Of a DNA stretch of 64,000 nucleotides, positions 1-64,000 are shown piece after piece. The stretch is from Candidatus Latescibacterota bacterium (GTDB lineage: Bacteria; Latescibacterota; UBA2968; UBA8231). The notes under the pieces are model-generated. The model worked only from the letters and a program-made list of their open reading frames with translations, had not been told where the DNA came from and did not search any database. The position numbers and the translations under genes are program-made. Each line of letters starts with the position of its first letter. Position 1 is the first letter of the stretch. The stretch spans positions 3,232,001 through 3,296,000 of the forward strand of contig OZ241362.1 of NCBI GenBank assembly GCA_965200315.1, written 5' to 3'.

Positions 1-2
1 CT

Positions 3-173
3 AGACGTTCGATTACTCCTGCGATGTCCATCCGCTTTGGCGCGTTCTTCGACCAGTCCGACGAGTTTTGGCACGGGCTCCAAGTCGAGTGCGACTTTCG
101 CAAACTGGCCCGAAAAAAGAAGAGGCTTACCGACGGCATTCGCCCGGCTTCGACGCTGAGCCAGACGCGCTGA
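3..173 (+). CDS. higA: HigA-family XRE antitoxin, C-terminal part (runs off the window start)
   Basis: Manual translation [34 protein letters not shown]...TR* matches the HigA ITP..A.R...F....FW..LQ..D pattern. Confidence 0.7.
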
Positions 174-432
174 CTGCGTGACGGTACTACTCTGGAGGTC
201 AATTGGTCGTTGAGCAGGGCTTCCAGTCTGCCTCGGCCACGCTACCTACCTGATTGAAGAATGGGCACGACGTTTTCTCGTCGAACTGTTCCGCAACTTC
301 GCGGTATTCTTTGTCAGCAATAGACGCGATTATGAGCTATCTGGCGCGTACTTCTAGAGGATGGGGATGGCCAGTGTTTTACTTTGCCGTTGATAGGCAA
401 TCACATAGGTACATAAGCTAAGGAAAGGCGAA

Positions 433-1017
433 ATGGCTAATAAGCCCCTCGTCGTCCTAATCGGCGACTCGATTCGCATGGGTTATCAGGACCAAGTCGT
501 CAGCGAGTTGGCTGGTCGAGCCGAGGTTTGGGCACCCGAAGAAAACGGCGGTGACAGTCGCAATGTTCTCGCGCATCTGGAACAGTGGGTGCTCGTGCGC
601 CAGCCGGACCTGATACACGTCAATTGTGGGTTGCACGATTTGAAGAGGGCCTTTGGCGCAGAATCCGCAGTGCCCTTGGCCGAATACGAGCGCAACGTGC
701 GCCAGATATTGCAGAAGCTGCAACGCGAGTTGAACGGGGCCGTCGTCTGGGCCACCACCACGCCGGTGGACGAGACTTGGCACCACCAGAACAAGGGCTT
801 CGACCGCTTGGAGGCCGATGTAGAAGCCTACAATGCGGCTGCTCGCGCCGTGGCGGTGGATCTAGGGGTGCCGATTGACGACCTCTTTGCCGTTGTCCAA
901 CAAGAGGGAAAAGCGCGGCTTTTGACCCAAGACGGGGTGCATTTTACTGCGGAGGGATCGCAGCTATTGGGGCGCGTGGTGGCCGAGTGCATCTGGGGGC
1001 ATCTGCCGGACCGCTAA
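433..1017 (+). CDS. SGNH/GDSL-family hydrolase
   Basis: IGDSI block I, NCGLHD block III, DGVH block V; AAGGA RBS upstream. Confidence 0.9.
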   Translation: MANKPLVVLIGDSIRMGYQDQVVSELAGRAEVWAPEENGGDSRNVLAHLEQWVLVRQPDLIHVNCGLHDLKRAFGAESAVPLAEYERNVRQILQKLQRELNGAVVWATTTPVDETWHHQNKGFDRLEADVEAYNAAARAVAVDLGVPIDDLFAVVQQEGKARLLTQDGVHFTAEGSQLLGRVVAECIWGHLPDR

Positions 1018-1020
1018 CTT

Positions 1021-2883
1021 ATGGAAGAAGTAGCACAGACTCGGCAGGAGCGAGCGCAGCAAATCGCCGCAACCGGAGCTATTGGGGTGCTGGGCCGCCG
1101 CATCGACACTACGGTATCTGAGGCGCTAGTCTTGGGGCTTTGGTTGCAAGGCGTGCGGACCTTCTTTTGCGTCTTCGGCCACGGCTCGACCGAGATCGGC
1201 GAGGTCTTGCGGATTTATCAAGAAGCCGGGCTAGTGAGCGTCTGTGGGGTACGCAGCGAAATCGAGGCGTCACACGCGGCCGCGGCCTTGCGCTGGGTGC
1301 GCGGCGAAAAGGCCGCGGTCGTCACTTCGATCGGCCCGGGTGCCCTGCAAGCGCTGGCGGCCTCCATTGTCCCGCGCTCGGACGGGTTGGGCATCTGGTA
1401 TCTGCTCGGAGACGAGACGACCCAAGACGAAGGCCCGAACATGCAGCAGATCCCCGGGACCGAACAAAGCGCCTTCTTGCGGCTGTTTGGCACCATGAGC
1501 CGGGCGTACTCGCTGCACACGCCGCTGGCACTTGCCACCGCGTTGCGGCGCGGACTCAACGCGGTGGATCATCCGCATGGGGCCGCGCCGTTTTTCTTGC
1601 TCTTGCCGCTCAACGTGCAGCCTGCGGAGTTGGCGCAGTTCAATTTGGACGAGCTGCCCGTGGGCGCCCCGCCCCCGTTGGGTGCGGCCGCGGATGAGGG
1701 TCGCTACTCAGAGGCGGCCGCCGCCATTGCCGCGGCCGAGCGCGTCATCGTCAAGGTCGGCGGTGGTGCGCGTGGGGCCGGGGCGGAGTTGGCGGAGTTG
1801 TTAGAGCTAGCCGACGCAGTGGCCGTGACCAGTCCCTTAGTCTCTGGCGTCTTGCCGCACGACCATCCGCGCAACATGACCGTCGGCGGCAGCAAAGGAT
1901 CGATCTGCGGCAACTATGCGATGGAGGGAGCCGATTTCTTGATCGCCGTTGGCTCGCGCTTTGTCTGTCAGTCCGATTCGTCGCGCACGGGCTATCCGCA
2001 CGTGCAGGGAGTCGTCAATATCAACGCCGATCCAGAAACCGCCACCCACTACGGCAAGACCATGGCCTTCGTCGGCGATGCGGCCGGGACGCTACGGAAA
2101 CTGAATTGCGCGCTCAGCGCCAGCCGCGTACAAAACGGCTCTCCTTCGGCTTGGTTGCAAGCCTGTAGCGACAAGAAGCGGGAATGGGCGGCGTTTAAGG
2201 CTGTGCGCTATCGGAAGTCGGTGCTGTACGACGAGATGTGGGACGCGGAGGTTATGACCCAACCGACGGCCATCAAGGTGGCCACGGATTGGGCCCGGGC
2301 CCGCGACGCCGTGTGTTTTTTCGACGCCGGCGACGTGCAGGCCAACGGCTTCCAAGTGGTGGAGGACGATCGCTTGGGCCGCACCTTTACAGAGACCGGC
2401 GCGAGCTACATGGGTTTTGCAGTCTCGGCGCTGTTGGCCACCGCGGTAGCAGCCGAGCCGTTCTACGGGTTGGCCATTAGCGGCGATGGCTCTTTCACCA
2501 TGAATCCGCAGGTGCTCATCGACGGCGTAGAGCACAAAGCGACCGGGTGCATCCTGCTGTTGGACAACCGGCGGATGGGCGCGATATCGGGCCTGCAACT
2601 GGCCCAGTATGGTGCTGATTGTGGCACCTCGGACCGCGTGGCCGTTGACTACGTGGCTTGGGCGGGTGCCGTGGAGGGCGTGTTCGCGTTGAGCGGCGGG
2701 TATTCGCCCGAGGCGCTGGAGAGGGCGTTGGACCAGGCGCGGGCGCACGATGGCTTGTCGCTGATACATATCCCCGTTTATTTCGGGCCAGACGAGCGCG
2801 GGGGCTTGGGGGCCTTTGGCCGCTGGAACGTCGGCAACTGGTGCGCCGATACCGAGGCGCTGCGCCACGAGATTGGACTCTGA
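1021..2883 (+). CDS. Thiamine pyrophosphate-dependent enzyme, IolD-like
   Basis: N-terminal FGHG motif, TSIGPG, SYMGF and GDGSF...DN TPP-binding motif. Confidence 0.8.
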   Translation: MEEVAQTRQERAQQIAATGAIGVLGRRIDTTVSEALVLGLWLQGVRTFFCVFGHGSTEIGEVLRIYQEAGLVSVCGVRSEIEASHAAAALRWVRGEKAAVVTSIGPGALQALAASIVPRSDGLGIWYLLGDETTQDEGPNMQQIPGTEQSAFLRLFGTMSRAYSLHTPLALATALRRGLNAVDHPHGAAPFFLLLPLNVQPAELAQFNLDELPVGAPPPLGAAADEGRYSEAAAAIAAAERVIVKVGGGARGAGAELAELLELADAVAVTSPLVSGVLPHDHPRNMTVGGSKGSICGNYAMEGADFLIAVGSRFVCQSDSSRTGYPHVQGVVNINADPETATHYGKTMAFVGDAAGTLRKLNCALSASRVQNGSPSAWLQACSDKKREWAAFKAVRYRKSVLYDEMWDAEVMTQPTAIKVATDWARARDAVCFFDAGDVQANGFQVVEDDRLGRTFTETGASYMGFAVSALLATAVAAEPFYGLAISGDGSFTMNPQVLIDGVEHKATGCILLLDNRRMGAISGLQLAQYGADCGTSDRVAVDYVAWAGAVEGVFALSGGYSPEALERALDQARAHDGLSLIHIPVYFGPDERGGLGAFGRWNVGNWCADTEALRHEIGL

Positions 2884-2885
2884 AT

Positions 2886-2963
2886 CCGCAGATAGACGCA
2901 GATGAGCGCCGATGCGAATCGGCTTGTACATACTATCTGCGTCATATCTGCGTCCATCCGCGA
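2886..2963. repeat. Palindromic intergenic element of ~10-bp periodic CGCAGAT / ATCTGCG units
   Basis: ccgcagat 2886, acgcagat 2896, gcgccgat 2906, then inverted atctgcgt 2935, atctgcgt 2946, atccgcga 2956. Confidence 0.75.
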
Positions 2964-2984
2964 ATTATCTAATGGAGGAATCGC

Positions 2985-3998
2985 ATGAAAATTGCCATGC
3001 TGCACGGTCCGCGCGACTTGCGGATTGAAGATCTGACGCTGGACACGGAGAGTTTGGCGGACGACCAAATTTGGGTGGAGACGGAGGTTACGGGATTTAA
3101 GATCGGCACCGACCGCGGCAACTACGAAGGGGCCGAACAGGTGCCTGGGGCCCCGGATTTTCCGCGCTGGGTGGGCGACAGCAACCTAGGCGTGGTGCGA
3201 GGTGTCGGCAGCAAGGTTGCCAAGTTTGCGGTGGGGGATCGGGTGGTATCGCGGCATCCCCATCAGTCGGCGTACGTGGCGCGGGACAGCGAGAGCATCA
3301 TACCCGTGCCAGATGGGGTGGCGGCCGAAGACGCGGTGTTCGCCCATTTGTACGCCTTGAGCATGCATTGCTACACCAAGGCGTTTTTCGCGCCCGGCGA
3401 GACCGTGGCTGTGGTGGGGTTGGGCGTCTTAGGGCTGGGGGCCGTGGCACTAGGCCCGCTTTTTGGTGCGCGGGTCGTGGGATTGGGCAACAGCCCAGTG
3501 CGCTTGGATATGGCGCGTCAGATGGGGGCACACGAGGCCCTGTTGTCGGACGACCCCGAGCTAGCGGCCAAACTGGACGAATTCACCCACGGGCAGGGGA
3601 TCGACTTGGTGATCCTGACGGCCAACCCCTGGCCGGCGTATCGCACGGCCTTGGAAGTAGTCCGAACCAACGGGCGGGTGTCCATCGTCAGCTTGCCCGG
3701 GCGGGGCGAAGAGCCGCTAAATTTTAACCCGTTGGACATGCGCTGGTTTTACTTCAAGGGCATTTCGCTCTGCGCCGTCAACGACCGGGCCGGGTCGCTT
3801 TTTCCGCCGCCGGAAGGAGATCGCTTTGACAACGACAGCCGCTGTGCCCACGTGCTCTCGCTGATGCAGGAGGGCAAGCTCCAGCCGAGCCGCTTGGTCA
3901 CCCACCGGCTGCACTACTCGGACATGATCCAAGCCTACGAGATGGCGTATCACCGCGAGAAAAACATGCTCAACGTGGTATTCAACTGGAAGGACTGA
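2985..3998 (+). CDS. Medium-chain dehydrogenase/reductase (Zn-ADH-like fold, canonical Zn ligands not evident)
   Basis: GroES-like N-terminus, GVVRGVG..V..FAVGDRV, GLGVLG Rossmann motif; GGAGG RBS. Confidence 0.85.
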   Translation: MKIAMLHGPRDLRIEDLTLDTESLADDQIWVETEVTGFKIGTDRGNYEGAEQVPGAPDFPRWVGDSNLGVVRGVGSKVAKFAVGDRVVSRHPHQSAYVARDSESIIPVPDGVAAEDAVFAHLYALSMHCYTKAFFAPGETVAVVGLGVLGLGAVALGPLFGARVVGLGNSPVRLDMARQMGAHEALLSDDPELAAKLDEFTHGQGIDLVILTANPWPAYRTALEVVRTNGRVSIVSLPGRGEEPLNFNPLDMRWFYFKGISLCAVNDRAGSLFPPPEGDRFDNDSRCAHVLSLMQEGKLQPSRLVTHRLHYSDMIQAYEMAYHREKNMLNVVFNWKD

Positions 3999-4005
3999 AG
4001 CGCTT

Positions 4006-4845
4006 ATGGAGCTTTTGCCGACGACCAATGCCGACGGGCGAGATGTCGTCCCGATGACCGAGGCCCAGCAGTACCTCTTCGACCTCAAGGGGTTTGTCCT
4101 CTTGCCCGCGCTGTTGAGCGAAGCAGAGCTGATGCTGATCCGCGCCCACCAGATGAAATTTCTCTACGAACGCGAGTCCCTGCCGCCGGACGAGCGCGAC
4201 AATCACGGCGGCCCGGCGCAAATTTTGCTCGACCATCCGGCGGTAGTGGGCGTGCTCAACGAGGTGCTCTCTCATCAGGCGCTGGCCAGCGAAGCCTGCT
4301 ATGGGTTTCGCTACGACCACACCTATACCAGTCATCGCCAAGCCGGGCACGACAACTTCGGCCCGCACGGCGGTGGCGGGTACTTCAACTTTCGCGGCAA
4401 CTCGCACATCTACCAGATGCAGCCGGGCAAGGTGCATTCCGGCCTGACGCGGGTAGTGTGGGAGCTCAACGAAGTCGGCGAGGGCGACGGGGGCACGCTT
4501 TTTCTGCCGGGCAGCCACAAGGCCGCTTTCTCCCGGCCCGACGAGCTGAGCGAGCGCGATAGTGCGCTGTGGGAGAGCTATACCTGCCCGGCCGGTTCGG
4601 CCGTGATTTTCACCGAGGCCCTGTGCCATTCGGGTACGCGCTGGACCAACCAGCAGCGCGACCGGCTGAGCTTGTTCACCTGTTACGACACCGTCAATTC
4701 CAAGTGGGGCAAAGGCTGCCCGCCCGCCGAAGTGATCGCCTCGTTTCCAGAGAAGCGTCGCACGCTCTTCCGGGGCGTGTGGCACGGGATGAGCGATGTG
4801 CCCGGCATCAACAAATACTACGAAGTAGCTAACCAAGCCGTTTGA
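4006..4845 (+). CDS. PhyH-family Fe(II)/2-oxoglutarate enzyme with atypical HGG motif
   Basis: FDLKGFV N-terminus, GGTLFLPGSHK, AGSAVIF...H; first metal motif reads PHGG. Confidence 0.8.
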   Translation: MELLPTTNADGRDVVPMTEAQQYLFDLKGFVLLPALLSEAELMLIRAHQMKFLYERESLPPDERDNHGGPAQILLDHPAVVGVLNEVLSHQALASEACYGFRYDHTYTSHRQAGHDNFGPHGGGGYFNFRGNSHIYQMQPGKVHSGLTRVVWELNEVGEGDGGTLFLPGSHKAAFSRPDELSERDSALWESYTCPAGSAVIFTEALCHSGTRWTNQQRDRLSLFTCYDTVNSKWGKGCPPAEVIASFPEKRRTLFRGVWHGMSDVPGINKYYEVANQAV

Positions 4846-4865
4846 GCGCGACGCAAGAATTCTGC

Positions 4866-7592
4866 ATGAGCGAAAAAGTTCTCTTCCTGCTCGATGGCAT
4901 GGCGTTGGTCTATCGGGGCCATTTCGCCTTGATCCGCAATCCGCGTCTGACCTCAAAGGGCATGAACACGTCGGCCGTTTTTGCCTTTGCCAACACCTTG
5001 CTCTCCATCATCGAAAAGGGCGAGCCGACACATATCGCCGTCGTCTTCGACACACCTGAGCCCACGCACCGGCACCGCAAGTACGAAGAATACAAAGCCC
5101 AGCGCGAGGCGATGCCCGAGGACTTGAGCCAAGCACTGCCTTATGTATTCCGGCTCTGCGAGGCGTTTAACATTCCGGTCTTGCGCGAGCCGGGGTGGGA
5201 GGCCGACGACGTGATCGGCACGTTGACCAAAAAGGCCGAGGCCGAGGGGTTTGCGACGTACATGGTCACGCCCGACAAAGACTACGGCCAGCTCGTTTCC
5301 GAGCGGAGCTTTATGTACAAGCCGGGGCGCGGCGGCGACGAGGCCGAGGTTTTGGGGGTGCCGGAGATTCTCGCCCAATGGCAGGTCGAGCGGATCGACC
5401 AAGTGATCGATGTGTTGGGGCTGATGGGCGACTCTTCGGACAATGTGCCGGGCGTCCCTGGGATCGGCCCCAAGACAGCGCAAAAGCTCATCGCCCAGTA
5501 CGGCAGCGTCGAAGAGTTGCTGGCGCATACCGACCAGCTCAAGGGCAAGCAGAAACAGAACGTAGAGGAACACCGGGAACAGGCCCTCCTTTCCAAGGAA
5601 CTGGTCACCATCGAGTGCAATGTCCCGCTGGACGCGGGGCTGGCGGATTTGGTTAAGGCCGAATGGGACCGCCAGAAGCTAAAGGCCCTCTTCACTGAAT
5701 TGGAATTCAATACGCTGGGCCGGCGGCTCCTCGGCGACGATTTTAGCACTGAAAAGGAGCAGGACCACGGCCCGCTCAAAGGGGTGGCGGATGTGGAGCA
5801 CGACTATCAGCTCGCCGATGCGCCCGACAAGCGACGGGCGTTGATCGCGGCGCTATTGGAGCAGCCCGCGTTTTGCTTTGACTGCGAGACCAACGGCCTC
5901 GACGTCCGGCGATGCGACTTGATTGGCTTGGCCTTTTCGTGGGCACCGGGCACGGGCCACTACGTGCCGCTGCCTCGGGAGCGGGCCGAGGTGCTAGCCG
6001 TTTTGGAGGAATTCCGCCCGGTTTTTGCAAGTAGAGAGAGCGAAAAAATCGGCCACAACCTCAAGTACGATCTCAGCGTCCTCCGCTGGCACGGCATGCG
6101 GGTCGAAGGCCCGTTCTTCGACACCATGCTGGCGGCGACCTTGGCCGAGCCAGAGCTGAGACGCAGCATGGACGAGCTGGCCAAGAGCCTGCTCTCCTAC
6201 TCACCCAAGCCCATATCCGAGCTGATCGGCGAGCGCGGCGGTGAGCAGCTAACGCTCTTGCAGGTGCCGGTGGAGCAAGTGGCCGAGTACGCCTGCGAGG
6301 ACGCGGACATTACCTTCCAGCTCGCTGCGGCGCTGCGGCCGAAAATCGAAGCCATGGATCAGCAGCGCGTTTTTTACGAGATCGAGGCCCCGCTCCTGCC
6401 GGTGCTGGTCGATATGGAATACGAGGGCATCCGCATGGAAACGGCGGCCCTCTCCGCGCTCTCGCGGCAGTTTGAGGAGGCCATTGAGCAGGCTGCTGAG
6501 CGCGTCTTTGAGCTAGCCGGCGAGCGCTTCAACCTCAATTCGGGCCATCAGCTCGGGACTGTGCTGTTTGAGAAGTTGGGGCTGGACCCCAAGGCGCGGC
6601 GGACGCAGAAGACCGGCCAGTACCAGACGGGCGAGCAGATCTTGCGCCGCTTGTCCCATCGCCACGAAATCGTGCGGCAGGTGCTCGACTACCGATTGCA
6701 CACCAAGCTCAAGTCGACGTATGTGGATCAGCTACCTAGCGCGGTCTTTAAGAACACTGGGCGCGTCCACACCAACTACGAGCAGCTGATGACCGCTACC
6801 GGGCGCATGAAATCCGACCGCCCGAACCTCCAGAACATCCCCATCCGCAGCGAGCAGGGGCGGGAAATCCGCCGTGCCTTTGTGCCGCGCAGCAGCGAAT
6901 ACCAGCTTTTCTCGGCCGACTATTCACAGATCGAGCTGCGGATCGCCGCTGCGCTTAGCAGTGACGAGGGGATGCTGGACACGTTTAGGAGCGGTGGCGA
7001 CATCCATGTAGCGACCGCGACAAGGATCTACGGGGTTGCCGAGGAGCAGGTGACGGCGCAGATGCGGCGGCAGGCCAAGACGGTGAACTTCGGTATCATC
7101 TATGGGATTTCGGCGTTTGGACTGGCCGAGCGGCTCGACATTTCGCGCGGAGCGGCCAAAGATCAGATAGACGAGTACTTTGCTCAGTATCCCGGCGTGA
7201 AGTGTTACATCGACGAAACCGTGGAGTTCGCCCGCGACAAGGGCTACGTCGAGACGGTGACCGGGCGGCGGCGCTATCTGCGCGACATTAACTCGCGCAA
7301 CGCCACCACCCGCAAAGGGGCCGAGCGCAACGCCATCAATACCCGCATTCAGGGCACGGCTGCTGACATGATTAAGCTGGCGATGAGCCGCATTCACCGG
7401 CTGCTGCTGAAGGAGAGGTTCCGTTCGGCCATGCTGTTGCAGGTCCACGACGAATTGGTCTTCGACCTGCACCGGGACGAGGTGGAGACTCTACCGCCGC
7501 TAGTCGCGCGCGAGATGCGCGAGGCCCTGCCGATGGAGGTGCCGGTGGACATTGAGGTGGGGATGGGTGAGAACTGGCTGGAGGCGCACTGA
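4866..7592 (+). CDS. polA: DNA polymerase I
   Basis: 5'-3' exonuclease (LLDG, EADDVIGT, GDSSDNVPGVPGIGPKTA), 3'-5' exonuclease (FDCET), polymerase motifs ADYSQIELR, KTVNFGIIYG, LQVHDELVF; ATG 4866 preferred over TTG 4842. Confidence 0.98.
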   Translation: MSEKVLFLLDGMALVYRGHFALIRNPRLTSKGMNTSAVFAFANTLLSIIEKGEPTHIAVVFDTPEPTHRHRKYEEYKAQREAMPEDLSQALPYVFRLCEAFNIPVLREPGWEADDVIGTLTKKAEAEGFATYMVTPDKDYGQLVSERSFMYKPGRGGDEAEVLGVPEILAQWQVERIDQVIDVLGLMGDSSDNVPGVPGIGPKTAQKLIAQYGSVEELLAHTDQLKGKQKQNVEEHREQALLSKELVTIECNVPLDAGLADLVKAEWDRQKLKALFTELEFNTLGRRLLGDDFSTEKEQDHGPLKGVADVEHDYQLADAPDKRRALIAALLEQPAFCFDCETNGLDVRRCDLIGLAFSWAPGTGHYVPLPRERAEVLAVLEEFRPVFASRESEKIGHNLKYDLSVLRWHGMRVEGPFFDTMLAATLAEPELRRSMDELAKSLLSYSPKPISELIGERGGEQLTLLQVPVEQVAEYACEDADITFQLAAALRPKIEAMDQQRVFYEIEAPLLPVLVDMEYEGIRMETAALSALSRQFEEAIEQAAERVFELAGERFNLNSGHQLGTVLFEKLGLDPKARRTQKTGQYQTGEQILRRLSHRHEIVRQVLDYRLHTKLKSTYVDQLPSAVFKNTGRVHTNYEQLMTATGRMKSDRPNLQNIPIRSEQGREIRRAFVPRSSEYQLFSADYSQIELRIAAALSSDEGMLDTFRSGGDIHVATATRIYGVAEEQVTAQMRRQAKTVNFGIIYGISAFGLAERLDISRGAAKDQIDEYFAQYPGVKCYIDETVEFARDKGYVETVTGRRRYLRDINSRNATTRKGAERNAINTRIQGTAADMIKLAMSRIHRLLLKERFRSAMLLQVHDELVFDLHRDEVETLPPLVAREMREALPMEVPVDIEVGMGENWLEAH

Positions 7593-7597
7593 GGGGC
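7561..7597 (+). repeat. Direct repeat copy 1 (polA 3' end, 37 bp)
   Basis: ggatgggtgagaactggctggaggcgcactgaggggc; recurs at 9763-9799 with one mismatch. Confidence 0.95.
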
Positions 7598-7666
7598 CGA
7601 GCGGATGCTGGGAAGCTATGATTGTACGCAGGAAAATATGGCACGTGCGTCTGCGAGGGACGCAAA

Positions 7667-9772
7667 ATGACCGAATACTCAGCGTCTAAAAAAGTCAAGC
7701 CGTCGTCCGGTGTTGTGAGCGACGGACGCCAGTTGACACTGGACGAACTAATTCGTCCGCGGCAAACGGAACACAGTCTCAGTATAGATCGCGCCTTTCC
7801 CGAGGAATTTGTCAACGACCTTTCCCGTCAGGAGGTGTTCAACAAACATCTCTTTCGTCCAAACACGTATCTGCATAAATGGTGGGCGCGACGATGCGGG
7901 TCCACGTTTCGCACCATACTCAAGCAGTTTGCGGCCAACCGCGAGTGTCGCGATTACTATGCGCCTGGCGGGCTGGAAGGCATAACTGTGCTCGACCCAA
8001 TGATGGGAGGCGGCACGACTCTGCACGAGGCGATTCGCCTCGGCGCGAACGTCATCGGTGCGGATATAGACCCCATCCCGATTGTGCAGGCCCGAGCGTC
8101 ACTTACTCAGGTCGAGTTGACGGGTTTGCGAGTAGTTTTTGATCGGTTCTTCGCTGATTTGCACGATAGCTTGGGGCCTTATTTCCAGACCGAATGTCCT
8201 ACCTGTGAGCAGACTGTGGATAGCCAATACTTGCTACACGGGCTGCGTAAAAAATGCGCTTGTCGGAATGTCGTGCAGATTGACCAGTACGATTTGCGAC
8301 ACGAAGACGACGCAACAATCAGCATTTGTCCTGAGAGCGGGGAGATTTCTCGCAATCAAAATGGGCAGAAGACCGCCGTCGAAACGTTGTCTCCGGCGAC
8401 CGGAATGGTCGGTGCAACCGCGAATCTGATTACCAAAGCTGAAAAAGAATGCCCTAGCTGCGGTCAGAAGTACGAGGAACTCCTTGACTTGCCATTTTAT
8501 GCGCGCTATACGCCGCTTGCGATTGTTGCGACCTGCCCCGAGCACGGCAACTTTTTCCGCTCGCCTAGTGAAGAGGATTTGGCGCGAATCAAGCGGGCCG
8601 ACCAGCGGCGTAGTGAACTAGATTTCGGGCCGTTGGAGGATTTTAGGGTACATTACGGCCCCAAGTCCGGCGACCTTCTAAAGCACAATGTCCACTCGTA
8701 CCTCGACGTTTTTTCATCCCGTCAGCTACTGTACTTGCATCACGCGATTCGGCAACTGCGCGACTACGCGGGCATAGATAAGCTGACCCTCGGGATGCTT
8801 GTGTCCACGTCTTTAGAATTCAATGCCATGCTCTGCGGGTACAAGGGTTGGTACAAACGCCGTCCGGGCGCGATTCGGCACGTTTTCGCTTTGCATGCCT
8901 ATTCGTTCCAATACACGGTGCTAGAGAACAACCCGGTCAATCCTCGCAGGTCGTCCGGCAACCTGCAATTGCTCTTTCGCGATCGGATCGAGCGGGGACG
9001 CAAGTGGTCGGTATTGCCTGTTGAACGGAAAATTGGGGAAGACGGCAAAAGAGAGTTAGTCAAGATACCGGGAGAAGCGGATGACGGCGTTGAAGTTTTC
9101 AATCAGGCTGATCTCATGCGTGATCGGAGCCGGTTTTGGCTCATTCAGGGCGATTCGCAGAGTTTGCCTCTCGACGACCATTCCGTAGATATGATAGTGA
9201 CCGATCCTCCCTATTACGACAGTGTGCAATACAGCAATCTGGCGGCTTTTTTTCGGGTATGGCTGACGCGCCTGCTTCCCGACGAGGCCGAGTGGAGTTA
9301 CGACGAATCCGACAGTGCTGTTGCGACAAAAGCGACCGCTGGTGTTAGCAATTTTATGAGGGTACTCGCGGGAATTTTCGCAGAGTGCGGGCGCGTCCTA
9401 AAGAACCAAACTGGGCGGATGGTATTTACTTTTCACCACTGGGATCCCAGCGCATGGGCCGAACTCACGTTGGCTCTCAAAAGCGCTGGGTTTAGGCTGA
9501 TGAACGCTTACGTAGTGTACTCCGAACATCCCATCTCAGTACACATTCGCAACTTGAACTCAATCCGGCACGACAGCGTTTTGGTTTTCGCTCTCGAAGG
9601 CAACAGCCCGTCCGCTCCGTGGACACCTTTAGACACTATTGACACAAACGACAGCGGAACGTTTTGTCGGCAATGCAACGAAACGCTGGGCTGGTTGTTA
9701 GAGAGTGCATTCTCGCCTGCCGAAATTCGCGCCATTTGGAAAAATCTCATTAGAGAGGGAACGGATGGCTGA
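7667..9772 (+). CDS. Zn-ribbon-containing DNA amino-methyltransferase (COG1743/DUF1156-like)
   Basis: HKWWARR, motif I LDPMMGGGT, motif IV TDPPY, Cys clusters CPTC, CAC, CPSC, CPEH; ATG 7667 preferred. Confidence 0.88.
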   Translation: MTEYSASKKVKPSSGVVSDGRQLTLDELIRPRQTEHSLSIDRAFPEEFVNDLSRQEVFNKHLFRPNTYLHKWWARRCGSTFRTILKQFAANRECRDYYAPGGLEGITVLDPMMGGGTTLHEAIRLGANVIGADIDPIPIVQARASLTQVELTGLRVVFDRFFADLHDSLGPYFQTECPTCEQTVDSQYLLHGLRKKCACRNVVQIDQYDLRHEDDATISICPESGEISRNQNGQKTAVETLSPATGMVGATANLITKAEKECPSCGQKYEELLDLPFYARYTPLAIVATCPEHGNFFRSPSEEDLARIKRADQRRSELDFGPLEDFRVHYGPKSGDLLKHNVHSYLDVFSSRQLLYLHHAIRQLRDYAGIDKLTLGMLVSTSLEFNAMLCGYKGWYKRRPGAIRHVFALHAYSFQYTVLENNPVNPRRSSGNLQLLFRDRIERGRKWSVLPVERKIGEDGKRELVKIPGEADDGVEVFNQADLMRDRSRFWLIQGDSQSLPLDDHSVDMIVTDPPYYDSVQYSNLAAFFRVWLTRLLPDEAEWSYDESDSAVATKATAGVSNFMRVLAGIFAECGRVLKNQTGRMVFTFHHWDPSAWAELTLALKSAGFRLMNAYVVYSEHPISVHIRNLNSIRHDSVLVFALEGNSPSAPWTPLDTIDTNDSGTFCRQCNETLGWLLESAFSPAEIRAIWKNLIREGTDG

Positions 9773-9799
9773 GAACTGGCTGGAGGCGCACTGAGGGGC
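9763..9799 (+). repeat. Direct repeat copy 2 (duplicated polA 3' end)
   Basis: ggatggctgagaactggctggaggcgcactgaggggc; contains the methyltransferase stop codon TGA 9770-9772. Confidence 0.95.
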
Positions 9800-9867
9800 G
9801 CAGTTTGAGGTAGTTATACGCTTAACATGCACTGCATACGTTTTGTCCCAATGTAAGGAGAGTATCC

Positions 9868-10527
9868 ATGGGAAAGTGGGTTCAAATCAACCCGGCTTAC
9901 GTCAACAGTAAAACCGATGGCCCAATCGTGACGCTTGGCAATCAATCCGTACGCTTCAGCCAAGGGGCGGCTCGCAAGATCGGCGGTGATCAGGTCACGC
10001 GAGCTAGCATACATATTGATTATGAAAACCGTCTAATCGGATTTAAATTCTTTGACAGGGATGAGCCGAACACCTACAAGCTCATGAAGGGCAAAGGTGG
10101 AAGTTTCGTCATCCGTATTAAGCAATTGACTAAACAACATCCTTGGATTGGTTCAGCTATGGAAACACCCATTGAGGAGCGACGGTTCGAGCTCAATACC
10201 GATGATAACATCTACTTCATTCAGCTAATGCCGTCCTTCGAGGAAAGCGTGTCCAGCGTAGAGTCCATACCGAACAATGCGAGAGGCATATACCGCTTAC
10301 TAGACAGCTCTGAAACGATTGTGTATATCGGACAGGGGCGTATTGCCGACCGCATCAGGGAGCACATGGGTAAGGACTGGGGAGAGTCGGTACGTAAGAT
10401 AGAGTACTCCAAAATTGACAACGAGAAAGACAGAATTCAGTGGGAAAAATACTGGCTGGCTAGGTTTAGCGGCGAGCATGGGGAGCTTCCTAGACACAAC
10501 GCTATCGGCGGCATTCACAGGCACTGA
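9868..10527 (+). CDS. GIY-YIG nuclease with uncharacterised N-terminal domain
   Basis: GIYRLLDSSETIVYIGQG..RIREH, downstream E and terminal N (LPRHN); AAGGAG RBS; lower GC than flanks. Confidence 0.8.
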   Translation: MGKWVQINPAYVNSKTDGPIVTLGNQSVRFSQGAARKIGGDQVTRASIHIDYENRLIGFKFFDRDEPNTYKLMKGKGGSFVIRIKQLTKQHPWIGSAMETPIEERRFELNTDDNIYFIQLMPSFEESVSSVESIPNNARGIYRLLDSSETIVYIGQGRIADRIREHMGKDWGESVRKIEYSKIDNEKDRIQWEKYWLARFSGEHGELPRHNAIGGIHRH

Positions 10528-10636
10528 GCAATAAGGAAATGCCGCCATCTCAAAGTGGTTGTCTATGTGGCCATAAATGGTGACGTATTCTGTCTTGTGA
10601 GTTATATAGTTCTTTAAAAGAAAGGCACTAGCAACA

Positions 10637-11686
10637 ATGGGCGAGCGCATTCGCGGCTTTGGCAGCGACAATCACGCCGGGGTCCACCCCGAGGTCATGG
10701 CGGCCTTACAGCAAGTCAACGTGGGGCACGTGCATTCCTACGGGGACGATCCCCACACCGCCGAAGCCATCGCGCTTTTTCGCGAGGTGTTGGGGTCGGA
10801 GGTGGAGGTTTTCTTTGCGTTCAACGGCACTGGAGCCAATGTGACGGCCCTTACCGCACTCACGCGCTTTTGCGACGCGGTGATCTGCTCGGATACCGCT
10901 CATCTCCACATCGACGAATGCGGTGCCCCCGAACAAGTGGCCGGCGTCAAGCTCTTGCCCGCGCCCGCGCCCGATGGCAAAATTACCCCCGAGGGAGTCG
11001 CCGCCCATATCGCGGGTCGCGGCGATGAGCACCAAGTGCGTCCCCGCGTGGTGTCGCTTACACAGGCTACGGAACTGGGTACTGTTTATGCGCCGAGCGA
11101 GATTCGCGCTATCGCCGACTGCGCCCATGAACACGAGATGTATTTGCACGTCGATGGGGCGCGGATTGCCAACGCAGCCGTGGGTTTGGGGTTGGAACTG
11201 CGGGAGGTTACTGGGGATTGCGGAGTGGATGTGCTGTCGTTTGGCGGCACTAAGAACGGCCTGATGATAGGGGAAGCCGTGGTCTTTTTTAAGCCTGAGC
11301 TAGCCGAGGACTATCGCCGTGCGCGCAAGCAGGGGATGCAACTGGCCTCTAAGATGCGCTTTGTTGCCGCGCAGTTTACGGCCCTGCTGACCGACGACCT
11401 GTGGCGTCGGAGCGCCCAGCACGCCAATGCCATGGCGCAGGTGCTGGCCGAGCGAGTGCGGCCCATTCGCGGGGTGGAGGTGATCTACCCAGTGCAGGCT
11501 AACGCCGTCTTCGCCCGCTTGCCGGTAGATGTGATTCCCATTTTGCAGCAGGAGTTTTTCTTTTATCCCTGGAATGCCACGCGAGGCGAGGTGCGCTGGA
11601 TGACCTCGTTCGACACCGAGGCAGAGGACATAGAGGCGTTTGCGACGCTGATTGAAGAAACTATGGCGGAAAGGAGCCTATCGTGA
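10637..11686 (+). CDS. ltaE: Low-specificity L-threonine aldolase
   Basis: FGSDN, YGDD, GTGAN, LHVDGARIANA, SFGGTKNG (PLP lysine), SKMRF. Confidence 0.9.
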   Translation: MGERIRGFGSDNHAGVHPEVMAALQQVNVGHVHSYGDDPHTAEAIALFREVLGSEVEVFFAFNGTGANVTALTALTRFCDAVICSDTAHLHIDECGAPEQVAGVKLLPAPAPDGKITPEGVAAHIAGRGDEHQVRPRVVSLTQATELGTVYAPSEIRAIADCAHEHEMYLHVDGARIANAAVGLGLELREVTGDCGVDVLSFGGTKNGLMIGEAVVFFKPELAEDYRRARKQGMQLASKMRFVAAQFTALLTDDLWRRSAQHANAMAQVLAERVRPIRGVEVIYPVQANAVFARLPVDVIPILQQEFFFYPWNATRGEVRWMTSFDTEAEDIEAFATLIEETMAERSLS

Positions 11687-12516
11687 TCATCGACACCCAT
11701 ACCCATTTCTACGATCCCACGCGGCCCGAAGGTGTGCCTTGGCCACCGGCTGACAACGCGCTGCTCTACCGCACGGTACTGCCCGAGCACCACCGCGCCC
11801 TCGCCGCGCCCGAAGAGGTGACCGGGACGGTGGTGGTGGAGGCTAGTGCGTGGTTGGCGGACAATCAGTGGATTTTGGATTTGGCCGCTGATGACCCTTG
11901 GATAGTCGGGCTGGTGGGCCATGTCGATCCCAACCGGGAGGCCTTCAAAGGCGACATCGACCGCTTGGCGGCAAACGCGCTCTTCCGCGGCATTCGCTGC
12001 GGCGGCGGGTATTTTGCCGACTTGGAGGCCGGGTCTTTTCTCGCCGACATGGAGCACCTCGTCGCACGGGACTTGGAACTCGACGCGCTGGTGGGGCCGG
12101 CGGACTTGGCCCAAGTGGTGGAACTGGCCCGGCGACTGCCCGAATTGCGCATCGTCATCAACCACTGCGGCGGGGTTGGGGCCGATGGCGGAGATCCCGA
12201 TCCGGCATGGTTGGACGCCATAGCCCAAGCGGCCGAGCAGCCGCAGGTCTTTATGAAGGTCTCGGCGATCATGGAGCAAAGCAGGGTAGAGCCGGTGCCG
12301 GAAGATCTGGACTTTTATCGCCCGATCCTCGACGCCATGTGGGACGCCTTTGGCGCAGACCGCGTGGTCTACGGCAGCAATTGGCCCGTCAGCGACCGAG
12401 CGGGGAGTTTCAAGGCCGCCATCTCCATCGTCAAAGCGTACTTTGGCGAAAAGGGCGCGACCGAGAAGTACTTCTGGCAAAACAGCAAGGTCGCCTACAA
12501 GTGGCCAGATCGCTAA
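11683..12516 (+). CDS. Amidohydrolase_2 family protein
   Basis: IDTHTHF, IVINH, FGADRVVYGSNWPV. Confidence 0.88.
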   Translation: MIIDTHTHFYDPTRPEGVPWPPADNALLYRTVLPEHHRALAAPEEVTGTVVVEASAWLADNQWILDLAADDPWIVGLVGHVDPNREAFKGDIDRLAANALFRGIRCGGGYFADLEAGSFLADMEHLVARDLELDALVGPADLAQVVELARRLPELRIVINHCGGVGADGGDPDPAWLDAIAQAAEQPQVFMKVSAIMEQSRVEPVPEDLDFYRPILDAMWDAFGADRVVYGSNWPVSDRAGSFKAAISIVKAYFGEKGATEKYFWQNSKVAYKWPDR

Positions 12517-12526
12517 GGAGGCTCCC

Positions 12527-13825
12527 GTGAAATTTTGGGTTTTCACCCACAGCGACCAGCCTCTCGAACACTGGCTCGAAGGCTACCAGCAGCGCTTCGA
12601 CGCTTGGGAAGAAGGCGGCGTCGAGGGTATTATCGTCGGCCGCATGCAGTTTAAGCAGGACGATGGTTCGATGATCTCTAGCTATCCGGTCGATACCAAA
12701 CTCTACGCCGATCACGGCGTCGAGCCGCCGGAGGAGACGCCCCGCGACTTGGTAAAAGAAAAAAAGCTCCAAGCCATGATGGACGATGCCGCGGCGCGTG
12801 GCTGGCAGATTATGACCTTTGGCATGGGCCGCGGCGGGCTGGTCGGGCTGGAGGATTTGATCGCGTTCTACCCGCAGGTCCACGGCGTCATTATCGACGG
12901 CCCCGGCGAAAACCACTACGAGCTAGCGTTCCACCACGGCGGGGAGCTTTTGGAACTCCGGCCCGGCGAGGATCGGCTTTTTGCCGGTATGGGGGCCGAT
13001 GTCGGGCGGATGCAGCGCGGCATTGACCATCTGCGGCAGGCCCTGTGTCGGCTGACGCCCCAGCGGGTGCGCTACCTCGCCCAAGGCGGCCTGTTTTCGG
13101 TGCTGAATTTGATTGACCTCGACGAGGATGGGCTGTATTGGTTGCGGATGCGGCAAGAGAAGTCGCGCCGCTCTTGGGAAGACGCCCGCACCATTGTCGA
13201 TCAGGCCTCGCGCAAGATCGAGTTGGGCGGCATTCCGCGCACGGCTGTCTTTTCTGGGTTGACCGGGCAGGACTACGAGCGGATGGCCGGGTATTTCGAT
13301 TATATACTGCCCAAGCACTACTACTGGCATCGCGGGTTTGACGGGCTTTATGGCACGGTGGCGCGCTGGGTGCAGACGATTGGGGAGTGGAATCCGGGGC
13401 TAACGGAAGAGGACGCTTTTGCCGTGGTCGGGGCGCTTTTTGGCATCAAACTGCCTCAGGTGCGGACGCTTTTTGACTTGGAGGCGGGCTTTCCCGACGA
13501 GTTTTTCAGCGAGGTCGTGTACGGCGAAACGCGCCGGGCCATAGAAGCGGCTGGTGTCGATAAGGTGATTTGCTGGGTTTCGACTGGTCGCACGCCGCAC
13601 GCTGGCGATCCCATGCCCGCCCGCGATTTGCTCGGCATTTTGCGGGCGTCCGCGGCGGCTGGGCTCAAGCGTTTTGTCTTTCATCCAGAGGTTATGGGCG
13701 CGTCTGAGTGGCGGGTTTTGACAGAAATGTGCGGGACGCCGTGGCGCGAGGATCCGAGCGGGTATTGGCCTTCGGGTACTGAGAAGCCAGATGCTTTTAA
13801 TGGGGGACGGAAGAAAGGGAATTAG
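12527..13825 (+). CDS. Hypothetical protein (possible TIM-barrel)
   Basis: Long ORF with host-like codon usage; GTG start at 12527 after AAGGAGG. Confidence 0.7.
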   Translation: MKFWVFTHSDQPLEHWLEGYQQRFDAWEEGGVEGIIVGRMQFKQDDGSMISSYPVDTKLYADHGVEPPEETPRDLVKEKKLQAMMDDAAARGWQIMTFGMGRGGLVGLEDLIAFYPQVHGVIIDGPGENHYELAFHHGGELLELRPGEDRLFAGMGADVGRMQRGIDHLRQALCRLTPQRVRYLAQGGLFSVLNLIDLDEDGLYWLRMRQEKSRRSWEDARTIVDQASRKIELGGIPRTAVFSGLTGQDYERMAGYFDYILPKHYYWHRGFDGLYGTVARWVQTIGEWNPGLTEEDAFAVVGALFGIKLPQVRTLFDLEAGFPDEFFSEVVYGETRRAIEAAGVDKVICWVSTGRTPHAGDPMPARDLLGILRASAAAGLKRFVFHPEVMGASEWRVLTEMCGTPWREDPSGYWPSGTEKPDAFNGGRKKGN

Positions 13826-14348
13826 CTGAACGCAAAATGGCAACAAGCTGTTGCCAAATTGAATCAGCAAGATCCGGTTCTCAGTTTTGCTAAAGCTTGT
13901 CGCAGAACTTCTGGAACAGGCTGCTCCAGACCTGAGATCGCGACAGTGTAGCAACAATTGACTGCCGAATTTGGATGAGGTTACAGCTATAGACTTGAAC
14001 GATTTGAGATGCGGATGGCCTCGTGAATACTATTCTGCGTCTGCCTGTGTCCTTCTGCGGATCGTCTCTTAAATGATGTGCTATATTCTGCTCTCACTCG
14101 GATGATACATTTTGCCAAGGCCTTCCCCGAAGGCTGGTCGTATTTGTCTTTTGTCTGTTATCAATCTAGAGTAGGTTCCTAATCTCAGGAAATCGTCGCG
14201 CTCCGCGAGGCGATTGTGCGGCTACAAGAGAGGCTAGAAACGGACAAGTAGATGATCCGTTTTGCGACCATTTCCCCGACCCTGAGATAGTAGTATCGCT
14301 GGTACGACAATTAAGCTGGTTGCACTTAAGGGAATTAGGAGATTAAAA

Positions 14349-14987
14349 ATGTACGACGAATGGAAGCCCATCTACTCGGCTTTAGTCACCGACATCATGG
14401 ACCAACTCGGCTACCGCGATCAGGCCATGACTCCCGATATCCGGCCCAGCCGCCCCGACGCCTTCATCGCCGGCCCGGCGCTCACCATCGACGCGTACGC
14501 CGATGCTAGCCCCGACCCCGACCCCTACGGCCAAATTTTTGCCGCCTACGATCAAGCCAGCCCCGGCGACGTGTTCGTCATCGCCACCAATGGCGAAGAG
14601 CGCTCTGGCCTTTGGGGCGAACTTCTCTCCACGGCGGCCCAAGCTCGCGGCGTCGAATCCGTGCTCACCGACGGCTTGGTCCGCGATGTGCGCCAGATGA
14701 ACGCCATGGGCTACCACTGCTTCTGCAAAGGCTATTCGCCGCTCGATTCGGCGGGCCGCATCCTCGCCAAAACGATCAACCAACCTATCACCTGCGGCGG
14801 TGTGCAGGTTCACCCCGGCGATTTTATTCTAGCTGACTACGATGGCGTGGCGGTGATTCCGGCGGCGATCCAAGGCGAAGTCTACGAAAAGGCCATGGAA
14901 AAGCTCGCCGGGGAAAACGTCGTGCGCGATGAATTGGCTGCGGGGAAATCGCCGCGGGAAGTCTTTGATCGCTACGGGATATTGTGA
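14349..14987 (+). CDS. RraA/HMG aldolase family protein
   Basis: WGELLS, DGLVRD, GDFILADYDGVAVIP; AGGAG RBS. Confidence 0.88.
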   Translation: MYDEWKPIYSALVTDIMDQLGYRDQAMTPDIRPSRPDAFIAGPALTIDAYADASPDPDPYGQIFAAYDQASPGDVFVIATNGEERSGLWGELLSTAAQARGVESVLTDGLVRDVRQMNAMGYHCFCKGYSPLDSAGRILAKTINQPITCGGVQVHPGDFILADYDGVAVIPAAIQGEVYEKAMEKLAGENVVRDELAAGKSPREVFDRYGIL

Positions 14988-15018
14988 TTGCTTCTAAATG
15001 AAGGAGAGACCTGCACCC

Positions 15019-15186
15019 ATGAGTTTTACGGCCATAATAACTAGGAGCGAAGATTTGACTTTATTCGTCGCTCGTTGTCCCCAAGTAGGTACGGTTAGTC
15101 AAGGAAAGACTGAGGAGGAAGCACTGAAAAATCTCAAAGAGGCTACCGAGCTGTACTTGGAAGAAGTCACAAACAGTCTAAAGTAG
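15019..15186 (+). CDS. hicB: HicB-family antitoxin (short form)
   Basis: FVARCPQVGTVSQGKTEEEALKNLKEATELYLE. Confidence 0.8.
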   Translation: MSFTAIITRSEDLTLFVARCPQVGTVSQGKTEEEALKNLKEATELYLEEVTNSLK

Positions 15187-15234
15187 GCTGCCTGTTCTGT
15201 TTGGGCTAGCGGCGTACTTTGGGATTTCGCCAAT

Positions 15235-15582
15235 TTATTTTTGGATTGCCTCGTACAGGCTTTGCTTAAACTTGTTTTCGTCTTCACAGTTATAAAATGG
15301 TACGCCTATCAATCTATATTTTTGAGTCCTGCCCTGAGTCTTAAATTCCAGTATTTCCCCATCGAACTTGTCCGTTAATTGTTTTAGGAAGTCCTGTTTC
15401 CATTTGTCGTGTTCTTGCAGGTATTTTCCCTTGGGTTCAACAAATATCTGATGAGTAAGCATGTTTCCACTTTTTTCGCGCAGAAAGAGAACAAAGTCTG
15501 GCTCAAACGCCTGTCCATTGTCAAAGCTGTAGATTTTGAAGTGTCTTTCGTTGCGGACCAGATATATCTCGTCGTATTTTTC
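15235..15582 (-). pseudogene. C-terminal remnant of type III restriction endonuclease Res subunit
   Basis: Manual translation YDEIYLVRNERHFKIYSFDNGQAFEPDFVLFL...QIFVEPKG...DKWKQDFL (PD...ExK nuclease motif); truncated at the IS5 end; low GC. Confidence 0.75.
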
Positions 15583-15586
15583 TTAA

Positions 15587-16546
15587 GAAGGCGTCTGCAA
15601 ACCCTTAATGTAGCCGCTATTTGAACCGGCGTACTCATCGAGCCCTATTCAGGTGTTCACCACACAATCTGAACAGAAAGGCTTGTATGCTGAGTACGCC
15701 GCCTATGCCATATGCCACCGATCGAACCGATGCCCAATGGCGGCGGATCGCACCGTTGCGGCCGGTGCCGCGCTGGCGTCTTGACGGTCCGGGTCGGCCC
15801 CCGCGGGATCGCCGCCAAATCGTCAACGGCCTTTTGTATTTGAACAAGACGGGGTGTCCTTGGGCTTGGTTGCCGGGTTGTTTTGGGCCGTGGCAAACGG
15901 TGTATGATTACTTTCGTCGCTGGAGCCTGCAAGGGGTCTGGTCGCCGGTGCTGAATCAGCGTACCCAGCAGGAGCGTCGCCGGAACGGACGGGCTGGGCT
16001 GCCGTCGGCGGGCCTCGTCGACAGTCAGACGATTAAGACCACAACCCAAGGCCACACCCTTGGTTATGACGCCGGCAAAAAGATCAAGGGACGCAAACGG
16101 CCTCTGTTGGTGGATACGTTGGGCTTACTCAGACAGGGGGTGGTCACCGCCGCCGCCGTGGATGATCGCGACGGCCTCAAGCAGGGGCTGACCCGCTGAG
16201 GAGCCGCTGGCGTGGCCCGCTTACGGAAGCTATGGGCGGATGGCGGCTACCAAGGCGAAGCCATCCGAACGTGGGTGGCTAATCAAAAAAAGACGCACAA
16301 AATAGACTGGGAAGTCGTCACCAAACAAGGCGGCGGCTTTGAGGTGTTACCACGCCGGTGGGTCGTCGAGCGCCCCTTGGCGGGGTTGATGAGCAGTCCG
16401 GCCGCCGTATGGCGGCCGCATTTTCGCCGGCATGCGAGAGATTATGAGGTGTTGACCCACCATAGTGAAGCCTTGATTCAGATCGCCATGAGCCACTGGC
16501 TACTCAAACGCATCAAATGAAAAAAATATAGTTTGCAGACGGCCTC
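15587..16546 (+). mobile_element. IS5-family element (IS1031-like), transposase inactivated by in-frame TGA at 16197-16199
   Basis: IRs gaaggcgtctgcaaac 15587-15602 and gtttgcagacggcctc 16531-16546 (14/16); motifs DSQTIK, GYDAGKKIKGRKR, WADGGY, RRWVVER; ORFs 15621 and 16212 share a frame. Confidence 0.9.
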
Positions 16547-16567
16547 TTAGGAGATGGACAACAAACC

Positions 16568-17356
16568 ATGATTGATGATTCCTACAGTTCGGGCGCAAAG
16601 CATTACGACGCGGCATACAGCGTCAAAGACAATCTGGTGGACCGGGACTTCTACCTCGACCTAGCCAATGAGTATGGTGGACCGGTTCTCGAGTTTGGCT
16701 GCGGCACTGGGAGAATCACCTTGCCGCTGGCGCGACGAGGAGTGGATGTCACAGGGATGGATGCTTCTCATTCCATGCTAGAGGTCTTGCACACCAAGCT
16801 CGCCAAAGAACCTGCAGGCGTACAACAGAGAATGCGAGTCGTAGAGGGAGATTTTCGCACCCATTATCTGGGCGATCAATTTTCCTTGGTAGTAATTCCA
16901 TTCAGACCCATGCAGCATCTGTACACTACGGAAGATCAACTGGCGGTCCTGAAAAACGCCGGAAGACATTTGGCAGATGGTGGCGTCCTCGCGTTTGACG
17001 TGTTCAATCCCAATTTCGACAAAATTCTATCGGGCGTCGGAGAAGAATACTTGGACTTGGAGTGGCCGGCACAAGATGGGACGGCTCGGATGGTCCGACG
17101 GTACTTTGTAAAGGACGAGATTGATCTGATCAATCTGAACTTCTCGGGCAGGTTTATCTTTCGATTGTGTGAGGGCGATCAAGTTCTGTCTGAGGAAGTA
17201 CAGCCATTGAAGATGAGTTTCTATACGTATCCTCACCTCAAAGTGCTTTTCTGCGCTGCGGGCCTTGAGAGTGTAGGAGAATTCGGATCATTTGATCGGA
17301 GACCGATAGGGCCCGAAGCACCTGAAATGATATTCCTACTGAAGCGTCGGCAATAA
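16568..17356 (+). CDS. Class I SAM-dependent methyltransferase
   Basis: VLEFGCGTGR motif I. Confidence 0.9.
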   Translation: MIDDSYSSGAKHYDAAYSVKDNLVDRDFYLDLANEYGGPVLEFGCGTGRITLPLARRGVDVTGMDASHSMLEVLHTKLAKEPAGVQQRMRVVEGDFRTHYLGDQFSLVVIPFRPMQHLYTTEDQLAVLKNAGRHLADGGVLAFDVFNPNFDKILSGVGEEYLDLEWPAQDGTARMVRRYFVKDEIDLINLNFSGRFIFRLCEGDQVLSEEVQPLKMSFYTYPHLKVLFCAAGLESVGEFGSFDRRPIGPEAPEMIFLLKRRQ

Positions 17357-17396
17357 CACATAGCTCGCGCTATTAAATCTCGCAACTGATCCTGCC

Positions 17397-18209
17397 GTGC
17401 GACGCTTGACCGACGACATGAAACGCGACTGGGCGGAAAAGGGCTATATCCTGCTCAAGGGTGCCCTTACCCGCGCCCAAGTCGCAGGCTATCTGGACGC
17501 TACCGACGAGATAATCGCCCAATACCGCGAGACCCATCCCGAGGCCCGCGAGCAGGACGCCCTCAACATCATCCAGACAGTCGAGCGGTCCCCGAATTTC
17601 GATTCGTTGATCGACCATCCTAGCACCTTCGGCGTCATCGTCGACCTGATAGGCCCCTATCTCCAGATCATGGGCACGGTGATTTACGTCCGCTATCCCA
17701 GTGGGGACATGCCCTTCGACTGGCACACCGACGGGGGTGCCTCGTTGCGCGAGTTCCGAGTCACACCGGACAGCCGCCCGCTCAACTTCAAGATTCAGTA
17801 TTTCCTGACCGACATCCCCGCAGATAACCGAGCCAACTTCTGCTTCGTGCCCGGCAGCCATCGCCGAGATTTTCCCGAGGAGGGTTTTGCCAAGGGCGCA
17901 TGGCCGGAGGGCGGGGTCCAGCTAGTCGCTGAAGCCGGCGACGCCGTCATCTTCACCTACGGCCTGTGGCACGGCGTGGCCCCAAATGAGGGCGAGGACG
18001 TCCGGCGCAGCGTTACCTTTCGCTATGGGCAGCTATGGTCGCGGCCGTGGGACTACGAGAAGGCACCGCCCGAAGTGCTGGCGCGTATGACGCCGCGCCA
18101 GCGACGCCTGATGGGCGACATCGGCTCTAATAGCGCGCCCGGCGCGTACTACGCGCCCGAAGACCAACTCGCCATCATCCTCGACGGCATCGAACAGCCG
18201 CCGACCTGA
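17397..18209 (+). CDS. PhyH-family dioxygenase
   Basis: WHTD, VPGSH, GDAVIF...WHG. Confidence 0.9.
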   Translation: MRRLTDDMKRDWAEKGYILLKGALTRAQVAGYLDATDEIIAQYRETHPEAREQDALNIIQTVERSPNFDSLIDHPSTFGVIVDLIGPYLQIMGTVIYVRYPSGDMPFDWHTDGGASLREFRVTPDSRPLNFKIQYFLTDIPADNRANFCFVPGSHRRDFPEEGFAKGAWPEGGVQLVAEAGDAVIFTYGLWHGVAPNEGEDVRRSVTFRYGQLWSRPWDYEKAPPEVLARMTPRQRRLMGDIGSNSAPGAYYAPEDQLAIILDGIEQPPT

Positions 18210-18283
18210 TCTGATCGCATGATGCCCTAGCGTGTTATTCGGGGTTACTGAAACCAAAACGTCAGGCGCTCTCCAAGTCCACC

Positions 18284-19219
18284 ATGGACAATCGCTGGAA
18301 CTACATTGCCACCGCCGCCTACGGTCTCACCGATCTGTGGTTGGTTGAATCGCGAGCGCATTTCAGCAACCACTTCTTCATAGAATCATCCCAAGGACAA
18401 TTCGTCCTATCCTGCTCTCCGTTCCAAGCAGACAGAATGGTAAAGAGCTATCAGTTCCGGCTAATGGAAGTCCTCAAGCACAACGGTTTTAGACAAGTTT
18501 TGCTGCCGGTGCAGACGCTAAATGGAAGGTACTGCTACTGGGAAGGGGGAAACTGGTGGGTGTTGAACCCCTACATGCCATCTGACGAGCGTCCTCCGTG
18601 GGATTCCCGTGATCTGATTGCTGAGGCAGCGCAGACGCTAGCGGCGCTGCATTCGGCAGGTCGCAACTACGAAGATGAACTCCGAGCCGAATCAGCAAGA
18701 AAGGACTTGGGTTGGTACTACGTACCTTCGACCAGATGGGCTGAATTGTCGGCAAAAATTGCCGATACTTTCCGGTGGAGCGAGCTAAGTGAGGATGACT
18801 CAGCATTCCTTCGATCTCAGCTCCTTTTCATACAATCCGCCGCCCCCCTATGCGATGAGCGGGAAATGCTATCGATCACGCATCAAGACTACCGCCCTGC
18901 CAACTTGCGGATATGGGAGTCAAAGATCGCCACAGTGTGGGATTTCGACATGGCCGTCATTGACTACTCGCTCTACGACGTAGCATTCGCGTCGCTCCAA
19001 TTCGGAGGTCGGGAATGCCTCTTCCCCGAAGTATCGCTGGATCTCGCCAAGCAATTTGTCGAGGCGTATATAGCGGCAACAGACAAGCCCGAACCCTTTA
19101 AAAAAGACGGCGTCCTCCGGTGGTTTCTAACAGTGGCTGTGCTGCGACGACTGCTATTGAACTATCACATCCCAGAACGGATGGAGTTGCTGCGAAAAGT
19201 TGTGGGTTGGGTTGGCTGA
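18284..19219 (+). CDS. APH/homoserine kinase type II-like phosphotransferase
   Basis: LAALH, HQDYRPANL, WDFD motifs. Confidence 0.82.
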   Translation: MDNRWNYIATAAYGLTDLWLVESRAHFSNHFFIESSQGQFVLSCSPFQADRMVKSYQFRLMEVLKHNGFRQVLLPVQTLNGRYCYWEGGNWWVLNPYMPSDERPPWDSRDLIAEAAQTLAALHSAGRNYEDELRAESARKDLGWYYVPSTRWAELSAKIADTFRWSELSEDDSAFLRSQLLFIQSAAPLCDEREMLSITHQDYRPANLRIWESKIATVWDFDMAVIDYSLYDVAFASLQFGGRECLFPEVSLDLAKQFVEAYIAATDKPEPFKKDGVLRWFLTVAVLRRLLLNYHIPERMELLRKVVGWVG

Positions 19220-19290
19220 ATCGCACTTATAGTTCTATAGCTTGATACCTGCTATATTGCATCAAACTTTCCCGCAAACCGGAGCCGCCC

Positions 19291-20559
19291 ATGACATCTA
19301 ATACCGCTACCGTCCATCGACCACGCGAACACGCACGCTACGGGGCCGCCTCCCAGCAGGAGTTCGACGGACCGCTGCCCCAGCCCTTTCCCCGCGAGAT
19401 CGGCCCGCGAGCCATGGAGTACCTAGCCGAGGTCGTCGATTCCGGCCTCACCTGCGACATGGTAGGCCGGTTCGAGCAAGCCTTCGCCGCAGCCCACGGC
19501 GTCGCGCACTGCATCGCCACGCCGGGATGCACGCCGGCCTTGGCCGTACTAGCCGCAGCCTTCGGCTTCGAGCCCGGCGACGAGATCGTAGTCAGCTCGG
19601 TCAGCGACTACGGCACCGTGCAGGGCCTGATTAGCGCTGGCTACATCCCGGTGTTCGCCGACGCCGCACCCGGCACGGTCAACGTCAATGCAGAGACCAT
19701 TGAGGCGTGCATTTCCGAGCGCACGCGAGCGATTCTCGTCGTGCATCTGACCGGCCTGATCTGCGACATGGACGCCATCAACGAGGTCGCCGCACGCCAC
19801 GGCCTAGCGGTCTATGAGGACGCCTGCCAAGCAGTCTTTGGCCGCTACAAGGGCCGCTACGCCGGCACCCTATCGACAGCGGGAGCCTTTTCCTTTGACG
19901 CGGAGAAAACCATGGGCTCCGACGTGGGCGGCTGCATCCTCACCAACGACGACGAGCTGGCCGAGCGGGTGCGCTTCGTCGGCCAGAGTCGCGGTGGAGA
20001 GATGGTCGAACACTTCGGGCGCGTACACACAGTCAACGGCTTCGCCCATCGCATGCCCCAGTCGACCGCGGCGATCTGCTTGGCTCAGCTAGAAATCATC
20101 CAGCCGCAGGTAGAGAAACGCGATCGCATGATCCGTCTGTTGAGCGCACTCCTCGATGAAATCCCGGGCGTCTCGGCATTGCCGATCCCACCGGAGACCG
20201 AGGTGTACTCCTGCTGGATGGCGGGGTTCACCATCGACCTCGAACAGTTCCGCTGCGACGCCGAGAAGTTCGGCGCACAGGTAGCAGCCGCTGGCATCCG
20301 AGGGGCAAGCCAAGCGCGCTACTATCTACTGCCAGCGGCCCTGCCCTACCTCACGGAAGCGGCCGAACGCCAGCGCTTCCCGTACTCGCAGCCGCCGGCG
20401 TCGCGCACCTACCGCTACGACGCAACGTGCTGTCCGAACGCTCACTCGCTGCTGGAGCGCTTCATCCGCTGGAGCACCTTCTGCGATAAGTACGATCCCC
20501 ACCACTGTGAACAGGCGGCCGCAATCGTGCGCCGCGTCGCCGACGAGTACCGGCAATGA
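19291..20559 (+). CDS. DegT/DnrJ/EryC1/StrS aminotransferase
   Basis: PGDEIVV, VHLTG, EDACQA, FSFDAEKT (PLP lysine). Confidence 0.9.
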   Translation: MTSNTATVHRPREHARYGAASQQEFDGPLPQPFPREIGPRAMEYLAEVVDSGLTCDMVGRFEQAFAAAHGVAHCIATPGCTPALAVLAAAFGFEPGDEIVVSSVSDYGTVQGLISAGYIPVFADAAPGTVNVNAETIEACISERTRAILVVHLTGLICDMDAINEVAARHGLAVYEDACQAVFGRYKGRYAGTLSTAGAFSFDAEKTMGSDVGGCILTNDDELAERVRFVGQSRGGEMVEHFGRVHTVNGFAHRMPQSTAAICLAQLEIIQPQVEKRDRMIRLLSALLDEIPGVSALPIPPETEVYSCWMAGFTIDLEQFRCDAEKFGAQVAAAGIRGASQARYYLLPAALPYLTEAAERQRFPYSQPPASRTYRYDATCCPNAHSLLERFIRWSTFCDKYDPHHCEQAAAIVRRVADEYRQ

Positions 20560-21332
20560 CAGAGAACGCGCTACAGCTCGCCGCCCGTTACTACCGGGCC
20601 CTGCCGATTGACCGCCCAGGATACGAACAGGTCACCCTGTCGCTACCCGTGGACAAGACAGCCCTAGTGGGCATGCACTGCTGGAACATCGGCTGCCCCG
20701 ATGGCCCGCCGGTGGACGTCAACTACTGCGTCGGCATGGGTTGGCCCCAGTCAACTCAGGAGGCCGGGCGCATCATGGCCGAGGTCATCCGCCCGGCCAT
20801 GGACGCGGCCCGCGCAATTGGGATGCCGGTCTGCCACGTCGAGACGGACTGGATGGACCACCAGTATCCCCACATCGAGTCGCGGCGCTCGGGAGAGTCC
20901 GGCTCCATACACCCACACCAACAGGAGATGCTCGAACGAGCCCACGGCGTCGGCTACATGGAGTGCTCACCGCTAGCGCAGATGCAACGCGCCGAAATCG
21001 CGTCCCCGGTTGGAGATGAGCCTCTCTTTTTCTACTCCGACGTGCTGGACGAATACCTGTGCAACCGCGATGTGGATACGCTCATCTACATGGGGTTCGC
21101 AGCCGATATGTGCCTACTCGGCGCCGAAGGGGGAGCGCGGCCCATGCTGGCCCGCGGTTATCGCTGCGTGGTGATGCGCGATGCGACCGTTGGGGTGGAG
21201 ACGCCAGCGTCGTTCCCGCAGCGGTTATCAACCAACTATGCCCTCCACATCTTCGAGTGGAGCCTCGGCTTCGGCTGCACCTTCGCGCAATTCCAACAGG
21301 CCATCGATCAGCTGAAAGGTGAGCAGCCATGA
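20556..21332 (+). CDS. Isochorismatase/cysteine hydrolase family protein
   Basis: LIYMGFAADMC, VMRDAT; ATGA overlap with upstream gene. Confidence 0.75.
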   Translation: MTENALQLAARYYRALPIDRPGYEQVTLSLPVDKTALVGMHCWNIGCPDGPPVDVNYCVGMGWPQSTQEAGRIMAEVIRPAMDAARAIGMPVCHVETDWMDHQYPHIESRRSGESGSIHPHQQEMLERAHGVGYMECSPLAQMQRAEIASPVGDEPLFFYSDVLDEYLCNRDVDTLIYMGFAADMCLLGAEGGARPMLARGYRCVVMRDATVGVETPASFPQRLSTNYALHIFEWSLGFGCTFAQFQQAIDQLKGEQP

Positions 21333-22333
21333 GCTTGAGCATCTGTCCGTGGAAGTACGGCAAGCGTTGGGTTTACTCCATCACCTACGACGAGGCCCTA
21401 TCCGACCTGCACCGCTTTGCTATCCCCATGCACGAGGAATACGGCATCCCCGGCCACGTGGAACTGCTCGTCGGCCAGATGGGCGAGCTCCGGCAGGCCG
21501 GCAACTCCAGCTACAACGGCTACCGCCACATGAACGCGGCCGAGTTGCGCGATCTGCTCGCTCGCGGCTGGGGCGTGGGCAACCACTCGTGGACTCACGA
21601 AATCATCACGCCGGAAATGGTGGACCAGGAAATCGGCCACGCCAAGCAAGTGCTGGAGGAAGCCCTCGGCGAGCCGATAATCCTCTACTGCTCGCCCGGC
21701 AACAACACAAACATGGCCGACCACGTGCTCGAAGCCTGTCGCCGCTACGGCTACCTAGGTGCCATGAGCCTGACGGACGCGCTCAACTTGCCCGAGGACG
21801 AGCTGTTCTGGATCAACCGCACAGCGCTGCACGACCATTACTACGAGCCGTTCTACAGCGCCTACGACCCGTACCGCAACATCCGCCAAGCCCAAGCCGT
21901 GCAAGGCTGGCTCATCGACTACTGCCACTGTCCGCTGGAGACGGCCGTCCATCCCAACAAGGACTGCTCTGAAGCTCAGCTACGGCAGCGCTTTGAGACG
22001 GTGCTGTCCGAGGGGGGCGATGCGGTCTGGTGTGCAGTGCCCGAGGAGGCACTCAGCTATCATCTGATGCGGCGTCACGCCCAGATCGAGACCATAGGCG
22101 ACGGGACCGAATCACAGCGCTTTCGCATCGGGCTTCCGGGGCTGCCCGGGCAGGTGCCGTATCGCAGTCTGACGCTAGAGGCCAGCGTGCCAGCGGCTTG
22201 GTGCCGCGACCCCCGAGTAGTCGTGGACGGACGAGAACTAGCGGCAGAGCTCGTGCGACCCGGCGTGCTGCGAGTGACGACACTGGTGAGCGACGGAACC
22301 GAGGCCGAGGTCCGGGCCACGCCGCGCCCTTGA
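21329..22333 (+). CDS. Polysaccharide deacetylase family protein
   Basis: ITYDE, GNHSWTH; ATGA overlap. Confidence 0.8.
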   Translation: MSLSICPWKYGKRWVYSITYDEALSDLHRFAIPMHEEYGIPGHVELLVGQMGELRQAGNSSYNGYRHMNAAELRDLLARGWGVGNHSWTHEIITPEMVDQEIGHAKQVLEEALGEPIILYCSPGNNTNMADHVLEACRRYGYLGAMSLTDALNLPEDELFWINRTALHDHYYEPFYSAYDPYRNIRQAQAVQGWLIDYCHCPLETAVHPNKDCSEAQLRQRFETVLSEGGDAVWCAVPEEALSYHLMRRHAQIETIGDGTESQRFRIGLPGLPGQVPYRSLTLEASVPAAWCRDPRVVVDGRELAAELVRPGVLRVTTLVSDGTEAEVRATPRP

Positions 22334-22629
22334 CCGATTTCTCTATTGCGGCTCTTGCCGCGTTGTGCTCTCACCGACTTGGCCCCGCCGGTGGCTGGTG
22401 GTCCGTACGTGCGTCCTTGGGAGGGCCGCCCGCGCACCGAGCCAGGTGCCGCATTTCACGAGTGATGTAGGATTGCTATATAAGAACCTGACCGCTCGTT
22501 GCGATTGCGACTATGCCACCAAGAAACGTACCTTCATTTCGTATAAATAACATCTAGTGGCCGCTATCCGAATTAATTATTCGGATATAAGCAGTTGACT
22601 GAAAGCAGCAAAAAAGAAAAGGACTCAGA

Positions 22630-23395
22630 ATGAGTTATCCCGCAATGGACCAACCGGCCCCCGCGATCGAGGTCAGTGAATGGATTAGCGGGAAGCCAGA
22701 AAAGGAAAATGGACTTTCTGGAAACAATGTGATCCTTGAGTTCTGGGGCACTCATTGTGGCCCGTGTATTGCCGCCATTCCCCATCTCAATGAACTTGTC
22801 GCCACGTATGGCAGTAAGGACACCCTTTTTGTCTCGTTGACCCGTGAAGAGCCCCACACCATAGAACGCTTCTTGAAAAAAAGGCCGATAAAGGGCGGAG
22901 TCGCCACAGATCGAGAAGGTACAACGTTCAATGCCTATGGGATACAAAGTATCCCTCATACCTTTCTCATAGACTCACAAGGGCTACTTCGTTGGCGCGG
23001 CCATCCACATTTTTTTACTGCGGAATTGTTAGAGGAGTTTCTCCAGACGGACAACGTGCCCAAAATAGACGAATCAACCACCTCTTCAGAAACCGTGCCG
23101 ACGGTCACTCCAGACACCCTGTTTTTTTTAAAAATTGATCGAAATGCGTCCGATCGCAGAGAGGCCAGTTTGATGGGCGACGAGCAATTCGAATCAGCTT
23201 ACCGATTACCTTGAGAGTTCGATGAAGTGCATATTCTTTAACGAAACACACTTGGCAGGGAAATATGACTTTATATTGCCGGTTGAAACCTTTGATCAGA
23301 CACGGCGAGCTTTAGAAGAAGAGTATGGTATCAAAGTCGAATCGGCGGTACGCGAAGTAGAAATAGTGATTCTGCGCATGACGGGTGCGCGGTGA
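22630..23395 (+). pseudogene. TlpA-like redoxin with C-terminal TIGR03435-like domain, broken by frameshift or internal deletion near 23190
   Basis: EFWGTHCGPC; another frame continues QLTDYLES...NETHLAGKYDFIL...LEEEYGIKVE...VEIVIL to TGA 23395. Confidence 0.65.
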
Positions 23396-23429
23396 CTCGC
23401 CGTGCCTTACTTCATAACCGTTAGAACTC

Positions 23430-24089
23430 ATGTCAATCGATTTTGATTTTGGCGGAGCCGTCCCCCCGTGGGGCCGTAGCGCAGCTGAATACGAGGCGTT
23501 CTTCGCGTTATCTGACGTCCCGCCATCTGCGCACATATTGGACTGCGGGGGTGGACCGTCATCATTCGCTGCGGAATGGAGTAGAAATGGACGATATGTC
23601 GTCGCCGCTGACCCCAGATATAGGTTTTCCGCCAAAAATTTTCTAGCCGACTTCGATCTCACAGCGGCACGGATGCTCGTGGGAATGCAGAAGGCGCAGG
23701 ACAGGTTCAAGTGGGATTATTACGGCAGCCCGGAAGATGTCGTCCAACGCCGGCGCGACGTCCTCACAGCCTTCACTTCCGATTTTCAGGCCGCGACTCG
23801 GAGTGGTCGCTACGTATCTGCCTGCCTACCGGAATTGCCTTTTCTATCGGAATCCTTCGATCTCGTACTTTGTTCTCATCTGCTATTTCTCTACTCTGCC
23901 GAATTCGACACAGAAACCCACCTCTCCTTCCTGCGAGAAATGCTTCGCGTAGGTCGAGAGGTTCGCGTATTTCCATTGCTCGACATGGATGGTAAACCTT
24001 CCGAACATCTGGAGGACACCCTTCAGACACTGCGAATGTCAACACACCTTGAGGCCCTCAACGGGGTAGTGACTCATTTTGAAATTTGA
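23430..24089 (+). CDS. SAM-dependent methyltransferase, C-terminally truncated and reading into the IS end
   Basis: ILDCGGGPSSF, FDLVLCSHLLFLYS, EVRVFPL; last residues are encoded by the TSD/IR. Confidence 0.75.
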   Translation: MSIDFDFGGAVPPWGRSAAEYEAFFALSDVPPSAHILDCGGGPSSFAAEWSRNGRYVVAADPRYRFSAKNFLADFDLTAARMLVGMQKAQDRFKWDYYGSPEDVVQRRRDVLTAFTSDFQAATRSGRYVSACLPELPFLSESFDLVLCSHLLFLYSAEFDTETHLSFLREMLRVGREVRVFPLLDMDGKPSEHLEDTLQTLRMSTHLEALNGVVTHFEI

Positions 24090-24871
24090 TGCTTCTTGTA
24101 CGTCTTGGGGCGGTTCGGCTTAGGTCGGGCCGCCTGGATCTGTTCGGCCAACCATTCCATATCATAGCCAGTGTCGGCCAATCCTGCCGCTTGTGCCGGC
24201 GTTTTGCCTATCGAAGAGTGAACCCGCACGAAGTTGTAGTAAACGAAGTAGAGCGAAAGCATGTTCAAGTGACGTTCTATCCGCTTGCTAAACCCGTTGG
24301 TGCGCCGAGTGAAGCGTCGCATTCCCATTCGCATCGTTAGATTTTGCCGCTCGACGTGAGAGGTGGTAGGTCCTCCTTCTTCCCCTTTCGTCATCAATGC
24401 GTGTTCCACATCCTCACCGAAGACCTGCTCTACTGCCGAGAGATAGACGTTGTAGCGATCCGTTGTTAGATGTACTGGATTGGCCAAGCGTTCTTGTAGA
24501 TTCTCCAAAAATTCAAGTCCGGTTTCCATAGAACGGTCCCCGACCTCGTAGGCCAAGATCAACTTGGTGTCTGAATCAATCGCTGTCCACGTCCATACAT
24601 CGCCTGCCCCGTCAGGAGCATCCGGTGCTTGGTTGACCGTCTTTTGCTTGGCATAGCAGAACGACCAAATTTCGTCGCATTGAACTCGACGGACTACGAC
24701 ATTACGTACGTATTGGTCATGGTACGTCGCACAGAACTGGCCCGCATCGACCAGCATCTTATAGACAGTGTTTAGGGATACAGGAATTATCCGGCTGATG
24801 GACCGCATAGACGATCCTTCAACCAGCATAGAAAGGATAAGGATTCGCTTATTTAGGGCTAATCTGTTCAC
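24074..24871 (-). CDS. IS1-family DDE transposase
   Basis: N-terminal HTH; QCDEIWSF, WTWTAID, TTD, HVERQNLTMRM..RRFTR...FSK; stop codon lies inside the IR. Confidence 0.92.
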   Translation of the reverse strand: MNRLALNKRILILSMLVEGSSMRSISRIIPVSLNTVYKMLVDAGQFCATYHDQYVRNVVVRRVQCDEIWSFCYAKQKTVNQAPDAPDGAGDVWTWTAIDSDTKLILAYEVGDRSMETGLEFLENLQERLANPVHLTTDRYNVYLSAVEQVFGEDVEHALMTKGEEGGPTTSHVERQNLTMRMGMRRFTRRTNGFSKRIERHLNMLSLYFVYYNFVRVHSSIGKTPAQAAGLADTGYDMEWLAEQIQAARPKPNRPKTYKKHQISK

Positions 24872-24935
24872 GCCCTAAATATAAGTAAAAACAGCTATTT
24901 ACTCAATAGCGTTTTGTTTTGTTCAGTTTGAAAAA

Positions 24936-24963
24936 ATGCCTCGACCATAAAAGGCCGAGGCAT
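24936..24963. terminator. Hairpin, likely terminator
   Basis: atgcctcg...cgaggcat stem next to an A/T run, downstream of the passenger genes. Confidence 0.5.
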
Positions 24964-24987
24964 GTGTTTGTTGCACTTCTTTTTTCG

Positions 24988-25134
24988 TTACGAAGTTTTT
25001 TCTTTAAGGAATCGTCGCAATTTATTGTCAGTTTCGTTGGAGATTTTTTTCTGAGAGTAGTTCGGTTTTGGGTATAAAATGTTTATACCCTTTTTCCGTA
25101 ACTTAGCTAAATCTATATCAGAATTCTTATTCAT
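24988..25134 (-). CDS. Small basic protein (48 aa) coupled to the protease gene
   Basis: ATG overlaps the protease stop (ATGAATAA); MNKNSDIDLAKLRKKG...KEKTS. Confidence 0.45.
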   Translation of the reverse strand: MNKNSDIDLAKLRKKGINILYPKPNYSQKKISNETDNKLRRFLKEKTS

Positions 25135-26122
25135 TTTTACGTTCTTCATGTTCAGGCTCCTTTTCAATGGGTTGTGTTTTTTCATTCTTGGGCTGAGTGT
25201 TTTCATTTTTGGGTTGCGTATCTTCTTCTTCGATTTCTGCGTCTTCTTCTTCGGGGAGAAGTGTTCCAATACACCGATAGTTTTCTGTTTGGGACAGTTG
25301 ATCGAAGAATTCGTCGAGTAAAACCTGGGTTTTTTCATTGGCTATTGATACGTTTAAGCCTATTTGGCGAGCTTCGACTGCATCTATGAAAAAACCGTGA
25401 TCGGGGTAGTCCCAAACGAGCTTTTGGGAGATCGAATCTTTATTGTCTTCATATGATGCGTTCAGGATTTTAGCACAGTATCGCTCCATTACCTCTAAGG
25501 CACGTCCGCTGTTGCCTAGCTCAAAGGGGCTAACATTCGAGTAAATACGACCAATGGTCGCCTCAACTAGTTCCTTAGCTTCCTGGACAGCATGTCTCGG
25601 TGAAATTCCTCTCTCCTTCAGAAAGTTGACGAATATGTCAAGGTATTCAGTAACTTCTTTCTGTGCGAACCGAAGAGCATGGAAGCTCTCCAGAGCGCTT
25701 TCGGGAGAACTGAAATAGTGTCGGTCTGAACTAGAGGTACTAGATGGGCTTGGTATCTGTGGATCAAGAGGACCTAATTCAGCCCATTGGCCCATTATTA
25801 TCTTTGACGCCCCTAAAGCGAAAAGAGTTGCTCCACTTTTAGCAAACTTTGGAACAATGGCTACATAGTCAGGACAGTATGTTTGAAAAATATAAGGGGT
25901 CCTAAAAGACGCTTCCAGATCGCCTCCAGGACTATGAATAATAACGTCAATTTTTCCTATGTTTGGTATCACCCTTTTGAAAAGCTCAACCATCTTGACG
26001 GTTCTGAATGTGATTTCACTGCACAGAAAGAAAGGATGTCGGTCTCGAAGGGCGATCCAATTGTGCGTCCATTCGTCAAGAGGTCCTGTCTCAGTAAAGA
26101 GCAACTCATCGCTATATTTCAT
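25127..26122 (-). CDS. SDH_sah / ClpP-fold serine protease with acidic repeat tail
   Basis: IIHSPGG, PKFAKSGATL, LGPLDPQ, YPDHG; tail has TQPKNE(N/K) repeats. Confidence 0.85.
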   Translation of the reverse strand: MKYSDELLFTETGPLDEWTHNWIALRDRHPFFLCSEITFRTVKMVELFKRVIPNIGKIDVIIHSPGGDLEASFRTPYIFQTYCPDYVAIVPKFAKSGATLFALGASKIIMGQWAELGPLDPQIPSPSSTSSSDRHYFSSPESALESFHALRFAQKEVTEYLDIFVNFLKERGISPRHAVQEAKELVEATIGRIYSNVSPFELGNSGRALEVMERYCAKILNASYEDNKDSISQKLVWDYPDHGFFIDAVEARQIGLNVSIANEKTQVLLDEFFDQLSQTENYRCIGTLLPEEEDAEIEEEDTQPKNENTQPKNEKTQPIEKEPEHEERKNE

Positions 26123-26176
26123 CAGATAGCCGTGTTTTATGTGTGAAATGTACAGTAATCTTCAAGAACTAGTTGG

Positions 26177-26356
26177 CTAGCTCTTGTCGGTCTTCTCCAG
26201 CTTGAAGTACGGGGCAGCCTTTTTGTAAAGACGTTTAAGCGTGGAGAGCGTTTTGGCTGGAGGATCTGTTTCCTCGCCAGTAGCGATTTTAGCCACTTGT
26301 ACCGCGCAGCCTACTGCGTCGGCGGGACGACGCTGGCCTTGGGGGCCTTTAGGCAT
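26177..26356 (-). CDS. Small protein of the MPKGPxGxxRPAD type
   Basis: MPKGPQGQRRPADAVGCAVQVAKIATGE; ATG 26356 after AGGA. Confidence 0.65.
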   Translation of the reverse strand: MPKGPQGQRRPADAVGCAVQVAKIATGEETDPPAKTLSTLKRLYKKAAPYFKLEKTDKS

Positions 26357-26762
26357 GAAGGTCCTACTTTTCGTTGTTTGTGTGTTGCCAACCACCCATA
26401 GCTGCTAATTTGTGCAGGTTCACGTAATTACTATAAATATAAGTATATAGTAGAAATACGCGAGTGCGCGCAAAAGCTGAACGGCAAAGGCGATATTGTC
26501 AAGGGCCTTTTTCCCAGAATCTTGTCTAAAGCGGCTATTTTTTCTTATTTTTCAGGCGATCCAACGTTTTTGCAGATCCCGCTTACCGGGTCATCTGCTG
26601 AATAGAATAGCCAGACCCGGCGAAGGGTAGCTCCCTTCTGCCTTGGCGAATAGGTAGAGCGTACGATGCAGATGGACACTCACTGCACCTACTGCAAAGA
26701 CGTTGGACGGGCCCGGCCCCTTCGGGGGCCTTTCCTGTCCCTCCCGTCCAAGGAGATACGTC

Positions 26763-27119
26763 ATGCCTCGTCTTGCAGTGCTTGCAGGAGGTCTGTTTTT
26801 TGTCCTCTCCTGTTCTCGTAGTCAAGCTCCACTAGCCCCCCAAGAAGTTTCGACTGATTCAGGACCAGCCATACGGTTGTCGTACGTGGCCAAGCCTATG
26901 ACCAACGGTACGCGCTGCATGTACGACCGCCCCGGACTGCTCTATTGGTCTTCTCAAGGACTGACAGCGACCGTGCTGTCAAAAGGGCAATGGGTGTACC
27001 ACACCTATACTTGGGATTACATCGGGATTGAGTCATCCGCAGGCGAAGTTCTCTACGGTATCAATAACGGTCGGCTGATTTTTCCTGGTGATCTCCGTGC
27101 CATTTGGACGCCTCAATAG
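26763..27119 (+). CDS. Putative lipoprotein, unknown function
   Basis: AAGGAG RBS at 26750; signal MPRLAVLAGGLFFVLSC with lipobox. Confidence 0.65.
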   Translation: MPRLAVLAGGLFFVLSCSRSQAPLAPQEVSTDSGPAIRLSYVAKPMTNGTRCMYDRPGLLYWSSQGLTATVLSKGQWVYHTYTWDYIGIESSAGEVLYGINNGRLIFPGDLRAIWTPQ

Positions 27120-27297
27120 GCAAGTGAAGGGTAGGTCGCCAGATGGAACGGACGTAGGTTGAAGGCGAGAGACGATAACCTGCGGCGCGACCTACCCTTC
27201 TAAAAGATTCCTTGCAAGCTCCGACTTAGTTAGGCTATTTATGCTTGGCTGAGTCGGAGCTTTTTGTTTTCCAAAATTTCAAAATGAGTCACTACCC

Positions 27298-29802
27298 TCA
27301 ACGGGGGCGCAGGATGGTGCCGCCCCGCCGAGACACGTCGAAGGAAAGCTCCCGGTCGCCAGCACGCAGCCGGAACAAATCGCCCTCTTGAGCGACCCGG
27401 GCCTTGGCCGAGCGGCTGCAAAAGGCGAGGACGAGGACATCGTCGTTCGTACCCGCCACCAGCCGCGTCGCCTCAGCGGCACCCGGGAGAAAGCTGACGA
27501 GGCTACCGGCGGCCAGTCCAGAAGGCGCAAAGGGCACCTCTTCGGCCCGCAGTTGGAGGCCCTGGCCAAACACCGGCATTACCTCTACCACACGCCGTCC
27601 AGCACCAAGACGGGCGCGACTCCTGCTCAGACCTTGCAGGTCCACCGGATTCAGCTTGTAGGCCAGCTCACCACCACCCATCTCCGGTCCCAAGCCGCTA
27701 GCCGGATCCACGGTCAGCCGCCGACGGCCCGGACAGCGGAGGTCAATAAAGGCCAAATCGCAGTCCGCGGAGACGCCGGGCGTTTGCACGGCACCGCCAA
27801 AGGCGAGGGTAGAGTGGGGCCACACATAGAAGGTGCGCGGTTCCTGCCGCGAGGCGAGTCCCTGCGAGTCGTGGCCCACCTCGCCGAAGGTGGCCGGATC
27901 GTCGATACGTTTCGCCTCGCCATCGACAGCAATCTCCATCCACGGCCTACCCGCACGTCGGTTGAAGCCACCCCACCCAATCTCGACCTCGTGCCAAACT
28001 CCAGAATCCACCCCGCTCGGTGCCCGCACCGCTACCTCGTGGCCGTTCTGGCTCTGCACGCTGAAGCACAGCTTGCCGTCCGCTGCGGCGATGAGGGCGA
28101 AGGTGTTAACTCCTGTCCCACCGGCCCCGCCGACGCCGTTTCCCGTGTTGAACAACACCCGAGGACCGTCCTCGCACCCCCGCAAGCGGAAATGCAAGCG
28201 CAGGCGGCCGCCGTTGGCGCAGAACCAAGGCCGGGCCTCGTACTGCAAGGCGTCGCCTTCGCTCAGCCGGACGATGTCATCGACGAAGCGGAGGCCGCGC
28301 GGCCGACGCCGCAGCGCCACAAGTACAACCGGGTGCTCTCCGGTCAACAGCCAGTACTCGTGCTCGGTGCGCCGGGCGGAGACGCGCAGCCGCTGCCATT
28401 GCCTCGTGTGCTCCAGACCGCCTAACACGGCGACGATCTCGTTCTGGCCACCCACGCAAGGCAGGCTGCCGCAACTCACCGGCTGGGCCTCGGCCGCACT
28501 GATCGCACGCAGCACGGGATTCCCCGCCCACTGCACGTGCAAGTTCATAAAGCCGTGGGCCACATCGCCATCGTACCCGCTGACCGAGAGGATCGCCGCA
28601 TCGGGTCCATGGCCGCTGCGCATCACGGCAGAGCGGCCGCCGCGCCCCGCAAAACGCCGCGCCAGCGGAGCCGGGTGGCGCTGCTTGGCCGCCCGGAAGT
28701 CGGGATCGTAAAAGCAGTAGGCGTAAGGCCCGTAGGAGATCATGCACTCCGCTGTTGAGCCTTTAACGCCGCCACCGAAGCGGTAGATCCGGCCTAGGCG
28801 CGGGTCGGCTATGGCGGCGTCGCGCAGCACCTCGTCGCCAGCCTCTTGGGCCAGCCTCAGGAGCGCGGGAGAGCAAGCGTTGAGTTGGGTGCCGAGCACG
28901 TTGGCGTTGGCGGGATAGTAGAGTTGGTCGGGAATTTTGCGCGGTGCGGCCCAATGGGCGCGGAACCAAGTCAGCGGCCGCCGCAGCCGGGCCGGAACCT
29001 CGCGGCCGAGATCAATGCCCGTGACATTGCGCAGCGCGTCGGCAAACTGCAGGAGCCAGAGGTTTTCCCAAGGCCAGAAGGAAGGGCCGTCCACCGGCTC
29101 GCCAGCGGGGCCGCAGCCGTGGGGAAGGATGGCGGCGCGGAAGCGCTCGAGGACCGCCTGTACCCATACCTCCGCCTTGGGGTGTTCGCCCAGCAGATGC
29201 AGAGCAGCCACTCCAAAGTGCCCGTTGTCCACGACGGCGTGGTGCCCACCTTCCTCCGAGTGGCGTTGCTCGTCCACATCCGGCCACCAGCGCTCCAACT
29301 GCCGCACGAGACAGGCGCGGGTCTGACGCTTCTCGTCAACTGGCAACTCTCCGTCCAACAGGTCGAGAGCCAAGGCAAAGGCCTGCATGTAGCGGTTGGC
29401 CGTGTAGAAGTGCTCCTCCACCCGGTCGTCGTGGTCCCAACCAGCGGCCGCCCGCAGCCAAGCGCGAGCCCGGTCGAGCCAGCACCGATCGCCGGTCAAC
29501 CGCCAAGCAAAGGCGTAGTTCTCGATCAAGGCCGTAGCCTGCATGGCCGTGTAGAAGGTCAAATAAAGCTGGTGGTACGGGTGAGGGCTGTCCGGCCGTC
29601 GCGGAATTCGCGGCCACGGCCGCTGTCCGGCATACAGATCACAGTCGGCTAGGAGGTTGGCGAGGATGCGCCGACGCACGGAATCGGCTGGCGGATCAAA
29701 GCGGAAGTGGGGATCGTCGAAGGGCCTCAGCAGCCGGGGCCGCTCGCGGCGGATGACCCGGATCGATGCCTGTTTCGGCGAGTTGGACGAATGCACAGGC
29801 AT
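27298..29802 (-). CDS. Heparinase II/III / DUF4962-like polysaccharide lyase with possible LamG-like domain
   Basis: Helical toroid-like N-terminus (AFAWRLTGD, HHAVV, GPSFW), beta-rich C-terminus (WHEVEIGW). Confidence 0.6.
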   Translation of the reverse strand: MPVHSSNSPKQASIRVIRRERPRLLRPFDDPHFRFDPPADSVRRRILANLLADCDLYAGQRPWPRIPRRPDSPHPYHQLYLTFYTAMQATALIENYAFAWRLTGDRCWLDRARAWLRAAAGWDHDDRVEEHFYTANRYMQAFALALDLLDGELPVDEKRQTRACLVRQLERWWPDVDEQRHSEEGGHHAVVDNGHFGVAALHLLGEHPKAEVWVQAVLERFRAAILPHGCGPAGEPVDGPSFWPWENLWLLQFADALRNVTGIDLGREVPARLRRPLTWFRAHWAAPRKIPDQLYYPANANVLGTQLNACSPALLRLAQEAGDEVLRDAAIADPRLGRIYRFGGGVKGSTAECMISYGPYAYCFYDPDFRAAKQRHPAPLARRFAGRGGRSAVMRSGHGPDAAILSVSGYDGDVAHGFMNLHVQWAGNPVLRAISAAEAQPVSCGSLPCVGGQNEIVAVLGGLEHTRQWQRLRVSARRTEHEYWLLTGEHPVVLVALRRRPRGLRFVDDIVRLSEGDALQYEARPWFCANGGRLRLHFRLRGCEDGPRVLFNTGNGVGGAGGTGVNTFALIAAADGKLCFSVQSQNGHEVAVRAPSGVDSGVWHEVEIGWGGFNRRAGRPWMEIAVDGEAKRIDDPATFGEVGHDSQGLASRQEPRTFYVWPHSTLAFGGAVQTPGVSADCDLAFIDLRCPGRRRLTVDPASGLGPEMGGGELAYKLNPVDLQGLSRSRARLGAGRRVVEVMPVFGQGLQLRAEEVPFAPSGLAAGSLVSFLPGAAEATRLVAGTNDDVLVLAFCSRSAKARVAQEGDLFRLRAGDRELSFDVSRRGGTILRPR

Positions 29803-30894
29803 TTAGAAGTGGTCGGGCTCCCAAAAGATGACCTCGCGGCGCGGGAACCACTCCTCAAGTTGGCGAGCTTCCCCAGCCTCCAGCGAGAGCCCACGAGCGC
29901 GGAGGACCGGTTCCAAGTCGCGGCCAGAAGACTCGCCAAACAAAAGCCGACACATCAGATCGACCGGCAGCCTACGTGCCAACGCCGCCGCTTCGGGTAC
30001 GGCCTTGGCGATCAGCGAGCCGAGGTCGAAGGGCAGAGCCATCATCGAGCTATTTCCCAAGAGCCACAAATCGGCCTCAGCGTCAGCGACTAGGGCATCG
30101 ACAAAAGGGTGGCTGTGGGGAATCCCGCCTTCGATCTGCGTCACCCCAGCCGCCGCGCACTCGTCGAGCAGGTACTGCACGAGGGCATCGAGGGCCGGGC
30201 CGCTCTCGTAGGCGACTTCATACACCTCGGCACCGTCGTCGTCGCTCTCCCAGTTGATATACCCGCTAAGCCCCGTCGAATCACGGACGACAGCGGTGGG
30301 CAGCACGCCCCGCACTCGGGAGGGGGCGTAATCCCAGTACGGACGCGGTCGCAACAGGCTGCCGCTGCGACCGGCGTTGTGGCGCTGATAGAGCGCTACC
30401 GTCTCCTCCAAGTCGCGGCGCTCGTCAAACGGCAGCACCTCAAGTGCGGACCGCCTCGGCTGCGGAGGACGGCTCAGCTTGGCGTGAAATCCCATGAGCG
30501 GCACGCAGCTCCAACCCAAGCGCCGGTAGAAGCGCGCCGGAATCATCGTAAACAGCAGACCCAGATCGTAGCCATCGTCGCGCATGTACTCGGCCGCATG
30601 TTCCATGAGCCGCGTCGCTATGCCACGACCCCGGTAGTCGGGATGTGTGGAGACGCCGCCGATGCCGCCCATGCGGACGGGTGTGGCACCGAGGTGGACC
30701 CAGCGGTCCCAGATGCGCAGCGTCGATACAATGCGGCCTTCGACGACGATGACCGGCGTCTGCGCCGGGCACCAAGTCGGATCGCCTTTCATGTAGCCTC
30801 GGTAGCGCTCGTGCCCTTCGGGGTTGTGCACAGCGCAGAGCAGGTCGATGAGTTCGTCGCGTTCCGACTCGCGGATGGGGCGAATGGTATCCAT
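29803..30894 (-). CDS. Eis-like GNAT acetyltransferase
   Basis: GGIGGVSTHPDYRGRGIA, FYRRLGW; ATG 30894 preferred. Confidence 0.88.
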   Translation of the reverse strand: MDTIRPIRESERDELIDLLCAVHNPEGHERYRGYMKGDPTWCPAQTPVIVVEGRIVSTLRIWDRWVHLGATPVRMGGIGGVSTHPDYRGRGIATRLMEHAAEYMRDDGYDLGLLFTMIPARFYRRLGWSCVPLMGFHAKLSRPPQPRRSALEVLPFDERRDLEETVALYQRHNAGRSGSLLRPRPYWDYAPSRVRGVLPTAVVRDSTGLSGYINWESDDDGAEVYEVAYESGPALDALVQYLLDECAAAGVTQIEGGIPHSHPFVDALVADAEADLWLLGNSSMMALPFDLGSLIAKAVPEAAALARRLPVDLMCRLLFGESSGRDLEPVLRARGLSLEAGEARQLEEWFPRREVIFWEPDHF

Positions 30895-30917
30895 AGTATC
30901 CCTGAGAAAATAACCGA

Positions 30918-31691
30918 TCAGTTCAGCCGCCGCAGCCGGATCATCCGCAACACCCAATAGGCTCCCAAGGCACCGAGCAGATGCTTGCAAGTATGACCGC
31001 TGATGACTCCTCCGGCCGCGTAGAGGGCTTGGTCAAACACCTCGGCGGCTTTCGCGAGCAGATAAAACAGACCGGCGATGTAGAAATCGGACCCGCGCGT
31101 GTACGGCGACGGCAGCAGGCGAACCATGAGAGGCACGAATAGAATCGGATAGGCTTGGGCGACGATGTAATAACGTAGATCGCCGGCCCCGGCCTGCTCG
31201 GTATAATGCCAGTACAACACGCTGAAAAGGCCGAAGGCAATCAGCGGCAGCAAGGTGATAATGCCAGCGCGCCGGTCCAGGCGCTCGGTGATCGCCGTAG
31301 CGAGAAACGCCATGAAGGCAATGCTCATCGGCAGGCGATCCCACAGGAGCGTTCCGTTGCTGGGGGCCAAGTGGTAGTAGGTGGAGCCGAGGCCAACCAG
31401 CGCCACCGCGAGGAAGAGGATCTGATAGGCCAGCGAATCAACTGGCCGCACAAACGCCTGCTGAGCGGGAGCCGTGACGAGTCGGAAAACAACACTGAAT
31501 CCCCACAGACCCACCAACAGAAAGGGCAGGTTGGAGATAACGTTCAGGCAATGGGGAATGCCCAACAGGGTGCGCTGATCGGCGAACTGGTGATAGGCAG
31601 GGGCTTGCGGAATGGGTGCTTGCAGGAAAATGACCGCCCAGAAGGTGATCGTCAGATAGGCGAGAATCCGGAGTCGGTAGTTGCGTTTCAT
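30918..31691 (-). CDS. Alkaline phytoceramidase-like (CREST superfamily) membrane protein
   Basis: YHQFADQR, NVISN, GSTYYH, WDRLPM, HTCKH; several TM segments. Confidence 0.8.
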   Translation of the reverse strand: MKRNYRLRILAYLTITFWAVIFLQAPIPQAPAYHQFADQRTLLGIPHCLNVISNLPFLLVGLWGFSVVFRLVTAPAQQAFVRPVDSLAYQILFLAVALVGLGSTYYHLAPSNGTLLWDRLPMSIAFMAFLATAITERLDRRAGIITLLPLIAFGLFSVLYWHYTEQAGAGDLRYYIVAQAYPILFVPLMVRLLPSPYTRGSDFYIAGLFYLLAKAAEVFDQALYAAGGVISGHTCKHLLGALGAYWVLRMIRLRRLN

Positions 31692-32044
31692 TTATATATC
31701 GCCTTGACAAAATTTCACGACATGTACGCTACAATTAAGTACATATCATAGGGCGAATCAAACGATTTTTACCTAGCGGGCTTTGGCCTGTCATCTTAAG
31801 GTGCATCCTGTGCCTGCGGTCTAGACTGCTTCTGCCAAGAGACAATCTAGACCCCATGCCTTGACCGACTCTCGGTAACGCCCTTTCTTATTTTGAAGAC
31901 GACAGAATTCAGGTCCATTATTTTTATAACTGATTGTTATATAATGAATTACATAGATTATATTTTGCAAATTTTCTATGACTTTCATCGTGATAAAGTA
32001 AGGTCCTTAAACCGATTCCATTTAACAGGAGTGTATGGCGAATT

Positions 32045-32107
32045 ATGAATGCTTGGAACAGGTTACAACGACGTGAGCAGCCTGATCCAATTGATCCGCT
32101 GGAGTAA
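32045..32107 (+). pseudogene. C-terminal stub of a DUF4160-like protein
   Basis: MNAWNRLQRREQPDPIDPLE* directly upstream of the DUF2442-like segment. Confidence 0.5.
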
Positions 32108-32113
32108 AAGCTA

Positions 32114-33667
32114 ATGGAGTCTCTACTTACAAAACATAGAGTGACTGATTTTGAAATTATTGGTCCTTATAGGTTGCGTGTCTTTTTTGAGGATGATACG
32201 TACCAAGAAATCAACTTTCGCCCGGTCTTGGTGGGATGGATGTATAGTCCATTGAAAAAGCTGTCCTTTTTCAACCAAGTCCTCCTAGCCACCCTCATCA
32301 CCATCACCATCTCCATGACCTACTCCCGAGCCGATTCTGACCGCATCCAACCCTATTCTGCCAACCCGCGCTACTGGCAGTACAAAGGCCAACCCGTGCT
32401 CCTGCTCGGCGGCAGCATCAAAGACTGCCTCTTCCAAATACCCGATCTCGAAGCTTATCTCGATCTGCTGCAATCGGTCGGCGGCAACTACGTGCGCAAC
32501 ACCATGAGCGACCGCCGCTTCTACGGCTATGAGAGCAAAGCCTTCCACCAAGCAGCCGACGGCCTGTACGATCTCAACCGCTGGAATCCGACTTATTGGC
32601 AGCGCTTTGCCGATTTTTTGCGCTGGACCGCCGAGCGCGATATCATCGTCCAAATAGAAATGTGGGATCGCTTTGACCACAGCCAACAACACTGGCAAGA
32701 AGGCCCCTTCAATCCGGCCAACAATATCAATTATACCGTCGAAGAGTCGGGCCTCGAAACGGACTATCCCGTCCATCCCGGCGGCAACAGGCAGCCTTTC
32801 TTCTACACGGTCCCCACCTTGCGCAACAACCAAGTCGTGCTGCCCTACCAACAGGCCTTTGTCGATCAAGTCCTCGAGCATTCCCTCGCCTACGATCACG
32901 TGCTCTACTGCATGGACAACGAGACCAGCGGCGACCCAGCGTGGAGTGCCTATTGGAACGGCTATATCAAGGAGCGGGCGCAGCGGGCGGGCAAGACCAT
33001 TGAAACCACTGAAATGTGGGACGAATGGGACGTGCGGGGGCAGACTCATCGCGCCACCTTCGACCACCCAGAGCACTATTCTTTCATCGACATCTCGCAG
33101 AATAGCTGGCAGCGCGAGCAGACCAATTGGGACCACGCCCAGTGGGTGTGGCAGTACATTGCCGCACAGCCCCGGCCGATCAATTCGACCAAAATCTACG
33201 GTGCCCAGACGCATCGGGACCAAAGCCTCGGCATCGACGACCGCCACGCCACCGAGTGCTTTTGGCGCAACCTCATCGGCGGCTTGGCCTCCAGCCGCTT
33301 TCACCGGCCGGATTCCGGCCTCGGGCTAAGCCCCCAAGCCCAAGCCCACATTCGCAGCGGCCGCCTGCTGGCCGAGGTTTTCGACTTTTTTAGCGCCGAG
33401 CCGGATTCCGACAGCGCCCTGCTGAGCGACCGCACGGCCAACGGGGCCTATCTCAGCCGCGTCCCCGGCCGCCAGTACGCGCTCTACTTTACCGATGGCG
33501 GCACTGTGGGTCTCGACCTGCCCGAGTCAGCAGGCACCTTCCAAGTCCAATGGCTCGACATTGCGGCCAGCACTTGGACTTCCTCCGCCGACTTGGACGG
33601 TGGCGGCGTAGTGCAACTGGCCCCTCCCCAAGACGGCCCTTGGGTCGCCTTGCTGACGAGACGTTAA
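32114..33667 (+). CDS. Chimeric ORF: DUF2442 N-terminal half fused to a DUF4038-like glycoside hydrolase with collagen-binding-like C-terminus
   Basis: aa 1-56 HRVTDFEIIGPYRLRVFFEDD...PL...FFNQV (AT-rich); then a hydrophobic stretch and NPRYWQYKGQPVLLLG, MDNE, WVALL (GC-rich). Confidence 0.7.
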   Translation: MESLLTKHRVTDFEIIGPYRLRVFFEDDTYQEINFRPVLVGWMYSPLKKLSFFNQVLLATLITITISMTYSRADSDRIQPYSANPRYWQYKGQPVLLLGGSIKDCLFQIPDLEAYLDLLQSVGGNYVRNTMSDRRFYGYESKAFHQAADGLYDLNRWNPTYWQRFADFLRWTAERDIIVQIEMWDRFDHSQQHWQEGPFNPANNINYTVEESGLETDYPVHPGGNRQPFFYTVPTLRNNQVVLPYQQAFVDQVLEHSLAYDHVLYCMDNETSGDPAWSAYWNGYIKERAQRAGKTIETTEMWDEWDVRGQTHRATFDHPEHYSFIDISQNSWQREQTNWDHAQWVWQYIAAQPRPINSTKIYGAQTHRDQSLGIDDRHATECFWRNLIGGLASSRFHRPDSGLGLSPQAQAHIRSGRLLAEVFDFFSAEPDSDSALLSDRTANGAYLSRVPGRQYALYFTDGGTVGLDLPESAGTFQVQWLDIAASTWTSSADLDGGGVVQLAPPQDGPWVALLTRR

Positions 33668-33670
33668 ACA

Positions 33671-34609
33671 ATGAACCATAGCGACCGCGTCTTCTTCGGG
33701 CAGACCGATCTACAGGTCTCGCGCTTGTGCCAAGGCACTGCCTTCCGCCACCTGCCCCGCGCCGACAGCCCCCAGTCCCTCGCCGTGCTCCACCACTGCT
33801 TGGACCAAGGAGTCAACTTCTTCGACACGGCGCAGGCCTACGGCTGGGGTGGGGCCGAGGAAGTGCTGGGGCGGGCCATCGCGGGTCGACGCGACGAGGT
33901 CGTTATCTGCACCAAGGTTCCGGCTTCCCTGGCCCCCACAAGCGACGGTGAGCCCGGCGAGAGCGTCCGCTACACCCGCGCCCATCTCACCGACCGCCTC
34001 GAAGAAAGCCTCCGTCGCCTGCGCACCGACCGCGTTGACCTCTACCTTTTGCACCACCGCGACGCGGGCACACCGCCGGCAGCCATTGCCGAGGTCATGG
34101 AGGATTTGGTGCAGGCCGGCAAGACTCGCTATTGGGGCGTTTCCAACCATCGCGCCACCGAAGTCGAAGCCTTTCTCTCCCTAGCACCTATCGCTGGCGT
34201 CGAGGACTACTACAATATCGCCGGCAGCCACTGCGACGAAGCGGGGCGTTCGCGGGTGGATATTTACGACGAGGAAATGCTGCCCCTGCTGAGGCGCACC
34301 GGACTAGGCTGCCTAGCCTTCAGCCCAATGGACACCGGCCTGTTGGTCCGGCCCAACGACCCAGCCCTCGCCTCCTTAGTCGCCGCCATCGACCAAGTTG
34401 CCGCTGGCTTGGGCACCTCCCGCGCTGCCGTCTGCGTCGCTTGGGTTTTGCATCAGGGCCTTACCTGTGTGCTCGCTGGTGCCGAGAGCACCGCGCACGT
34501 CGACGCCAATCTCCAAGGTACCCGCCTCCAGCTTCCCGCGGATGTCCTTGCCGCCCTCGACCAAGCGCGCCGGACCTACCGCGCCAGCCAACAGGAGCAA
34601 TGCACGTGA
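33671..34609 (+). CDS. Aldo/keto reductase
   Basis: FFDTAQAYG, CTK, SLRRLRTDRVDLYLLH, WGVSN. Confidence 0.92.
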   Translation: MNHSDRVFFGQTDLQVSRLCQGTAFRHLPRADSPQSLAVLHHCLDQGVNFFDTAQAYGWGGAEEVLGRAIAGRRDEVVICTKVPASLAPTSDGEPGESVRYTRAHLTDRLEESLRRLRTDRVDLYLLHHRDAGTPPAAIAEVMEDLVQAGKTRYWGVSNHRATEVEAFLSLAPIAGVEDYYNIAGSHCDEAGRSRVDIYDEEMLPLLRRTGLGCLAFSPMDTGLLVRPNDPALASLVAAIDQVAAGLGTSRAAVCVAWVLHQGLTCVLAGAESTAHVDANLQGTRLQLPADVLAALDQARRTYRASQQEQCT

Positions 34610-35487
34610 ACATAGTCGATGCCCATATCCACGTTTGGTCCTCCGACTTCGCTCGGTATCCACTGGCCCCCGGCTTTACGCCTGCCGACCTGTGGTTGCC
34701 TTCTTTTACGCCTGCCGATCATTTTGCGTATAGCCGCAAGGTCGGCAAGGTCCGCCTCAACCTAGTACAAATGACCTGGTACGGCCTCGACCACCGCTAC
34801 ATCCTCGACCTGATCGCCGAGGACCCTAACACTTATACCGGCACCGGCATCGTCTCCGCAGTCTCGGACGTGTCGCTGGCCGACCCGGGCAAGACCATGC
34901 TCGCCCTAGCCGAGGGGGGCATTCGCGCTTTCCGCGTGCGCGGCGGCAAGACCGGTCGCCCAACCGCGTTTGGCCGTTCGGACCGCTGGCTCGACTATCC
35001 GGGCTACGAATCCATGTTCCGCACCGGGGCCGAGCACAATCTGGCCCTCAGCTTCCTCATGGGACTCGCAGACCTGCCCGGCCTAGTCCGCCTCTGTCGC
35101 CGCTTCCCCGCAACCCCCGTGATTCTCGACCATATCTGCGGAGTGCGCATCCGCGACGGCGTCTGGCCCGAAGGCGATATCCGTACCCTCTGCAACATGG
35201 CCCGCTACCCGCGCGTCATGGTCAAGCTCGGCCCGTTCCAAGCCCTCGGCAACGGCGAGGCCCCCTACCTCGACCTCCTGCCCCTCATCGAGCGTATCGT
35301 CGATGCCTTTGGCCCCGAACGCGTCATGTGGGAAAGCGACAGCGGCGGCCCCGTCCGCATGAAAAATCCCGCAACGGACTTTGCCGCGGCAATCGCCCTG
35401 ATCCGCGACCACGCCGATTTCCTCAGCCAACGCGACAAGGAGCAAATCCTAGTCAAAACAGCCGAAGACTTCTTCTTCGACCGCTAG
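34606..35487 (+). CDS. Amidohydrolase_2 family protein
   Basis: VDAHIHVW, VILDH, FGPERVMWESD; GTG start overlaps upstream stop. Confidence 0.85.
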   Translation: MNIVDAHIHVWSSDFARYPLAPGFTPADLWLPSFTPADHFAYSRKVGKVRLNLVQMTWYGLDHRYILDLIAEDPNTYTGTGIVSAVSDVSLADPGKTMLALAEGGIRAFRVRGGKTGRPTAFGRSDRWLDYPGYESMFRTGAEHNLALSFLMGLADLPGLVRLCRRFPATPVILDHICGVRIRDGVWPEGDIRTLCNMARYPRVMVKLGPFQALGNGEAPYLDLLPLIERIVDAFGPERVMWESDSGGPVRMKNPATDFAAAIALIRDHADFLSQRDKEQILVKTAEDFFFDR

Positions 35488-35580
35488 GGATCAGCCGTAC
35501 GCTCCGCTTGATGGACCCTCTCCCATTCCGTACACTCCCTCGCAACTAGCCCACCCCACATCCCCAAAGGAGCCTCCATC

Positions 35581-36387
35581 GTGAAAATCGGCCTCTACGC
35601 TTCTATGTTCGGCAAAGACGATCCGCCCACTCTGCAGAGCATCGAGAGTTACATCGACCACGCCTACGATCTCCGTCTCGACTTGATCGACTTTCGCCGC
35701 GACCGCGGCTTTAGCTCCGAAGACGCCTCCTACCTCATCGAGACCAAACTCGCCTGCATCGAAAAGGGCCTTTCGATCGGCTATTTAGCTTCCGGGGGGC
35801 ACTTCGTCGGCAGCGACGAGGACCTGCGCGACAAGGTCGCCACCGCCAAGGCCGACATGGACATCGCGCTGATTTTGGGCGCGCCCATGATCCGCCTGTT
35901 CTGCGGCCAGCCCCTCACCGACCCAGCGGAGCGCGCCCGCGAAATCCGCTGCTTCCAAGCGGTGGCCGACTACGGCCTTGAAACAGGCATCGCCATCGGC
36001 TTGCAAAATCATCCCTCCACCGGCGACGACGTCATACGTATCATCGAGGAGACCGACCGGCCCAACTTCAGCTTCCTGCTCGACACCGGCCAGTGGTGCG
36101 GCTCGCCCGCCCGCAACCGAGGCATTCCCGACCCGGACCACGACATCTACGCCTACATGCAGCAGACTGCCCATCTGGCCACCCACGTCCGCGCCAAGTT
36201 CTACAAGATCGACAGCGGCAAGGAGGAGTGGATCGACTACGAGCGCATCGTCCCCATTCTCGCCGAGGCCGGATACAATGGGCCGCTCTCCGTTGTCTTT
36301 GAAGGCCAAGACATCAACGATTGCGACGACAAGGAAGTCATGCGCTTGGCGGCCGCCCAACTGCGGGATTTGGCCTCTCGGCTCTAA
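35581..36387 (+). CDS. Sugar phosphate isomerase/epimerase (xylose isomerase-like TIM barrel)
   Basis: LQNH, LLDTG, HVRAK, YNGPLSVVFE. Confidence 0.85.
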   Translation: MKIGLYASMFGKDDPPTLQSIESYIDHAYDLRLDLIDFRRDRGFSSEDASYLIETKLACIEKGLSIGYLASGGHFVGSDEDLRDKVATAKADMDIALILGAPMIRLFCGQPLTDPAERAREIRCFQAVADYGLETGIAIGLQNHPSTGDDVIRIIEETDRPNFSFLLDTGQWCGSPARNRGIPDPDHDIYAYMQQTAHLATHVRAKFYKIDSGKEEWIDYERIVPILAEAGYNGPLSVVFEGQDINDCDDKEVMRLAAAQLRDLASRL

Positions 36388-36638
36388 GAAGCCCTAACAA
36401 AACCCGCTGGGCATTACAACACCTGAGCACGGAAATGGTGGCACCGCGATATCCTACTACTGTACACGTATGAGCAGAGAGGTTGAAGCCGCCGGAGGAC
36501 ACGGTGTGCACTGCCAAGACGATTGACGGCGTCAACGGCGACCACCTCCCATTGGCGCGGACCAAGTCGTGGCTGTAATGCAAGTGTCGATAGAAAGGTA
36601 AGACAGGATTTGGGAACTTGATCGCTTGCCGCGCACCG

Positions 36639-38078
36639 CTACGGGTGCAACCCCGTCGGCAAGGGGTGGTACTTCACCTCGACTTCTACATCTGTGACGC
36701 TCAGCGGACTCACCAAATCGTCCGGCCGCCCCACCAGCGCAATTTCCAAGCGGTTCGCCCCCTGCTGCGGCCGCACCTGCTGCAAGTCGAAAATCAGCCA
36801 CATGCCCTGATACGGGACGACCTTATAGCCGTACTCGCGGCGGCATATCTCGCCTTGCAGCGACTGGCCGTTGAGCGCGATCTCCAAGCGGTCGTCTGAG
36901 ACCAGATCGACGATTTTGATCCGCAAGAGCACCTGACTGACGCGGCCTTCTTGCGCGTCGTCGGCCAAGTAAAAGGGGATGGTATGCCGCGCTCGGTCAC
37001 TGGCCGCGATCTCGACCGGCAGCGCCACTGGGTACTGGTTGTCCTCATCCGCTGCCCGCCGCGCCAGCACGTAGTGCTTGTCCTTCTCCTGCATCAGATC
37101 TCGCCTGCCCAATTCGCTCAGCGCACTGCGCTCCTGGTCTCCTAAGGGCCAGGGCATAAACCACGCGTACAGCCCGTCACAGCCCCGGTCCAACAGACTC
37201 ACCGCCGCCGCCCGCAGTTGGGCCGGCGAGGGGCAAACCCGCTCGGCCCCAACCGACTCATCAGATACGTAGGGCTGCAAGGTGCCATAGACCGCTGCAT
37301 CGGCCGCGTGCGCCGCCTCGACCAGCCAATCTATCGGCATGTCCCCATCGAGGATCATATAGCCGTAGCGCATGGGTACTAGGAAATCCACCAACCCGCG
37401 CTCTAGCCAAGTCCGCACGTCCAAACCCTGCGCCCGGTTCATCTCCTCGGTAGGCAAAACACGCGCTCCGACCACGCCCGACCGCTGCTCGCGCACCCGC
37501 TCGGCGAGCTGCGCTACGTAGTCGGTCAAAATGGGCGTCGTCGCCTCCACATCCTCGGCCCGCAAAATGCGCGGTGCCCCGCCCGGCAGGGCAAAGTCCA
37601 GCTCAATGCCATCGGTTTCGTAGTCAGTCGTCAGTTCCTCAACGACTTGCAATATGTGCGCCCGCACCTCTGCATGCGCTAACCCGCCACCGCCATCGGC
37701 CAGCCTGTGGGCCGGGTCCATATTCCCGTAGGAGGCCATCCGCAAGCTGGCCCAGAAATCCATGCTATGGTCGTGTGCCCGGTCGATGAGCACCGTCAGC
37801 GGGTCGAGCCCGCGTGCGATCAGACTCTGCATGTTGTGCCAAGTGCGCCAATAGGCCGCTTGCTCAAAGGGCTGAATATCCGCTCCGAACATCATCCCCA
37901 CCCGCGACGGATAAAAAAGCCCATCGCCGCGCTCGACCCCGTAGGCAAACGTATCCACCCCCGTGCCTGCGACTTCGTCTATTGGCACCCAAGCGTCTTC
38001 GAGCACCATCGGCGGCTCAAAGGCAAAAAGGTAGTAGTGCCGGGCGTCGTTAAAGTAGATGGTGCGCTGCTGTCGCAC
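36639..38078 (-). CDS. Glycoside hydrolase-like TIM-barrel protein (GHL10/DUF187-like)
   Basis: YFNDA, ASLRM, DGIELDF; GGAGG RBS. Confidence 0.65.
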   Translation of the reverse strand: MRQQRTIYFNDARHYYLFAFEPPMVLEDAWVPIDEVAGTGVDTFAYGVERGDGLFYPSRVGMMFGADIQPFEQAAYWRTWHNMQSLIARGLDPLTVLIDRAHDHSMDFWASLRMASYGNMDPAHRLADGGGGLAHAEVRAHILQVVEELTTDYETDGIELDFALPGGAPRILRAEDVEATTPILTDYVAQLAERVREQRSGVVGARVLPTEEMNRAQGLDVRTWLERGLVDFLVPMRYGYMILDGDMPIDWLVEAAHAADAAVYGTLQPYVSDESVGAERVCPSPAQLRAAAVSLLDRGCDGLYAWFMPWPLGDQERSALSELGRRDLMQEKDKHYVLARRAADEDNQYPVALPVEIAASDRARHTIPFYLADDAQEGRVSQVLLRIKIVDLVSDDRLEIALNGQSLQGEICRREYGYKVVPYQGMWLIFDLQQVRPQQGANRLEIALVGRPDDLVSPLSVTDVEVEVKYHPLPTGLHP

Positions 38079-38118
38079 GGCGTGTCCTCCTCATTTTAGG
38101 TGCTGCGGTATACCAAGA

Positions 38119-38757
38119 CTACACGTTACCCGGCTGTTGGTGTCGTGTAGTTTGGGCGAAGGTGCGTTCCCATGCTTGTGCGGCCAATGGCACAGTATTA
38201 CTCCCAGGGGCATCGAGGGCAATCCGCTGCGACAAAGACTGGATACTGAGGTGGATTGCCCGGCGGCCTCGATTGTATAGAGCCTGAACCAACAGGGCGC
38301 ATAGCTTATACGCTACGTACAGTATCAGAATGGGAGCACCGGTTATAATGTGCCAAAATACCGATAGTATCATGCGTTTATAAATATCCTGCACGAACTC
38401 CCTGTATTCTTCGTTGTGCAAGACCGCCAATTGAGCGTCCAGATCATCAGAAAAAGGCCGTTCTTCTCGCGGGTATTTCTTTAATCCCCAATAGGCCGTC
38501 AACAATCCCCAAGTACTCACCCGATGACCGTGGCGCAATAACCCATTGAGGGTTTGACGCATCGTTACATACGAGGGAGTATCTAAGGGAATGCCCATAC
38601 TGTGGGTTTTTATGAAAAGCGAATCTCGCAACACAAATAGCTTGTGTCGCAGTAGGTCAACCCGAAATTTGCGGTATCCCCAAAAGTAGATTATCCATCC
38701 AACTAGTACATAAATCACCAGCCTGATACCGGCGATCGTTTCCATTTCGGTAATCAT
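38119..38757 (-). CDS. Hypothetical membrane protein (212 aa)
   Basis: Two or more hydrophobic segments; ATGA overlap with upstream gene; lower GC. Confidence 0.7.
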   Translation of the reverse strand: MITEMETIAGIRLVIYVLVGWIIYFWGYRKFRVDLLRHKLFVLRDSLFIKTHSMGIPLDTPSYVTMRQTLNGLLRHGHRVSTWGLLTAYWGLKKYPREERPFSDDLDAQLAVLHNEEYREFVQDIYKRMILSVFWHIITGAPILILYVAYKLCALLVQALYNRGRRAIHLSIQSLSQRIALDAPGSNTVPLAAQAWERTFAQTTRHQQPGNV

Positions 38758-39182
38758 GGCTTGTCCTCCGGGTGTGTGTCTCCTGTTGCCGTTAGATTAC
38801 TAGATGTGCGGTTGGGATCTATGTGCTCTTCAAGTTCCTTTATATGTGCTGACCTATGCTTTGTGTTCTTTTTTCGCAGCTTGCGCTCTCTTATAGCCCA
38901 AAGAGTTGTACCACCTGTGAGCAAGTATAAGACGCCCCTGTCAAGTTTCAAGTCGGTAATAGCTTTGAGGGCTATGTCTGTAGCGGTAGTTTTGCCGGCT
39001 AGGCTATCTACTATTAGATACAAGCAGTAGAAACATGCAACGATACCTCCCCAACATATCAGCCTATTAAAAATCCCCCAGATAATGTCCCATTTTTTTT
39101 CGTACTTGGCCCATTCAAGTCCGACATTAAGTTGCGACCTTTCTGAAGAGTCTTCACCCTTGCGACGACGGCTCTTCGCCAT
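38754..39182 (-). CDS. Hypothetical two-TM protein (142 aa)
   Basis: AGGAG RBS; two hydrophobic helices, C-terminal DPNRTSSNLT motif; lower GC. Confidence 0.75.
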   Translation of the reverse strand: MAKSRRRKGEDSSERSQLNVGLEWAKYEKKWDIIWGIFNRLICWGGIVACFYCLYLIVDSLAGKTTATDIALKAITDLKLDRGVLYLLTGGTTLWAIRERKLRKKNTKHRSAHIKELEEHIDPNRTSSNLTATGDTHPEDKP

Positions 39183-39239
39183 ATCTGCTCCTAACTAATA
39201 ATGTCATTAGTAAACATAATAATATTGTCAGGAAACAAC

Positions 39240-40121
39240 TCACTCCCCAACCAATCCTTCATGGGCGTAGTGCCAATCCTCCAAGTGATTGAGCAACACC
39301 CCTGAAGTCCACGTCGGGGGACGCTGCAAGGTAGCGTGGATTTCGGTCTGTTTGGCGGCGATGTGTTCGCGTTCAAGCAGGCGCTGGTTAAAGGCCGCCA
39401 CAGCCTCTTCCTCGATAGCACCTTCCCGCCGCACCCAAGCCTCGAATGCGAGATAGGTCGGCATCTCTTCGCGGAGAAACGCCAAGGCCGCGTCCTGATC
39501 CACCTGTAGGGTCTGCAAGCAGCGCTGGTCGAGGCTGCCCTCGGCGCAGTCGGGATAGTCGAGATGCAGCAGGTTCTTGCCGCGCAGGCAGGTCTTGAGC
39601 CAAGTACGGGGAAGCTGGCAGATGCCCAACGGGCCTCGGTCAATGCTGCTGAGAGTAGGGGCCACCGGCCCGGACAGACCCGGAGCACCGGGAGCGAAGA
39701 CGCGGCGGTGGAAAAGGTGCCAGTCCTGAAGGCAGTTGAGCAGCACGGCCGATACCTCGGTCGTCGCCTCCGGCGACCAGCCTATATCCCCATAGGTCTC
39801 GTCGACTTTGGCCGGGATATAGTGGGTGCGCTGCACCAGCGACTTGTTCCAGCGCGCGACGCGGGCGGACTCACAGGCACCTTCGGCGGTCACCCACTCC
39901 TCAAACTGTAGGTAACTAGGCCGCTGATCCCACAAAAAGCGCAGAGCGCGGTCTCGGTCGAGGCGCAGCACCTCCAGCACGTATTTGTCGAGACCGCCGC
40001 TGCAAAAGGGATAGTCTGCGTCGAGTTGACCGGCTTGGTGGAGGAGGTTTTTCCACCATAGACGCGGTAGCTGGGCCACGCCGAGCGGGCCTTGACAGAG
40101 AGTGCTGACCAATGGGATCAC
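39240..40121 (-). CDS. Tandem DUF5069-like domain protein
   Basis: Two repeats GPLG(V/I)xQLPRxWxK...DYPxC...LD...PxYLxFExWV...LLNxLxDWH. Confidence 0.7.
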   Translation of the reverse strand: MIPLVSTLCQGPLGVAQLPRLWWKNLLHQAGQLDADYPFCSGGLDKYVLEVLRLDRDRALRFLWDQRPSYLQFEEWVTAEGACESARVARWNKSLVQRTHYIPAKVDETYGDIGWSPEATTEVSAVLLNCLQDWHLFHRRVFAPGAPGLSGPVAPTLSSIDRGPLGICQLPRTWLKTCLRGKNLLHLDYPDCAEGSLDQRCLQTLQVDQDAALAFLREEMPTYLAFEAWVRREGAIEEEAVAAFNQRLLEREHIAAKQTEIHATLQRPPTWTSGVLLNHLEDWHYAHEGLVGE

Positions 40122-40133
40122 AATGTACTCCTT

Positions 40134-40988
40134 TCAGGTGGCCGCCAACTCAAACAGCGGTGCATTCCCCTCGGCACGAGCCCGCAAGCCCTCCACTTCA
40201 GCGGCCGTGAGCGGCGCGAGACGGTCGGCCATGTCCAAGGCCATTTCAAAGAGGGGGGCCTCACCGGGCGGCAGGGCGGCCGTGATGGGCTGCGATAGGG
40301 CGAAGCGCAGGGCTAGTTCGGCTAGTTCCGGCTCGTCAATGGGATCGTACCAGCATTTGGCGTAGCGTTTGGGTGCCCCTTGGGGTAGGCGCGAGCGGGC
40401 CATGGCTTTGAGGGCTAAGCAGGCGGTGCCGCGCTCTTGAGCCTTGGCCACGACTTGGGGGCCGAAATCGGCTTGGAAGTAATTGACCCAGTTGACGGGG
40501 AACAGCACCGAGTCAAAGGGGAAATAGTCCAGCAGTTGCAAGGCTACTTCAGCCGAGTGGGCTGAAAAACCTATGTAGCGCACCAAGCCTTGATCGCGGG
40601 CCTCCACAAACGCCGCCAGGGCTCCGTCGGGGGCAGTAGCCGCGGCAAAATCCTCATCCGTGGTCATGGCGTGTAACTGGTACAGATCGAAGTGGTCGGT
40701 GCGCATGGTTTTGAGCGATTGGCGCAACTCGGCGGCAGCTCCATCCCGCGTGCGTTGGGTCGTCTTGCAGGCCAAGAATACATCGCTGCGATAGGGTTTT
40801 AGGGCTGGTCCCAGACGCCCCTCGGCGTTGCCATAGCTCGGAGCCACGTCAAAGTAATTGACGCCCCGCTCAACGGCTCGCCCCACCAAGCGGTCGGCCT
40901 CGCCCGCTTCCACTTGGCTGACGACGATGCCGCCGAATCCGATTACAGAGAGGTGTTCGCTAGTGGCACCGTAGTGACGTCGCTGCAT
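40134..40988 (-). CDS. Aldo/keto reductase
   Basis: YFDVAPSYG, ACKT, TDHFDLYQLH, IGFSAH. Confidence 0.92.
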   Translation of the reverse strand: MQRRHYGATSEHLSVIGFGGIVVSQVEAGEADRLVGRAVERGVNYFDVAPSYGNAEGRLGPALKPYRSDVFLACKTTQRTRDGAAAELRQSLKTMRTDHFDLYQLHAMTTDEDFAAATAPDGALAAFVEARDQGLVRYIGFSAHSAEVALQLLDYFPFDSVLFPVNWVNYFQADFGPQVVAKAQERGTACLALKAMARSRLPQGAPKRYAKCWYDPIDEPELAELALRFALSQPITAALPPGEAPLFEMALDMADRLAPLTAAEVEGLRARAEGNAPLFELAAT

Positions 40989-41037
40989 GGATATTCTCCT
41001 ATTTTTCGGTGTAACAGATTTATAGTCGGGAGCTTAC

Positions 41038-41775
41038 TCAAACACCGTTTCGCCGCGCTTGTGTCCTAGATTTTGGCATTTGATCCCAAGTTTTATTGTC
41101 CAGCGTCCGGCCCGTCTTTTTCTTGAATACACCGCCCCACTGTTTAAAAAAGAACGGCACATCACTCCGCAGACAGAGGTCGCGGATGGATCGCACCCAG
41201 TCGGCTTCTATCGGTCGGGCACCCGGCCCAGATTCACCGCCGACGATAACCCAGTCAATTTCCGTCAAGTCCATATCATACAAAGGGCCGAGCAGAGGTT
41301 CGAGAGACAGAAACTTCGTCTTTGCCCCGGTTTCCTTGAGCCGTGCCATCCGTCCCAACCATCTTGAAGATTCAATACTTGTGCCAAGCCAGATATTCGG
41401 CGTCCAGTTCAGCCTTCCATCGAGCTGTGCAACGCGGGCCGGACGTTTGGTAAGCACTTGGAACGTATGCTGAGACGCCTCGTTCATGGTTGCAAATACT
41501 GATTCTATAAAGGCTGAGGGAACGGACTTATGAAACAGATCGGACATGGAATTGACGAATACTAGGCTAGGCTTCTTCCAGCTAATCGGCTCGCGCAGGG
41601 CTTCTGGGTGAACCGTAACCACAAATCCGTGTTTGTATTTTTTAGCCCCCATCGCTTGCAGCCGTTGCGACATCCTTTCGGCATAGCAATGCTCGCACCC
41701 ATGGCTGATCTTCGTGCAACCGGTCACCGGATTCCACGTAGTCTCGGTCCATTCGATTCTGGAGCGCGTGGACAT
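41038..41775 (-). CDS. DUF5131 (phage Gp37/Gp68-like) three-Cys-motif protein
   Basis: IEWTETTWNPVTGCTKISHGCEHCYAE (Cx6Cx2C), FVNSMSDLFH, LTKR, EPLLG, GGESG, FFFKQWG. Confidence 0.92.
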   Translation of the reverse strand: MSTRSRIEWTETTWNPVTGCTKISHGCEHCYAERMSQRLQAMGAKKYKHGFVVTVHPEALREPISWKKPSLVFVNSMSDLFHKSVPSAFIESVFATMNEASQHTFQVLTKRPARVAQLDGRLNWTPNIWLGTSIESSRWLGRMARLKETGAKTKFLSLEPLLGPLYDMDLTEIDWVIVGGESGPGARPIEADWVRSIRDLCLRSDVPFFFKQWGGVFKKKTGRTLDNKTWDQMPKSRTQARRNGV

Positions 41776-41777
41776 AT

Positions 41778-42620
41778 TTACAAGTTCTTTAGGATATGCT
41801 CCGCTATACGTCTTGCGGGGCCGATTCCCTTCGGATTCCCAACGCAGAACAAAAATTCAAACAACGCTGAATTCTTTGAATTCTTTAGCGTTCGGGATTT
41901 CTTGAGAAACCTGTCATCGAACAATTGGGTCAGTTTGTTCTTGTATATTTCAATAAGTCCATCGATACCTTCTGAACGCTGCTGTTCTTCATCTCCAAAT
42001 AAGCTGAATTGAGGACTAATGCTGTACAGGTCTCTCCAACTTTCATCGCCGTAGATGAGATTCAAACGGTTGACCCACTTTGCAGAGATGCTATCTGGCT
42101 CTCTCTCCAGAGGCAACATCCGTGCGATTGCCAATGTGGGAAAAAGTATCCAAGTATCCAAGGCTTTGAATGAGGCTATTTTTTCGATTGTCTCCCACTC
42201 TACCTCAGTGGCAAATGGATCGAGAAATAGAACCCCTCGATAGCGTCGCCAATCTTTTTGCAAGTTCTGCAAAAAATCGTTGGCATCCTCGTTTTTTATT
42301 TGAATGTTTTTATTTTGATTGGCTTCTTTTAATGAGTTCAGTTGTATACAACGGTCTTGGTCCTTCTCGACAAAGATGCATTCGTCAAATGGCTTATCAT
42401 CGACATCCACGGCTATTTTTGCAGAGCCTTCTATAAATTCTTTTCTATCCTCGTCAACCGAAGTTAATTCTACTTCCCCTGTACCCGCAAAAGCATCAAT
42501 GTAAATAAGACGGAATGGCTGATTTTTCAGTACTGTGGTATAGGCATCTAGATATTTTTTAAGAATGGCTAATTTCTCTTCTGTCCATGGTCCTCCAAAG
42601 CTCGTATTGGCACTTTTCAT
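41778..42620 (-). CDS. tcmP: Three-Cys-motif partner protein (methyltransferase-like)
   Basis: GPWTEEKL..L.KYL, YIDAFAGTG, GSA, FLDPF; 2 bp from the DUF5131 gene; low GC. Confidence 0.85.
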   Translation of the reverse strand: MKSANTSFGGPWTEEKLAILKKYLDAYTTVLKNQPFRLIYIDAFAGTGEVELTSVDEDRKEFIEGSAKIAVDVDDKPFDECIFVEKDQDRCIQLNSLKEANQNKNIQIKNEDANDFLQNLQKDWRRYRGVLFLDPFATEVEWETIEKIASFKALDTWILFPTLAIARMLPLEREPDSISAKWVNRLNLIYGDESWRDLYSISPQFSLFGDEEQQRSEGIDGLIEIYKNKLTQLFDDRFLKKSRTLKNSKNSALFEFLFCVGNPKGIGPARRIAEHILKNL

Positions 42621-42869
42621 AGGTTTTCTATCCCCACAATTTTCAGGTTCTCAGTTCCATAGTCATTCACGCCTTGACATCTGCTCGTCTGTACTTGCAA
42701 GCCCCGCTTTTAGCATGGTAGATTCCATGCCCTCTTTGGAGAATCAAATGTCAATTGAACCGAGTCAACCCTATTTTCTGAATAGGACTCCGCTATGCCA
42801 ACGGTAAGACTTGAGCTAGGCGTTTACGCCGTCGGCAGTGCCGAGTAACGCGCAAAAGTCACCGAGTTT

Positions 42870-44822
42870 TCAGGCCGCCGCCGCATCTGATCCCAAAATC
42901 TCGGCGTTGACATAAGCACGAAAAGCTTCCGCCTCCGTGAAGCACCGATATCCGGCTGAGCTGGCCATTGACAGTATTTCAGCCGGTTCGTTCAGCAGAA
43001 CCGCCACCGGAACGCTCAGCCCAGGTTGAAGACCGTCAGGCCAAGCGAGATCGAGCACAGCGAGTTGGGTGCCAGTGGTTTCATCGGACAAATCGAAACT
43101 GATCTGGCCTCGTGGTAGCCCTTCCCTTTCTATCCAGTCGTTGATGGCCTCAAGCTCTCTTTCTTCCGCTTCAGTGGCGATGTCGCCAAGCGGCACTTCG
43201 GTGGCGGCAACAGTGTCAGCCATAGTTGTCTCCGATGGAATATCTAGCCACTCAGTATTGTCGTGCAGAAGTTGCTCGAAGTGACGGTTTGCTTCTCTGG
43301 CCAAAAGCTCTCTTCGCACCGCAAGGAAATCGGAATAATTGTCGATTTTCCAGAGGTTTTGGTCGTCGGGAATCCACTGCGATGCCAATGCGCCCGGATG
43401 CCGTTCCTCGATCTCAGCGAAATACTCTTCGGGCAGGCGGTCGCTAATGGAGAGATTCGTGCCTTTCGTCAGAAAGCAGTAGTTGGCCAGTGCGTTGACC
43501 TGCGGTTTCCCGTGCCCACACTTGTACAGCCGGGCTTTGGGAAAGATGTGATGTACTTCAAGCCTATTCATCCTGCCGAGAAGATTCGTACGCAATGGGA
43601 GCCCATTGCCCCAGTCCAGAGACTCGCCCATACGAGTCAGCATGTAGAGCACAGGATAAAACCGCGCTCCGCGGCCCCAAGAATCGAAGTGCCCAGGCTC
43701 GATACGAAGCCCGCCATGCGATAACTGTAGTTCCCTCAACAGCGCGTCGAGGTTGCCCTTAGACTCTTCAAGTGCCGCCAGATCCCGGTCTATAACAGTC
43801 TCCGTCGATCCAGAGAAACGACCCCACATCCCCGCCTGAGCAAACCAGAACAACAGTTTGTCGCGCTCGTTATCGCTGAGTGTTCCGCATTTCTGGTCCA
43901 AGTAGCGCACCATGACCGGTACAGCGAAGCGACCAAAAAGGACCCGATCGTGATCGAGTCCAAGCCGCCCAGCAATCATATTCAAGCATTCATCGATAAA
44001 TTTGTTGGCGCGTTGCAGGCCGTCTTGGATGTCTAGCGAGTCTCGATCATGCAGATAACTGAACTGCGCTTCTCCGGTGAGTACCGTGTTGACCGAACGC
44101 AGCAGCCAGTCGAGCGTGAACTCGTACCCGACTTCCTCCCAATCCCTCAGTTTGGCCTTCATAGTGTCGCGGGCGTCGGGCCATTCGGCACAAATTTTGG
44201 CGAGAGCCAGATCGCCCTTGGACAGTTTGGTCCCGCCGCTATTAACGCGATTGAAGATGTCCACGACGACATCCAAGGTTTTGTCCGTGCCAGTGACCTC
44301 GTCAATATGCAGATCAATCTCGTCAATACCGAGGAGCCTGGTTAGGCGACCGATGTAGGCACTCATTTTTTTTGCATCTTCGGGGATGAATCCAACAAGG
44401 CCGTCGTTACCCTCCTGCATTAGATTGGTCACGTCCACCCATAGTGGATCGGCCTTCATCTTCACTGGCTGGTAGAACTCGAAGATTTCTTCCTCCAAGT
44501 GAAACCGAAGTCCGGTAAATTTTGAATCATTGCCGTCAAAGAACTTCGGTGGATGACCACGCATCACGCCGTACAACGAGGTCACGCGCTGCTGGCCGTC
44601 AAGCAATAGCTTCACGATTCCAGCCGCTAGCGAACCTTCGCCCCGATGCGCCGCCCCCTTCGCTTCGGTTGCCCAGACCAGCAGACCGCCAACCGGATGT
44701 CGCCGGTAGAGCGAGTGAAAGAGTCCGCGCACCTGCTCACGGCTCCAGACATAGCCGCGCTGAAATTCGGGCAAGGCGATATGACCGGAGTCGATGTGGT
44801 CGAGAATAGTCGAGATTTTCAT
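42870..44822 (-). CDS. GmrSD-like protein: DUF262 + HNH + extra C-terminal domain
   Basis: LPEFQRGYVW, LLDGQQR, FNRVNSGGTKL; HHIFPK...N.LAN...TN; C-terminal LDLAWP. Confidence 0.88.
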   Translation of the reverse strand: MKISTILDHIDSGHIALPEFQRGYVWSREQVRGLFHSLYRRHPVGGLLVWATEAKGAAHRGEGSLAAGIVKLLLDGQQRVTSLYGVMRGHPPKFFDGNDSKFTGLRFHLEEEIFEFYQPVKMKADPLWVDVTNLMQEGNDGLVGFIPEDAKKMSAYIGRLTRLLGIDEIDLHIDEVTGTDKTLDVVVDIFNRVNSGGTKLSKGDLALAKICAEWPDARDTMKAKLRDWEEVGYEFTLDWLLRSVNTVLTGEAQFSYLHDRDSLDIQDGLQRANKFIDECLNMIAGRLGLDHDRVLFGRFAVPVMVRYLDQKCGTLSDNERDKLLFWFAQAGMWGRFSGSTETVIDRDLAALEESKGNLDALLRELQLSHGGLRIEPGHFDSWGRGARFYPVLYMLTRMGESLDWGNGLPLRTNLLGRMNRLEVHHIFPKARLYKCGHGKPQVNALANYCFLTKGTNLSISDRLPEEYFAEIEERHPGALASQWIPDDQNLWKIDNYSDFLAVRRELLAREANRHFEQLLHDNTEWLDIPSETTMADTVAATEVPLGDIATEAEERELEAINDWIEREGLPRGQISFDLSDETTGTQLAVLDLAWPDGLQPGLSVPVAVLLNEPAEILSMASSAGYRCFTEAEAFRAYVNAEILGSDAAAA

Positions 44823-44918
44823 GTCAGCTCCTCAAATTATTCATGATGACGGTGGACCTCTCTCGGTTGAAGCGCTCGATTACGCGGCGAGGTTTTATAG
44901 GCAATGAACACGGCCCCG

Positions 44919-47528
44919 TCAATAGGCAACAGCCACAGTGCGCAGAACAGTCTTATCCTCAACTTGGGCTCCCGTCGTATTAGTACGGATGTGCAGGCGT
45001 ACGCAGTACAGGCCCGGCGGCACTAGCTCTCCGCCCTCGTCCCGTCCATCCCAGCCAATCTTATATGAGCCGGCGCTCAGGGCCCGCTGTTCGCCGAGGA
45101 CGCGCACTCGTCGGCCATCGAGATAGCAAACCGCAGCTTCCACCGGACTATCGTCTTCCACCCTCACTACTTTGAAAAAGAAAAAAGTCCGGTCGTTGAT
45201 CCCGTCCCCATTGGGCGAAAACACCGCGGGGCGCACGGCCACCTCCGTGAGCAGAGCTTGGTGCTCAAAGGAACCAACCACAGTAGTGGTGTTGCCGGGG
45301 ATACGCGCCAGCACATCGCTTGGGTCAACCCGCTGCCAAGTGCCCCCGTCGGCCGCATCGCTGTTGCGCAGGGCCGCCTGCAAGACGGCACCTGTGGCAA
45401 AGAGAGCGGTGGTAAAATCGAGCCGCAGAATCTCTATCGCGCTGTCGGGTCCGACTCTGGGGAAGCGCACTAGCAGCGAGTCCGGTGCTGTCGGCACCAC
45501 TTCCACGTGTTCCAGCGCTGGCACCTGCTCAGCCGCCGCGTTGAACTCATCCGCCCGCCCGCCAAAAACCCCACCTAGGCTCAGCGCCATGTTGGCCGGG
45601 GCCGTGAGGAGCAACTCGTCAAAGCCGGGGTCTAGGCGCTCGAAGCGGGGCTGCACATAGAGCGAAAAGGTGCGCTCGACGCCGAGCTGGTCCACCTCGA
45701 AGGGCGCGATCTCCGCCCGCAAGCTCTGCGCCACCGGGTCGGCGAAGTGCAGCCGGATCGAGCGCAGTGTCGGCGTACGATCCGGGGCGGTCGACAGCAA
45801 CGTTGCCCGAATTGTGAGGAATCCCCGCGGTGACGGCGAGGTAATAGGGCTACCCTCGGCTCGGACATAGGGCGCGCTCCAGTCGCCCCAGTCGCCCTTG
45901 GGCACTTCCTCGGCGACGATATCGCCCTTAAAGATCGACAGCAGCTTGCCGTACTGCTCCTCGGTCACTTCCGTGCCGTCGTTTTTGAAGTAGTGGAGTA
46001 TTTGGCCCAACTCGTCGCCGGTGCGAGTCTGGATCAGGACGCGCGTACCCGGCGGCTCGTCGGCATCCCATTCGATAGAGTGCAGATTGCGGCTACCCCC
46101 CAGCCGGATCAGATCGGATTCTAGGCTCACTTCCGGTTGGAAACCCTCCCCGTATAGCTGCATCTCCGCCATGGTGGCGATTTGGGTCCCGATCCGCTCC
46201 ATGTTCCACTGAATGCGAGCGAAGCGTGCTTTGATCGGCTCGAATTGGGTGCCTTCAAGGCGGGCGTTCGGTGCCCTGCCGTAAACGGTTTGACCCTGGT
46301 CCAAGGTGGCCCGGGTGATCCATTTGAGCTTGCCATCGGCGGCTAGGGAGCCGTCGGAAAAGTCGAGCCGATAGTTGCGAAAAGAGCCGAAACGCCCCCC
46401 CCCGAGGCCGCTATAAGCCAGCCGATAGGTATCGATCCAGTAAAAAGCCCCTAGATCAAAGACCAGTTCCTTTATGGGATCGGGGACCGCGGATTCGACG
46501 CCGAAGTAGATGCCGCTAAAACTGTCCAAGTCGCCATCGACCAAACTCTTAAGGGCTAAGGTCTGCGCGGCCGTAGTGGCAATGGTCCCGCCGCGGTCCA
46601 GTAGGCCGGCGACGAGCTCGTCCCCTTCGTTCCACACCTCTAATTCGGCTAGGCGGGGCTGCTCCCGGCGGAAGTAGCGGATGCGGCCCTGACGCTCCTC
46701 CTCGAGGAGCTCGTACACTCTTTGCGCGACGGGCATCTCGCGGCCGTCTAATTGCCGCTTGCGGTACTGGATGGCTCCTTGATCCCCGGTCAGTGCTTCG
46801 TACTCCGCCCGGGTGATTTCCGTGCCCAATGGTCCATCGGTACCCGTCACCAGAATCTGCACAAAGCGCACAGGAGCGGCTTCTATTGTGGGTTCCCATT
46901 TGGTCAAGTCAACTTCAAAGACCCGCTGGCTCTTATTTTTTTTCAAGGTGCGCAGCACAGTCTCAAAGGCTCGCGCTCCGCTCCCCTTTACGCGACTCGG
47001 TTCACGGCCGTTAGAGACTAGAACATCAAAGAGGAGAAAGGGGTCGCCTAGCCCCTCCTCGACAAAGCGCACGACAAGTTTCTTGGCGAAGACTAAGCGG
47101 CCCAAATCGACGATAAACCACCACTGCAAGGCCAGATCAACCTCATCGCTGGGGGGGGCAGGTTCCCAGTAGGTGGTCATATCGCCGTCGAAGACCTTAG
47201 CCACATCGGCGACATTAGAGCGACCTTCAATAGCGTCGGCCAAGGTGATTGTCTCGGGCTCCTTATCGCCTAGCGAAGGGGGAGGATTGAAGCGCAGGTA
47301 ATCGACGATATCTAAGGCCGCATTGGTATTTTTTTCAATGCGCGGAGCCTGTACCGCTCCCTCGGGAGAAATGACCAAGGTTCCGGGGGGAAAGGTCCAG
47401 TTTTGCCAGTGGTTGCGACTGTTTATGACGACTTGATTGTCTCTGACCCGGTGGCCGGCGTTCTGGGCCCAAACCTCATGGGTATCGGTCAGTACTAGGA
47501 CTAACAGGAGGCGGACAAATCCCGTCAT
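44919..47528 (-). CDS. Secreted protein with discoidin-like domains and C-terminal FlgD Ig-like domain
   Basis: Signal peptide; FDGDMTTYW; FSPNGDGIND...WDGRD.GG..VPPGLY. Confidence 0.8.
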   Translation of the reverse strand: MTGFVRLLLVLVLTDTHEVWAQNAGHRVRDNQVVINSRNHWQNWTFPPGTLVISPEGAVQAPRIEKNTNAALDIVDYLRFNPPPSLGDKEPETITLADAIEGRSNVADVAKVFDGDMTTYWEPAPPSDEVDLALQWWFIVDLGRLVFAKKLVVRFVEEGLGDPFLLFDVLVSNGREPSRVKGSGARAFETVLRTLKKNKSQRVFEVDLTKWEPTIEAAPVRFVQILVTGTDGPLGTEITRAEYEALTGDQGAIQYRKRQLDGREMPVAQRVYELLEEERQGRIRYFRREQPRLAELEVWNEGDELVAGLLDRGGTIATTAAQTLALKSLVDGDLDSFSGIYFGVESAVPDPIKELVFDLGAFYWIDTYRLAYSGLGGGRFGSFRNYRLDFSDGSLAADGKLKWITRATLDQGQTVYGRAPNARLEGTQFEPIKARFARIQWNMERIGTQIATMAEMQLYGEGFQPEVSLESDLIRLGGSRNLHSIEWDADEPPGTRVLIQTRTGDELGQILHYFKNDGTEVTEEQYGKLLSIFKGDIVAEEVPKGDWGDWSAPYVRAEGSPITSPSPRGFLTIRATLLSTAPDRTPTLRSIRLHFADPVAQSLRAEIAPFEVDQLGVERTFSLYVQPRFERLDPGFDELLLTAPANMALSLGGVFGGRADEFNAAAEQVPALEHVEVVPTAPDSLLVRFPRVGPDSAIEILRLDFTTALFATGAVLQAALRNSDAADGGTWQRVDPSDVLARIPGNTTTVVGSFEHQALLTEVAVRPAVFSPNGDGINDRTFFFFKVVRVEDDSPVEAAVCYLDGRRVRVLGEQRALSAGSYKIGWDGRDEGGELVPPGLYCVRLHIRTNTTGAQVEDKTVLRTVAVAY

Positions 47529-47549
47529 GTGGATGCCTTTTGCTAAATG

Positions 47550-49499
47550 CTAGTAAACCAACGAAACGATCCGGCTGACGCGGTCCCTGCCTTTATCTGT
47601 CTCCACCTCTAAGCGCAGCAGGTAAACCCCCGGCGGCAACAGCAAGCCGCTGTCGTCGCGGCCGTCCCAAACCACCGCAAAGCGGCCACTCGCGTGAGCA
47701 ACCCGGTCAATGGCCCACAGTTTTCGGCCGCTCAGATCGCACAAGTCAATATACACGAGCGCCGCGCCAGCTAAGTTGAGCAAGTCGTATTCGAGGCGCA
47801 CCTCGTCGTTGACCCCGTCGCTGTTGGGCGTACAAATCGACGACACCAATTCCACCCGGCCGATGGCCTCGATGCCGACATTCGCTAGGACCACCTGCAA
47901 CGTCGCGCTATCATTTTGCACATCCGCGTCCCCCACGACTACTGATTGGGCCACTTCGTGGGGCTGGGTACTGTCGGAAACCCGCCCCGAGAAAACGGTG
48001 CCGTACTGAAATACCTGAGCCTTGAAGTCGATCTCGATGAGATCTAGGGATCGCCGCACATCGATGTGGGGAATCTGCACGGCAAAGCCCGACTGATCCA
48101 GCCTAGCCACGGCAAAGGCTTCGTCGCGCCCGTCCATGCGCACGGCATCGATGCTCACGGCGCGCTTAGGCGTGTCGATTTCCACTTGGTCGAATCCCGC
48201 TTCATCGCCGGTGAAATGAGGCAGGATCTTGTAGGTGAAAGACACGGTTTGGCCGGGGCGGACCTGTGGCGGCTCGATCTCCGCAATAATATGCGCCGCC
48301 CGGGGCTGGGAAGCGGCGAATTGTAGGTAGTTTAGGCGACCGCCAGCCGCGGGCCGTGAGTGGAAATCGGCCCGCATCTGAGCAAAACGCCGCGGCCGGT
48401 CCCCGATTGGGCTCCCAGTTCCAGCAGCCAAGGTGATGGGGGCACTCCAATCGCTCCAGTTGCGGGTATCGTAGGTCGTGCCAGCGCGTTCCCCCGATTG
48501 CAGAGCGGCGTACGTCTCCTGAGTCAGGAGCTTGCCCTCGCGATCGAAAAGAGTCTTCTCGTCGCCGCGAAACGTGGTGCGCCAATACAAGTTGGGGTCG
48601 GGGTCGTCACCCAGTCGGGTCCGCACTTCAATGCTCGCTCCCAGAGGTTGGTCGCCGGCCCAAGCCAAGGGACCCAAGATGAAGGGCTGGCCTAGATCGA
48701 TGATAGTGGATTCGTAGCGGGCAAAGGCGCTGAAGCCGGTTCCGTACATTTCGATTTCGGCGATCTCCCAGATACTGCGGATATTGCGGCGTACCGCAAA
48801 CAAGACCTCGCGCACCGATTGTTGGGGGAATTCCAGTTCAACCACGGCATTTGTATTCTCGCGGACATTGTGAATCCGGTCGAAGTCCAATTCTTCGGTA
48901 ACTTTGAGCTCCCGAGTCCCGTCCTTGGCGGGATCGCCGTCGCTGACGCCGACGATAAAACTTTCCGCAAAGCGCTCAAAGCGGAAGCGGTCCCTAGGAT
49001 AGAATCGAATCTTCTGGATAGTGAAGCGTCCCCCCAGATCGAAAACCCAGTACTTAAAGTACCTGTGCGACCTATTTTCCCGGCGGTTGAAAATCCTCCC
49101 CCACGCGACCGACTTGTCCCCTTGATAGACAGTCTCAATATCGCCATCCCAAGCGGCCAGCTCGCTCTCGCCGGGCGCAATCAAGCCATCGTAGCCGCCA
49201 GTGGTGAGGATCGAACCGCCGTTTTCGACAAAGGACGGGAGGAGATTGACAGAGCCATCCAGTTGTTTAGGCTCGATATATTCCGCCTGTAATTGCAGGG
49301 ATTGGGTCTGGGCGCCTGCGGTCGGGACAATTGCACTCCAAGGCACGTGCCTGAATTCATAAGGCACCTCCAGCTCAGGCGGCGGTTGATCGTCCCCACC
49401 AATGCGGTAAATGGTCAGCCCCTGCACGGGCAGGGGCGAGTAGAGACCGAGCAGGAGGAGCAGGGAATACGATCTCGCCATTTTCCCCTCATTCGGCAA
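47550..49499 (-). CDS. Secreted protein with C-terminal FlgD Ig-like domain (paralogue)
   Basis: Signal peptide; TPNSDGVND...WDGRDDSG..LPPGVY. Confidence 0.8.
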   Translation of the reverse strand: MPNEGKMARSYSLLLLLGLYSPLPVQGLTIYRIGGDDQPPPELEVPYEFRHVPWSAIVPTAGAQTQSLQLQAEYIEPKQLDGSVNLLPSFVENGGSILTTGGYDGLIAPGESELAAWDGDIETVYQGDKSVAWGRIFNRRENRSHRYFKYWVFDLGGRFTIQKIRFYPRDRFRFERFAESFIVGVSDGDPAKDGTRELKVTEELDFDRIHNVRENTNAVVELEFPQQSVREVLFAVRRNIRSIWEIAEIEMYGTGFSAFARYESTIIDLGQPFILGPLAWAGDQPLGASIEVRTRLGDDPDPNLYWRTTFRGDEKTLFDREGKLLTQETYAALQSGERAGTTYDTRNWSDWSAPITLAAGTGSPIGDRPRRFAQMRADFHSRPAAGGRLNYLQFAASQPRAAHIIAEIEPPQVRPGQTVSFTYKILPHFTGDEAGFDQVEIDTPKRAVSIDAVRMDGRDEAFAVARLDQSGFAVQIPHIDVRRSLDLIEIDFKAQVFQYGTVFSGRVSDSTQPHEVAQSVVVGDADVQNDSATLQVVLANVGIEAIGRVELVSSICTPNSDGVNDEVRLEYDLLNLAGAALVYIDLCDLSGRKLWAIDRVAHASGRFAVVWDGRDDSGLLLPPGVYLLRLEVETDKGRDRVSRIVSLVY

Positions 49500-49535
49500 T
49501 TCTGATCGACGCGGCCAACGCCGGGAAGCGATTTA

Positions 49536-50891
49536 TTAATACGGCGTATCTTTGGTGGTGATGGGGCACCAGCGGGCGGCGAACAAATAGTCGAACAAAA
49601 GCTCCGTCGCCTCCGGCGTCCCAATGCGCTCCAAGGTCTTGGCTGCCTTGGCGCTAACGTAGCGATTCGGATCGTCTAGGGCGGCCACCACGGCTAACTG
49701 CACAGCCTCGGCAGCCGGGCCCAGCCGCGCCAAGCCCAAGGCGGCATTGCGCCGCACCCATTCGTCGTCGTCGCGCAAAACGGCGGCCAATTCCTCCAGC
49801 ACGGCCGAGGGCAATGTGCCCATCGCGCCCAAGGCTTCGGCCGCATGGCCCCGCACCTCGTCCGACGCATCGCCCAATGCCCGCTGCAATGCCGGCACGG
49901 CCGGGGCACCCTCCCGACCCATATCGCCCAAACTATCGACCGCAGCTAGCCGCACGGCCGGATCGTCGTCAGCGCAGGCTTGCGCTAGCGTCTCGACGGC
50001 GGCCGGGCCAGCCGCGGCCAAACCGTAGCCAGCGTTGCGCCGCACGTAGTCCGGCCCTTGGCGCAAGCAGTCCATGAGCGGCCCCACGGCTGGCTCCCCG
50101 GCGCGACCGAGGGCATAGGCCGCCGCTTGACTGGCCGCCTCGGAATCGCCCATCAGCGCCTGCAGCAACGCCGACTGCTCGCCGCTGCCAGCAAGGCCCT
50201 CGGACTGGCCGCCGTACCATTCCCACATACTGTGCCACATAGGTGCCGCGGCGTGACCGTTCCCGGCCCAAGGCTCCCCGCTCGCATCCCAGCTAGGCCC
50301 GTCGGGCTCTTCGAGGCGGACAAAGAGAAACTTGACCATATAGCGAGCCTGCTCGGTGCTGTTGGACGTGGCTCGGTGCCACAAGTCGTAGTGGACAATG
50401 GCGACCGTTCCGGCCTCCCCCGCGAGCGCGACTTGTCGCTCCTCATCCCCTTGGTCGAGGTGGTTGCGATAGTGGCTGCCGGGCACAATGCCCGTGGGGC
50501 CGCGCTCGACCGGCGTGTCCTGCGGATAGTAAAAGGCCATGGCCCAGCGCAGCCGGTGATGCCGCCGGCTCCAGCTATCCTTGTGCAGCCGCTGCCCCTC
50601 CGAACCCGGCTTGTTGAAATGGCAGAAGCGATGTGGATGCAAATAGTACCCCGGTCCCAAAATACTGGTCAGGGCTCCCGCCACCTCGGGTTGGTCGAAC
50701 ACCTGCTGCAAGTCGGGGATGCGGGGCAACAGGTTATTGCCCGGATTGCCCTCGGCAGCCAAGACCTCCTCTATTTGCCCATAAACGGATTGGTGAAAAT
50801 CCGCGGGCAAATCCGTTTTGACCACTGTATAGCCGTCGGCGATGAAAGACTGCATACGGCTATCGTCTAACAAGATCGAGTCAGCACACAT
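49536..50891 (-). CDS. PhyH dioxygenase fused to HEAT/PBS-lyase repeats
   Basis: LHKD, VPGSH, LWH; repeated VRxxAAxALG units. Confidence 0.88.
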   Translation of the reverse strand: MCADSILLDDSRMQSFIADGYTVVKTDLPADFHQSVYGQIEEVLAAEGNPGNNLLPRIPDLQQVFDQPEVAGALTSILGPGYYLHPHRFCHFNKPGSEGQRLHKDSWSRRHHRLRWAMAFYYPQDTPVERGPTGIVPGSHYRNHLDQGDEERQVALAGEAGTVAIVHYDLWHRATSNSTEQARYMVKFLFVRLEEPDGPSWDASGEPWAGNGHAAAPMWHSMWEWYGGQSEGLAGSGEQSALLQALMGDSEAASQAAAYALGRAGEPAVGPLMDCLRQGPDYVRRNAGYGLAAAGPAAVETLAQACADDDPAVRLAAVDSLGDMGREGAPAVPALQRALGDASDEVRGHAAEALGAMGTLPSAVLEELAAVLRDDDEWVRRNAALGLARLGPAAEAVQLAVVAALDDPNRYVSAKAAKTLERIGTPEATELLFDYLFAARWCPITTKDTPY

Positions 50892-50906
50892 AGCAAAGCT
50901 CCTCGT

Positions 50907-51749
50907 TTAGTGCGTGAGCGCCGCGCCCGGCATCCGATTCCAAGGCACGGGTGCGCCGGCACCCTCATAGGTGGGCAAGAGATCGGCAACCCGTGCTCTA
51001 TCTTCGTCGTCCCAGCCAACCCATTCGCGGGGGCGGGCGATGGCAGCGCGGAGGCCGTCGGAGAGCAGGTCGAAATAAGGGAAATACCACAGGGTAATGA
51101 CGGTGCGGCGCTGGGCCGATTTGTTGGCGTAGGCCGCGTGCAACAGCCGCGAGTCGCCGATGACCACATCTCCCGCCGCCACGGGCACATCCACCTCTTC
51201 GGGAATCGACTGATAGGCCGGATGGTCGGGATCGGCCACGCGGCGCAGCTCGTCGGTGTGGGCGTTGGGCACCTCGTCGTGCATGTGGTGGCGCTTCAGG
51301 TGCGAGCCGCGCAACAGGCGCAGGCAGCCGTTGTGGGGCGTGGTATCGACTAGGTAGTACATCAGGAAAAGCTGCTGGGGCAGAGGCGTATAGCTCGAAG
51401 GATCGTCCCAACCCCACCAATCCTGATGCCAGAACAGCGCCGGGCTGTCGGGCGGTTTGCTGATGACGTAGCCGGACATCCACCGAGGGCGCAAAAAGCC
51501 GAGGGTTTCGAGCGCGGCGCGGGCCGGCGGATAGGCCACGAGTTCGGCGAAAATGGGGTGGATGCCGACATCGATCATGCTGCCGGTGGCGCGCTGTTGG
51601 ACGCGGATTTCTTGGCTTTGAGCGTCGAGCAGTTGGTCGGTGACTTGGCGCAGACGCTGGAGGATGTCGGCGTCGAGGACGTCTTCTACCAAGCAATAGC
51701 CGTCGCGGATGAGTTGGTCGAAGTTTTCTTTAAAATCCTGTTGGGACAT
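50907..51749 (-). CDS. PhyH-family dioxygenase
   Basis: WHQD, NGCL, GSH, LLH; ATG 51749 after AAGGA. Confidence 0.9.
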   Translation of the reverse strand: MSQQDFKENFDQLIRDGYCLVEDVLDADILQRLRQVTDQLLDAQSQEIRVQQRATGSMIDVGIHPIFAELVAYPPARAALETLGFLRPRWMSGYVISKPPDSPALFWHQDWWGWDDPSSYTPLPQQLFLMYYLVDTTPHNGCLRLLRGSHLKRHHMHDEVPNAHTDELRRVADPDHPAYQSIPEEVDVPVAAGDVVIGDSRLLHAAYANKSAQRRTVITLWYFPYFDLLSDGLRAAIARPREWVGWDDEDRARVADLLPTYEGAGAPVPWNRMPGAALTH

Positions 51750-51909
51750 CGATGTTATTTCCTTTTTTATTTGTCGTTCAGACCCGAGCAACAGCGGCGG
51801 TAATATCCGACCGTTCCATCCTAGCTTGCCTAGCCTGACAGCGCGCCTTGGCAATCATGCGATCAAAATCGCGCATGGAGTTTGTTGCCCAAAATTTGAT
51901 CGCGATTTT

Positions 51910-52767
51910 CTATCCCGCCACCATCTCCCCTTGGCGCGAGCGCTCCTGCAAGTCGTAGAGCGAGGAAATGGCGTCTTTGTACAGTGGTATAGGAAAGGAG
52001 CGCTCCTCAAAGCGCGCTACGTGTGGGATCCGGCCGCGCACTAAGCGCGCATTGGCCTCGGTCTTGTAGGTCATTTCGCCGGTGTAGATCGGGAACGCAT
52101 CGGCGGCCCGGTAGCTGAGGATCAGGGTGCGGCGCGGCTTGTCGGAGACATTGGCGATGGAAGCGTGGGGGGTCATCGCATGCATGAAGATGACCGTGCC
52201 CGCTTCACCGGGGATCGGCACCGCGAGCGATTGCTCAACCTCTTCGGTAACTCGGCCTTGGAAAAACCCGTCGGTGCTGTGCGACAGCAGGTCGCTCTGA
52301 TGGCGGCGGGGGATGACTTGCAGACAGCCGTTTTCAACGGTCGCGTCGTCGAGATAAAAGAGGATACTCACCGAGCCGCGATGGGTCAGCGGGTAGTAGG
52401 AAAGGTCTTGGTGCCACTCGACGGGCGAGCCAACGCCGGCCGGTTTCATGTTGATCTTGCTGTAGTGGAAGACCAAGTCCGGGCCGAGCAGGGCCTCGAC
52501 CGCGTCGAGGAGACGCCCCGATGTGGAAAACTCCCGGAAGACCTCGTAGTAACTACAAGGCTCGTACAAGCGGCGGACCCGCGTACCGTCGGGAGGCTGG
52601 CTCGGCTCCATCTCCATCCGGGTGGCGTCGTGATTGGCGAGCGTATGGCCGGCGCTGACGGCGTCCATCTCGCGCAGGAAGGCTGCAATCTCCTCGGCAC
52701 TGAGGAAGCTAGGCACAGCGACGTAGCCTTCGGTGTGGTAGTGTTCGACTTGCGCGGTGGTCAACAT
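51910..52767 (-). CDS. PhyH-family dioxygenase
   Basis: KINMK, WHQD, LDDATVENGCL, PHAS. Confidence 0.9.
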   Translation of the reverse strand: MLTTAQVEHYHTEGYVAVPSFLSAEEIAAFLREMDAVSAGHTLANHDATRMEMEPSQPPDGTRVRRLYEPCSYYEVFREFSTSGRLLDAVEALLGPDLVFHYSKINMKPAGVGSPVEWHQDLSYYPLTHRGSVSILFYLDDATVENGCLQVIPRRHQSDLLSHSTDGFFQGRVTEEVEQSLAVPIPGEAGTVIFMHAMTPHASIANVSDKPRRTLILSYRAADAFPIYTGEMTYKTEANARLVRGRIPHVARFEERSFPIPLYKDAISSLYDLQERSRQGEMVAG

Positions 52768-52780
52768 AGCTGGTTCCTCC

Positions 52781-53156
52781 TTACCATTTTTCGATAGCGC
52801 CCATCAGCATTTTCTGCTGGTCGGTCCCCGTTGCGCGGACTTTCTGTGCAAAGGGGCCGTCGAAGGGCTCGCGGGATTTCATCCAAGCGGTCTGGTAGCA
52901 CATCAGACAGACGCGGCGGCGCACCGCCGAACGGTTGGCCGCGCCGCGGTGATAGAGACAGCCATCGAACATCACCGCCTGGCCCGGCCGGGCAAAAACC
53001 CACTTCTCCTCCGGGAAGCGCGGATGACCTTCGGGCGGGCGAAAGGGGGCGCGGTGGCTGCCGGGGACGATGACACTTGCGGAAGAAAGCCATGTCCTCG
53101 GCGATTTTGGGCGTCAGCTTGGGATTGAGGTGCTGGGGGTAGGGCGGTTGCGTCAT
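52781..53156 (-). pseudogene. PhyH dioxygenase with internal deletion
   Basis: N-terminus MTQPPY...DMAFFRK jumps out of frame (~53075) to VIVPGSHR...MFDGCLYHRG; the HxD region is absent. Confidence 0.75.
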
Positions 53157-53332
53157 GGTTTTGATCGTACTTTAGGGTGTGTGCGAAAAACTTGCCGCCG
53201 CTGAGGCGGGTTCTTATATAAACGTGGTTCGCATCATCCTGCAAGCGAGGAACAACCTCTTCTCAGCGAGATCGCATCCAAGCGATACAGGACGGGGGCC
53301 GTTATATCGCGCCCCTAAAAAAGGAGCAGTCC

Positions 53333-55090
53333 ATGAGCTATCTAAATCCCCGCGCCATCGCCATCGCCACGCCGATGCCGCCGCCTGCTTGGGCGCTGCT
53401 GGAGTGGGAACTGATTCGGGCGCAAACGAGGGGATGCACAGAATTTTTCGCCAAGTACTTCGACGAGCGGGGCTATTTGGAGTGCCTTCCGCGCTGGGGC
53501 GGCAACGACGGTCCGGACGACGCCATCGAGAACTTGGTCCACTGGCCGGTGCTCTACGTGCTGGGCGGTGGAGCGCATCTGTACGATATGTGCCAGTTGG
53601 CTTGGGAGGGGCATCTCAAGCAATACACCGAGGCTAAGACCACGGAAGTGCCCTTTACTCGGGACGGCATGTACTACCGCGAATTTCCGGTGATGTTCGA
53701 CTGGGTACACAACGGGGAAGGGCTGACGACGTTCAACCTGCACGGGTTGATGAATCCACGCGAGCGAGCCTTTGAGCAGCGGGTGCGGCGCTACGCTGGA
53801 TTTTACATGGGCCGCGATCCCCAAGCTCCCAACTACGACCCCGAACGCAAAATTATCAGGAGTCTGTTCAACGGCAGCCGCGGGCCGCTGCTGCGCAAGG
53901 CCACGGCGCTCGACTGGGCCGGCGACCCGCTCGACGAGGTGCAGGAGCGCTTTATTCCCCTGCACGGGGAGCGCAACTTCGAGGAGATGCTGGCTCATTT
54001 CAAAGACTACACCGACGTCGTCGGCGACCATCCGCAGAACATGGTGGCAACGGCCTTGGGCCTGAACGCGTACGCGCTGACGGGCGAAGACCAGTACAAA
54101 AACTGGGTGCTCGAATACGTCGAAGCCTGGCGGCAGCGCACGCTCGCCAACGACGGGATCATCCCGACTAATATCGGACTCGATGGGACCATTGGCGGCG
54201 AGTGCGACGGCAAGTGGTACGGGGGGTGTTACGGCTGGGCCTTTACGGTCGAGGTGCCCCAGACCGGGGTGCTGGCCAGCCGCAACACGCACGGGCTGGG
54301 GATTTCGGGCTTTGGCAACGCGCTGTTGCTGTCGGGCGAGCAAAAATTCGTCGATGTGTGGCGGCAGATGATCGACAAAATCAACGCCAACGGAAAAGAG
54401 ATCGACGAGCAGATGATGTACCCGCACATGTACGGAGACGAGGGCTGGTACGAGTTTCAGCCAAGCCGCTACGCCCAGGGAGCTCAGGAGGTGTACTACT
54501 GGTCGATGGACCGGGCCGATCTGAGTCGGCTAAACGCAGACAGCGGCTGGTTCGGCTTCTTGGAGGGACGCGACCCCACGTACCCGGAAGCGGCCCTACA
54601 GGCCGACTTTGCCCGCCTCCGCGAGCAGATGGAGAAGGTGCGCCGCGACCCAACGACGCCGGACACCCGGCTGTCGGACAATCCCAACCCATTCAATCCG
54701 GCCATTCCGGGCGGGCTAACCCAGCTCATGTTGGGCGGGCTGACGCCGCGGCACGGCTCGCCGCTGCACTGCCGAGTGCGCTACTTTGATCCGCAGGCTG
54801 GGCGGGCGGGGATGCCCGAGGGCGTGGGGGCGCTAGTGGAGCAGCTCGGCGCAGACTCCATGACGCTGAAGCTGGTGAACACAGACCCGGTGGCCGGGCG
54901 CGAAGTAATCGTGCAGGGCGGTGCCTACGCCGAGCACCAGTTTACGAGCCTCAGCGTGGGCGGTCAGGAGACCACGATAGACGCCTCAGCCTTTGCAGTG
55001 GAGCTAGCGCCGGGGGCCGGGGAGACCTTGGAGATTGGCATGAGCAGATATGCCAATAGGCCGACGTTTGCGTTCCCGTGGGATCGGTAG
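53333..55090 (+). CDS. Conserved hypothetical protein (585 aa)
   Basis: AAGGAG RBS; long ORF with host codon usage; acidic DGPDD motif. Confidence 0.75.
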   Translation: MSYLNPRAIAIATPMPPPAWALLEWELIRAQTRGCTEFFAKYFDERGYLECLPRWGGNDGPDDAIENLVHWPVLYVLGGGAHLYDMCQLAWEGHLKQYTEAKTTEVPFTRDGMYYREFPVMFDWVHNGEGLTTFNLHGLMNPRERAFEQRVRRYAGFYMGRDPQAPNYDPERKIIRSLFNGSRGPLLRKATALDWAGDPLDEVQERFIPLHGERNFEEMLAHFKDYTDVVGDHPQNMVATALGLNAYALTGEDQYKNWVLEYVEAWRQRTLANDGIIPTNIGLDGTIGGECDGKWYGGCYGWAFTVEVPQTGVLASRNTHGLGISGFGNALLLSGEQKFVDVWRQMIDKINANGKEIDEQMMYPHMYGDEGWYEFQPSRYAQGAQEVYYWSMDRADLSRLNADSGWFGFLEGRDPTYPEAALQADFARLREQMEKVRRDPTTPDTRLSDNPNPFNPAIPGGLTQLMLGGLTPRHGSPLHCRVRYFDPQAGRAGMPEGVGALVEQLGADSMTLKLVNTDPVAGREVIVQGGAYAEHQFTSLSVGGQETTIDASAFAVELAPGAGETLEIGMSRYANRPTFAFPWDR

Positions 55091-55108
55091 TGTTGCTTCA
55101 GTAAGCGA

Positions 55109-56210
55109 CTACAACGGCTCGCTGGATGCTCTGCTGGCGTTGCCAGGATCAACGCGCTGGCGGATCTCGCCATCTTCGAGAAAGGCCACAAAGCGAGTCG
55201 CCTGTACGAAGACGGACGTGGCAAAACGCAATTCGACCAGTTGGCGGCGGCGGATTGGAGCGGAAAAAGCGAGCGCGAAACGGCCCTCAGTCGAGTCCAC
55301 AGAAACAGCAGCAGACTCACCATCAACCAGTGCTTCGATAAAGCGCAACGCGCTGGGGGCTTCGAGGGCGATGCGGTCAAAGCCGTGCGGGGCAGAGCGG
55401 GCTTGGAGAAAGTAGCTAAACTCGTGCTCAACCCCTGGTTCTACTTGGGAGGGGAAGACCTCGCCGAATAGCCCTTCGGCCAGCGGCGGCGAAAACTCCA
55501 AGGCAATATAGTCGAGCGCCGCAGCGACGAGCGGGTCATCCGATCTCAAACGTAAGTCTAGCTCTAAGTAGCGGCGCGGCGAGGGCGAGAGAAAGGCGGT
55601 GCCCGGAGCGCTGTAGGTATTGCTCCACGGGCTCCAGTCTGCACCCGGGGAGAAGCTGGTCTAGCTCAAAGACCACGCGATGGCTGTCGTTTTCCTTAAA
55701 GCGATGTTGGGTGCGGAACACCAGCACATCGTTGAACGAGGTGTTGCTCTCGTCAATTTGCGGCTCGCCCGTAGAAAGCAGCAGGTCAACAAGCGAAAAG
55801 GGCGGGGCGTCAGCGGCAAAGTGGAGGACGATGTGGGTGGCGAAGACACCGCGGCCGAGATCCAGATCTAGGAACCAAGTGTCGGGCGGGTCTTGTGGGT
55901 TGGGAGCCCAGCCGGTCGTCAAGTCGCCGTCGACGACCAAGGCAGCTTGGGACGCCTTGGAACCAGCCTCGTGGATGCCACCGCCGAAAAGGGCGATGTT
56001 GGCGACCGCATCTATGTTGCGGCGGATGGCCACCGGCTGCAAGCGGCCGTCGGGCGTGGCTTCGACGAGGCCGTGCGGGAGGGACCAAGCAGCCCAAGCG
56101 CGCACCGAGTCAAAACGAATCTCGTCGGTAAAGGCGGGTTGGAAAAGTAACAGGCCCAACAGACTAGCGAAGTGGGATGCGCGGAAAATTTTGAGCATTT
56201 CGCTTGGCAT
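55109..56210 (-). pseudogene. Fragmented paralogue of the FlgD-Ig secreted proteins
   Basis: 55536-56210 resembles the N-terminus of the 869-aa protein (DGDLTTGW, LDLGR, LLSTGE); 55109-55549 resembles its middle (LRS, PLAE, QRVDPG); no FlgD tail. Confidence 0.7.
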
Positions 56211-56290
56211 AAATGCGCCGAACCCTACGCAGATTGGGCGGGGTTGTCAATGCGTCGTACTATCTATGAGGAAACGAACTAGGGAGCGAT

Positions 56291-58582
56291 GTGATGGACT
56301 TAGAGTCCCTATCAAAACCCGAGTGTTCGCCGCCTCGGAACGCGAGCATCTCGCAGCCATTCGTGCCTTATGTGCTGCTCTTTTTGTTCTTGTTCGCGGT
56401 TGCGGACAGCTATGCCGCCTCGCTCTCCGAAAAGGAAAGCCATCAAAAAATGGTGGCCCTCCTAGAGGAGATTCGCGCACAAAATCTCGACGACAACCCC
56501 TATCAGGGCGAAGGTCCGCTACGCCAGTTAGAAGACCAGTTGCAGGCCCTGCCCGATGCGGCCCCCGTCCAAGACCGAATTCGCCTCCATTTTCGCTTGG
56601 GGCTAGCCGAACTTTTCTTGGGGCGGGAACGCCGCGCCATAGACCATCTCGCCGCGGCCGAAAAGATGCTCGCGGCCCAACACTCGGCCCCTGCTCAGGT
56701 CGTCAATGAGGTACACTTTCGCTTGGGGCTGGCGTGGCTGCGCTTGGGAGAAACCCAAAACTGCGTCCTCAACCCCAACGCCGACCACTGCATCCTGCCC
56801 ATTCGCCCCGGCGGCGTCCATACCCTCCCCGAAGGGTCGCGCCAAGCCATCCCCCATTTCCAAGCCGTGCTCGATCACACCGCCGCAGAGGAGCGCCTAC
56901 GCCTAAGTGCCCGCTGGCTGCTCAACATCGCCTATATGACCTTGGGGCAGTACCCCGAGGAGGTGCCGCCCGCTCACCGGATCCCCCCTCAAGCCTTTGC
57001 GTCCCAAGCAGCGTTCCCGCGCTGGGTCAATGTGGCCCCTGCGCTCGGACTGGACACCTTCAGCCTCTCTGGCGGAGCTGTGGCCGACGACTTCGACGGC
57101 GACGGGTATCTCGATTTCTTCGTCTCGACATCGGACTTGGCCGGACAACTGCGCTTTTTCCGCAATGGGGGGGACGGCACCTTTGCAGACCGCACCGAGG
57201 CGGCCAACCTCAACGGGCTATTGGGTGGGCTCAACTTGGTGCAAGCTGACTACGACAACGATGGCCAACTCGACCTGCTCGTTCTGCGCGGAGCTTGGTT
57301 CGGCGAGCATGGTCAGCACCCCAATTCGCTGCTGCGGAATGCGGGCGATGGCATCTTCCTCGACGCGACCTTTGCCGCCGGCTTAGGGCAAGATCACTAC
57401 CCAACCCAAACCGCCGCCTGGGCCGACTACGACCTCGACGGCGACCTCGACCTCTACATCGGCAATGAAACGACCGACACCTTTGTAGCCCCCGGCCAGC
57501 TCTTTCAAAACCAAGGCGACGGCACCTTCGCCGATGTAGCCCCCGCCGCCGGCGTCGGCCAATACGCCCATGCCAAAGCCGTGGTCTGGGGCGACTACGA
57601 CGGGGACCGCTGGCCCGATTTATACGTGTCTAACCTCGGACAGCCCAACCGACTCTATCGCAACCAAGGCGACGGCACCTTCCGGGATGTGGCCCCCACT
57701 GCCGGCGTCGTAGCCCCTCGGGCTAGCTTCCCGGCCTGGTTTTGGGACTTTGACAACGACGGCCAACTCGATTTGTTCGTCTCTGCCTACGCAGGCACGG
57801 TCGCCGACATCGCGGCCGCGTATATGGGCCACTCGGCGTCTGTGGAAAAGGCACGGCTGTATCGCGGCGATGGTCAGGGCGGCTTTGCAGACGTTTCCCA
57901 AGGCTGCCACCTCGCGCAGCCGACCAAACCCATGGGGGCTAATTTTGGCGATGTGGACGGCGATGGATTTTTGGATTTCTACTTGGGCACCGGCGACACC
58001 GACTACGCTGAGTTGATGCCCAATGTGCTGTATTGGAACCAAGCGGGGCGGCGCTTTGCCGATGTGACCTTTGCCAGCGGGTTGGGGCACCTGCAAAAGG
58101 GGCATGGGGTCGTATTGGCCGATTTAGACCACGATGGCGATCTAGACTTGTTCGAGCAGATGGGCGGGGCCTATCGCGGCGACGGGTTCGCCGATGCGCT
58201 ATATGAGAACCCGGGGTTTGGGCACGGCTGGCTAGCGATTGAGTTAGTAGGCGTAGAGTCGAATCGGTCGGGAATCGGGGCGCGGCTACGGGTAGATGTG
58301 GTGGAGGAAGGCCAGCGGCGGTCGCTGTACCGGTGGGTCGGCAGCGGCGGCAGCTTTGGCGGCAATCCGCTGCGGCAGTACGTGGGGTTGGGTTCAGCGG
58401 AGCGGGTGGCGCAGCTAGTGGTTTTTTGGCCGCAAAGCGCCCGGGAGCAGGTGTTCGCTGAAGTGCCCGTGAACGCGATCATCCGGGTCACCGAGGGACG
58501 CGACCAACTAAAGGTTTTAGCGCTGCCCGCTTTTAGGTTTAATGTCGAACAGGGAGAACGGGCCGCGCACCATCTACATTAA
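56291..58582 (+). CDS. CRTAC1-like protein (TPR-like N-terminus, FG-GAP repeats, ASPIC/UnbV)
   Basis: Repeated DxDxDGxxD motifs; SNRSGIGARL, GSGGSFG, GLG, FWP. Confidence 0.88.
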   Translation: MMDLESLSKPECSPPRNASISQPFVPYVLLFLFLFAVADSYAASLSEKESHQKMVALLEEIRAQNLDDNPYQGEGPLRQLEDQLQALPDAAPVQDRIRLHFRLGLAELFLGRERRAIDHLAAAEKMLAAQHSAPAQVVNEVHFRLGLAWLRLGETQNCVLNPNADHCILPIRPGGVHTLPEGSRQAIPHFQAVLDHTAAEERLRLSARWLLNIAYMTLGQYPEEVPPAHRIPPQAFASQAAFPRWVNVAPALGLDTFSLSGGAVADDFDGDGYLDFFVSTSDLAGQLRFFRNGGDGTFADRTEAANLNGLLGGLNLVQADYDNDGQLDLLVLRGAWFGEHGQHPNSLLRNAGDGIFLDATFAAGLGQDHYPTQTAAWADYDLDGDLDLYIGNETTDTFVAPGQLFQNQGDGTFADVAPAAGVGQYAHAKAVVWGDYDGDRWPDLYVSNLGQPNRLYRNQGDGTFRDVAPTAGVVAPRASFPAWFWDFDNDGQLDLFVSAYAGTVADIAAAYMGHSASVEKARLYRGDGQGGFADVSQGCHLAQPTKPMGANFGDVDGDGFLDFYLGTGDTDYAELMPNVLYWNQAGRRFADVTFASGLGHLQKGHGVVLADLDHDGDLDLFEQMGGAYRGDGFADALYENPGFGHGWLAIELVGVESNRSGIGARLRVDVVEEGQRRSLYRWVGSGGSFGGNPLRQYVGLGSAERVAQLVVFWPQSAREQVFAEVPVNAIIRVTEGRDQLKVLALPAFRFNVEQGERAAHHLH

Positions 58583-58747
58583 ATCCTCTGGGATCGAGGG
58601 CGTCGCACCCTCGAAAAATACAGACTGCTAAGACCACTACCACGCAACAGCCGCGCCAACCAACTCGACGGGAATTTTCAGACCGCTCTAAGGGCCGAGG
58701 CGACTGATAGCCTCCGCGAGCACCAACGCCGCCCCGCTGCCTACTCA

Positions 58748-60730
58748 CTATGGAGAATCTGCAAGTCGGGCTAATGCCTCTTGAGCGGACTGGGTTAGGC
58801 GGGGATCGCCCCGCCACTGCGCGAGGAAATGCTTGTAAGCGCGGACGGCTTGGCGGGGTTGCGCCGCCTCTTGGTAGAGAACACCAAGTGCATAATGCGC
58901 TCTGGCGTAGGTAGAATCCGCACGCAGGGCAGCTTGGTACTGGCGCTCGGCCTCGGCGTGGGCCTTCTGTTGGGCATAGAGGTGGCCCAAGTTGTAATGG
59001 GCCTCGGCAAAGTCGGGCGCTACTTCAAGTGCCTGTTGGTAGGCTGTCGTCGCCTGTTGCAGATCGTTTTTTGCCAGGTAAACATTGCCCAGATTGTTGT
59101 AGGCTTGGGCGTGAGTAGGCTCTAGGGCCAACGTGCGCTCTAAGGCGGCCTCGGCCTCCTCGATACGGCCCTGTGCGTGGTAGAGATGACCGAGCGCAAA
59201 GTAGATTTTATAGAGGGCCGAGTCCGGGGGGCTGTGCGCTAGCGCCTCTTGGCACACCCGCAGTGCCCTAGCGAGGTTGCCACGCTGGGCGTAGAGGCCG
59301 CTTAGCTGGAGGCGCGCCGCCAAATGAGTGGGAGCCAACGAGAGCAGCAAGCGATACTGGGCTTCGGCCTTTTCCCACTGCCGGAGCGCGAGGTACGCAC
59401 GTGCCAAGCGCAAGCGGGCTGCGACGTTGGCCGGGGTAGCGTCGAGCGTCTGCTGTAACTGGTCTATGTGGCTGTGGAGGCGCACGAGGCGTTCAAAGCG
59501 GTTTTGCAGGTGCTCGGCCTCGGTCGCTTGGCCGAGCGCGAGGAGAACGTTAGCTAAGTGGTAGAGTGCTTCCGAGTGCAAGGGATTGATTGCGAGCACT
59601 TGGCGCAGCATCTGGGCCGCTTCCTCGGGGCGATTCAAATCTCTGTAGAGCAGACCCAACTGACGCCAAGATTCGCCGTGCTGCGAATCCATTGCCACAG
59701 CTTCTTTTAAGATGGTTTCGGCCTTTTGGTACTGGGTTTGGCGGATGTAGTGGGCCCCCAGTTCGCTGCGGGCTTCCATCAAGTCGGGGTCAGCTTCAAT
59801 GGCTTGCAGCAGTGCTCTTTCGGCTTTGTCGTACAAGCCTTGATTGGCGTATAGCCGCGACAAAAGCTGCAAGGCCGCCGTCTGGGTCGAGTCTAGTGAG
59901 ACGGCTTTTTCGGCTAAAGCCACTGCTTCGGGGATGCGCTGCTCGCTGGCGTAGATGGCCCCCAACTTGTAGTGGGCTTCGGCGTTGGCCCGGTCCAACT
60001 CTATGGCACTTTCGTATTCGCGCACCGCTTCGGCCAATTTTTCAACGCGGGTATAGACATCGCCCAAGCGGACGTGGAGGTCGGCACTGGGCGCGATGCG
60101 GAGGGCCTCGCCGTAGGCGGTTATTGCGGCTTCAACGCGAAAATTTTCGGCGTACAGATGGCCCAAGGCCGCGTGGACTTCCCGCGCAAATGGGTCGCGG
60201 TCAACAGCCCGCGACAGGACAGCCTCCGCTTGGTCGAATGCGCGCAGATCGCGCAGGGCGCGAGCGAGATTGATGTAGAACGCGATGTCCTCTGGGGCTT
60301 GGCGCACGGCTGCTTGATACGCGGCGACGGCTTCTTCCAAGGCTCCATCCTCGTAGTGGATATTGCCCAGATTATTACTCGCCGCAGCCAAGGTGGAGTC
60401 GAGTTCAATAGCTCTTTGAAAATGGGCCGCGGCTTCGTCCAAGGCTCCGCGCCGCTGGGCCAAAAGCCCCAAGCCATCGTAGGCGAGGGCGTAGTTTGGA
60501 TCGAGGTCGAGGGCTTTGGCGTAGTTTTGCTCGGCTTCGTCGTAGCGGCCGGCTTGCGTATAGGCTACGGCCAAGTTGTAGTACGCCGGGGGTGCAGTGG
60601 GGTTTTGGCGGGTGAGGCGGAGGTGCTTTTCTAGGTCGGAGCCGGGCGCGTCGCTAACTTGGGAACAGGCCGCCCCTAGCAATAGAACGGCGAACAGGGG
60701 AGCGGTCTTCTTCAGCTTGGAGGAGGGCAT
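58748..60730 (-). CDS. TPR-repeat lipoprotein
   Basis: Lipobox LGAAC; many TPR units (YNLA, NNLGN, AHYNLG); start 60730 preferred. Confidence 0.9.
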   Translation of the reverse strand: MPSSKLKKTAPLFAVLLLGAACSQVSDAPGSDLEKHLRLTRQNPTAPPAYYNLAVAYTQAGRYDEAEQNYAKALDLDPNYALAYDGLGLLAQRRGALDEAAAHFQRAIELDSTLAAASNNLGNIHYEDGALEEAVAAYQAAVRQAPEDIAFYINLARALRDLRAFDQAEAVLSRAVDRDPFAREVHAALGHLYAENFRVEAAITAYGEALRIAPSADLHVRLGDVYTRVEKLAEAVREYESAIELDRANAEAHYKLGAIYASEQRIPEAVALAEKAVSLDSTQTAALQLLSRLYANQGLYDKAERALLQAIEADPDLMEARSELGAHYIRQTQYQKAETILKEAVAMDSQHGESWRQLGLLYRDLNRPEEAAQMLRQVLAINPLHSEALYHLANVLLALGQATEAEHLQNRFERLVRLHSHIDQLQQTLDATPANVAARLRLARAYLALRQWEKAEAQYRLLLSLAPTHLAARLQLSGLYAQRGNLARALRVCQEALAHSPPDSALYKIYFALGHLYHAQGRIEEAEAALERTLALEPTHAQAYNNLGNVYLAKNDLQQATTAYQQALEVAPDFAEAHYNLGHLYAQQKAHAEAERQYQAALRADSTYARAHYALGVLYQEAAQPRQAVRAYKHFLAQWRGDPRLTQSAQEALARLADSP

Positions 60731-60836
60731 GGCAAAACGGCCTTTCTCGGGGTTTTCCATAAGTCCCTGGATTATCCGCAGATATAATCGATAGAGTACG
60801 TTCAAGTTATTCAGATATGGCTATGGCAAGTCGGGG

Positions 60837-63404
60837 TTAGGGGTCTGGTTGAACTACGCGCAGGACCTGATTGGCCGCCATCGCTTCCATCTTTTGCAAG
60901 GTGCCGTCGGGCCAGCGGATTTCGATTGTGGCCTCGGTGGCCTCTCCTAGGCCAAAGTGGAGACGGGGGTCGCTACTCGAGAGGTAACTACCGCCTGACT
61001 GGCATTCCTTGACCTGCCGCAGCCCATCGGCCGTCACGGCGACGCGGGCGTGCTGCGAGGTGCCCCCCAACTGAATCGTCAGCCAGTGCTGCTGGTTGCC
61101 CCCGTCGTTGCGCAGGAGGTTGGGAGCGGCGGCAACATTGGTCACTAGCAGGTCTAGGTCGCCATCGTTGTCGTAGTCGGCCGTGGCCGAAGCGCGGCTT
61201 ACCGCCGCCACCGAGAGCGCGGAGCCTAGCCGAGCCGAGACATCGACAAAGCGGGTCCCCTGCTGGTTGCAGAGCATCTGATTGGGCTGCGGATAGGCAT
61301 GGTCCGGGTGTACTTGGGTGATTTTGTCCATGACGTGGCCATTGGCGACAAAGAGGTCTAAGTCGCCGTCGTTGTCGTAGTCGAAAAAATTGGTGCCAAA
61401 GCCCAGCGGTTTGTAACTGCACTCAGCCAAGCCGGCGCGTTGGGTGATGTCGTAGAATTGCCCTTGCCCATCGTTGCCGTACAAAGTGTTGGTTTCTTGG
61501 GCGAAGTTGGTCACAAAAATATCTTGCAACCCGTCGTTGTCCCAATCCCCGAACTCCACCCCCATGCCAGCTTCGGCCAAGCCGTCTTCGTTGTAGCGTC
61601 CTCCGGCGTAGAGGCCAACCTCGGCAAAGCGGTTCCCTTGGTTTTGGTAGAGAAAGTTCATCGTGCCGTCGTTGGCCACATAAATGTCGGTGTCGCCGTC
61701 AAGGTCGTAATCCGCGAAGGCCACGCCCAAGCCGCGCCCCTTGTGGACGATCCCGGTCTCCAACGTCACATCGCGGAATTGGCCGTCTTCGTTGCGGTAG
61801 AGCACATCGCCTACCGGCTCGTAGAACTTCGGTTCGCAATAGGAGCGAATGCCGCCCTCGGCGCAGACGATATTGTTCTGCGGGTCAAACTCCACGTAAT
61901 TGGTCGCGTAGAGATCCAAATCGCCGTCGAGATCGTAGTCTAGAAAGCCGCAACTAGTACCCCATCGGGCATCGGCCCCACCCACGGCGGCGGTCGCGTC
62001 GGCAAAGCGCCCATTGCCCTCGTTGCGCAACAAGAGGTTCGGGCCAACGTTGGTCACGTAGAGATCCACGTCCCCATCCGCATCGTAGTCAGCGGCCGCA
62101 CAGCCCATGCCGTAGCCGGTGTGCCCGGCCTCCGAGACAGCCGTCACATCGGTGAAGCGGTCAGCCCCGGTGTTGTGGTACAGGCGATTGGTGGGAATTG
62201 GCTCGGGGCGCTCGCCGCTCAGGGGTGCGCCGTTGACCAGATAGAGATCGAGCCAGCCATCGCCGTCAACGTCGAGGAAGGCCGCCCCAGCCCCAAAGGT
62301 TTCGACATAATAGTATTCGCCCGAAAAGCCGTTGTAGTGCGCAAAATCGAGGCCGGCCGCTTGGGTTATATCGACCAATCGAATGGGGTTGCAGCTAAGG
62401 TCGGTGGTGTCCGGCGGTGGCACTGAGCGGGCTGCGGCTTTGGGTTTTAGATCTATCAGAGGAGCGGTCACATCTGCGAGGTCGGGAGCGGCACTAAAGT
62501 GGGCATTGGGGCGGAAAGGCTGGGCAAAGGTCGCGCCAGCAAAGGTGGCTTCCTGTTGGAAGCGACTGTCGCCAAAAAACGCGGACGCACGAAAATGAGC
62601 ATTGACAAAACGGGCCGGACCGGCAAAGACGATGCGGCGGAAGGAGGCCGCAGTGGAGAAATCGGCGCGCTCGAAATGGGCTGCGCTACGGAAGTAGGCC
62701 GCAGTGAACATGGGGGCTCCCGCAAAGTGGCTTTGCGCGAACAGGGCGTCCTCGCCAAAACGAGCGCCGGCAAAGGAAACGGTCGCTTGCCACACCGCTT
62801 CTTTGAAAGAGGCCAGATCCGCAAAGGAAGCATCCTGAAAAGAGGTAGAGCGGGCGAACACAGTCTGGTCGAAGTAGGTCGCGTCCTCAAATTGAGTGCG
62901 CTCAAAGGTGGTTTCTCCGCCAAAGTTGGTCTGCTGAAAAAAGGCCGCACCGGAAAACAGGGTGGCTGAAAAATCTACTTTATCGGCAAGCACAGTCCGT
63001 TTGAAATTAGCCGTGTCCACCATGCGGCAGTCGCGGCAGGAAAATTCACTTTCGAGGCGGGTTTTGAGCAGGGAGATACCTTGTTGGAAGTGGGTGCGAA
63101 CAAAGTGCATCGGTTGCAGAAAAACGGCGCGTTCTAAAACTACGGGATTGGCAAAACGCACATCCTCAAAGGCGAGTGCCGTGTGCAGGGTGTCGCCGGT
63201 TAATTCAAGCGGCCCCTGCACCACAATGCGGTTGTATTCGAGTGCGGTGTCGGCAGGGGCTCGCTCGATGGCTGCGACGAGGTCGCGGGCGAGGATGAGC
63301 TGGTAGGCTTTGCCTTCTATGGTCACTTCGTATTGGGCTATCGAGGGCAGGGGAACTATCAGAAATAGCAAGAAAAGACGATGGACGGATGAGCAGAAGA
63401 CCAT
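60837..63404 (-). CDS. Pentapeptide-repeat domain fused to CRTAC1-like FG-GAP/ASPIC domain
   Basis: AxF/FxxAxF repeats in the N-terminal half; DxDGDxD repeats and GGSYLS...LHFGLG...IRWPDG in the C-terminal half; start uncertain (63404 or 63503). Confidence 0.8.
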   Translation of the reverse strand: MVFCSSVHRLFLLFLIVPLPSIAQYEVTIEGKAYQLILARDLVAAIERAPADTALEYNRIVVQGPLELTGDTLHTALAFEDVRFANPVVLERAVFLQPMHFVRTHFQQGISLLKTRLESEFSCRDCRMVDTANFKRTVLADKVDFSATLFSGAAFFQQTNFGGETTFERTQFEDATYFDQTVFARSTSFQDASFADLASFKEAVWQATVSFAGARFGEDALFAQSHFAGAPMFTAAYFRSAAHFERADFSTAASFRRIVFAGPARFVNAHFRASAFFGDSRFQQEATFAGATFAQPFRPNAHFSAAPDLADVTAPLIDLKPKAAARSVPPPDTTDLSCNPIRLVDITQAAGLDFAHYNGFSGEYYYVETFGAGAAFLDVDGDGWLDLYLVNGAPLSGERPEPIPTNRLYHNTGADRFTDVTAVSEAGHTGYGMGCAAADYDADGDVDLYVTNVGPNLLLRNEGNGRFADATAAVGGADARWGTSCGFLDYDLDGDLDLYATNYVEFDPQNNIVCAEGGIRSYCEPKFYEPVGDVLYRNEDGQFRDVTLETGIVHKGRGLGVAFADYDLDGDTDIYVANDGTMNFLYQNQGNRFAEVGLYAGGRYNEDGLAEAGMGVEFGDWDNDGLQDIFVTNFAQETNTLYGNDGQGQFYDITQRAGLAECSYKPLGFGTNFFDYDNDGDLDLFVANGHVMDKITQVHPDHAYPQPNQMLCNQQGTRFVDVSARLGSALSVAAVSRASATADYDNDGDLDLLVTNVAAAPNLLRNDGGNQQHWLTIQLGGTSQHARVAVTADGLRQVKECQSGGSYLSSSDPRLHFGLGEATEATIEIRWPDGTLQKMEAMAANQVLRVVQPDP

Positions 63405-63533
63405 GATTTGCGACAGCTTGGGACTTTGGCTTTTTGAAGGGGTCCATAATATCCAATACAAGCGTGGGGCGGCAAGGCGCAACCGCTTGACATAGGGGTA
63501 CATGCCTACTTTTTCAAGCGGAATAACAAGCTA

Positions 63534-63768
63534 CTACACCCGCTCGGCTTGGGGTTCGGCCAGCCCGTGGGTGTGATCCCACAAATGCCCCCGTCGCTTC
63601 TGGCCCTCTAGAGTCGTTTCAAAGTACACTCCCCGAACCGGCTCATGCACTAACGTCATATCGTGATGATGCCCCATGCCCGTGGCAAGACAGTCGCCCG
63701 GCTTCATTTCGTATGTGTTCCAACTCACACCAATCGGGGTACTGATCCTCACTTTTGAACATCGGCAT
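63534..63768 (-). pseudogene. Cupin-domain gene with internal deletion/frameshift
   Basis: AGGAG RBS then MPMFKSEDQYPDWCELEH; other frame YEMKPGDCLATGMGHHHD...; first cupin motif absent. Confidence 0.55.
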
Positions 63769-64000
63769 AACATTTCTCCTTTCTATCAGTTTTTGAAAAG
63801 TTTTAGAATGGCGCTTGACCGCCTCGCGAAGCAGCTCGGCATCCTGAACACATGAATGGAGACGATCAGCCAGTCGAAAATTGGACTTGTATGCGCGTCT
63901 TGGTAGGGCCATCCATTAGTGCGGCTAGTGCGGCGCAAGAACTCCTCCAGCAGCCGCGCCCGCCGAATCAGCGATTACATGTTCGTCAGCCAGCGCCCTT

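Follow-up and report, generated by a model that had tools for sequence, protein, structure and literature searches.

The stretch of 64,000 nucleotides analysed here (the window) carries two stacked modules behind polA, an orphan DNA methyltransferase (MTase) and a GIY-YIG nuclease gene, with a stub of the polA tail at their seam. This scar is a real event of an already known kind, in the class of long target duplication and allelic restriction-modification (R-M) substitution. On the best reading of the sequence, two alleles of the same site recombined through a homologous anchor and a microhomology joint, and the repeat is a scar of allele stacking that has the form of homology-facilitated illegitimate recombination (HFIR). 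The initial annotation had interpreted the region as serial cassette capture at the polA 3′ end, an interpretation that is partly supported.

Anatomy of the repeat behind polA

A repeat finder run on the window returned a direct repeat of 37 nt (7561–7597 and 9763–9799, 36/37 identical, spacing 2202 nt); the runner-up pair within 6500–11500 was 23 nt long at 78%. The 30-nt exact core (7568–7597 and 9770–9799) occurs twice in the window with up to three mismatches allowed and twice in the 5.36-Mb genome, and had no match in any of 100 shuffled controls. Its last 23 nt also occur exactly twice in the 5,359,245 bases, again with up to three mismatches allowed. The duplicated polA end bracketing the MTase, as first described, is thus confirmed. 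Misassembly was ruled out by Logan contigs from two studies that are not the likely source (runs X2 and X3), each of which covers 7300–10700 and both repeat copies unbroken and with 0 differences; near-identical records of this kind could be the source DNA itself. No excision joint skipping the 2202 nt was present in ~150 raw reads of run X23, whose depth of 5–10 gives little power. The features of the region are as follows.

4842–7592, + strand: polA (DNA polymerase I), intact; Pfam DNA_pol_A E 2e-151, plus 5′–3′ and 3′–5′ exonuclease domains
7561–7597, + strand: repeat copy 1, the genuine 3′ end of polA (final 10 codons, stop and 5 nt)
7598–7666, + strand: spacer from the polA stop to the MTase ATG, belonging to the R-M unit allele's left junction
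7667–9772, + strand: Type II DNA methyltransferase, 701 aa from the ATG at 7667, reading frame open from 7622; now an orphan
9765–9776, + strand: remnant of a NotI-family restriction endonuclease (REase), start codon and first four codons, overlapping the MTase stop
9777–9799, + strand: polA-tail stub, the portion of copy 2 that is truly duplicated; it may start at 9770
9800–10619, + strand: GIY module, with leader (9800–9867), gene (9868–10527) and trailer to ~18 nt before the ltaE ATG
10620–10636 and 10637–11686, + strand: ltaE leader and ltaE (Pfam Beta_elim_lyase E 1.8e-55), the right core flank of the slot

The two copies differ in make-up. Copy 1 is present once in relatives with an empty site. 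In relatives that carry the MTase, its 3′ end (...GGATGGCTGAGAAC...) continues directly into the REase at the polA site, and it does so too at locus B, which is unrelated. The 14 leftmost nt of copy 2, including the sole mismatch and the MTase TGA, are therefore native to the R-M unit, and only the right 23–30 nt are polA-derived. The proposal that the MTase stop is the TGA within the repeat therefore holds for its position (9770–9772, in copy 2), the TGA itself belonging to the unit. Stop and REase start overlap as ATGGCTGA, an arrangement also found at the second chromosomal locus. The joint can be read base by base: the stub is identical to 7575–7597 at 23/23 positions, and TGAGAAC (9770–9776) is a perfect 7-nt microhomology between REase start and polA tail, 13/14 when its left neighbours are included.

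A third repeat at the GIY stop, raised initially on the strength of GCACTGAG at 10521–10528, was rejected: the genome has this 8-mer 92 times on one strand and 100 times on the other versus ~82 expected, i.e., at chance frequency, and a polA-tail profile finds nothing there. In a single observation, genome G004 shows a C/T change at both the polA stop and the GIY stop contexts.

Pfam searches of the six neighbouring products between 4006 and 12516 (PhyH, PolA, MTase, GIY-YIG, Beta_elim_lyase and Amidohydro_2) revealed no integrase or transposase, in agreement with the initial annotation, and no gene for a tyrosine or serine recombinase within the element or next to it. The C-terminal end of PolA (...GENWLEAH, then stop) is kept across the genus (tails of 25 genomes compared). 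The flanks have a G+C of ~0.62, which drops to 0.53 across the MTase and 0.48 across the GIY gene. A promoter and terminator scan of the + strand between polA and ltaE returned nothing, an Rfam scan of 7000–15000 gave no match, and co-transcription of the slot genes with polA is compatible with the data.

Alleles of the polA–ltaE slot

We classed the content of the polA–ltaE gap in 31 genomes of the genus. Seven slots are empty (G003, G006, G010, G012, G022, G023 and G045), with a spacer of ~125 nt, and an eighth (G013) is of the empty type with ~160 extra nt. The MTase unit occupies 11 of the 31, and three (G009, G011 and G020) hold a different R-M system, made of a NotI-family REase (E 5e-60 to 2e-61) and a D12-class MTase, with or without a DpnII/MboI-like gene. 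Three more have other content, including 34 kb in G001; in four, polA is not followed by ltaE, and two were left unclassed. The polA and ltaE flanks are 86–95% identical among alleles, and the ltaE leader is common to empty and occupied ones. Thus, the polA 3′ end is a variable site, as had been anticipated, with empty sites and different cargo in relatives; unrelated R-M systems lie between the same flanks (11 versus 3 genomes), and the order polA–MTase–GIY-YIG–ltaE is not fixed. The polA tail is single in the seven empty genomes and in all other genomes of the genus with a polA end, except G000 (the window genome) and G004.

The MTase has its AdoMet-binding motif first and DPPY near residue 527, matches Pfam N6_N4_Mtase (E 1e-11) and the PADLOC models MTase_II and DUF1156_MTase, and has orthologues of 88–95% identity in 12 other genomes of the genus. 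The complete unit is ~3 kb long, consists of MTase and NotI-family REase and is intact in G014 and G043. In relatives the REase (282 aa, Pfam NotI E 9.5e-9, PADLOC REase_II) continues from the sequence that remains at 9765–9776, and in G000 the gene is truncated after codon four. The idea of a single-gene MTase cassette whose insertion made the repeat is not supported: the MTase is the surviving half of a two-gene unit, and nine other genomes bear the unit at this site with no second polA tail.

The spacer at 7598–7666 is homologous, with indels allowed, in eight alleles (G000, G002, G014, G021, G044, G042, G043 and G007), which points to a single origin of the left junction, and G043 retains ~75 nt of the empty-type right spacer. 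Together these features suggest that the unit allele arose once, from an empty allele; if so, the G000 structure must be a recombinant.

The GIY gene encodes 219 aa. Its GIY-YIG Pfam match is below the cut-off (E 0.0035), and it has no PADLOC match. An AF2 model (pLDDT 90) shows the GIY-YIG fold in the C-terminal domain (Z 11.1, rmsd 3.9, 99 aligned; UvrC, Z 8.8), with structural matches to I-TevI (Z 6.4), T4 EndoII (Z 7.3) and R.Eco29kI (Z 6.3); the N-terminal domain gives weak MraZ/B3-like matches (Z 5.2 and 3.5). G140, Y142, Y153, G155, R162, E193 and N211 are motif columns that are invariant or nearly so in 61 family members. By its modelled fold and conserved catalytic residues, the protein belongs to the GIY-YIG nuclease superfamily. 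The family (308 representatives at E up to 0.001) is uncharacterised.

Only G000 and G004 carry the GIY gene, among 31 genomes of the genus and equally among 132 of the class, and the same two alone have a second polA tail (E 1.2e-5 and 2e-5) when 36 stretches, 29 with a polA end, are searched with the polA-tail profile. The stub lies 5′ of the GIY gene in both carriers and in none of the nine other unit-bearing genomes. From the stub through to the conserved ltaE leader, the module aligns with G004, where a longer, decayed stub of at least 46 nt occupies the same place and is joined to MTase codon ~93, unlike in G000. The two genomes are similarly diverged in the GIY module (545/660 nt identical), its leader (59/68) and the polA end (257/298); their stubs match at 17/23. 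Trees of either flank do not make G000 and G004 sisters and pair G004 with G008 (support 0.94 and 0.99), and a sliding identity comparison of the flanks displayed no clear imported or donor tract. The GIY protein is unlikely to be a new restriction partner of the MTase, as G004 retains it beside only a broken MTase fragment of 78–93 codons containing a TAG. Paralogous MTases exist, which leaves some room for this partnership.

Origin of the stacked arrangement

What made the repeat? We consider it probable that two slot alleles recombined, one junction being anchored by homology and the other formed at 7 nt of microhomology. In this sponge-associated bacterial genus, the polA–ltaE spacer would serve as a slot into which restriction-type genes recombine, with three alleles: (i) an empty one with the ~125-nt spacer; (ii) the ~3-kb type II R-M unit, in which MTase and NotI-family endonuclease overlap at stop and start; and (iii) a putative allele with the GIY-YIG nuclease gene directly behind polA. 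G000 would be a recombinant of the second and third. One crossover would be homologous, within polA or ltaE; the other would be illegitimate, joining the first codons of the endonuclease to the polA tail of the GIY allele at TGAGAAC. Such an exchange would keep the real polA end and the MTase, lose the endonuclease and leave a polA-tail stub of 23–30 nt before the GIY gene. We infer from the sequences this route, the direction of the incoming allele and the existence of a bare polA–GIY–ltaE allele, which was not found in the 132 class genomes, JGI metagenome contigs or phage records. The scan of JGI contigs for the GIY gene gave two spurious 17-residue matches. ComEC and DprA homologues are present in the genome (control genomes mostly have both too) and no Ku domain was found in it, which lends this reading weak support; Ku-type end joining was discarded on the latter ground.

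The similar divergence of GIY module and polA end between G000 and G004 also fits one old event followed by separate deletions. Read in this way, the G000 stub, 23/23 identical to polA, is oddly undecayed compared with that of G004.

The unit also sits at locus B in G003 and G019. In G019 it is flanked there by a 15-nt duplication that is single-copy in the empty locus B of G000, and both repeat copies are the empty-site sequence. On this sequence evidence, the MTase–REase unit is mobile without a recombinase gene. Scars like the one behind polA are frequent in G000, where a genome scan yielded ~11 further cargo blocks between exact direct repeats of 30–70 nt, two of them checked against empty sites. 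Type III-like R-M genes lie between 44-nt exact repeats, their flanks abutting with one 64-nt copy in 24 relatives; a MazF cassette is flanked by copies, 48 nt long, of a gene end that is single-copy in G012. Cargo across about a dozen sites comprises R-M, MazF, Fic, dynamin-like and several solitary ATPase or nuclease genes.

That the unit makes a true target duplication of 15 nt at locus B speaks against allele recombination. A rival reading accordingly has the unit inserting de novo into a polA–GIY–ltaE chromosome and duplicating ~50 nt or more of the polA end, after which the endonuclease would have been deleted, in G000 between the TGAGAAC repeats and in G004 from MTase codon ~93. The bracketing repeats, the locus B duplication and the ~11 other cargo blocks, two of them verified, all argue for it, as does the longer G004 stub, which fits an originally longer duplication; duplication of this kind has been reported for all R-M types (PMC2853133). 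However, seven alleles with neither stub nor GIY gene share the left junction and the ~70-nt spacer with G000, so that a second independent insertion would have had to hit the same base with the same spacer. Moreover, the right spacer of unit alleles is empty-type rather than GIY-type, and none of the nine other unit-bearing alleles has the stub. We therefore regard such an insertion as unlikely.

Could the GIY gene itself have driven the event? As a free-standing homing-type endonuclease, it would cut GIY-less alleles near the polA end, and repair would copy the gene with a polA tail that primes at microhomology where the resident allele holds foreign DNA. The confident GIY-YIG domain, with I-TevI, T4 EndoII and R.Eco29kI among its matches, the separate N-terminal domain, the position directly behind an essential, conserved gene, and a stub that accompanies the gene in 2/2 cases with two different left joints are all consistent with homing. 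Yet only 2/31 genomes of the genus carry the gene and seven sites are still empty; the N-terminal matches are weak (Z 3.5–5.2); and the protein had no match in 50,697 phage records. One other family member, at a Terriglobia locus from a single-protein scan, has a GmrSD-type restriction gene as its neighbour in an islet of low G+C and does not follow a conserved gene. Homing is in our view a doubtful explanation; if true, the gene would be the equivalent, on a bacterial chromosome, of the free-standing homing endonucleases of phages and would generate a hotspot for further cargo. We give similarly little credence to a broader scheme in which integrase-free, break-driven capture of defence cargo with 30–70-nt target duplications is systematic in this symbiont lineage, the GIY gene opening the slot as a homing-type nuclease and the polA tail being co-converted.

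Site-specific integration is very improbable. Under it, an integrase encoded elsewhere would use an att site in the polA tail, the repeats being attL and attR. Direct repeats that restore a gene 3′ end are typical of integrase-borne islands, and the target sites at polA (TGAGGGGCC) and locus B (TGAGCGGCC) are weakly alike. Against this, the six neighbouring genes include no integrase or transposase, the locus B repeats are a duplication of the target, unlike a fixed attP core, copy 2 consists of REase coding sequence in its left part, the second copy is missing in nine unit-bearing alleles, and the stubs of G000 and G004 differ in length. On the preferred reading, the repeat is the product of neither an integrase nor a self-inserting MTase cassette.

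Significance and relation to known systems

The slot offers a well-resolved natural example of restriction-type genes moving and decaying without recombinases. Its states can be traced from empty site to intact R-M pair, several independent endonuclease losses that leave orphan MTases, replacement and tandem stacking, with a joint readable at base level. A repeat resembling a textbook target duplication can be partly native cargo, which bears on how surveys score repeats. The count over the whole genome suggests that scars of this type can usefully mark integrase-free defence islets of sponge symbionts.

Like the polA slot, integrase-borne islands and integron cassettes line up cargo in series after a conserved gene whose end is restored. 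The polA slot differs from them in having no integrase, no attC-like sites and no constant core, and its repeat sequence is locus-specific. The C-terminal domain of the GIY protein shares its fold with free-standing GIY-YIG endonucleases and restriction enzymes (I-TevI, 1ln0; T4 EndoII, 2wsh; R.Eco29kI, 3mx4), but the domain order of the 219-aa protein is reversed relative to I-TevI.

Insertion of R-M genes with long target duplication is described by Furuta, Abe and Kobayashi (2010; PMC2853133), citing Nobusato et al. 2000 (their reference 37); such cases are defined there by a target that is single-copy at the empty site, a duplication >30 bp, R and M homologues, and an insert <20 kb with no other mobile-element gene. 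As in those cases, lower-G+C restriction cargo with no mobility gene lies between repeats that are single-copy in empty relatives, the insert is <20 kb (spacing 2202 nt here), and the repeat overlaps a gene 3′ end, as in the Haemophilus influenzae examples given there. Unlike them, only 23–30 nt of the 37-nt repeat are really duplicated target (the left 7–14 nt are unit-native; the G004 stub has at least 46 nt), and the insert now holds the M gene only. Moreover, across the 31 genomes the stub belongs to the GIY module and the joint falls in the REase start, which argues for allele recombination and away from duplication at first insertion.

Allelic R-M substitution at one locus is described for Xanthomonas and E. 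coli hsd (PMC2853133). Here too, close relatives have unrelated R-M systems, or an empty site, in a single slot flanked by conserved genes; unlike there, two alleles stand in tandem, with a gene-end stub marking the seam.

HFIR, with joints of 3–10 bp, occurs in transformable bacteria and has been demonstrated in laboratory work on Acinetobacter, Streptococcus and Pseudomonas (PMC6382021, citing Meier and Wackernagel 2003). Unlike those cases, ours is deduced from the genome of an uncultured organism. It resembles them in pairing one homologous anchor with a short illegitimate microhomology joint beside it, of 7 bp here versus 3–10 bp there.

The repeat and its surroundings at the polA 3′ end

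The genome under study (G000) is a single contig of 5,359,245 bases, and the labels of its sequencing runs assign it to sponge metagenomes. The initial annotation had described a 37-nt direct repeat around a DNA methyltransferase (MTase) gene, and this repeat stands: copy 1, the polA 3′ end, and copy 2, between the MTase and a gene for a GIY-YIG nuclease (GIY gene), are identical at 36 of 37 positions with a spacing of 2202 nt. Even with three mismatches allowed, the window contains no further match to the 30-nt exact core, and 100 shuffles gave none; the final 23 nt of this core are found at two places in the entire genome. The features of the region are as follows (window positions):

7561–7597, repeat copy 1
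7592, end of polA
9763–9799, repeat copy 2
9770–9772, TGA stop of the MTase open reading frame
9868–10527, GIY open reading frame, 219 aa
10637, start of ltaE

The G+C content is about 0.62 in the flanks, 0.53 in the MTase gene and 0.48 in the GIY gene. As first noticed, no recombinase adjoins the repeat (none of six neighbouring products has a recombinase domain). Contigs from two runs of other studies, which could be the source DNA, span 7300–10700 unbroken and with no differences, which argues against misassembly. Further along the window, a stretch of about 520 nt (13826–14348; G+C 0.47) lies between two genes of normal G+C; it contains no open reading frame of 70 aa or more, and an Rfam search of it gave no match.

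Contigs from an RNA library, in which DNA may also be present, join polA to the MTase gene (7300–8548) and the MTase gene, through the polA-tail remnant 5′ of the GIY gene (the stub), to the GIY gene (9325–10049); they end at 10524 and restart at 10636. A scan of the plus strand from polA to ltaE found no terminator-like site. Both results are compatible with read-through from polA, although contigs do not in themselves demonstrate transcripts. No joint skipping 2202 nt was found in the raw reads of X23, a shallow sequencing run of a related strain (about 150 reads). Two other joints in this run are strain variants within the MTase gene: a 72-nt in-frame skip in its 5′ region (7747–7820, 5 reads) and a joint stepping back 492 nt (8653–9144, 3 reads).

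The methyltransferase and its endonuclease partner in related genomes

The polA end was found in 40 of 41 relatives, and up to 12 kb of downstream sequence was taken from 24 genomes of the genus; searches with the MTase, the GIY protein and ltaE brought the total to 31, including G000. Both empty sites and differing cargo, as the initial annotation had predicted, were seen in the polA-ltaE gap (hereafter the slot).

Table. State of the polA-ltaE slot in 31 genus genomes.
Empty, 90–160 nt from polA stop to ltaE start (7): G003, G006, G010, G012, G022, G023, G045
Empty-type spacer with about 160 extra nt (1): G013
MTase of the G000 type (11): G000, G002, G004 (fragment), G005, G007, G008, G014, G021, G042, G043, G044
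Different restriction-modification (R-M) system (3): G009, G011, G020
Other content, of 34 kb, 3.9 kb and 1.4 kb (3): G001, G015, G016
polA with no ltaE after it in the DNA compared (4): G017, G018, G024, G019
State not assigned (2): G041, G046

In G001, polA and ltaE are thus 34 kb apart. The extra sequence of G013 contains a long inverted repeat and may represent the insertion of a small palindrome. G019 has polA and ltaE in opposite orientation at a distance of about 0.9 Mb, and this points to an inversion that broke within the slot.

The MTase gene had been taken for a single-gene cassette, a view that the relatives do not bear out. In G014, it is followed by a gene of 282 aa whose ATG overlaps the MTase TGA and whose product matches Pfam NotI (E 9.5e-9) and PADLOC REase_II. 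The MTase is therefore one half of a unit of about 3 kb, formed with a NotI-family restriction endonuclease (REase). The REase is full length in G014 and G043, carries one in-frame stop in G002, lacks its first 12 codons from the alignment in G005, is reduced to remnants in G007, G008, G021 and G044, and is absent from G000 and G004; in G042, the contig ends before it. The endonuclease has thus gone missing repeatedly, with orphan MTases left behind.

The entire unit was also found at an unrelated chromosomal site (locus B), between two paralogous genes of about 830–860 aa each, in G003 (fetched locus L070, about 6445–9517) and G019 (L071). Locus B is empty in G000 (C1:1307357–1307395). In G019, a 15-nt direct repeat surrounds the unit and is single-copy in the empty site, and so is a target duplication. 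Hence, the unit is mobile although it has no recombinase gene of its own. Over 9 nt, the target at locus B is similar to the polA site (TGAGCGGCC versus TGAGGGGCC).

Composition of the second repeat copy and origin of the arrangement

Is copy 2 a duplicate of the polA end throughout? In every relative, whether the unit is at the polA site or at locus B, the sequence across the MTase end and REase start matches the left 14 nt of copy 2, exactly or nearly so; the sole mismatch between the two copies falls within these 14 nt, where copy 2 has the base of the unit. Thus, the MTase stop does lie inside the repeat, as first described, but this TGA and the left part of copy 2 are native to the cargo and not derived from polA. 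The polA-derived part is 9777–9799, or at most 9770–9799, and the joint falls within 7 nt, TGAGAAC, that the fourth-codon region of the REase and the G000 polA tail have in common by chance.

A profile built from 28 polA tails and run on 36 stretches detected a second tail in G000 (E 1.2e-5) and G004 (E 2e-5) only, and none in the other nine genomes with the unit at the polA site. The G004 stub, decayed and at least 46 nt long, is joined to MTase codon ~93 and not to the REase start. The same two genomes are the only ones with the GIY gene, among the 31 of the genus and among 132 of the class searched with a family profile.

The GIY protein itself has sub-threshold Pfam matches only (DUF7508, E 6.5e-5; GIY-YIG, E 0.0035), and searches of PADLOC, NCBIfam and phage records gave no match. 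An exhaustive search returned 308 family representatives at E ≤0.001, most of them about 220 aa long and made up of two domains, and the GIY...YIG, Arg, Glu and Asn positions are conserved in an alignment of 61 sequences. In its AF2 model (pLDDT 90.1), the C-terminal domain is a GIY-YIG domain that best matches the N-domain of a plant Grx (Z 11.1, rmsd 3.9, 99 aligned), followed by UvrC (Z 8.8), T4 EndoII (7.3), I-TevI (6.4) and R.Eco29kI (6.3). The beta-rich N-terminal domain weakly resembles MraZ (Z 5.2) and plant B3 domains (Z 3.4–3.5), a lead that falls short of an assignment. The single other family member with genomic context comes from a Terriglobia MAG, where it adjoins a GmrSD-type gene within an islet of low G+C. 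The GIY protein is read here as a stand-alone nuclease, probably sequence-directed, of an uncharacterised family.

What is the origin of the G000 arrangement? The left junction is homologous in eight unit-bearing alleles including G000, with a spacer of about 70 nt from polA stop to MTase ATG, and G043 has kept about 75 nt of empty-type spacer right of the REase. The unit allele therefore has a single origin, in an empty allele. For the structures in G000 and G004, the best reading is recombination between this unit allele and an allele with the GIY gene directly after polA: (i) one crossover would have been homologous, in polA or ltaE; and (ii) the other would have been illegitimate, at TGAGAAC in G000 and within the MTase gene in G004. 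The GIY gene is identical between G000 and G004 at 545/660 nt, its leader at 59/68 and the stub at 17/23; for the flanks, the values are 257/298 (polA end) and 940/1044 (ltaE). Trees of both flanks group G004 with G008 and not with G000, and a sliding comparison of the flanks revealed no imported tract. Searches of 132 class genomes, JGI metagenome contigs and phage records did not recover the bare polA-GIY-ltaE allele that this reading predicts.

Other repeat-flanked cargo and comparison with known insertions

The initial annotation had called for a genome scan for duplicated gene ends around cargo. We collected direct repeats that match exactly over 22 nt or more and lie 0.4–40 kb apart, after removal of one CRISPR region and low-complexity repeats. 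Most of the 195 resulting rows were diverged paralogues or further CRISPR arrays; 19 isolated pairs with unlike flanks were chosen by eye, and 11 loci, holding 12 pairs, were fetched and their 48 open reading frames scanned. Gene-end repeats were found at MazF and hsdM.

Table. Repeat pairs around cargo in G000 (repeat length, cargo).
67 nt: AAA_21 ATPase and DUF3226
37 nt: Fic protein
66 nt: three dynamin-family GTPases (10.5 kb) and a transposase fragment
48 nt: MazF; the repeat is a gene end with its stop
34–44 nt: Schlafen/AlbA_2 protein between hsdM and hsdS of a type I hsd operon; the repeat is the hsdM end
44 nt: ResIII and N6_N4_Mtase pair between two ABC transporter genes
70 nt: AAA_21 ATPase
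42–50 nt: AAA_14/DUF4143 ATPase
50 nt: AAA-ATPase_like/PDDEXK_9 protein
44–59 nt: ATPase_2/DUF234 protein
69 nt: N6_N4_Mtase and Eco47II REase, with P63C and an IS1595 transposase
59 nt: 6.3-kb block with TrkH/TrkA; a doubtful case, without G+C contrast

Relatives were compared for two of the 12 pairs, ResIII/Mtase and MazF. The ResIII and N6_N4_Mtase pair, a type III-like R-M system (C1:4226378–4230841, L093), lies between 44-nt exact repeats and occurs in G000 and G004 alone; 24 genomes have abutting flanks with a 64-nt overlap that corresponds to one target copy, and five divergent genomes were not classed. This site is a clear instance of insertion with long target duplication. The MazF/PemK cassette (C1:3885373–3886107, L091) is bracketed by two copies, each of 48 nt, of the 3′ end of the upstream gene, stop included. 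G012 has a single copy of this target, and G001 and G042 share the duplication with G000; in G005, an additional block of about 540 nt precedes a second stub, and six genomes carry the cassette elsewhere, where no repeat of 12 nt or more flanks it. The ten other sites (895986, 2066637, 3050803, 4175473, 4735162, 5030408, 5080869, 5085272, 5155052 and 5157744) have isolated exact direct repeats of 34–70 nt around mostly low-G+C cargo, in several cases a solitary ATPase gene (DUF4143, DUF234, PDDEXK_9).

Two further kinds of repeat were noted in G000. An element of about 130 nt beside the MazF cassette (L091 about 2116–2252, C1:3886115–3886251) recurs in at least nine other places, its copies 75–86% identical; with many copies in G000, G019, G045, G046 and others, it looks like a miniature repeat family. 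Large CRISPR arrays at C1:~129000–147600 (about 18 kb) and ~594600–600400 have a common repeat ending in ...GGGGATTGAAAC, and the second contains spacer blocks that recur with offsets of 623 and 690 nt.

How do these sites compare with known systems? The form of the G000 joint is like that seen in homology-facilitated illegitimate recombination, where PMC6382021 documents joints of 3–10 bp; here, it is 7 nt. PMC2853133 gives the name insertion with long target duplication to cases in which R-M genes, unaccompanied by a mobility gene, lie between long direct repeats of a target that is single-copy in relatives, and the name allelic substitution to unrelated R-M systems at one locus; the mechanism is left open there, with double-strand breaks suggested. 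Set against that description, the polA site agrees in its single-copy target, its size and its lack of a mobility gene, but today it does not hold an R gene together with an M gene, and its repeat is borderline in length. The polA-site finding is real and unusually well resolved, and the kind of event is already known. What it adds is (i) that part of a seeming target duplication is native cargo sequence; (ii) that the stub is part of the neighbouring GIY module; and (iii) that about a dozen such scars surround defence-type genes in one symbiont genome.

Follow-up and report, generated by a model that had tools for sequence, protein, structure and literature searches.

An IS1-family transposon with passenger genes in a Candidatus Latescibacterota genome

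The window analysed here is a 64,000-nt stretch of contig OZ241362.1 of a Candidatus Latescibacterota bacterium. It contains a 3,232-bp unit bounded by terminal inverted repeats (IRs) and an 8-bp duplication and encoding an intact 265-aa DDE transposase (Table 1). The 23-bp IRs (GGTAGTGACTCATTTTGAAATTT) are 100% complementary, as are the 24-nt arms obtained when the repeat is read maximally (24064-24087 and 27274-27297), and the direct repeat CTCAACGG flanks them. Perfect 23-bp IRs, an 8-bp target-site duplication and an uninterrupted DDE transposase had all been noted in the initial annotation and were all borne out. A recent insertion was proposed there. Relatives without the element have the homologous target site in single copy, and this empty allele is likewise present in a metagenome population whose flanks are nearly identical. 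The element was also said to have landed on the stop codon of a lyase gene without disrupting it. This right-hand neighbour, an 834-aa gene on the minus strand, is indeed intact because its stop codon (27298-27300) falls inside the duplicated 8 bp; the lyase label corresponds only to a sub-threshold Pfam match (DUF4962, E 0.0011). On the left, the neighbouring 219-aa methyltransferase-like ORF terminates within the IR and is without some 85-95 bp of 3' sequence found in relatives and in the empty allele.

Table 1. Features of the element and its borders (window coordinates)
Feature	Position	Strand	Basis or remark
Target-site duplication, left copy (CTCAACGG)	24057..24064	.	same 8 bp at 27297-27304
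Terminal IR adjoining transposase 3' end	24065..24087	+	100% complementary to 27274-27296
Single-ORF IS1-family DDE transposase, 265 aa, GTG start	24074..24871	-	Pfam PF03400; stop within IR
Promoter-like site upstream of transposase	24878..24906	-	TTGAGT-17-TATATT, consensus match only
Terminator-like hairpin and T-run between protease operon and transposase	24936..24963	-	11-bp stem, 7 GC pairs, TTTTTT tail
48-aa basic ORF, unsupported	24988..25134	-	overlaps protease stop in another frame
Cargo: probable ClpP-like SDH-type serine protease, 331 aa	25127..26122	-	Pfam PF01972
Core small ORF, 58 aa (MPKGPQGQRRPADAVG...)	26177..26353	-	homologues throughout lineage
Region upstream of small ORF, common to sister element	26354..26530	-	comparison of positions 26265-26530
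Cargo: conserved structured RNA, sRNA-Xcc1-like (core 26571-26659)	26545..26745	+	ahead of lipoprotein gene
Cargo: probable lipoprotein, 118 aa (MPRLAVLAGGLFFVLSC...)	26763..27119	+	ORF list
Terminator-like hairpin after lipoprotein gene	27216..27262	+	inverted-repeat and terminator scan
Terminal IR, far end	27274..27296	-	inverted-repeat search
Target-site duplication, right copy	27297..27304	.	holds stop codon of 834-aa neighbour

IS1, the textbook minimal insertion sequence (IS), gives its name to a family with IRs of about 20-25 bp that start GGT..TG (consensus GGnnnTG in ISfinder) and short target duplications of 8-9 bp, 9 bp being usual for IS1. Both ends of the present element begin GGTAGTG, and the first 11 nt agree with the IS1A end GGTAATGACTC at 10 positions. 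Its transposase matches Pfam PF03400 (DDE_Tnp_IS1; E 2.8e-10, 41.1 bits, cut-off 24.1) and scores 87.6 bits with the NCBIfam IS1 model NF033558, which is under the curated cut-off of 100. The hhalign alignment with E. coli InsB (96.6% probability, E 5.1e-10, 30% identity over 118 columns) spans the DE.W, TDG and ERxNL..R....R...FSK motifs, and D66, D138 and E174 are invariant across eight relatives. With an InsB-homologous transposase, IS1-like IRs and an 8-bp duplication, the element belongs to the IS1 family.

Is it also a classical IS1? In the classical group insA and insB' are joined by a -1 frameshift and InsA has a zinc finger. Here there is one uninterrupted 265-aa ORF, whose N-terminus has a helix-turn-helix-like stretch and, in an alignment with relatives, no Cys-rich or zinc-finger motif. 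The element is not a classical IS1 because the insA/insB' frameshift and the zinc-finger motif are absent, and at 3,232 bp it is also outside the classical size of about 0.77 kb without passengers. Set beside E. coli IS1A (768 bp, insA/insB'), it has a homologous DDE core, comparable ends (GGTAATGACTC in IS1A, GGTAGTGACTC here), a similar IR length (about 23 bp) and likewise a short target duplication, but differs in its single ORF without frameshift or InsA-type zinc finger, in the 8-bp duplications of all elements seen here, and in carrying an extra conserved small gene and passengers (3.2 kb versus 768 bp). ISfinder has an IS1 subgroup (ISMhu11) that reaches 4.6 kb. A composite transposon was rejected: the unit has one transposase gene, one IR pair and no second IS copy. 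Promoter-like sites such as that upstream of the transposase gene are no more numerous in this region than in shuffled sequence.

The element moves as one unit, passengers included. In five aligned relatives the two flanking genes are adjacent, with no element between them. Two DNA runs from another study have contigs in which 24053 is followed by 95 other letters and then by 27295 (one such empty-allele contig is 15,246 nt long, depth 46.3), and both runs also yield the element as a separate contig of 3,231-3,232 nt that ends exactly at the IRs. The depths of the element contig (55.4 and 232.7, versus 46.3 and about 140-155 for the flanks) are means and cannot count copies. Single IR-to-IR contigs of the element assemble in four runs. 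Short junction contigs connect its terminal 30 nt with other sequences, at least three on the left and at least four on the right. Just these 30 nt are common to them and the element, and they may stem from other family members with the same ends: MITE-like elements bearing the identical IR occur in soil metagenomes.

The cargo had been listed as a ClpP-fold protease, a 48-aa basic peptide, an MPKGP-type small protein and a lipoprotein, of which the probable protease and the lipoprotein stand; the small protein is a core gene, as discussed below. The 48-aa peptide is unsupported as a gene: neither Pfam nor PADLOC matches a 116-aa ORF that encloses it, and the peptide has no counterpart in the sister element of genome G022. 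The protease resembles SDH-type ClpP-like proteinases (PF01972) in its core, residues 50-189, which scores above the Pfam cut-off (E 3.7e-17, 62.7 bits, gathering score 31.3). It differs from them in scoring 70.2 bits with the NCBIfam Clp_like_SDH equivalog, far under the cut-off of 250, and in its C-terminal half, which together with the acidic tail matches only phage families of unknown function. The protein also matches phrog_21683 (E 1.6e-27), a family without assigned function, and its gene has a GC3 of 0.40 versus 0.78 for the host gene. Sequence comparison found no relative with a solved structure, and a literature search at the level of titles and abstract openings found no function described for the PF01972 family. 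Elsewhere in the class there are 13 protease homologues, and no transposase, IR or small ORF lies within 1.5 kb of any of them. PADLOC-DB 2.0 profiles identified no family for six proteins, both proteases included. The lipoprotein has no family match in Pfam or NCBIfam and has a paralogue, 78% identical, elsewhere in the same genome; its gene is followed by a further hairpin at 27126-27200 besides the one in Table 1.

What the initial annotation called hairpin-rich spacers resolves into two terminator-like hairpins and one conserved structured RNA. An RNA model built here (R1) scores 78.6 bits at the window copy. Covariation is evident: 95.6% of cells are paired versus 87.1% in shuffles, double changes occur in 10 of 14 pairs, and the long outer arms covary. 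The RNA is multi-copy and is found in 64 of 121 genomes of the class. It is like sRNA-Xcc1 in its closing stem (GCCGGG/CCCGGC), inner helix, internal loop (AAUACAA.A / GAAU) and second hairpin, and in lying on mobile elements upstream of a small gene; it differs in having an extra hairpin of about 35 nt in place of a 3-nt loop, a long variable outer helix, and another host class. sRNA-Xcc1 (RF02221) is an sRNA that integron cassettes, transposons and plasmids carry. In Xanthomonas integron cassettes its place is upstream of symE (bioRxiv 10.1101/2025.06.18.660453). We did not place the RNA in RF02221, since its 53-bit gathering threshold is reached by neither the window copy, the genome nor a sister copy (L144, 27.9 bits); Rfam searches reaching E 10 gave nothing for the window copy or for the whole genome. 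The RNA would control or accompany the lipoprotein gene.

Cargo turnover is demonstrated, as are the element's identity, its boundaries, the family, mobility as a unit and the division into core and cargo. In the G022 element the transposase is 93% and the left arm 92% identical to those in the window, and the protease just 28%; positions 26265-26530 are 92.5% identical to that element (L027 7405-7671), and the DNA either side of them differs. A G012 element with a transposase just 50% identical has the RNA-lipoprotein cassette at 90% identity. Ends, small ORF and transposase are all that the lineage keeps; the remainder is exchangeable, and modules are replaced one by one, most likely through recombination between related elements at conserved parts.

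A relative is encoded in 594 of 601 candidate stretches, and we analysed the best 80. The hosts of these at least 594 loci are Alphaproteobacteria, Acidobacteriota, Dehalococcoidia, Nitrospirales and the present class. Among the best 80 of at least 594 relatives, 62 loci have a GG-initial IR pair with an 8-bp duplication (58 perfect, four with one mismatch) and delimit elements of 2,066-7,568 bp (median 3,231 bp); 16 are without such a pair, and two more (L081, L090) were dropped as spurious. Perfect 8-bp duplications occur in seven of the eight elements of the genus. In this same sample from the at least 594 loci, 60 of the 61 elements with a same-strand small ORF have at least 500 bp between it and the transposase gene. 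The genes in that DNA vary among elements, many being of toxin-antitoxin or defence type, and cargo occurs in at least two more positions, one downstream of the transposase and one in the stretch from the far IR to the small ORF. The catalogue of this cargo comprises 134 ORFs of at least 120 aa, 53 with a Pfam match and 81 with none. Peptidase_M78, with or without HTH, is found in 15 elements, nSTAND1/AAA in six, P63C in four and NYN in three; Fic, PemK, methylase-HNH and DUF433 are in two each, and SocA, an AbiEii-like ATPase, ClpP and the SDH protease in one each. The cataloguing had been suggested as a check on the view that this IS1 lineage shuttles cargo in a variable slot separating small protein and transposase; the cargo is variable, and at lineage level the view is supported (62 of 80 loci).

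The stretch is very probably an autonomous, recently mobile IS1-family transposon of the transporter-IS (tIS) kind. The tIS concept covers IS with passenger genes; parts of PMC3129680 and PMC7986276 state it and treat such IS as occasional family members, with one in the IS6 family (PMC7986276). Passenger-carrying IS are already known, and the element is an IS1-lineage instance of them. Like them it has one transposase, one IR pair and passengers with no relation to transposition, all moving together, as the duplication around the entire unit, the empty allele and the IR-to-IR contigs show. It differs from the tIS of those texts in that here every bounded clade member (among the best 80 of at least 594) has cargo and one fixed accessory gene. 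The single-ORF DDE transposase would recognise the 23-bp ends (GGTAGTGACTC...), and the whole 3,232-bp unit would insert via an 8-bp staggered cut. In the direction of the transposase, the layout runs from the far IR through an opposite-strand cassette (RNA, lipoprotein gene, terminator), a promoter region and the small core ORF, the SDH-type protease and a terminator to the transposase with its own promoter region and the near IR. The cargo would persist by benefiting element or host in conflicts, as addiction or defence. For this element such a reading is borrowed by analogy from its relatives: the earlier proposal that the slot serves defence or addiction genes agrees with the relatives' cargo, but the element's own cargo has no match to a defence or toxin-antitoxin family in Pfam, NCBIfam or PADLOC.

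Could the unit be something other than one transposon? An ordinary IS might lie beside an older low-GC island, the far repeat being a solo IR or the end of a decayed second copy. Low GC does begin far to the left of the element, near 22400, and the genome has two decayed relatives; however, the low-GC left flank stays in place in element-free relatives, what is missing from the empty allele is exactly the sequence from IR to IR, and the single contigs in four runs and the 8-bp duplication embrace the whole unit, so that this account is extremely improbable. The cargo might instead be a neutral hitch-hiker, of no benefit to the element, trapped between the ends by chance (for example by inner-end loss between two adjoining copies), with the slot as an insertion-tolerant place. 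The lack of any defence or toxin family match for the protease and lipoprotein would fit this, as would the 81 of 134 cargo ORFs without a Pfam match and the nested IS of other families in the same region of three elements. We nevertheless think it unlikely, given that none of the 62 bounded elements (among the best 80 of at least 594) is bare or under 2 kb, that the Pfam-annotated cargo is strongly skewed to toxin-antitoxin, nuclease and NTPase modules, and that modules 90% identical are swapped between elements whose transposases are 50% identical.

The small MPKGP ORF raises a similar question, since it could be a common passenger whose small, widespread protein binds nucleic acid and plays no part in transposition. 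It has no Pfam match and no relative with a solved structure, its C-terminal GG-K-ARA...RW motif recurs at the N-terminus of P63C-domain cargo proteins and in phage family phrog_2384 (E 6.6e-5), and its Atlas cluster of 2,739 members suggests commonness. Against this, the ORF is present in all 62 bounded elements among the best 80 of at least 594, on the transposase strand in 61 (inverted in one), with its motif at most 600 bp from the far IR in 55 of 61. BLAST clustering finds homologues in 66 of 70 elements and divergent forms in the remaining four, all eight elements of the genus have it, and it is retained where every other cargo gene differs. A passenger status is therefore quite improbable, and because all 62 bounded elements keep it we count the ORF as a core gene of the lineage and not, as first annotated, as cargo. 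The small protein would help or regulate transposition or element maintenance.

Beyond the tIS reading, the clade may be a dedicated gene shuttle and not an IS that occasionally picks up genes. In this tentative scheme, which taken jointly is possible rather than probable, the small protein would be a required partner or regulator of the IS1-type transposase, recombination would use the transposase gene and the 5' half of the small gene, the conserved arms, as landing pads, and conflict modules would be exchanged between elements across phyla. The expanded sRNA-Xcc1-type RNA and the lipoprotein would form a new type of regulated cassette, toxin- or immunity-like, with an RNA from a family spread through the whole bacterial class. 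There is in any case a large, phylogenetically broad clade of IS1 relatives whose bounded members (among the best 80 of at least 594) carry a fixed small gene and a changing toxin-antitoxin, nuclease and NTPase load. Such a clade blurs the distinction between IS and transposon, one transposase and 23-bp ends making a simple vehicle that spreads conflict genes within and between genomes. The structured RNA, which Rfam does not capture at threshold, is a candidate regulator that can be tested, with links to exported proteins and mobile DNA. Natural populations are polymorphic for the element, which is therefore open to study as an active system. In RNA libraries, where DNA carry-over is possible, its contigs have 3.6-4.6 times the flank depth (measured against both flanks in one run, and in the other against the right flank only, the left being on the element's contig), versus 1.2-1.7 times in DNA libraries.

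The element is 3,232 bp long and has 47% G+C, against about 65% for the genome. Its two ends (24064-24087 and 27274-27297) pair over 24 nt without a mismatch; the terminal inverted repeats were taken as the 23-bp sequence GGTAGTGACTCATTTTGAAATTT, and the direct repeat CTCAACGG lies on both sides. The initial annotation of perfect 23-bp repeats, an 8-bp duplication and an uninterrupted transposase thus stands. The transposase exceeds the gathering score of Pfam DDE_Tnp_IS1 (E 2.8e-10) and reaches 87.6 bits with the NCBIfam IS1 model, under its cut-off of 100. An alignment of eight relatives matched E. coli IS1A InsB at a probability of 96.6%; identity is 30% across 118 columns that span the DDE motifs, and the first 11 bases of the terminal repeat agree with the IS1A end at 10 positions. 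Relatives are labelled 'IS1 family transposase' in RefSeq plasmid records. Judged from the model scores, the InsB alignment and the start of the repeat, the element is a divergent IS1-family member with a single ORF. It is not a classical IS1, because it lacks both the frameshift and the zinc finger and its length is four times that of IS1A.

Features of the element, its flanks and related loci (window positions unless prefixed)
Feature	Position	Strand	Remarks
Left flank with thioredoxin/AhpC-like and methyltransferase-like genes	22400-24064		45-57% G+C
Site of the 3' gap in the left neighbour	24040-24064		gap edged by short TGAGG-like repeats
Target-site duplications	24057-24064; 27297-27304		8 bp
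Element	24065-27296		
Transposase ORF	24074-24871	-	open, 265 aa; stop within terminal repeat
First block conserved in sister element (G022)	24065-24934		transposase end
Terminator-like hairpin	24936-24963		separates small-ORF/protease unit from transposase
ClpP-like SDH-type protease			331 aa; cargo
Small (MPKGP) ORF	26177-26353	-	58 aa
Second block conserved in sister element (G022)	26265-26530		5' half of small ORF and upstream region
Structured RNA	about 26545-26745	+	conserved; in cassette
Probable lipoprotein	26763-27119	+	118 aa; in cassette
Hairpins and terminator-like site			predicted; in cassette
Far terminal repeat	27274-27296		
Further RNA copies	G000:C1 2152921-2153107; 3507219-3507386; 2364799-2364918; 5181916-5182075; 1807369-1807542; 4521820-4521921		own genome
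Second decayed relative (L011)	L011 3250-7436 = G000:C1 2022249-2026435		own genome
AbrB/MazE-like ORF and Doc/Fic-like ORF	L027 9710-10341		adjoin sister element

Among genomes of the genus, the right flank is present in 21 of 31 and the left flank in 17 of 31, and in five aligned relatives the methyltransferase-like and 834-aa genes are adjacent and the element is absent. The TGA of the 834-aa gene sits in the duplicated 8 bp, so that this gene retained its stop, in line with the earlier description of an insertion on a neighbour's stop codon without disruption. Four public runs of a separate study supplied contigs that were also aligned to the window; such contigs show presence, not counts. 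In both DNA runs the empty allele is seen as one contig, 15,246 nt long at a depth of 46.3 in one of them, in which 95 other letters connect 24053 to 27295. The left neighbour lacks about 85-95 bp of the 3' end found in relatives, and its ORF now extends into the repeat. The missing stretch is present in the empty allele and in all five aligned relatives, and neither an occupied allele with the 95 bp nor an empty one without it was seen in these relatives or the metagenome contigs. The left flank, which 16 of 30 genus relatives have at the same place, looks like an island acquired earlier and separate from the element.

The element is single-copy in its own genome. In the DNA runs it is recovered as a separate contig of 3,231-3,232 nt whose ends coincide with the repeats, with depths of 55.4 and 232.7 against 46.3 and about 140-155 for the flanks; in one run, adding the depth of the occupied junctions (94 and 97) to that of the empty junction (54.6) gives roughly the flank depth. 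Its terminal 30 nt are linked to three or more other sequences on the left and to four or more on the right, where short junction contigs may derive from other elements with the same ends. The ratio of element to flank depth is 1.2-1.7 in the DNA libraries and 3.6-4.6 in the RNA libraries (measured against both flanks in one run and against the right one alone in the other). The RNA-library excess is a weak hint of transcription of the element, DNA carry-over being another possible source.

How widespread is this kind of element? When a profile was run against one genome of each species, 594 of the 601 candidate stretches among the matches listed were confirmed (at least 594 loci), and the best 80 were examined; these come mainly from Alphaproteobacteria, with Acidobacteriota, Dehalococcoidia, Nitrospirales and others also represented. 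A repeat pair with an 8-bp duplication (at most one mismatch) was found in 64 of the best 80. Two of these (L081 and L090) were removed as spurious since they lack GGTAGTG-type ends, which left 62 bounded elements with 58 perfect duplications and four with one mismatch. They measure 2,066-7,568 bp (median 3,231), none being under 2 kb. The other 16 of the best 80 loci have no such pair, in some cases owing to a contig end.

Is the small MPKGP protein cargo, as first annotated, or part of the core? All 62 surveyed elements carry the small ORF. BLAST clustering of all ORFs recovered it in 66 of 70 elements, and the remaining four have divergent small ORFs of the type KRPRD.N.LA..IV. It lies on the transposase strand in 61 of 62 elements (inverted in one), its motif is no more than 600 bp from the far repeat in 55 of 61, and the gap to the transposase is at least 500 bp in 60 of 61 (median 1,381 bp). 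Given this near-universal presence and fixed placement, the small ORF is therefore a core gene, not cargo. It belongs to no Pfam family, and its profile found no solved relative, only a chance match (E 0.28); the Atlas clusters that contain it have no Pfam family, and the largest of them has 2,739 members. A predicted complex of the small protein, whose own fold is uncertain, with the transposase scored 0.01, a value that speaks neither for nor against a partnership. Its C-terminal motif, GG.ARA..L(S/T)PE.R.EIA.KAA..RW, is also the N-terminus of P63C-domain cargo proteins (L052, L064, L107) and matches the start of phage family phrog_2384; the shared segment looks like a short common module.

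Cargo most often lies between the small ORF and the transposase. It is also found downstream of the transposase, where 25 of 62 elements have over 200 bp, and in the stretch from the far repeat to the small ORF, examples being the window, two other genomes (G006 and G012) and others. Among cargo ORFs of at least 120 aa, 53 of 134 matched Pfam at E 1e-5 or better; many of the 81 unmatched are probably spurious frames in G+C-rich DNA. The matches comprise Peptidase_M78 with or without HTH (15 elements), nSTAND1/AAA NTPases (6), P63C (4), NYN (3), Fic, PemK/MazF, DNA methylase-HNH fusions and DUF433, once with PIN (2 each), and SocA/Panacea, an AbiEii-like ATPase, ClpP and an SDH protease (1 each); nested IS of other families occur in three. 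The variable slot proposed in the initial annotation is borne out by this catalogue, the genes between MPKGP-type ORFs and transposase differing and including Peptidase_M78, Fic and PemK/MazF.

In the element itself the protease matches PF01972 (E 3.7e-17) and falls far under the NCBIfam equivalog cut-off. Its full-length matches are limited to phage families lacking assigned function, no relative was found among solved structures, nothing useful was found in the literature on SDH-type proteases, and the cargo had no match in PADLOC. Its GC3 is 0.40 versus 0.78 in the adjoining host gene. The RNA and the lipoprotein gene form a cassette on the other strand. ARAGORN predicted no tRNA-like gene in this element or in the related ones; its single prediction, a tRNA-Thr in L034, falls beyond the element's bounds. 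Across the eight transposase genes, ATA codons do not keep fixed positions. The 48-aa basic peptide formerly counted as cargo overlaps the protease stop and is not conserved, and is dropped.

Comparison with other elements points to exchange of these modules. The closest, in G022, has a transposase 93% identical, and it matches at 92% DNA identity in two stretches, the transposase end and the block around the 5' half of the small ORF. The intervening stretch does not align; in G022 it encodes a protease of the same family that is only 28% identical. The lipoprotein cassette is absent there and the far repeat is degenerate. The cassette is nevertheless 90% identical, in the same position and orientation, in G012, despite a transposase only 50% identical. 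Protease homologues are patchy (25 of 121 class genomes, best identity 37%), and no transposase, repeat or small ORF was found within 1.5 kb of 13 homologues elsewhere in the class. The mismatched protease between conserved arms and the closely matching cassette in G012 argue that cargo modules have been captured and exchanged, for which recombination via the conserved arms would be the simplest route. Directly next to the G022 element lie a small AbrB/MazE-like ORF and another of 133 aa that, judged by eye, resembles a Doc/Fic-type toxin.

The window's own genome holds two decayed relatives. One is 1,689 bp long; an 8-bp duplication flanks it and its transposase is broken. In the other (L011) residues 1-47 of the transposase are missing, and the remainder continues in frame from a preceding fragment that bears a cytosine-methylase-like motif; a gene for a 1,002-aa secreted-type protein and then the terminal repeat follow, an example of cargo downstream of the transposase. 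A search with the transposase gave matches in 19 of 61 related genomes, and these and the own genome contain seven more repeat-bounded elements, 1.7-4.5 kb long, of which six have perfect 8-bp duplications. The search with the 23-bp repeat proposed earlier succeeded for the repeat, found exactly on 29 metagenome contigs, and failed for this element's cargo, borne by none. Seven repeat pairs only 87-462 bp apart, three with perfect 8-bp duplications, are MITE-like derivatives (L193, L194, L203, L204, L208, L209 and L214, from soil-type metagenomes). The scan also gave two larger repeat-bounded units and distant transposases at 33-47% identity; one 2.2-kb unit (L218) has the small ORF and lacks the transposase.

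ISfinder lists an IS1 subgroup (ISMhu11) reaching 4.6 kb. IS elements with passenger genes, or transporter IS, are an established kind in the available text of PMC3129680 and PMC7986276, the latter treating passenger-carrying IS and, in that text, not this IS1 lineage. The open literature yielded no description of an IS1 clade that pairs a constant small accessory gene with a variable slot, and a literature search for the name ISMhu11 no match. The finding is a variant within the known transporter-IS class.

The structured RNA is its least expected part. The core is conserved in the five copies compared first, and an nhmmer search found seven copies in the own genome. A long variable outer helix encloses this core (CUGCUGAAUA.AAUAGCC ... 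GGCGAAUAGGYAGA), and a 26-nt box pattern gave 31 matches in 10 of 41 family genomes, its reversed control none. Every copy has its own long complementary outer arms. Alignment of these arms by sequence only (A3, A4) did not achieve register and was replaced by a test of cognate versus non-cognate duplexes, in which the means were -34.2 and -19.8 kcal/mol and the cognate partner was best in 25 of 26 cases. RNAalifold gave an inner helix with C-G to U-A exchanges, and a covariance model matched in 64 of 121 class genomes. Over 47 distinct copies, in an alignment fitted to the model, 95.6% of cells are paired versus 87.1% after shuffling (0 of 500 shuffles reach 95.6%); double changes occur in 10 of 14 pairs, and slid controls paired at 32-56%. 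This is a multi-copy structured RNA with covariation support. Rfam had no match at E up to 10 for the window's copy, nor any genome-wide, and only chance-level matches on the whole element. A CGGG pairing alternatively with three CCCG boxes suggests a switch.

Genes downstream of the RNA are diverse, and loosely speaking many encode lipoproteins, exported or small membrane proteins; by a crude, noisy script for ORFs and lipoboxes, 9 of 43 are lipoprotein-like. The available text of a preprint (bioRxiv 10.1101/2025.06.18.660453) places sRNA-Xcc1 in integron cassettes, upstream of symE. One sister copy of the RNA aligns with sRNA-Xcc1 end to end, at 27.9 bits against a threshold of 53, and the two share the closing stem and an AAUACAA.A / GAAU loop.
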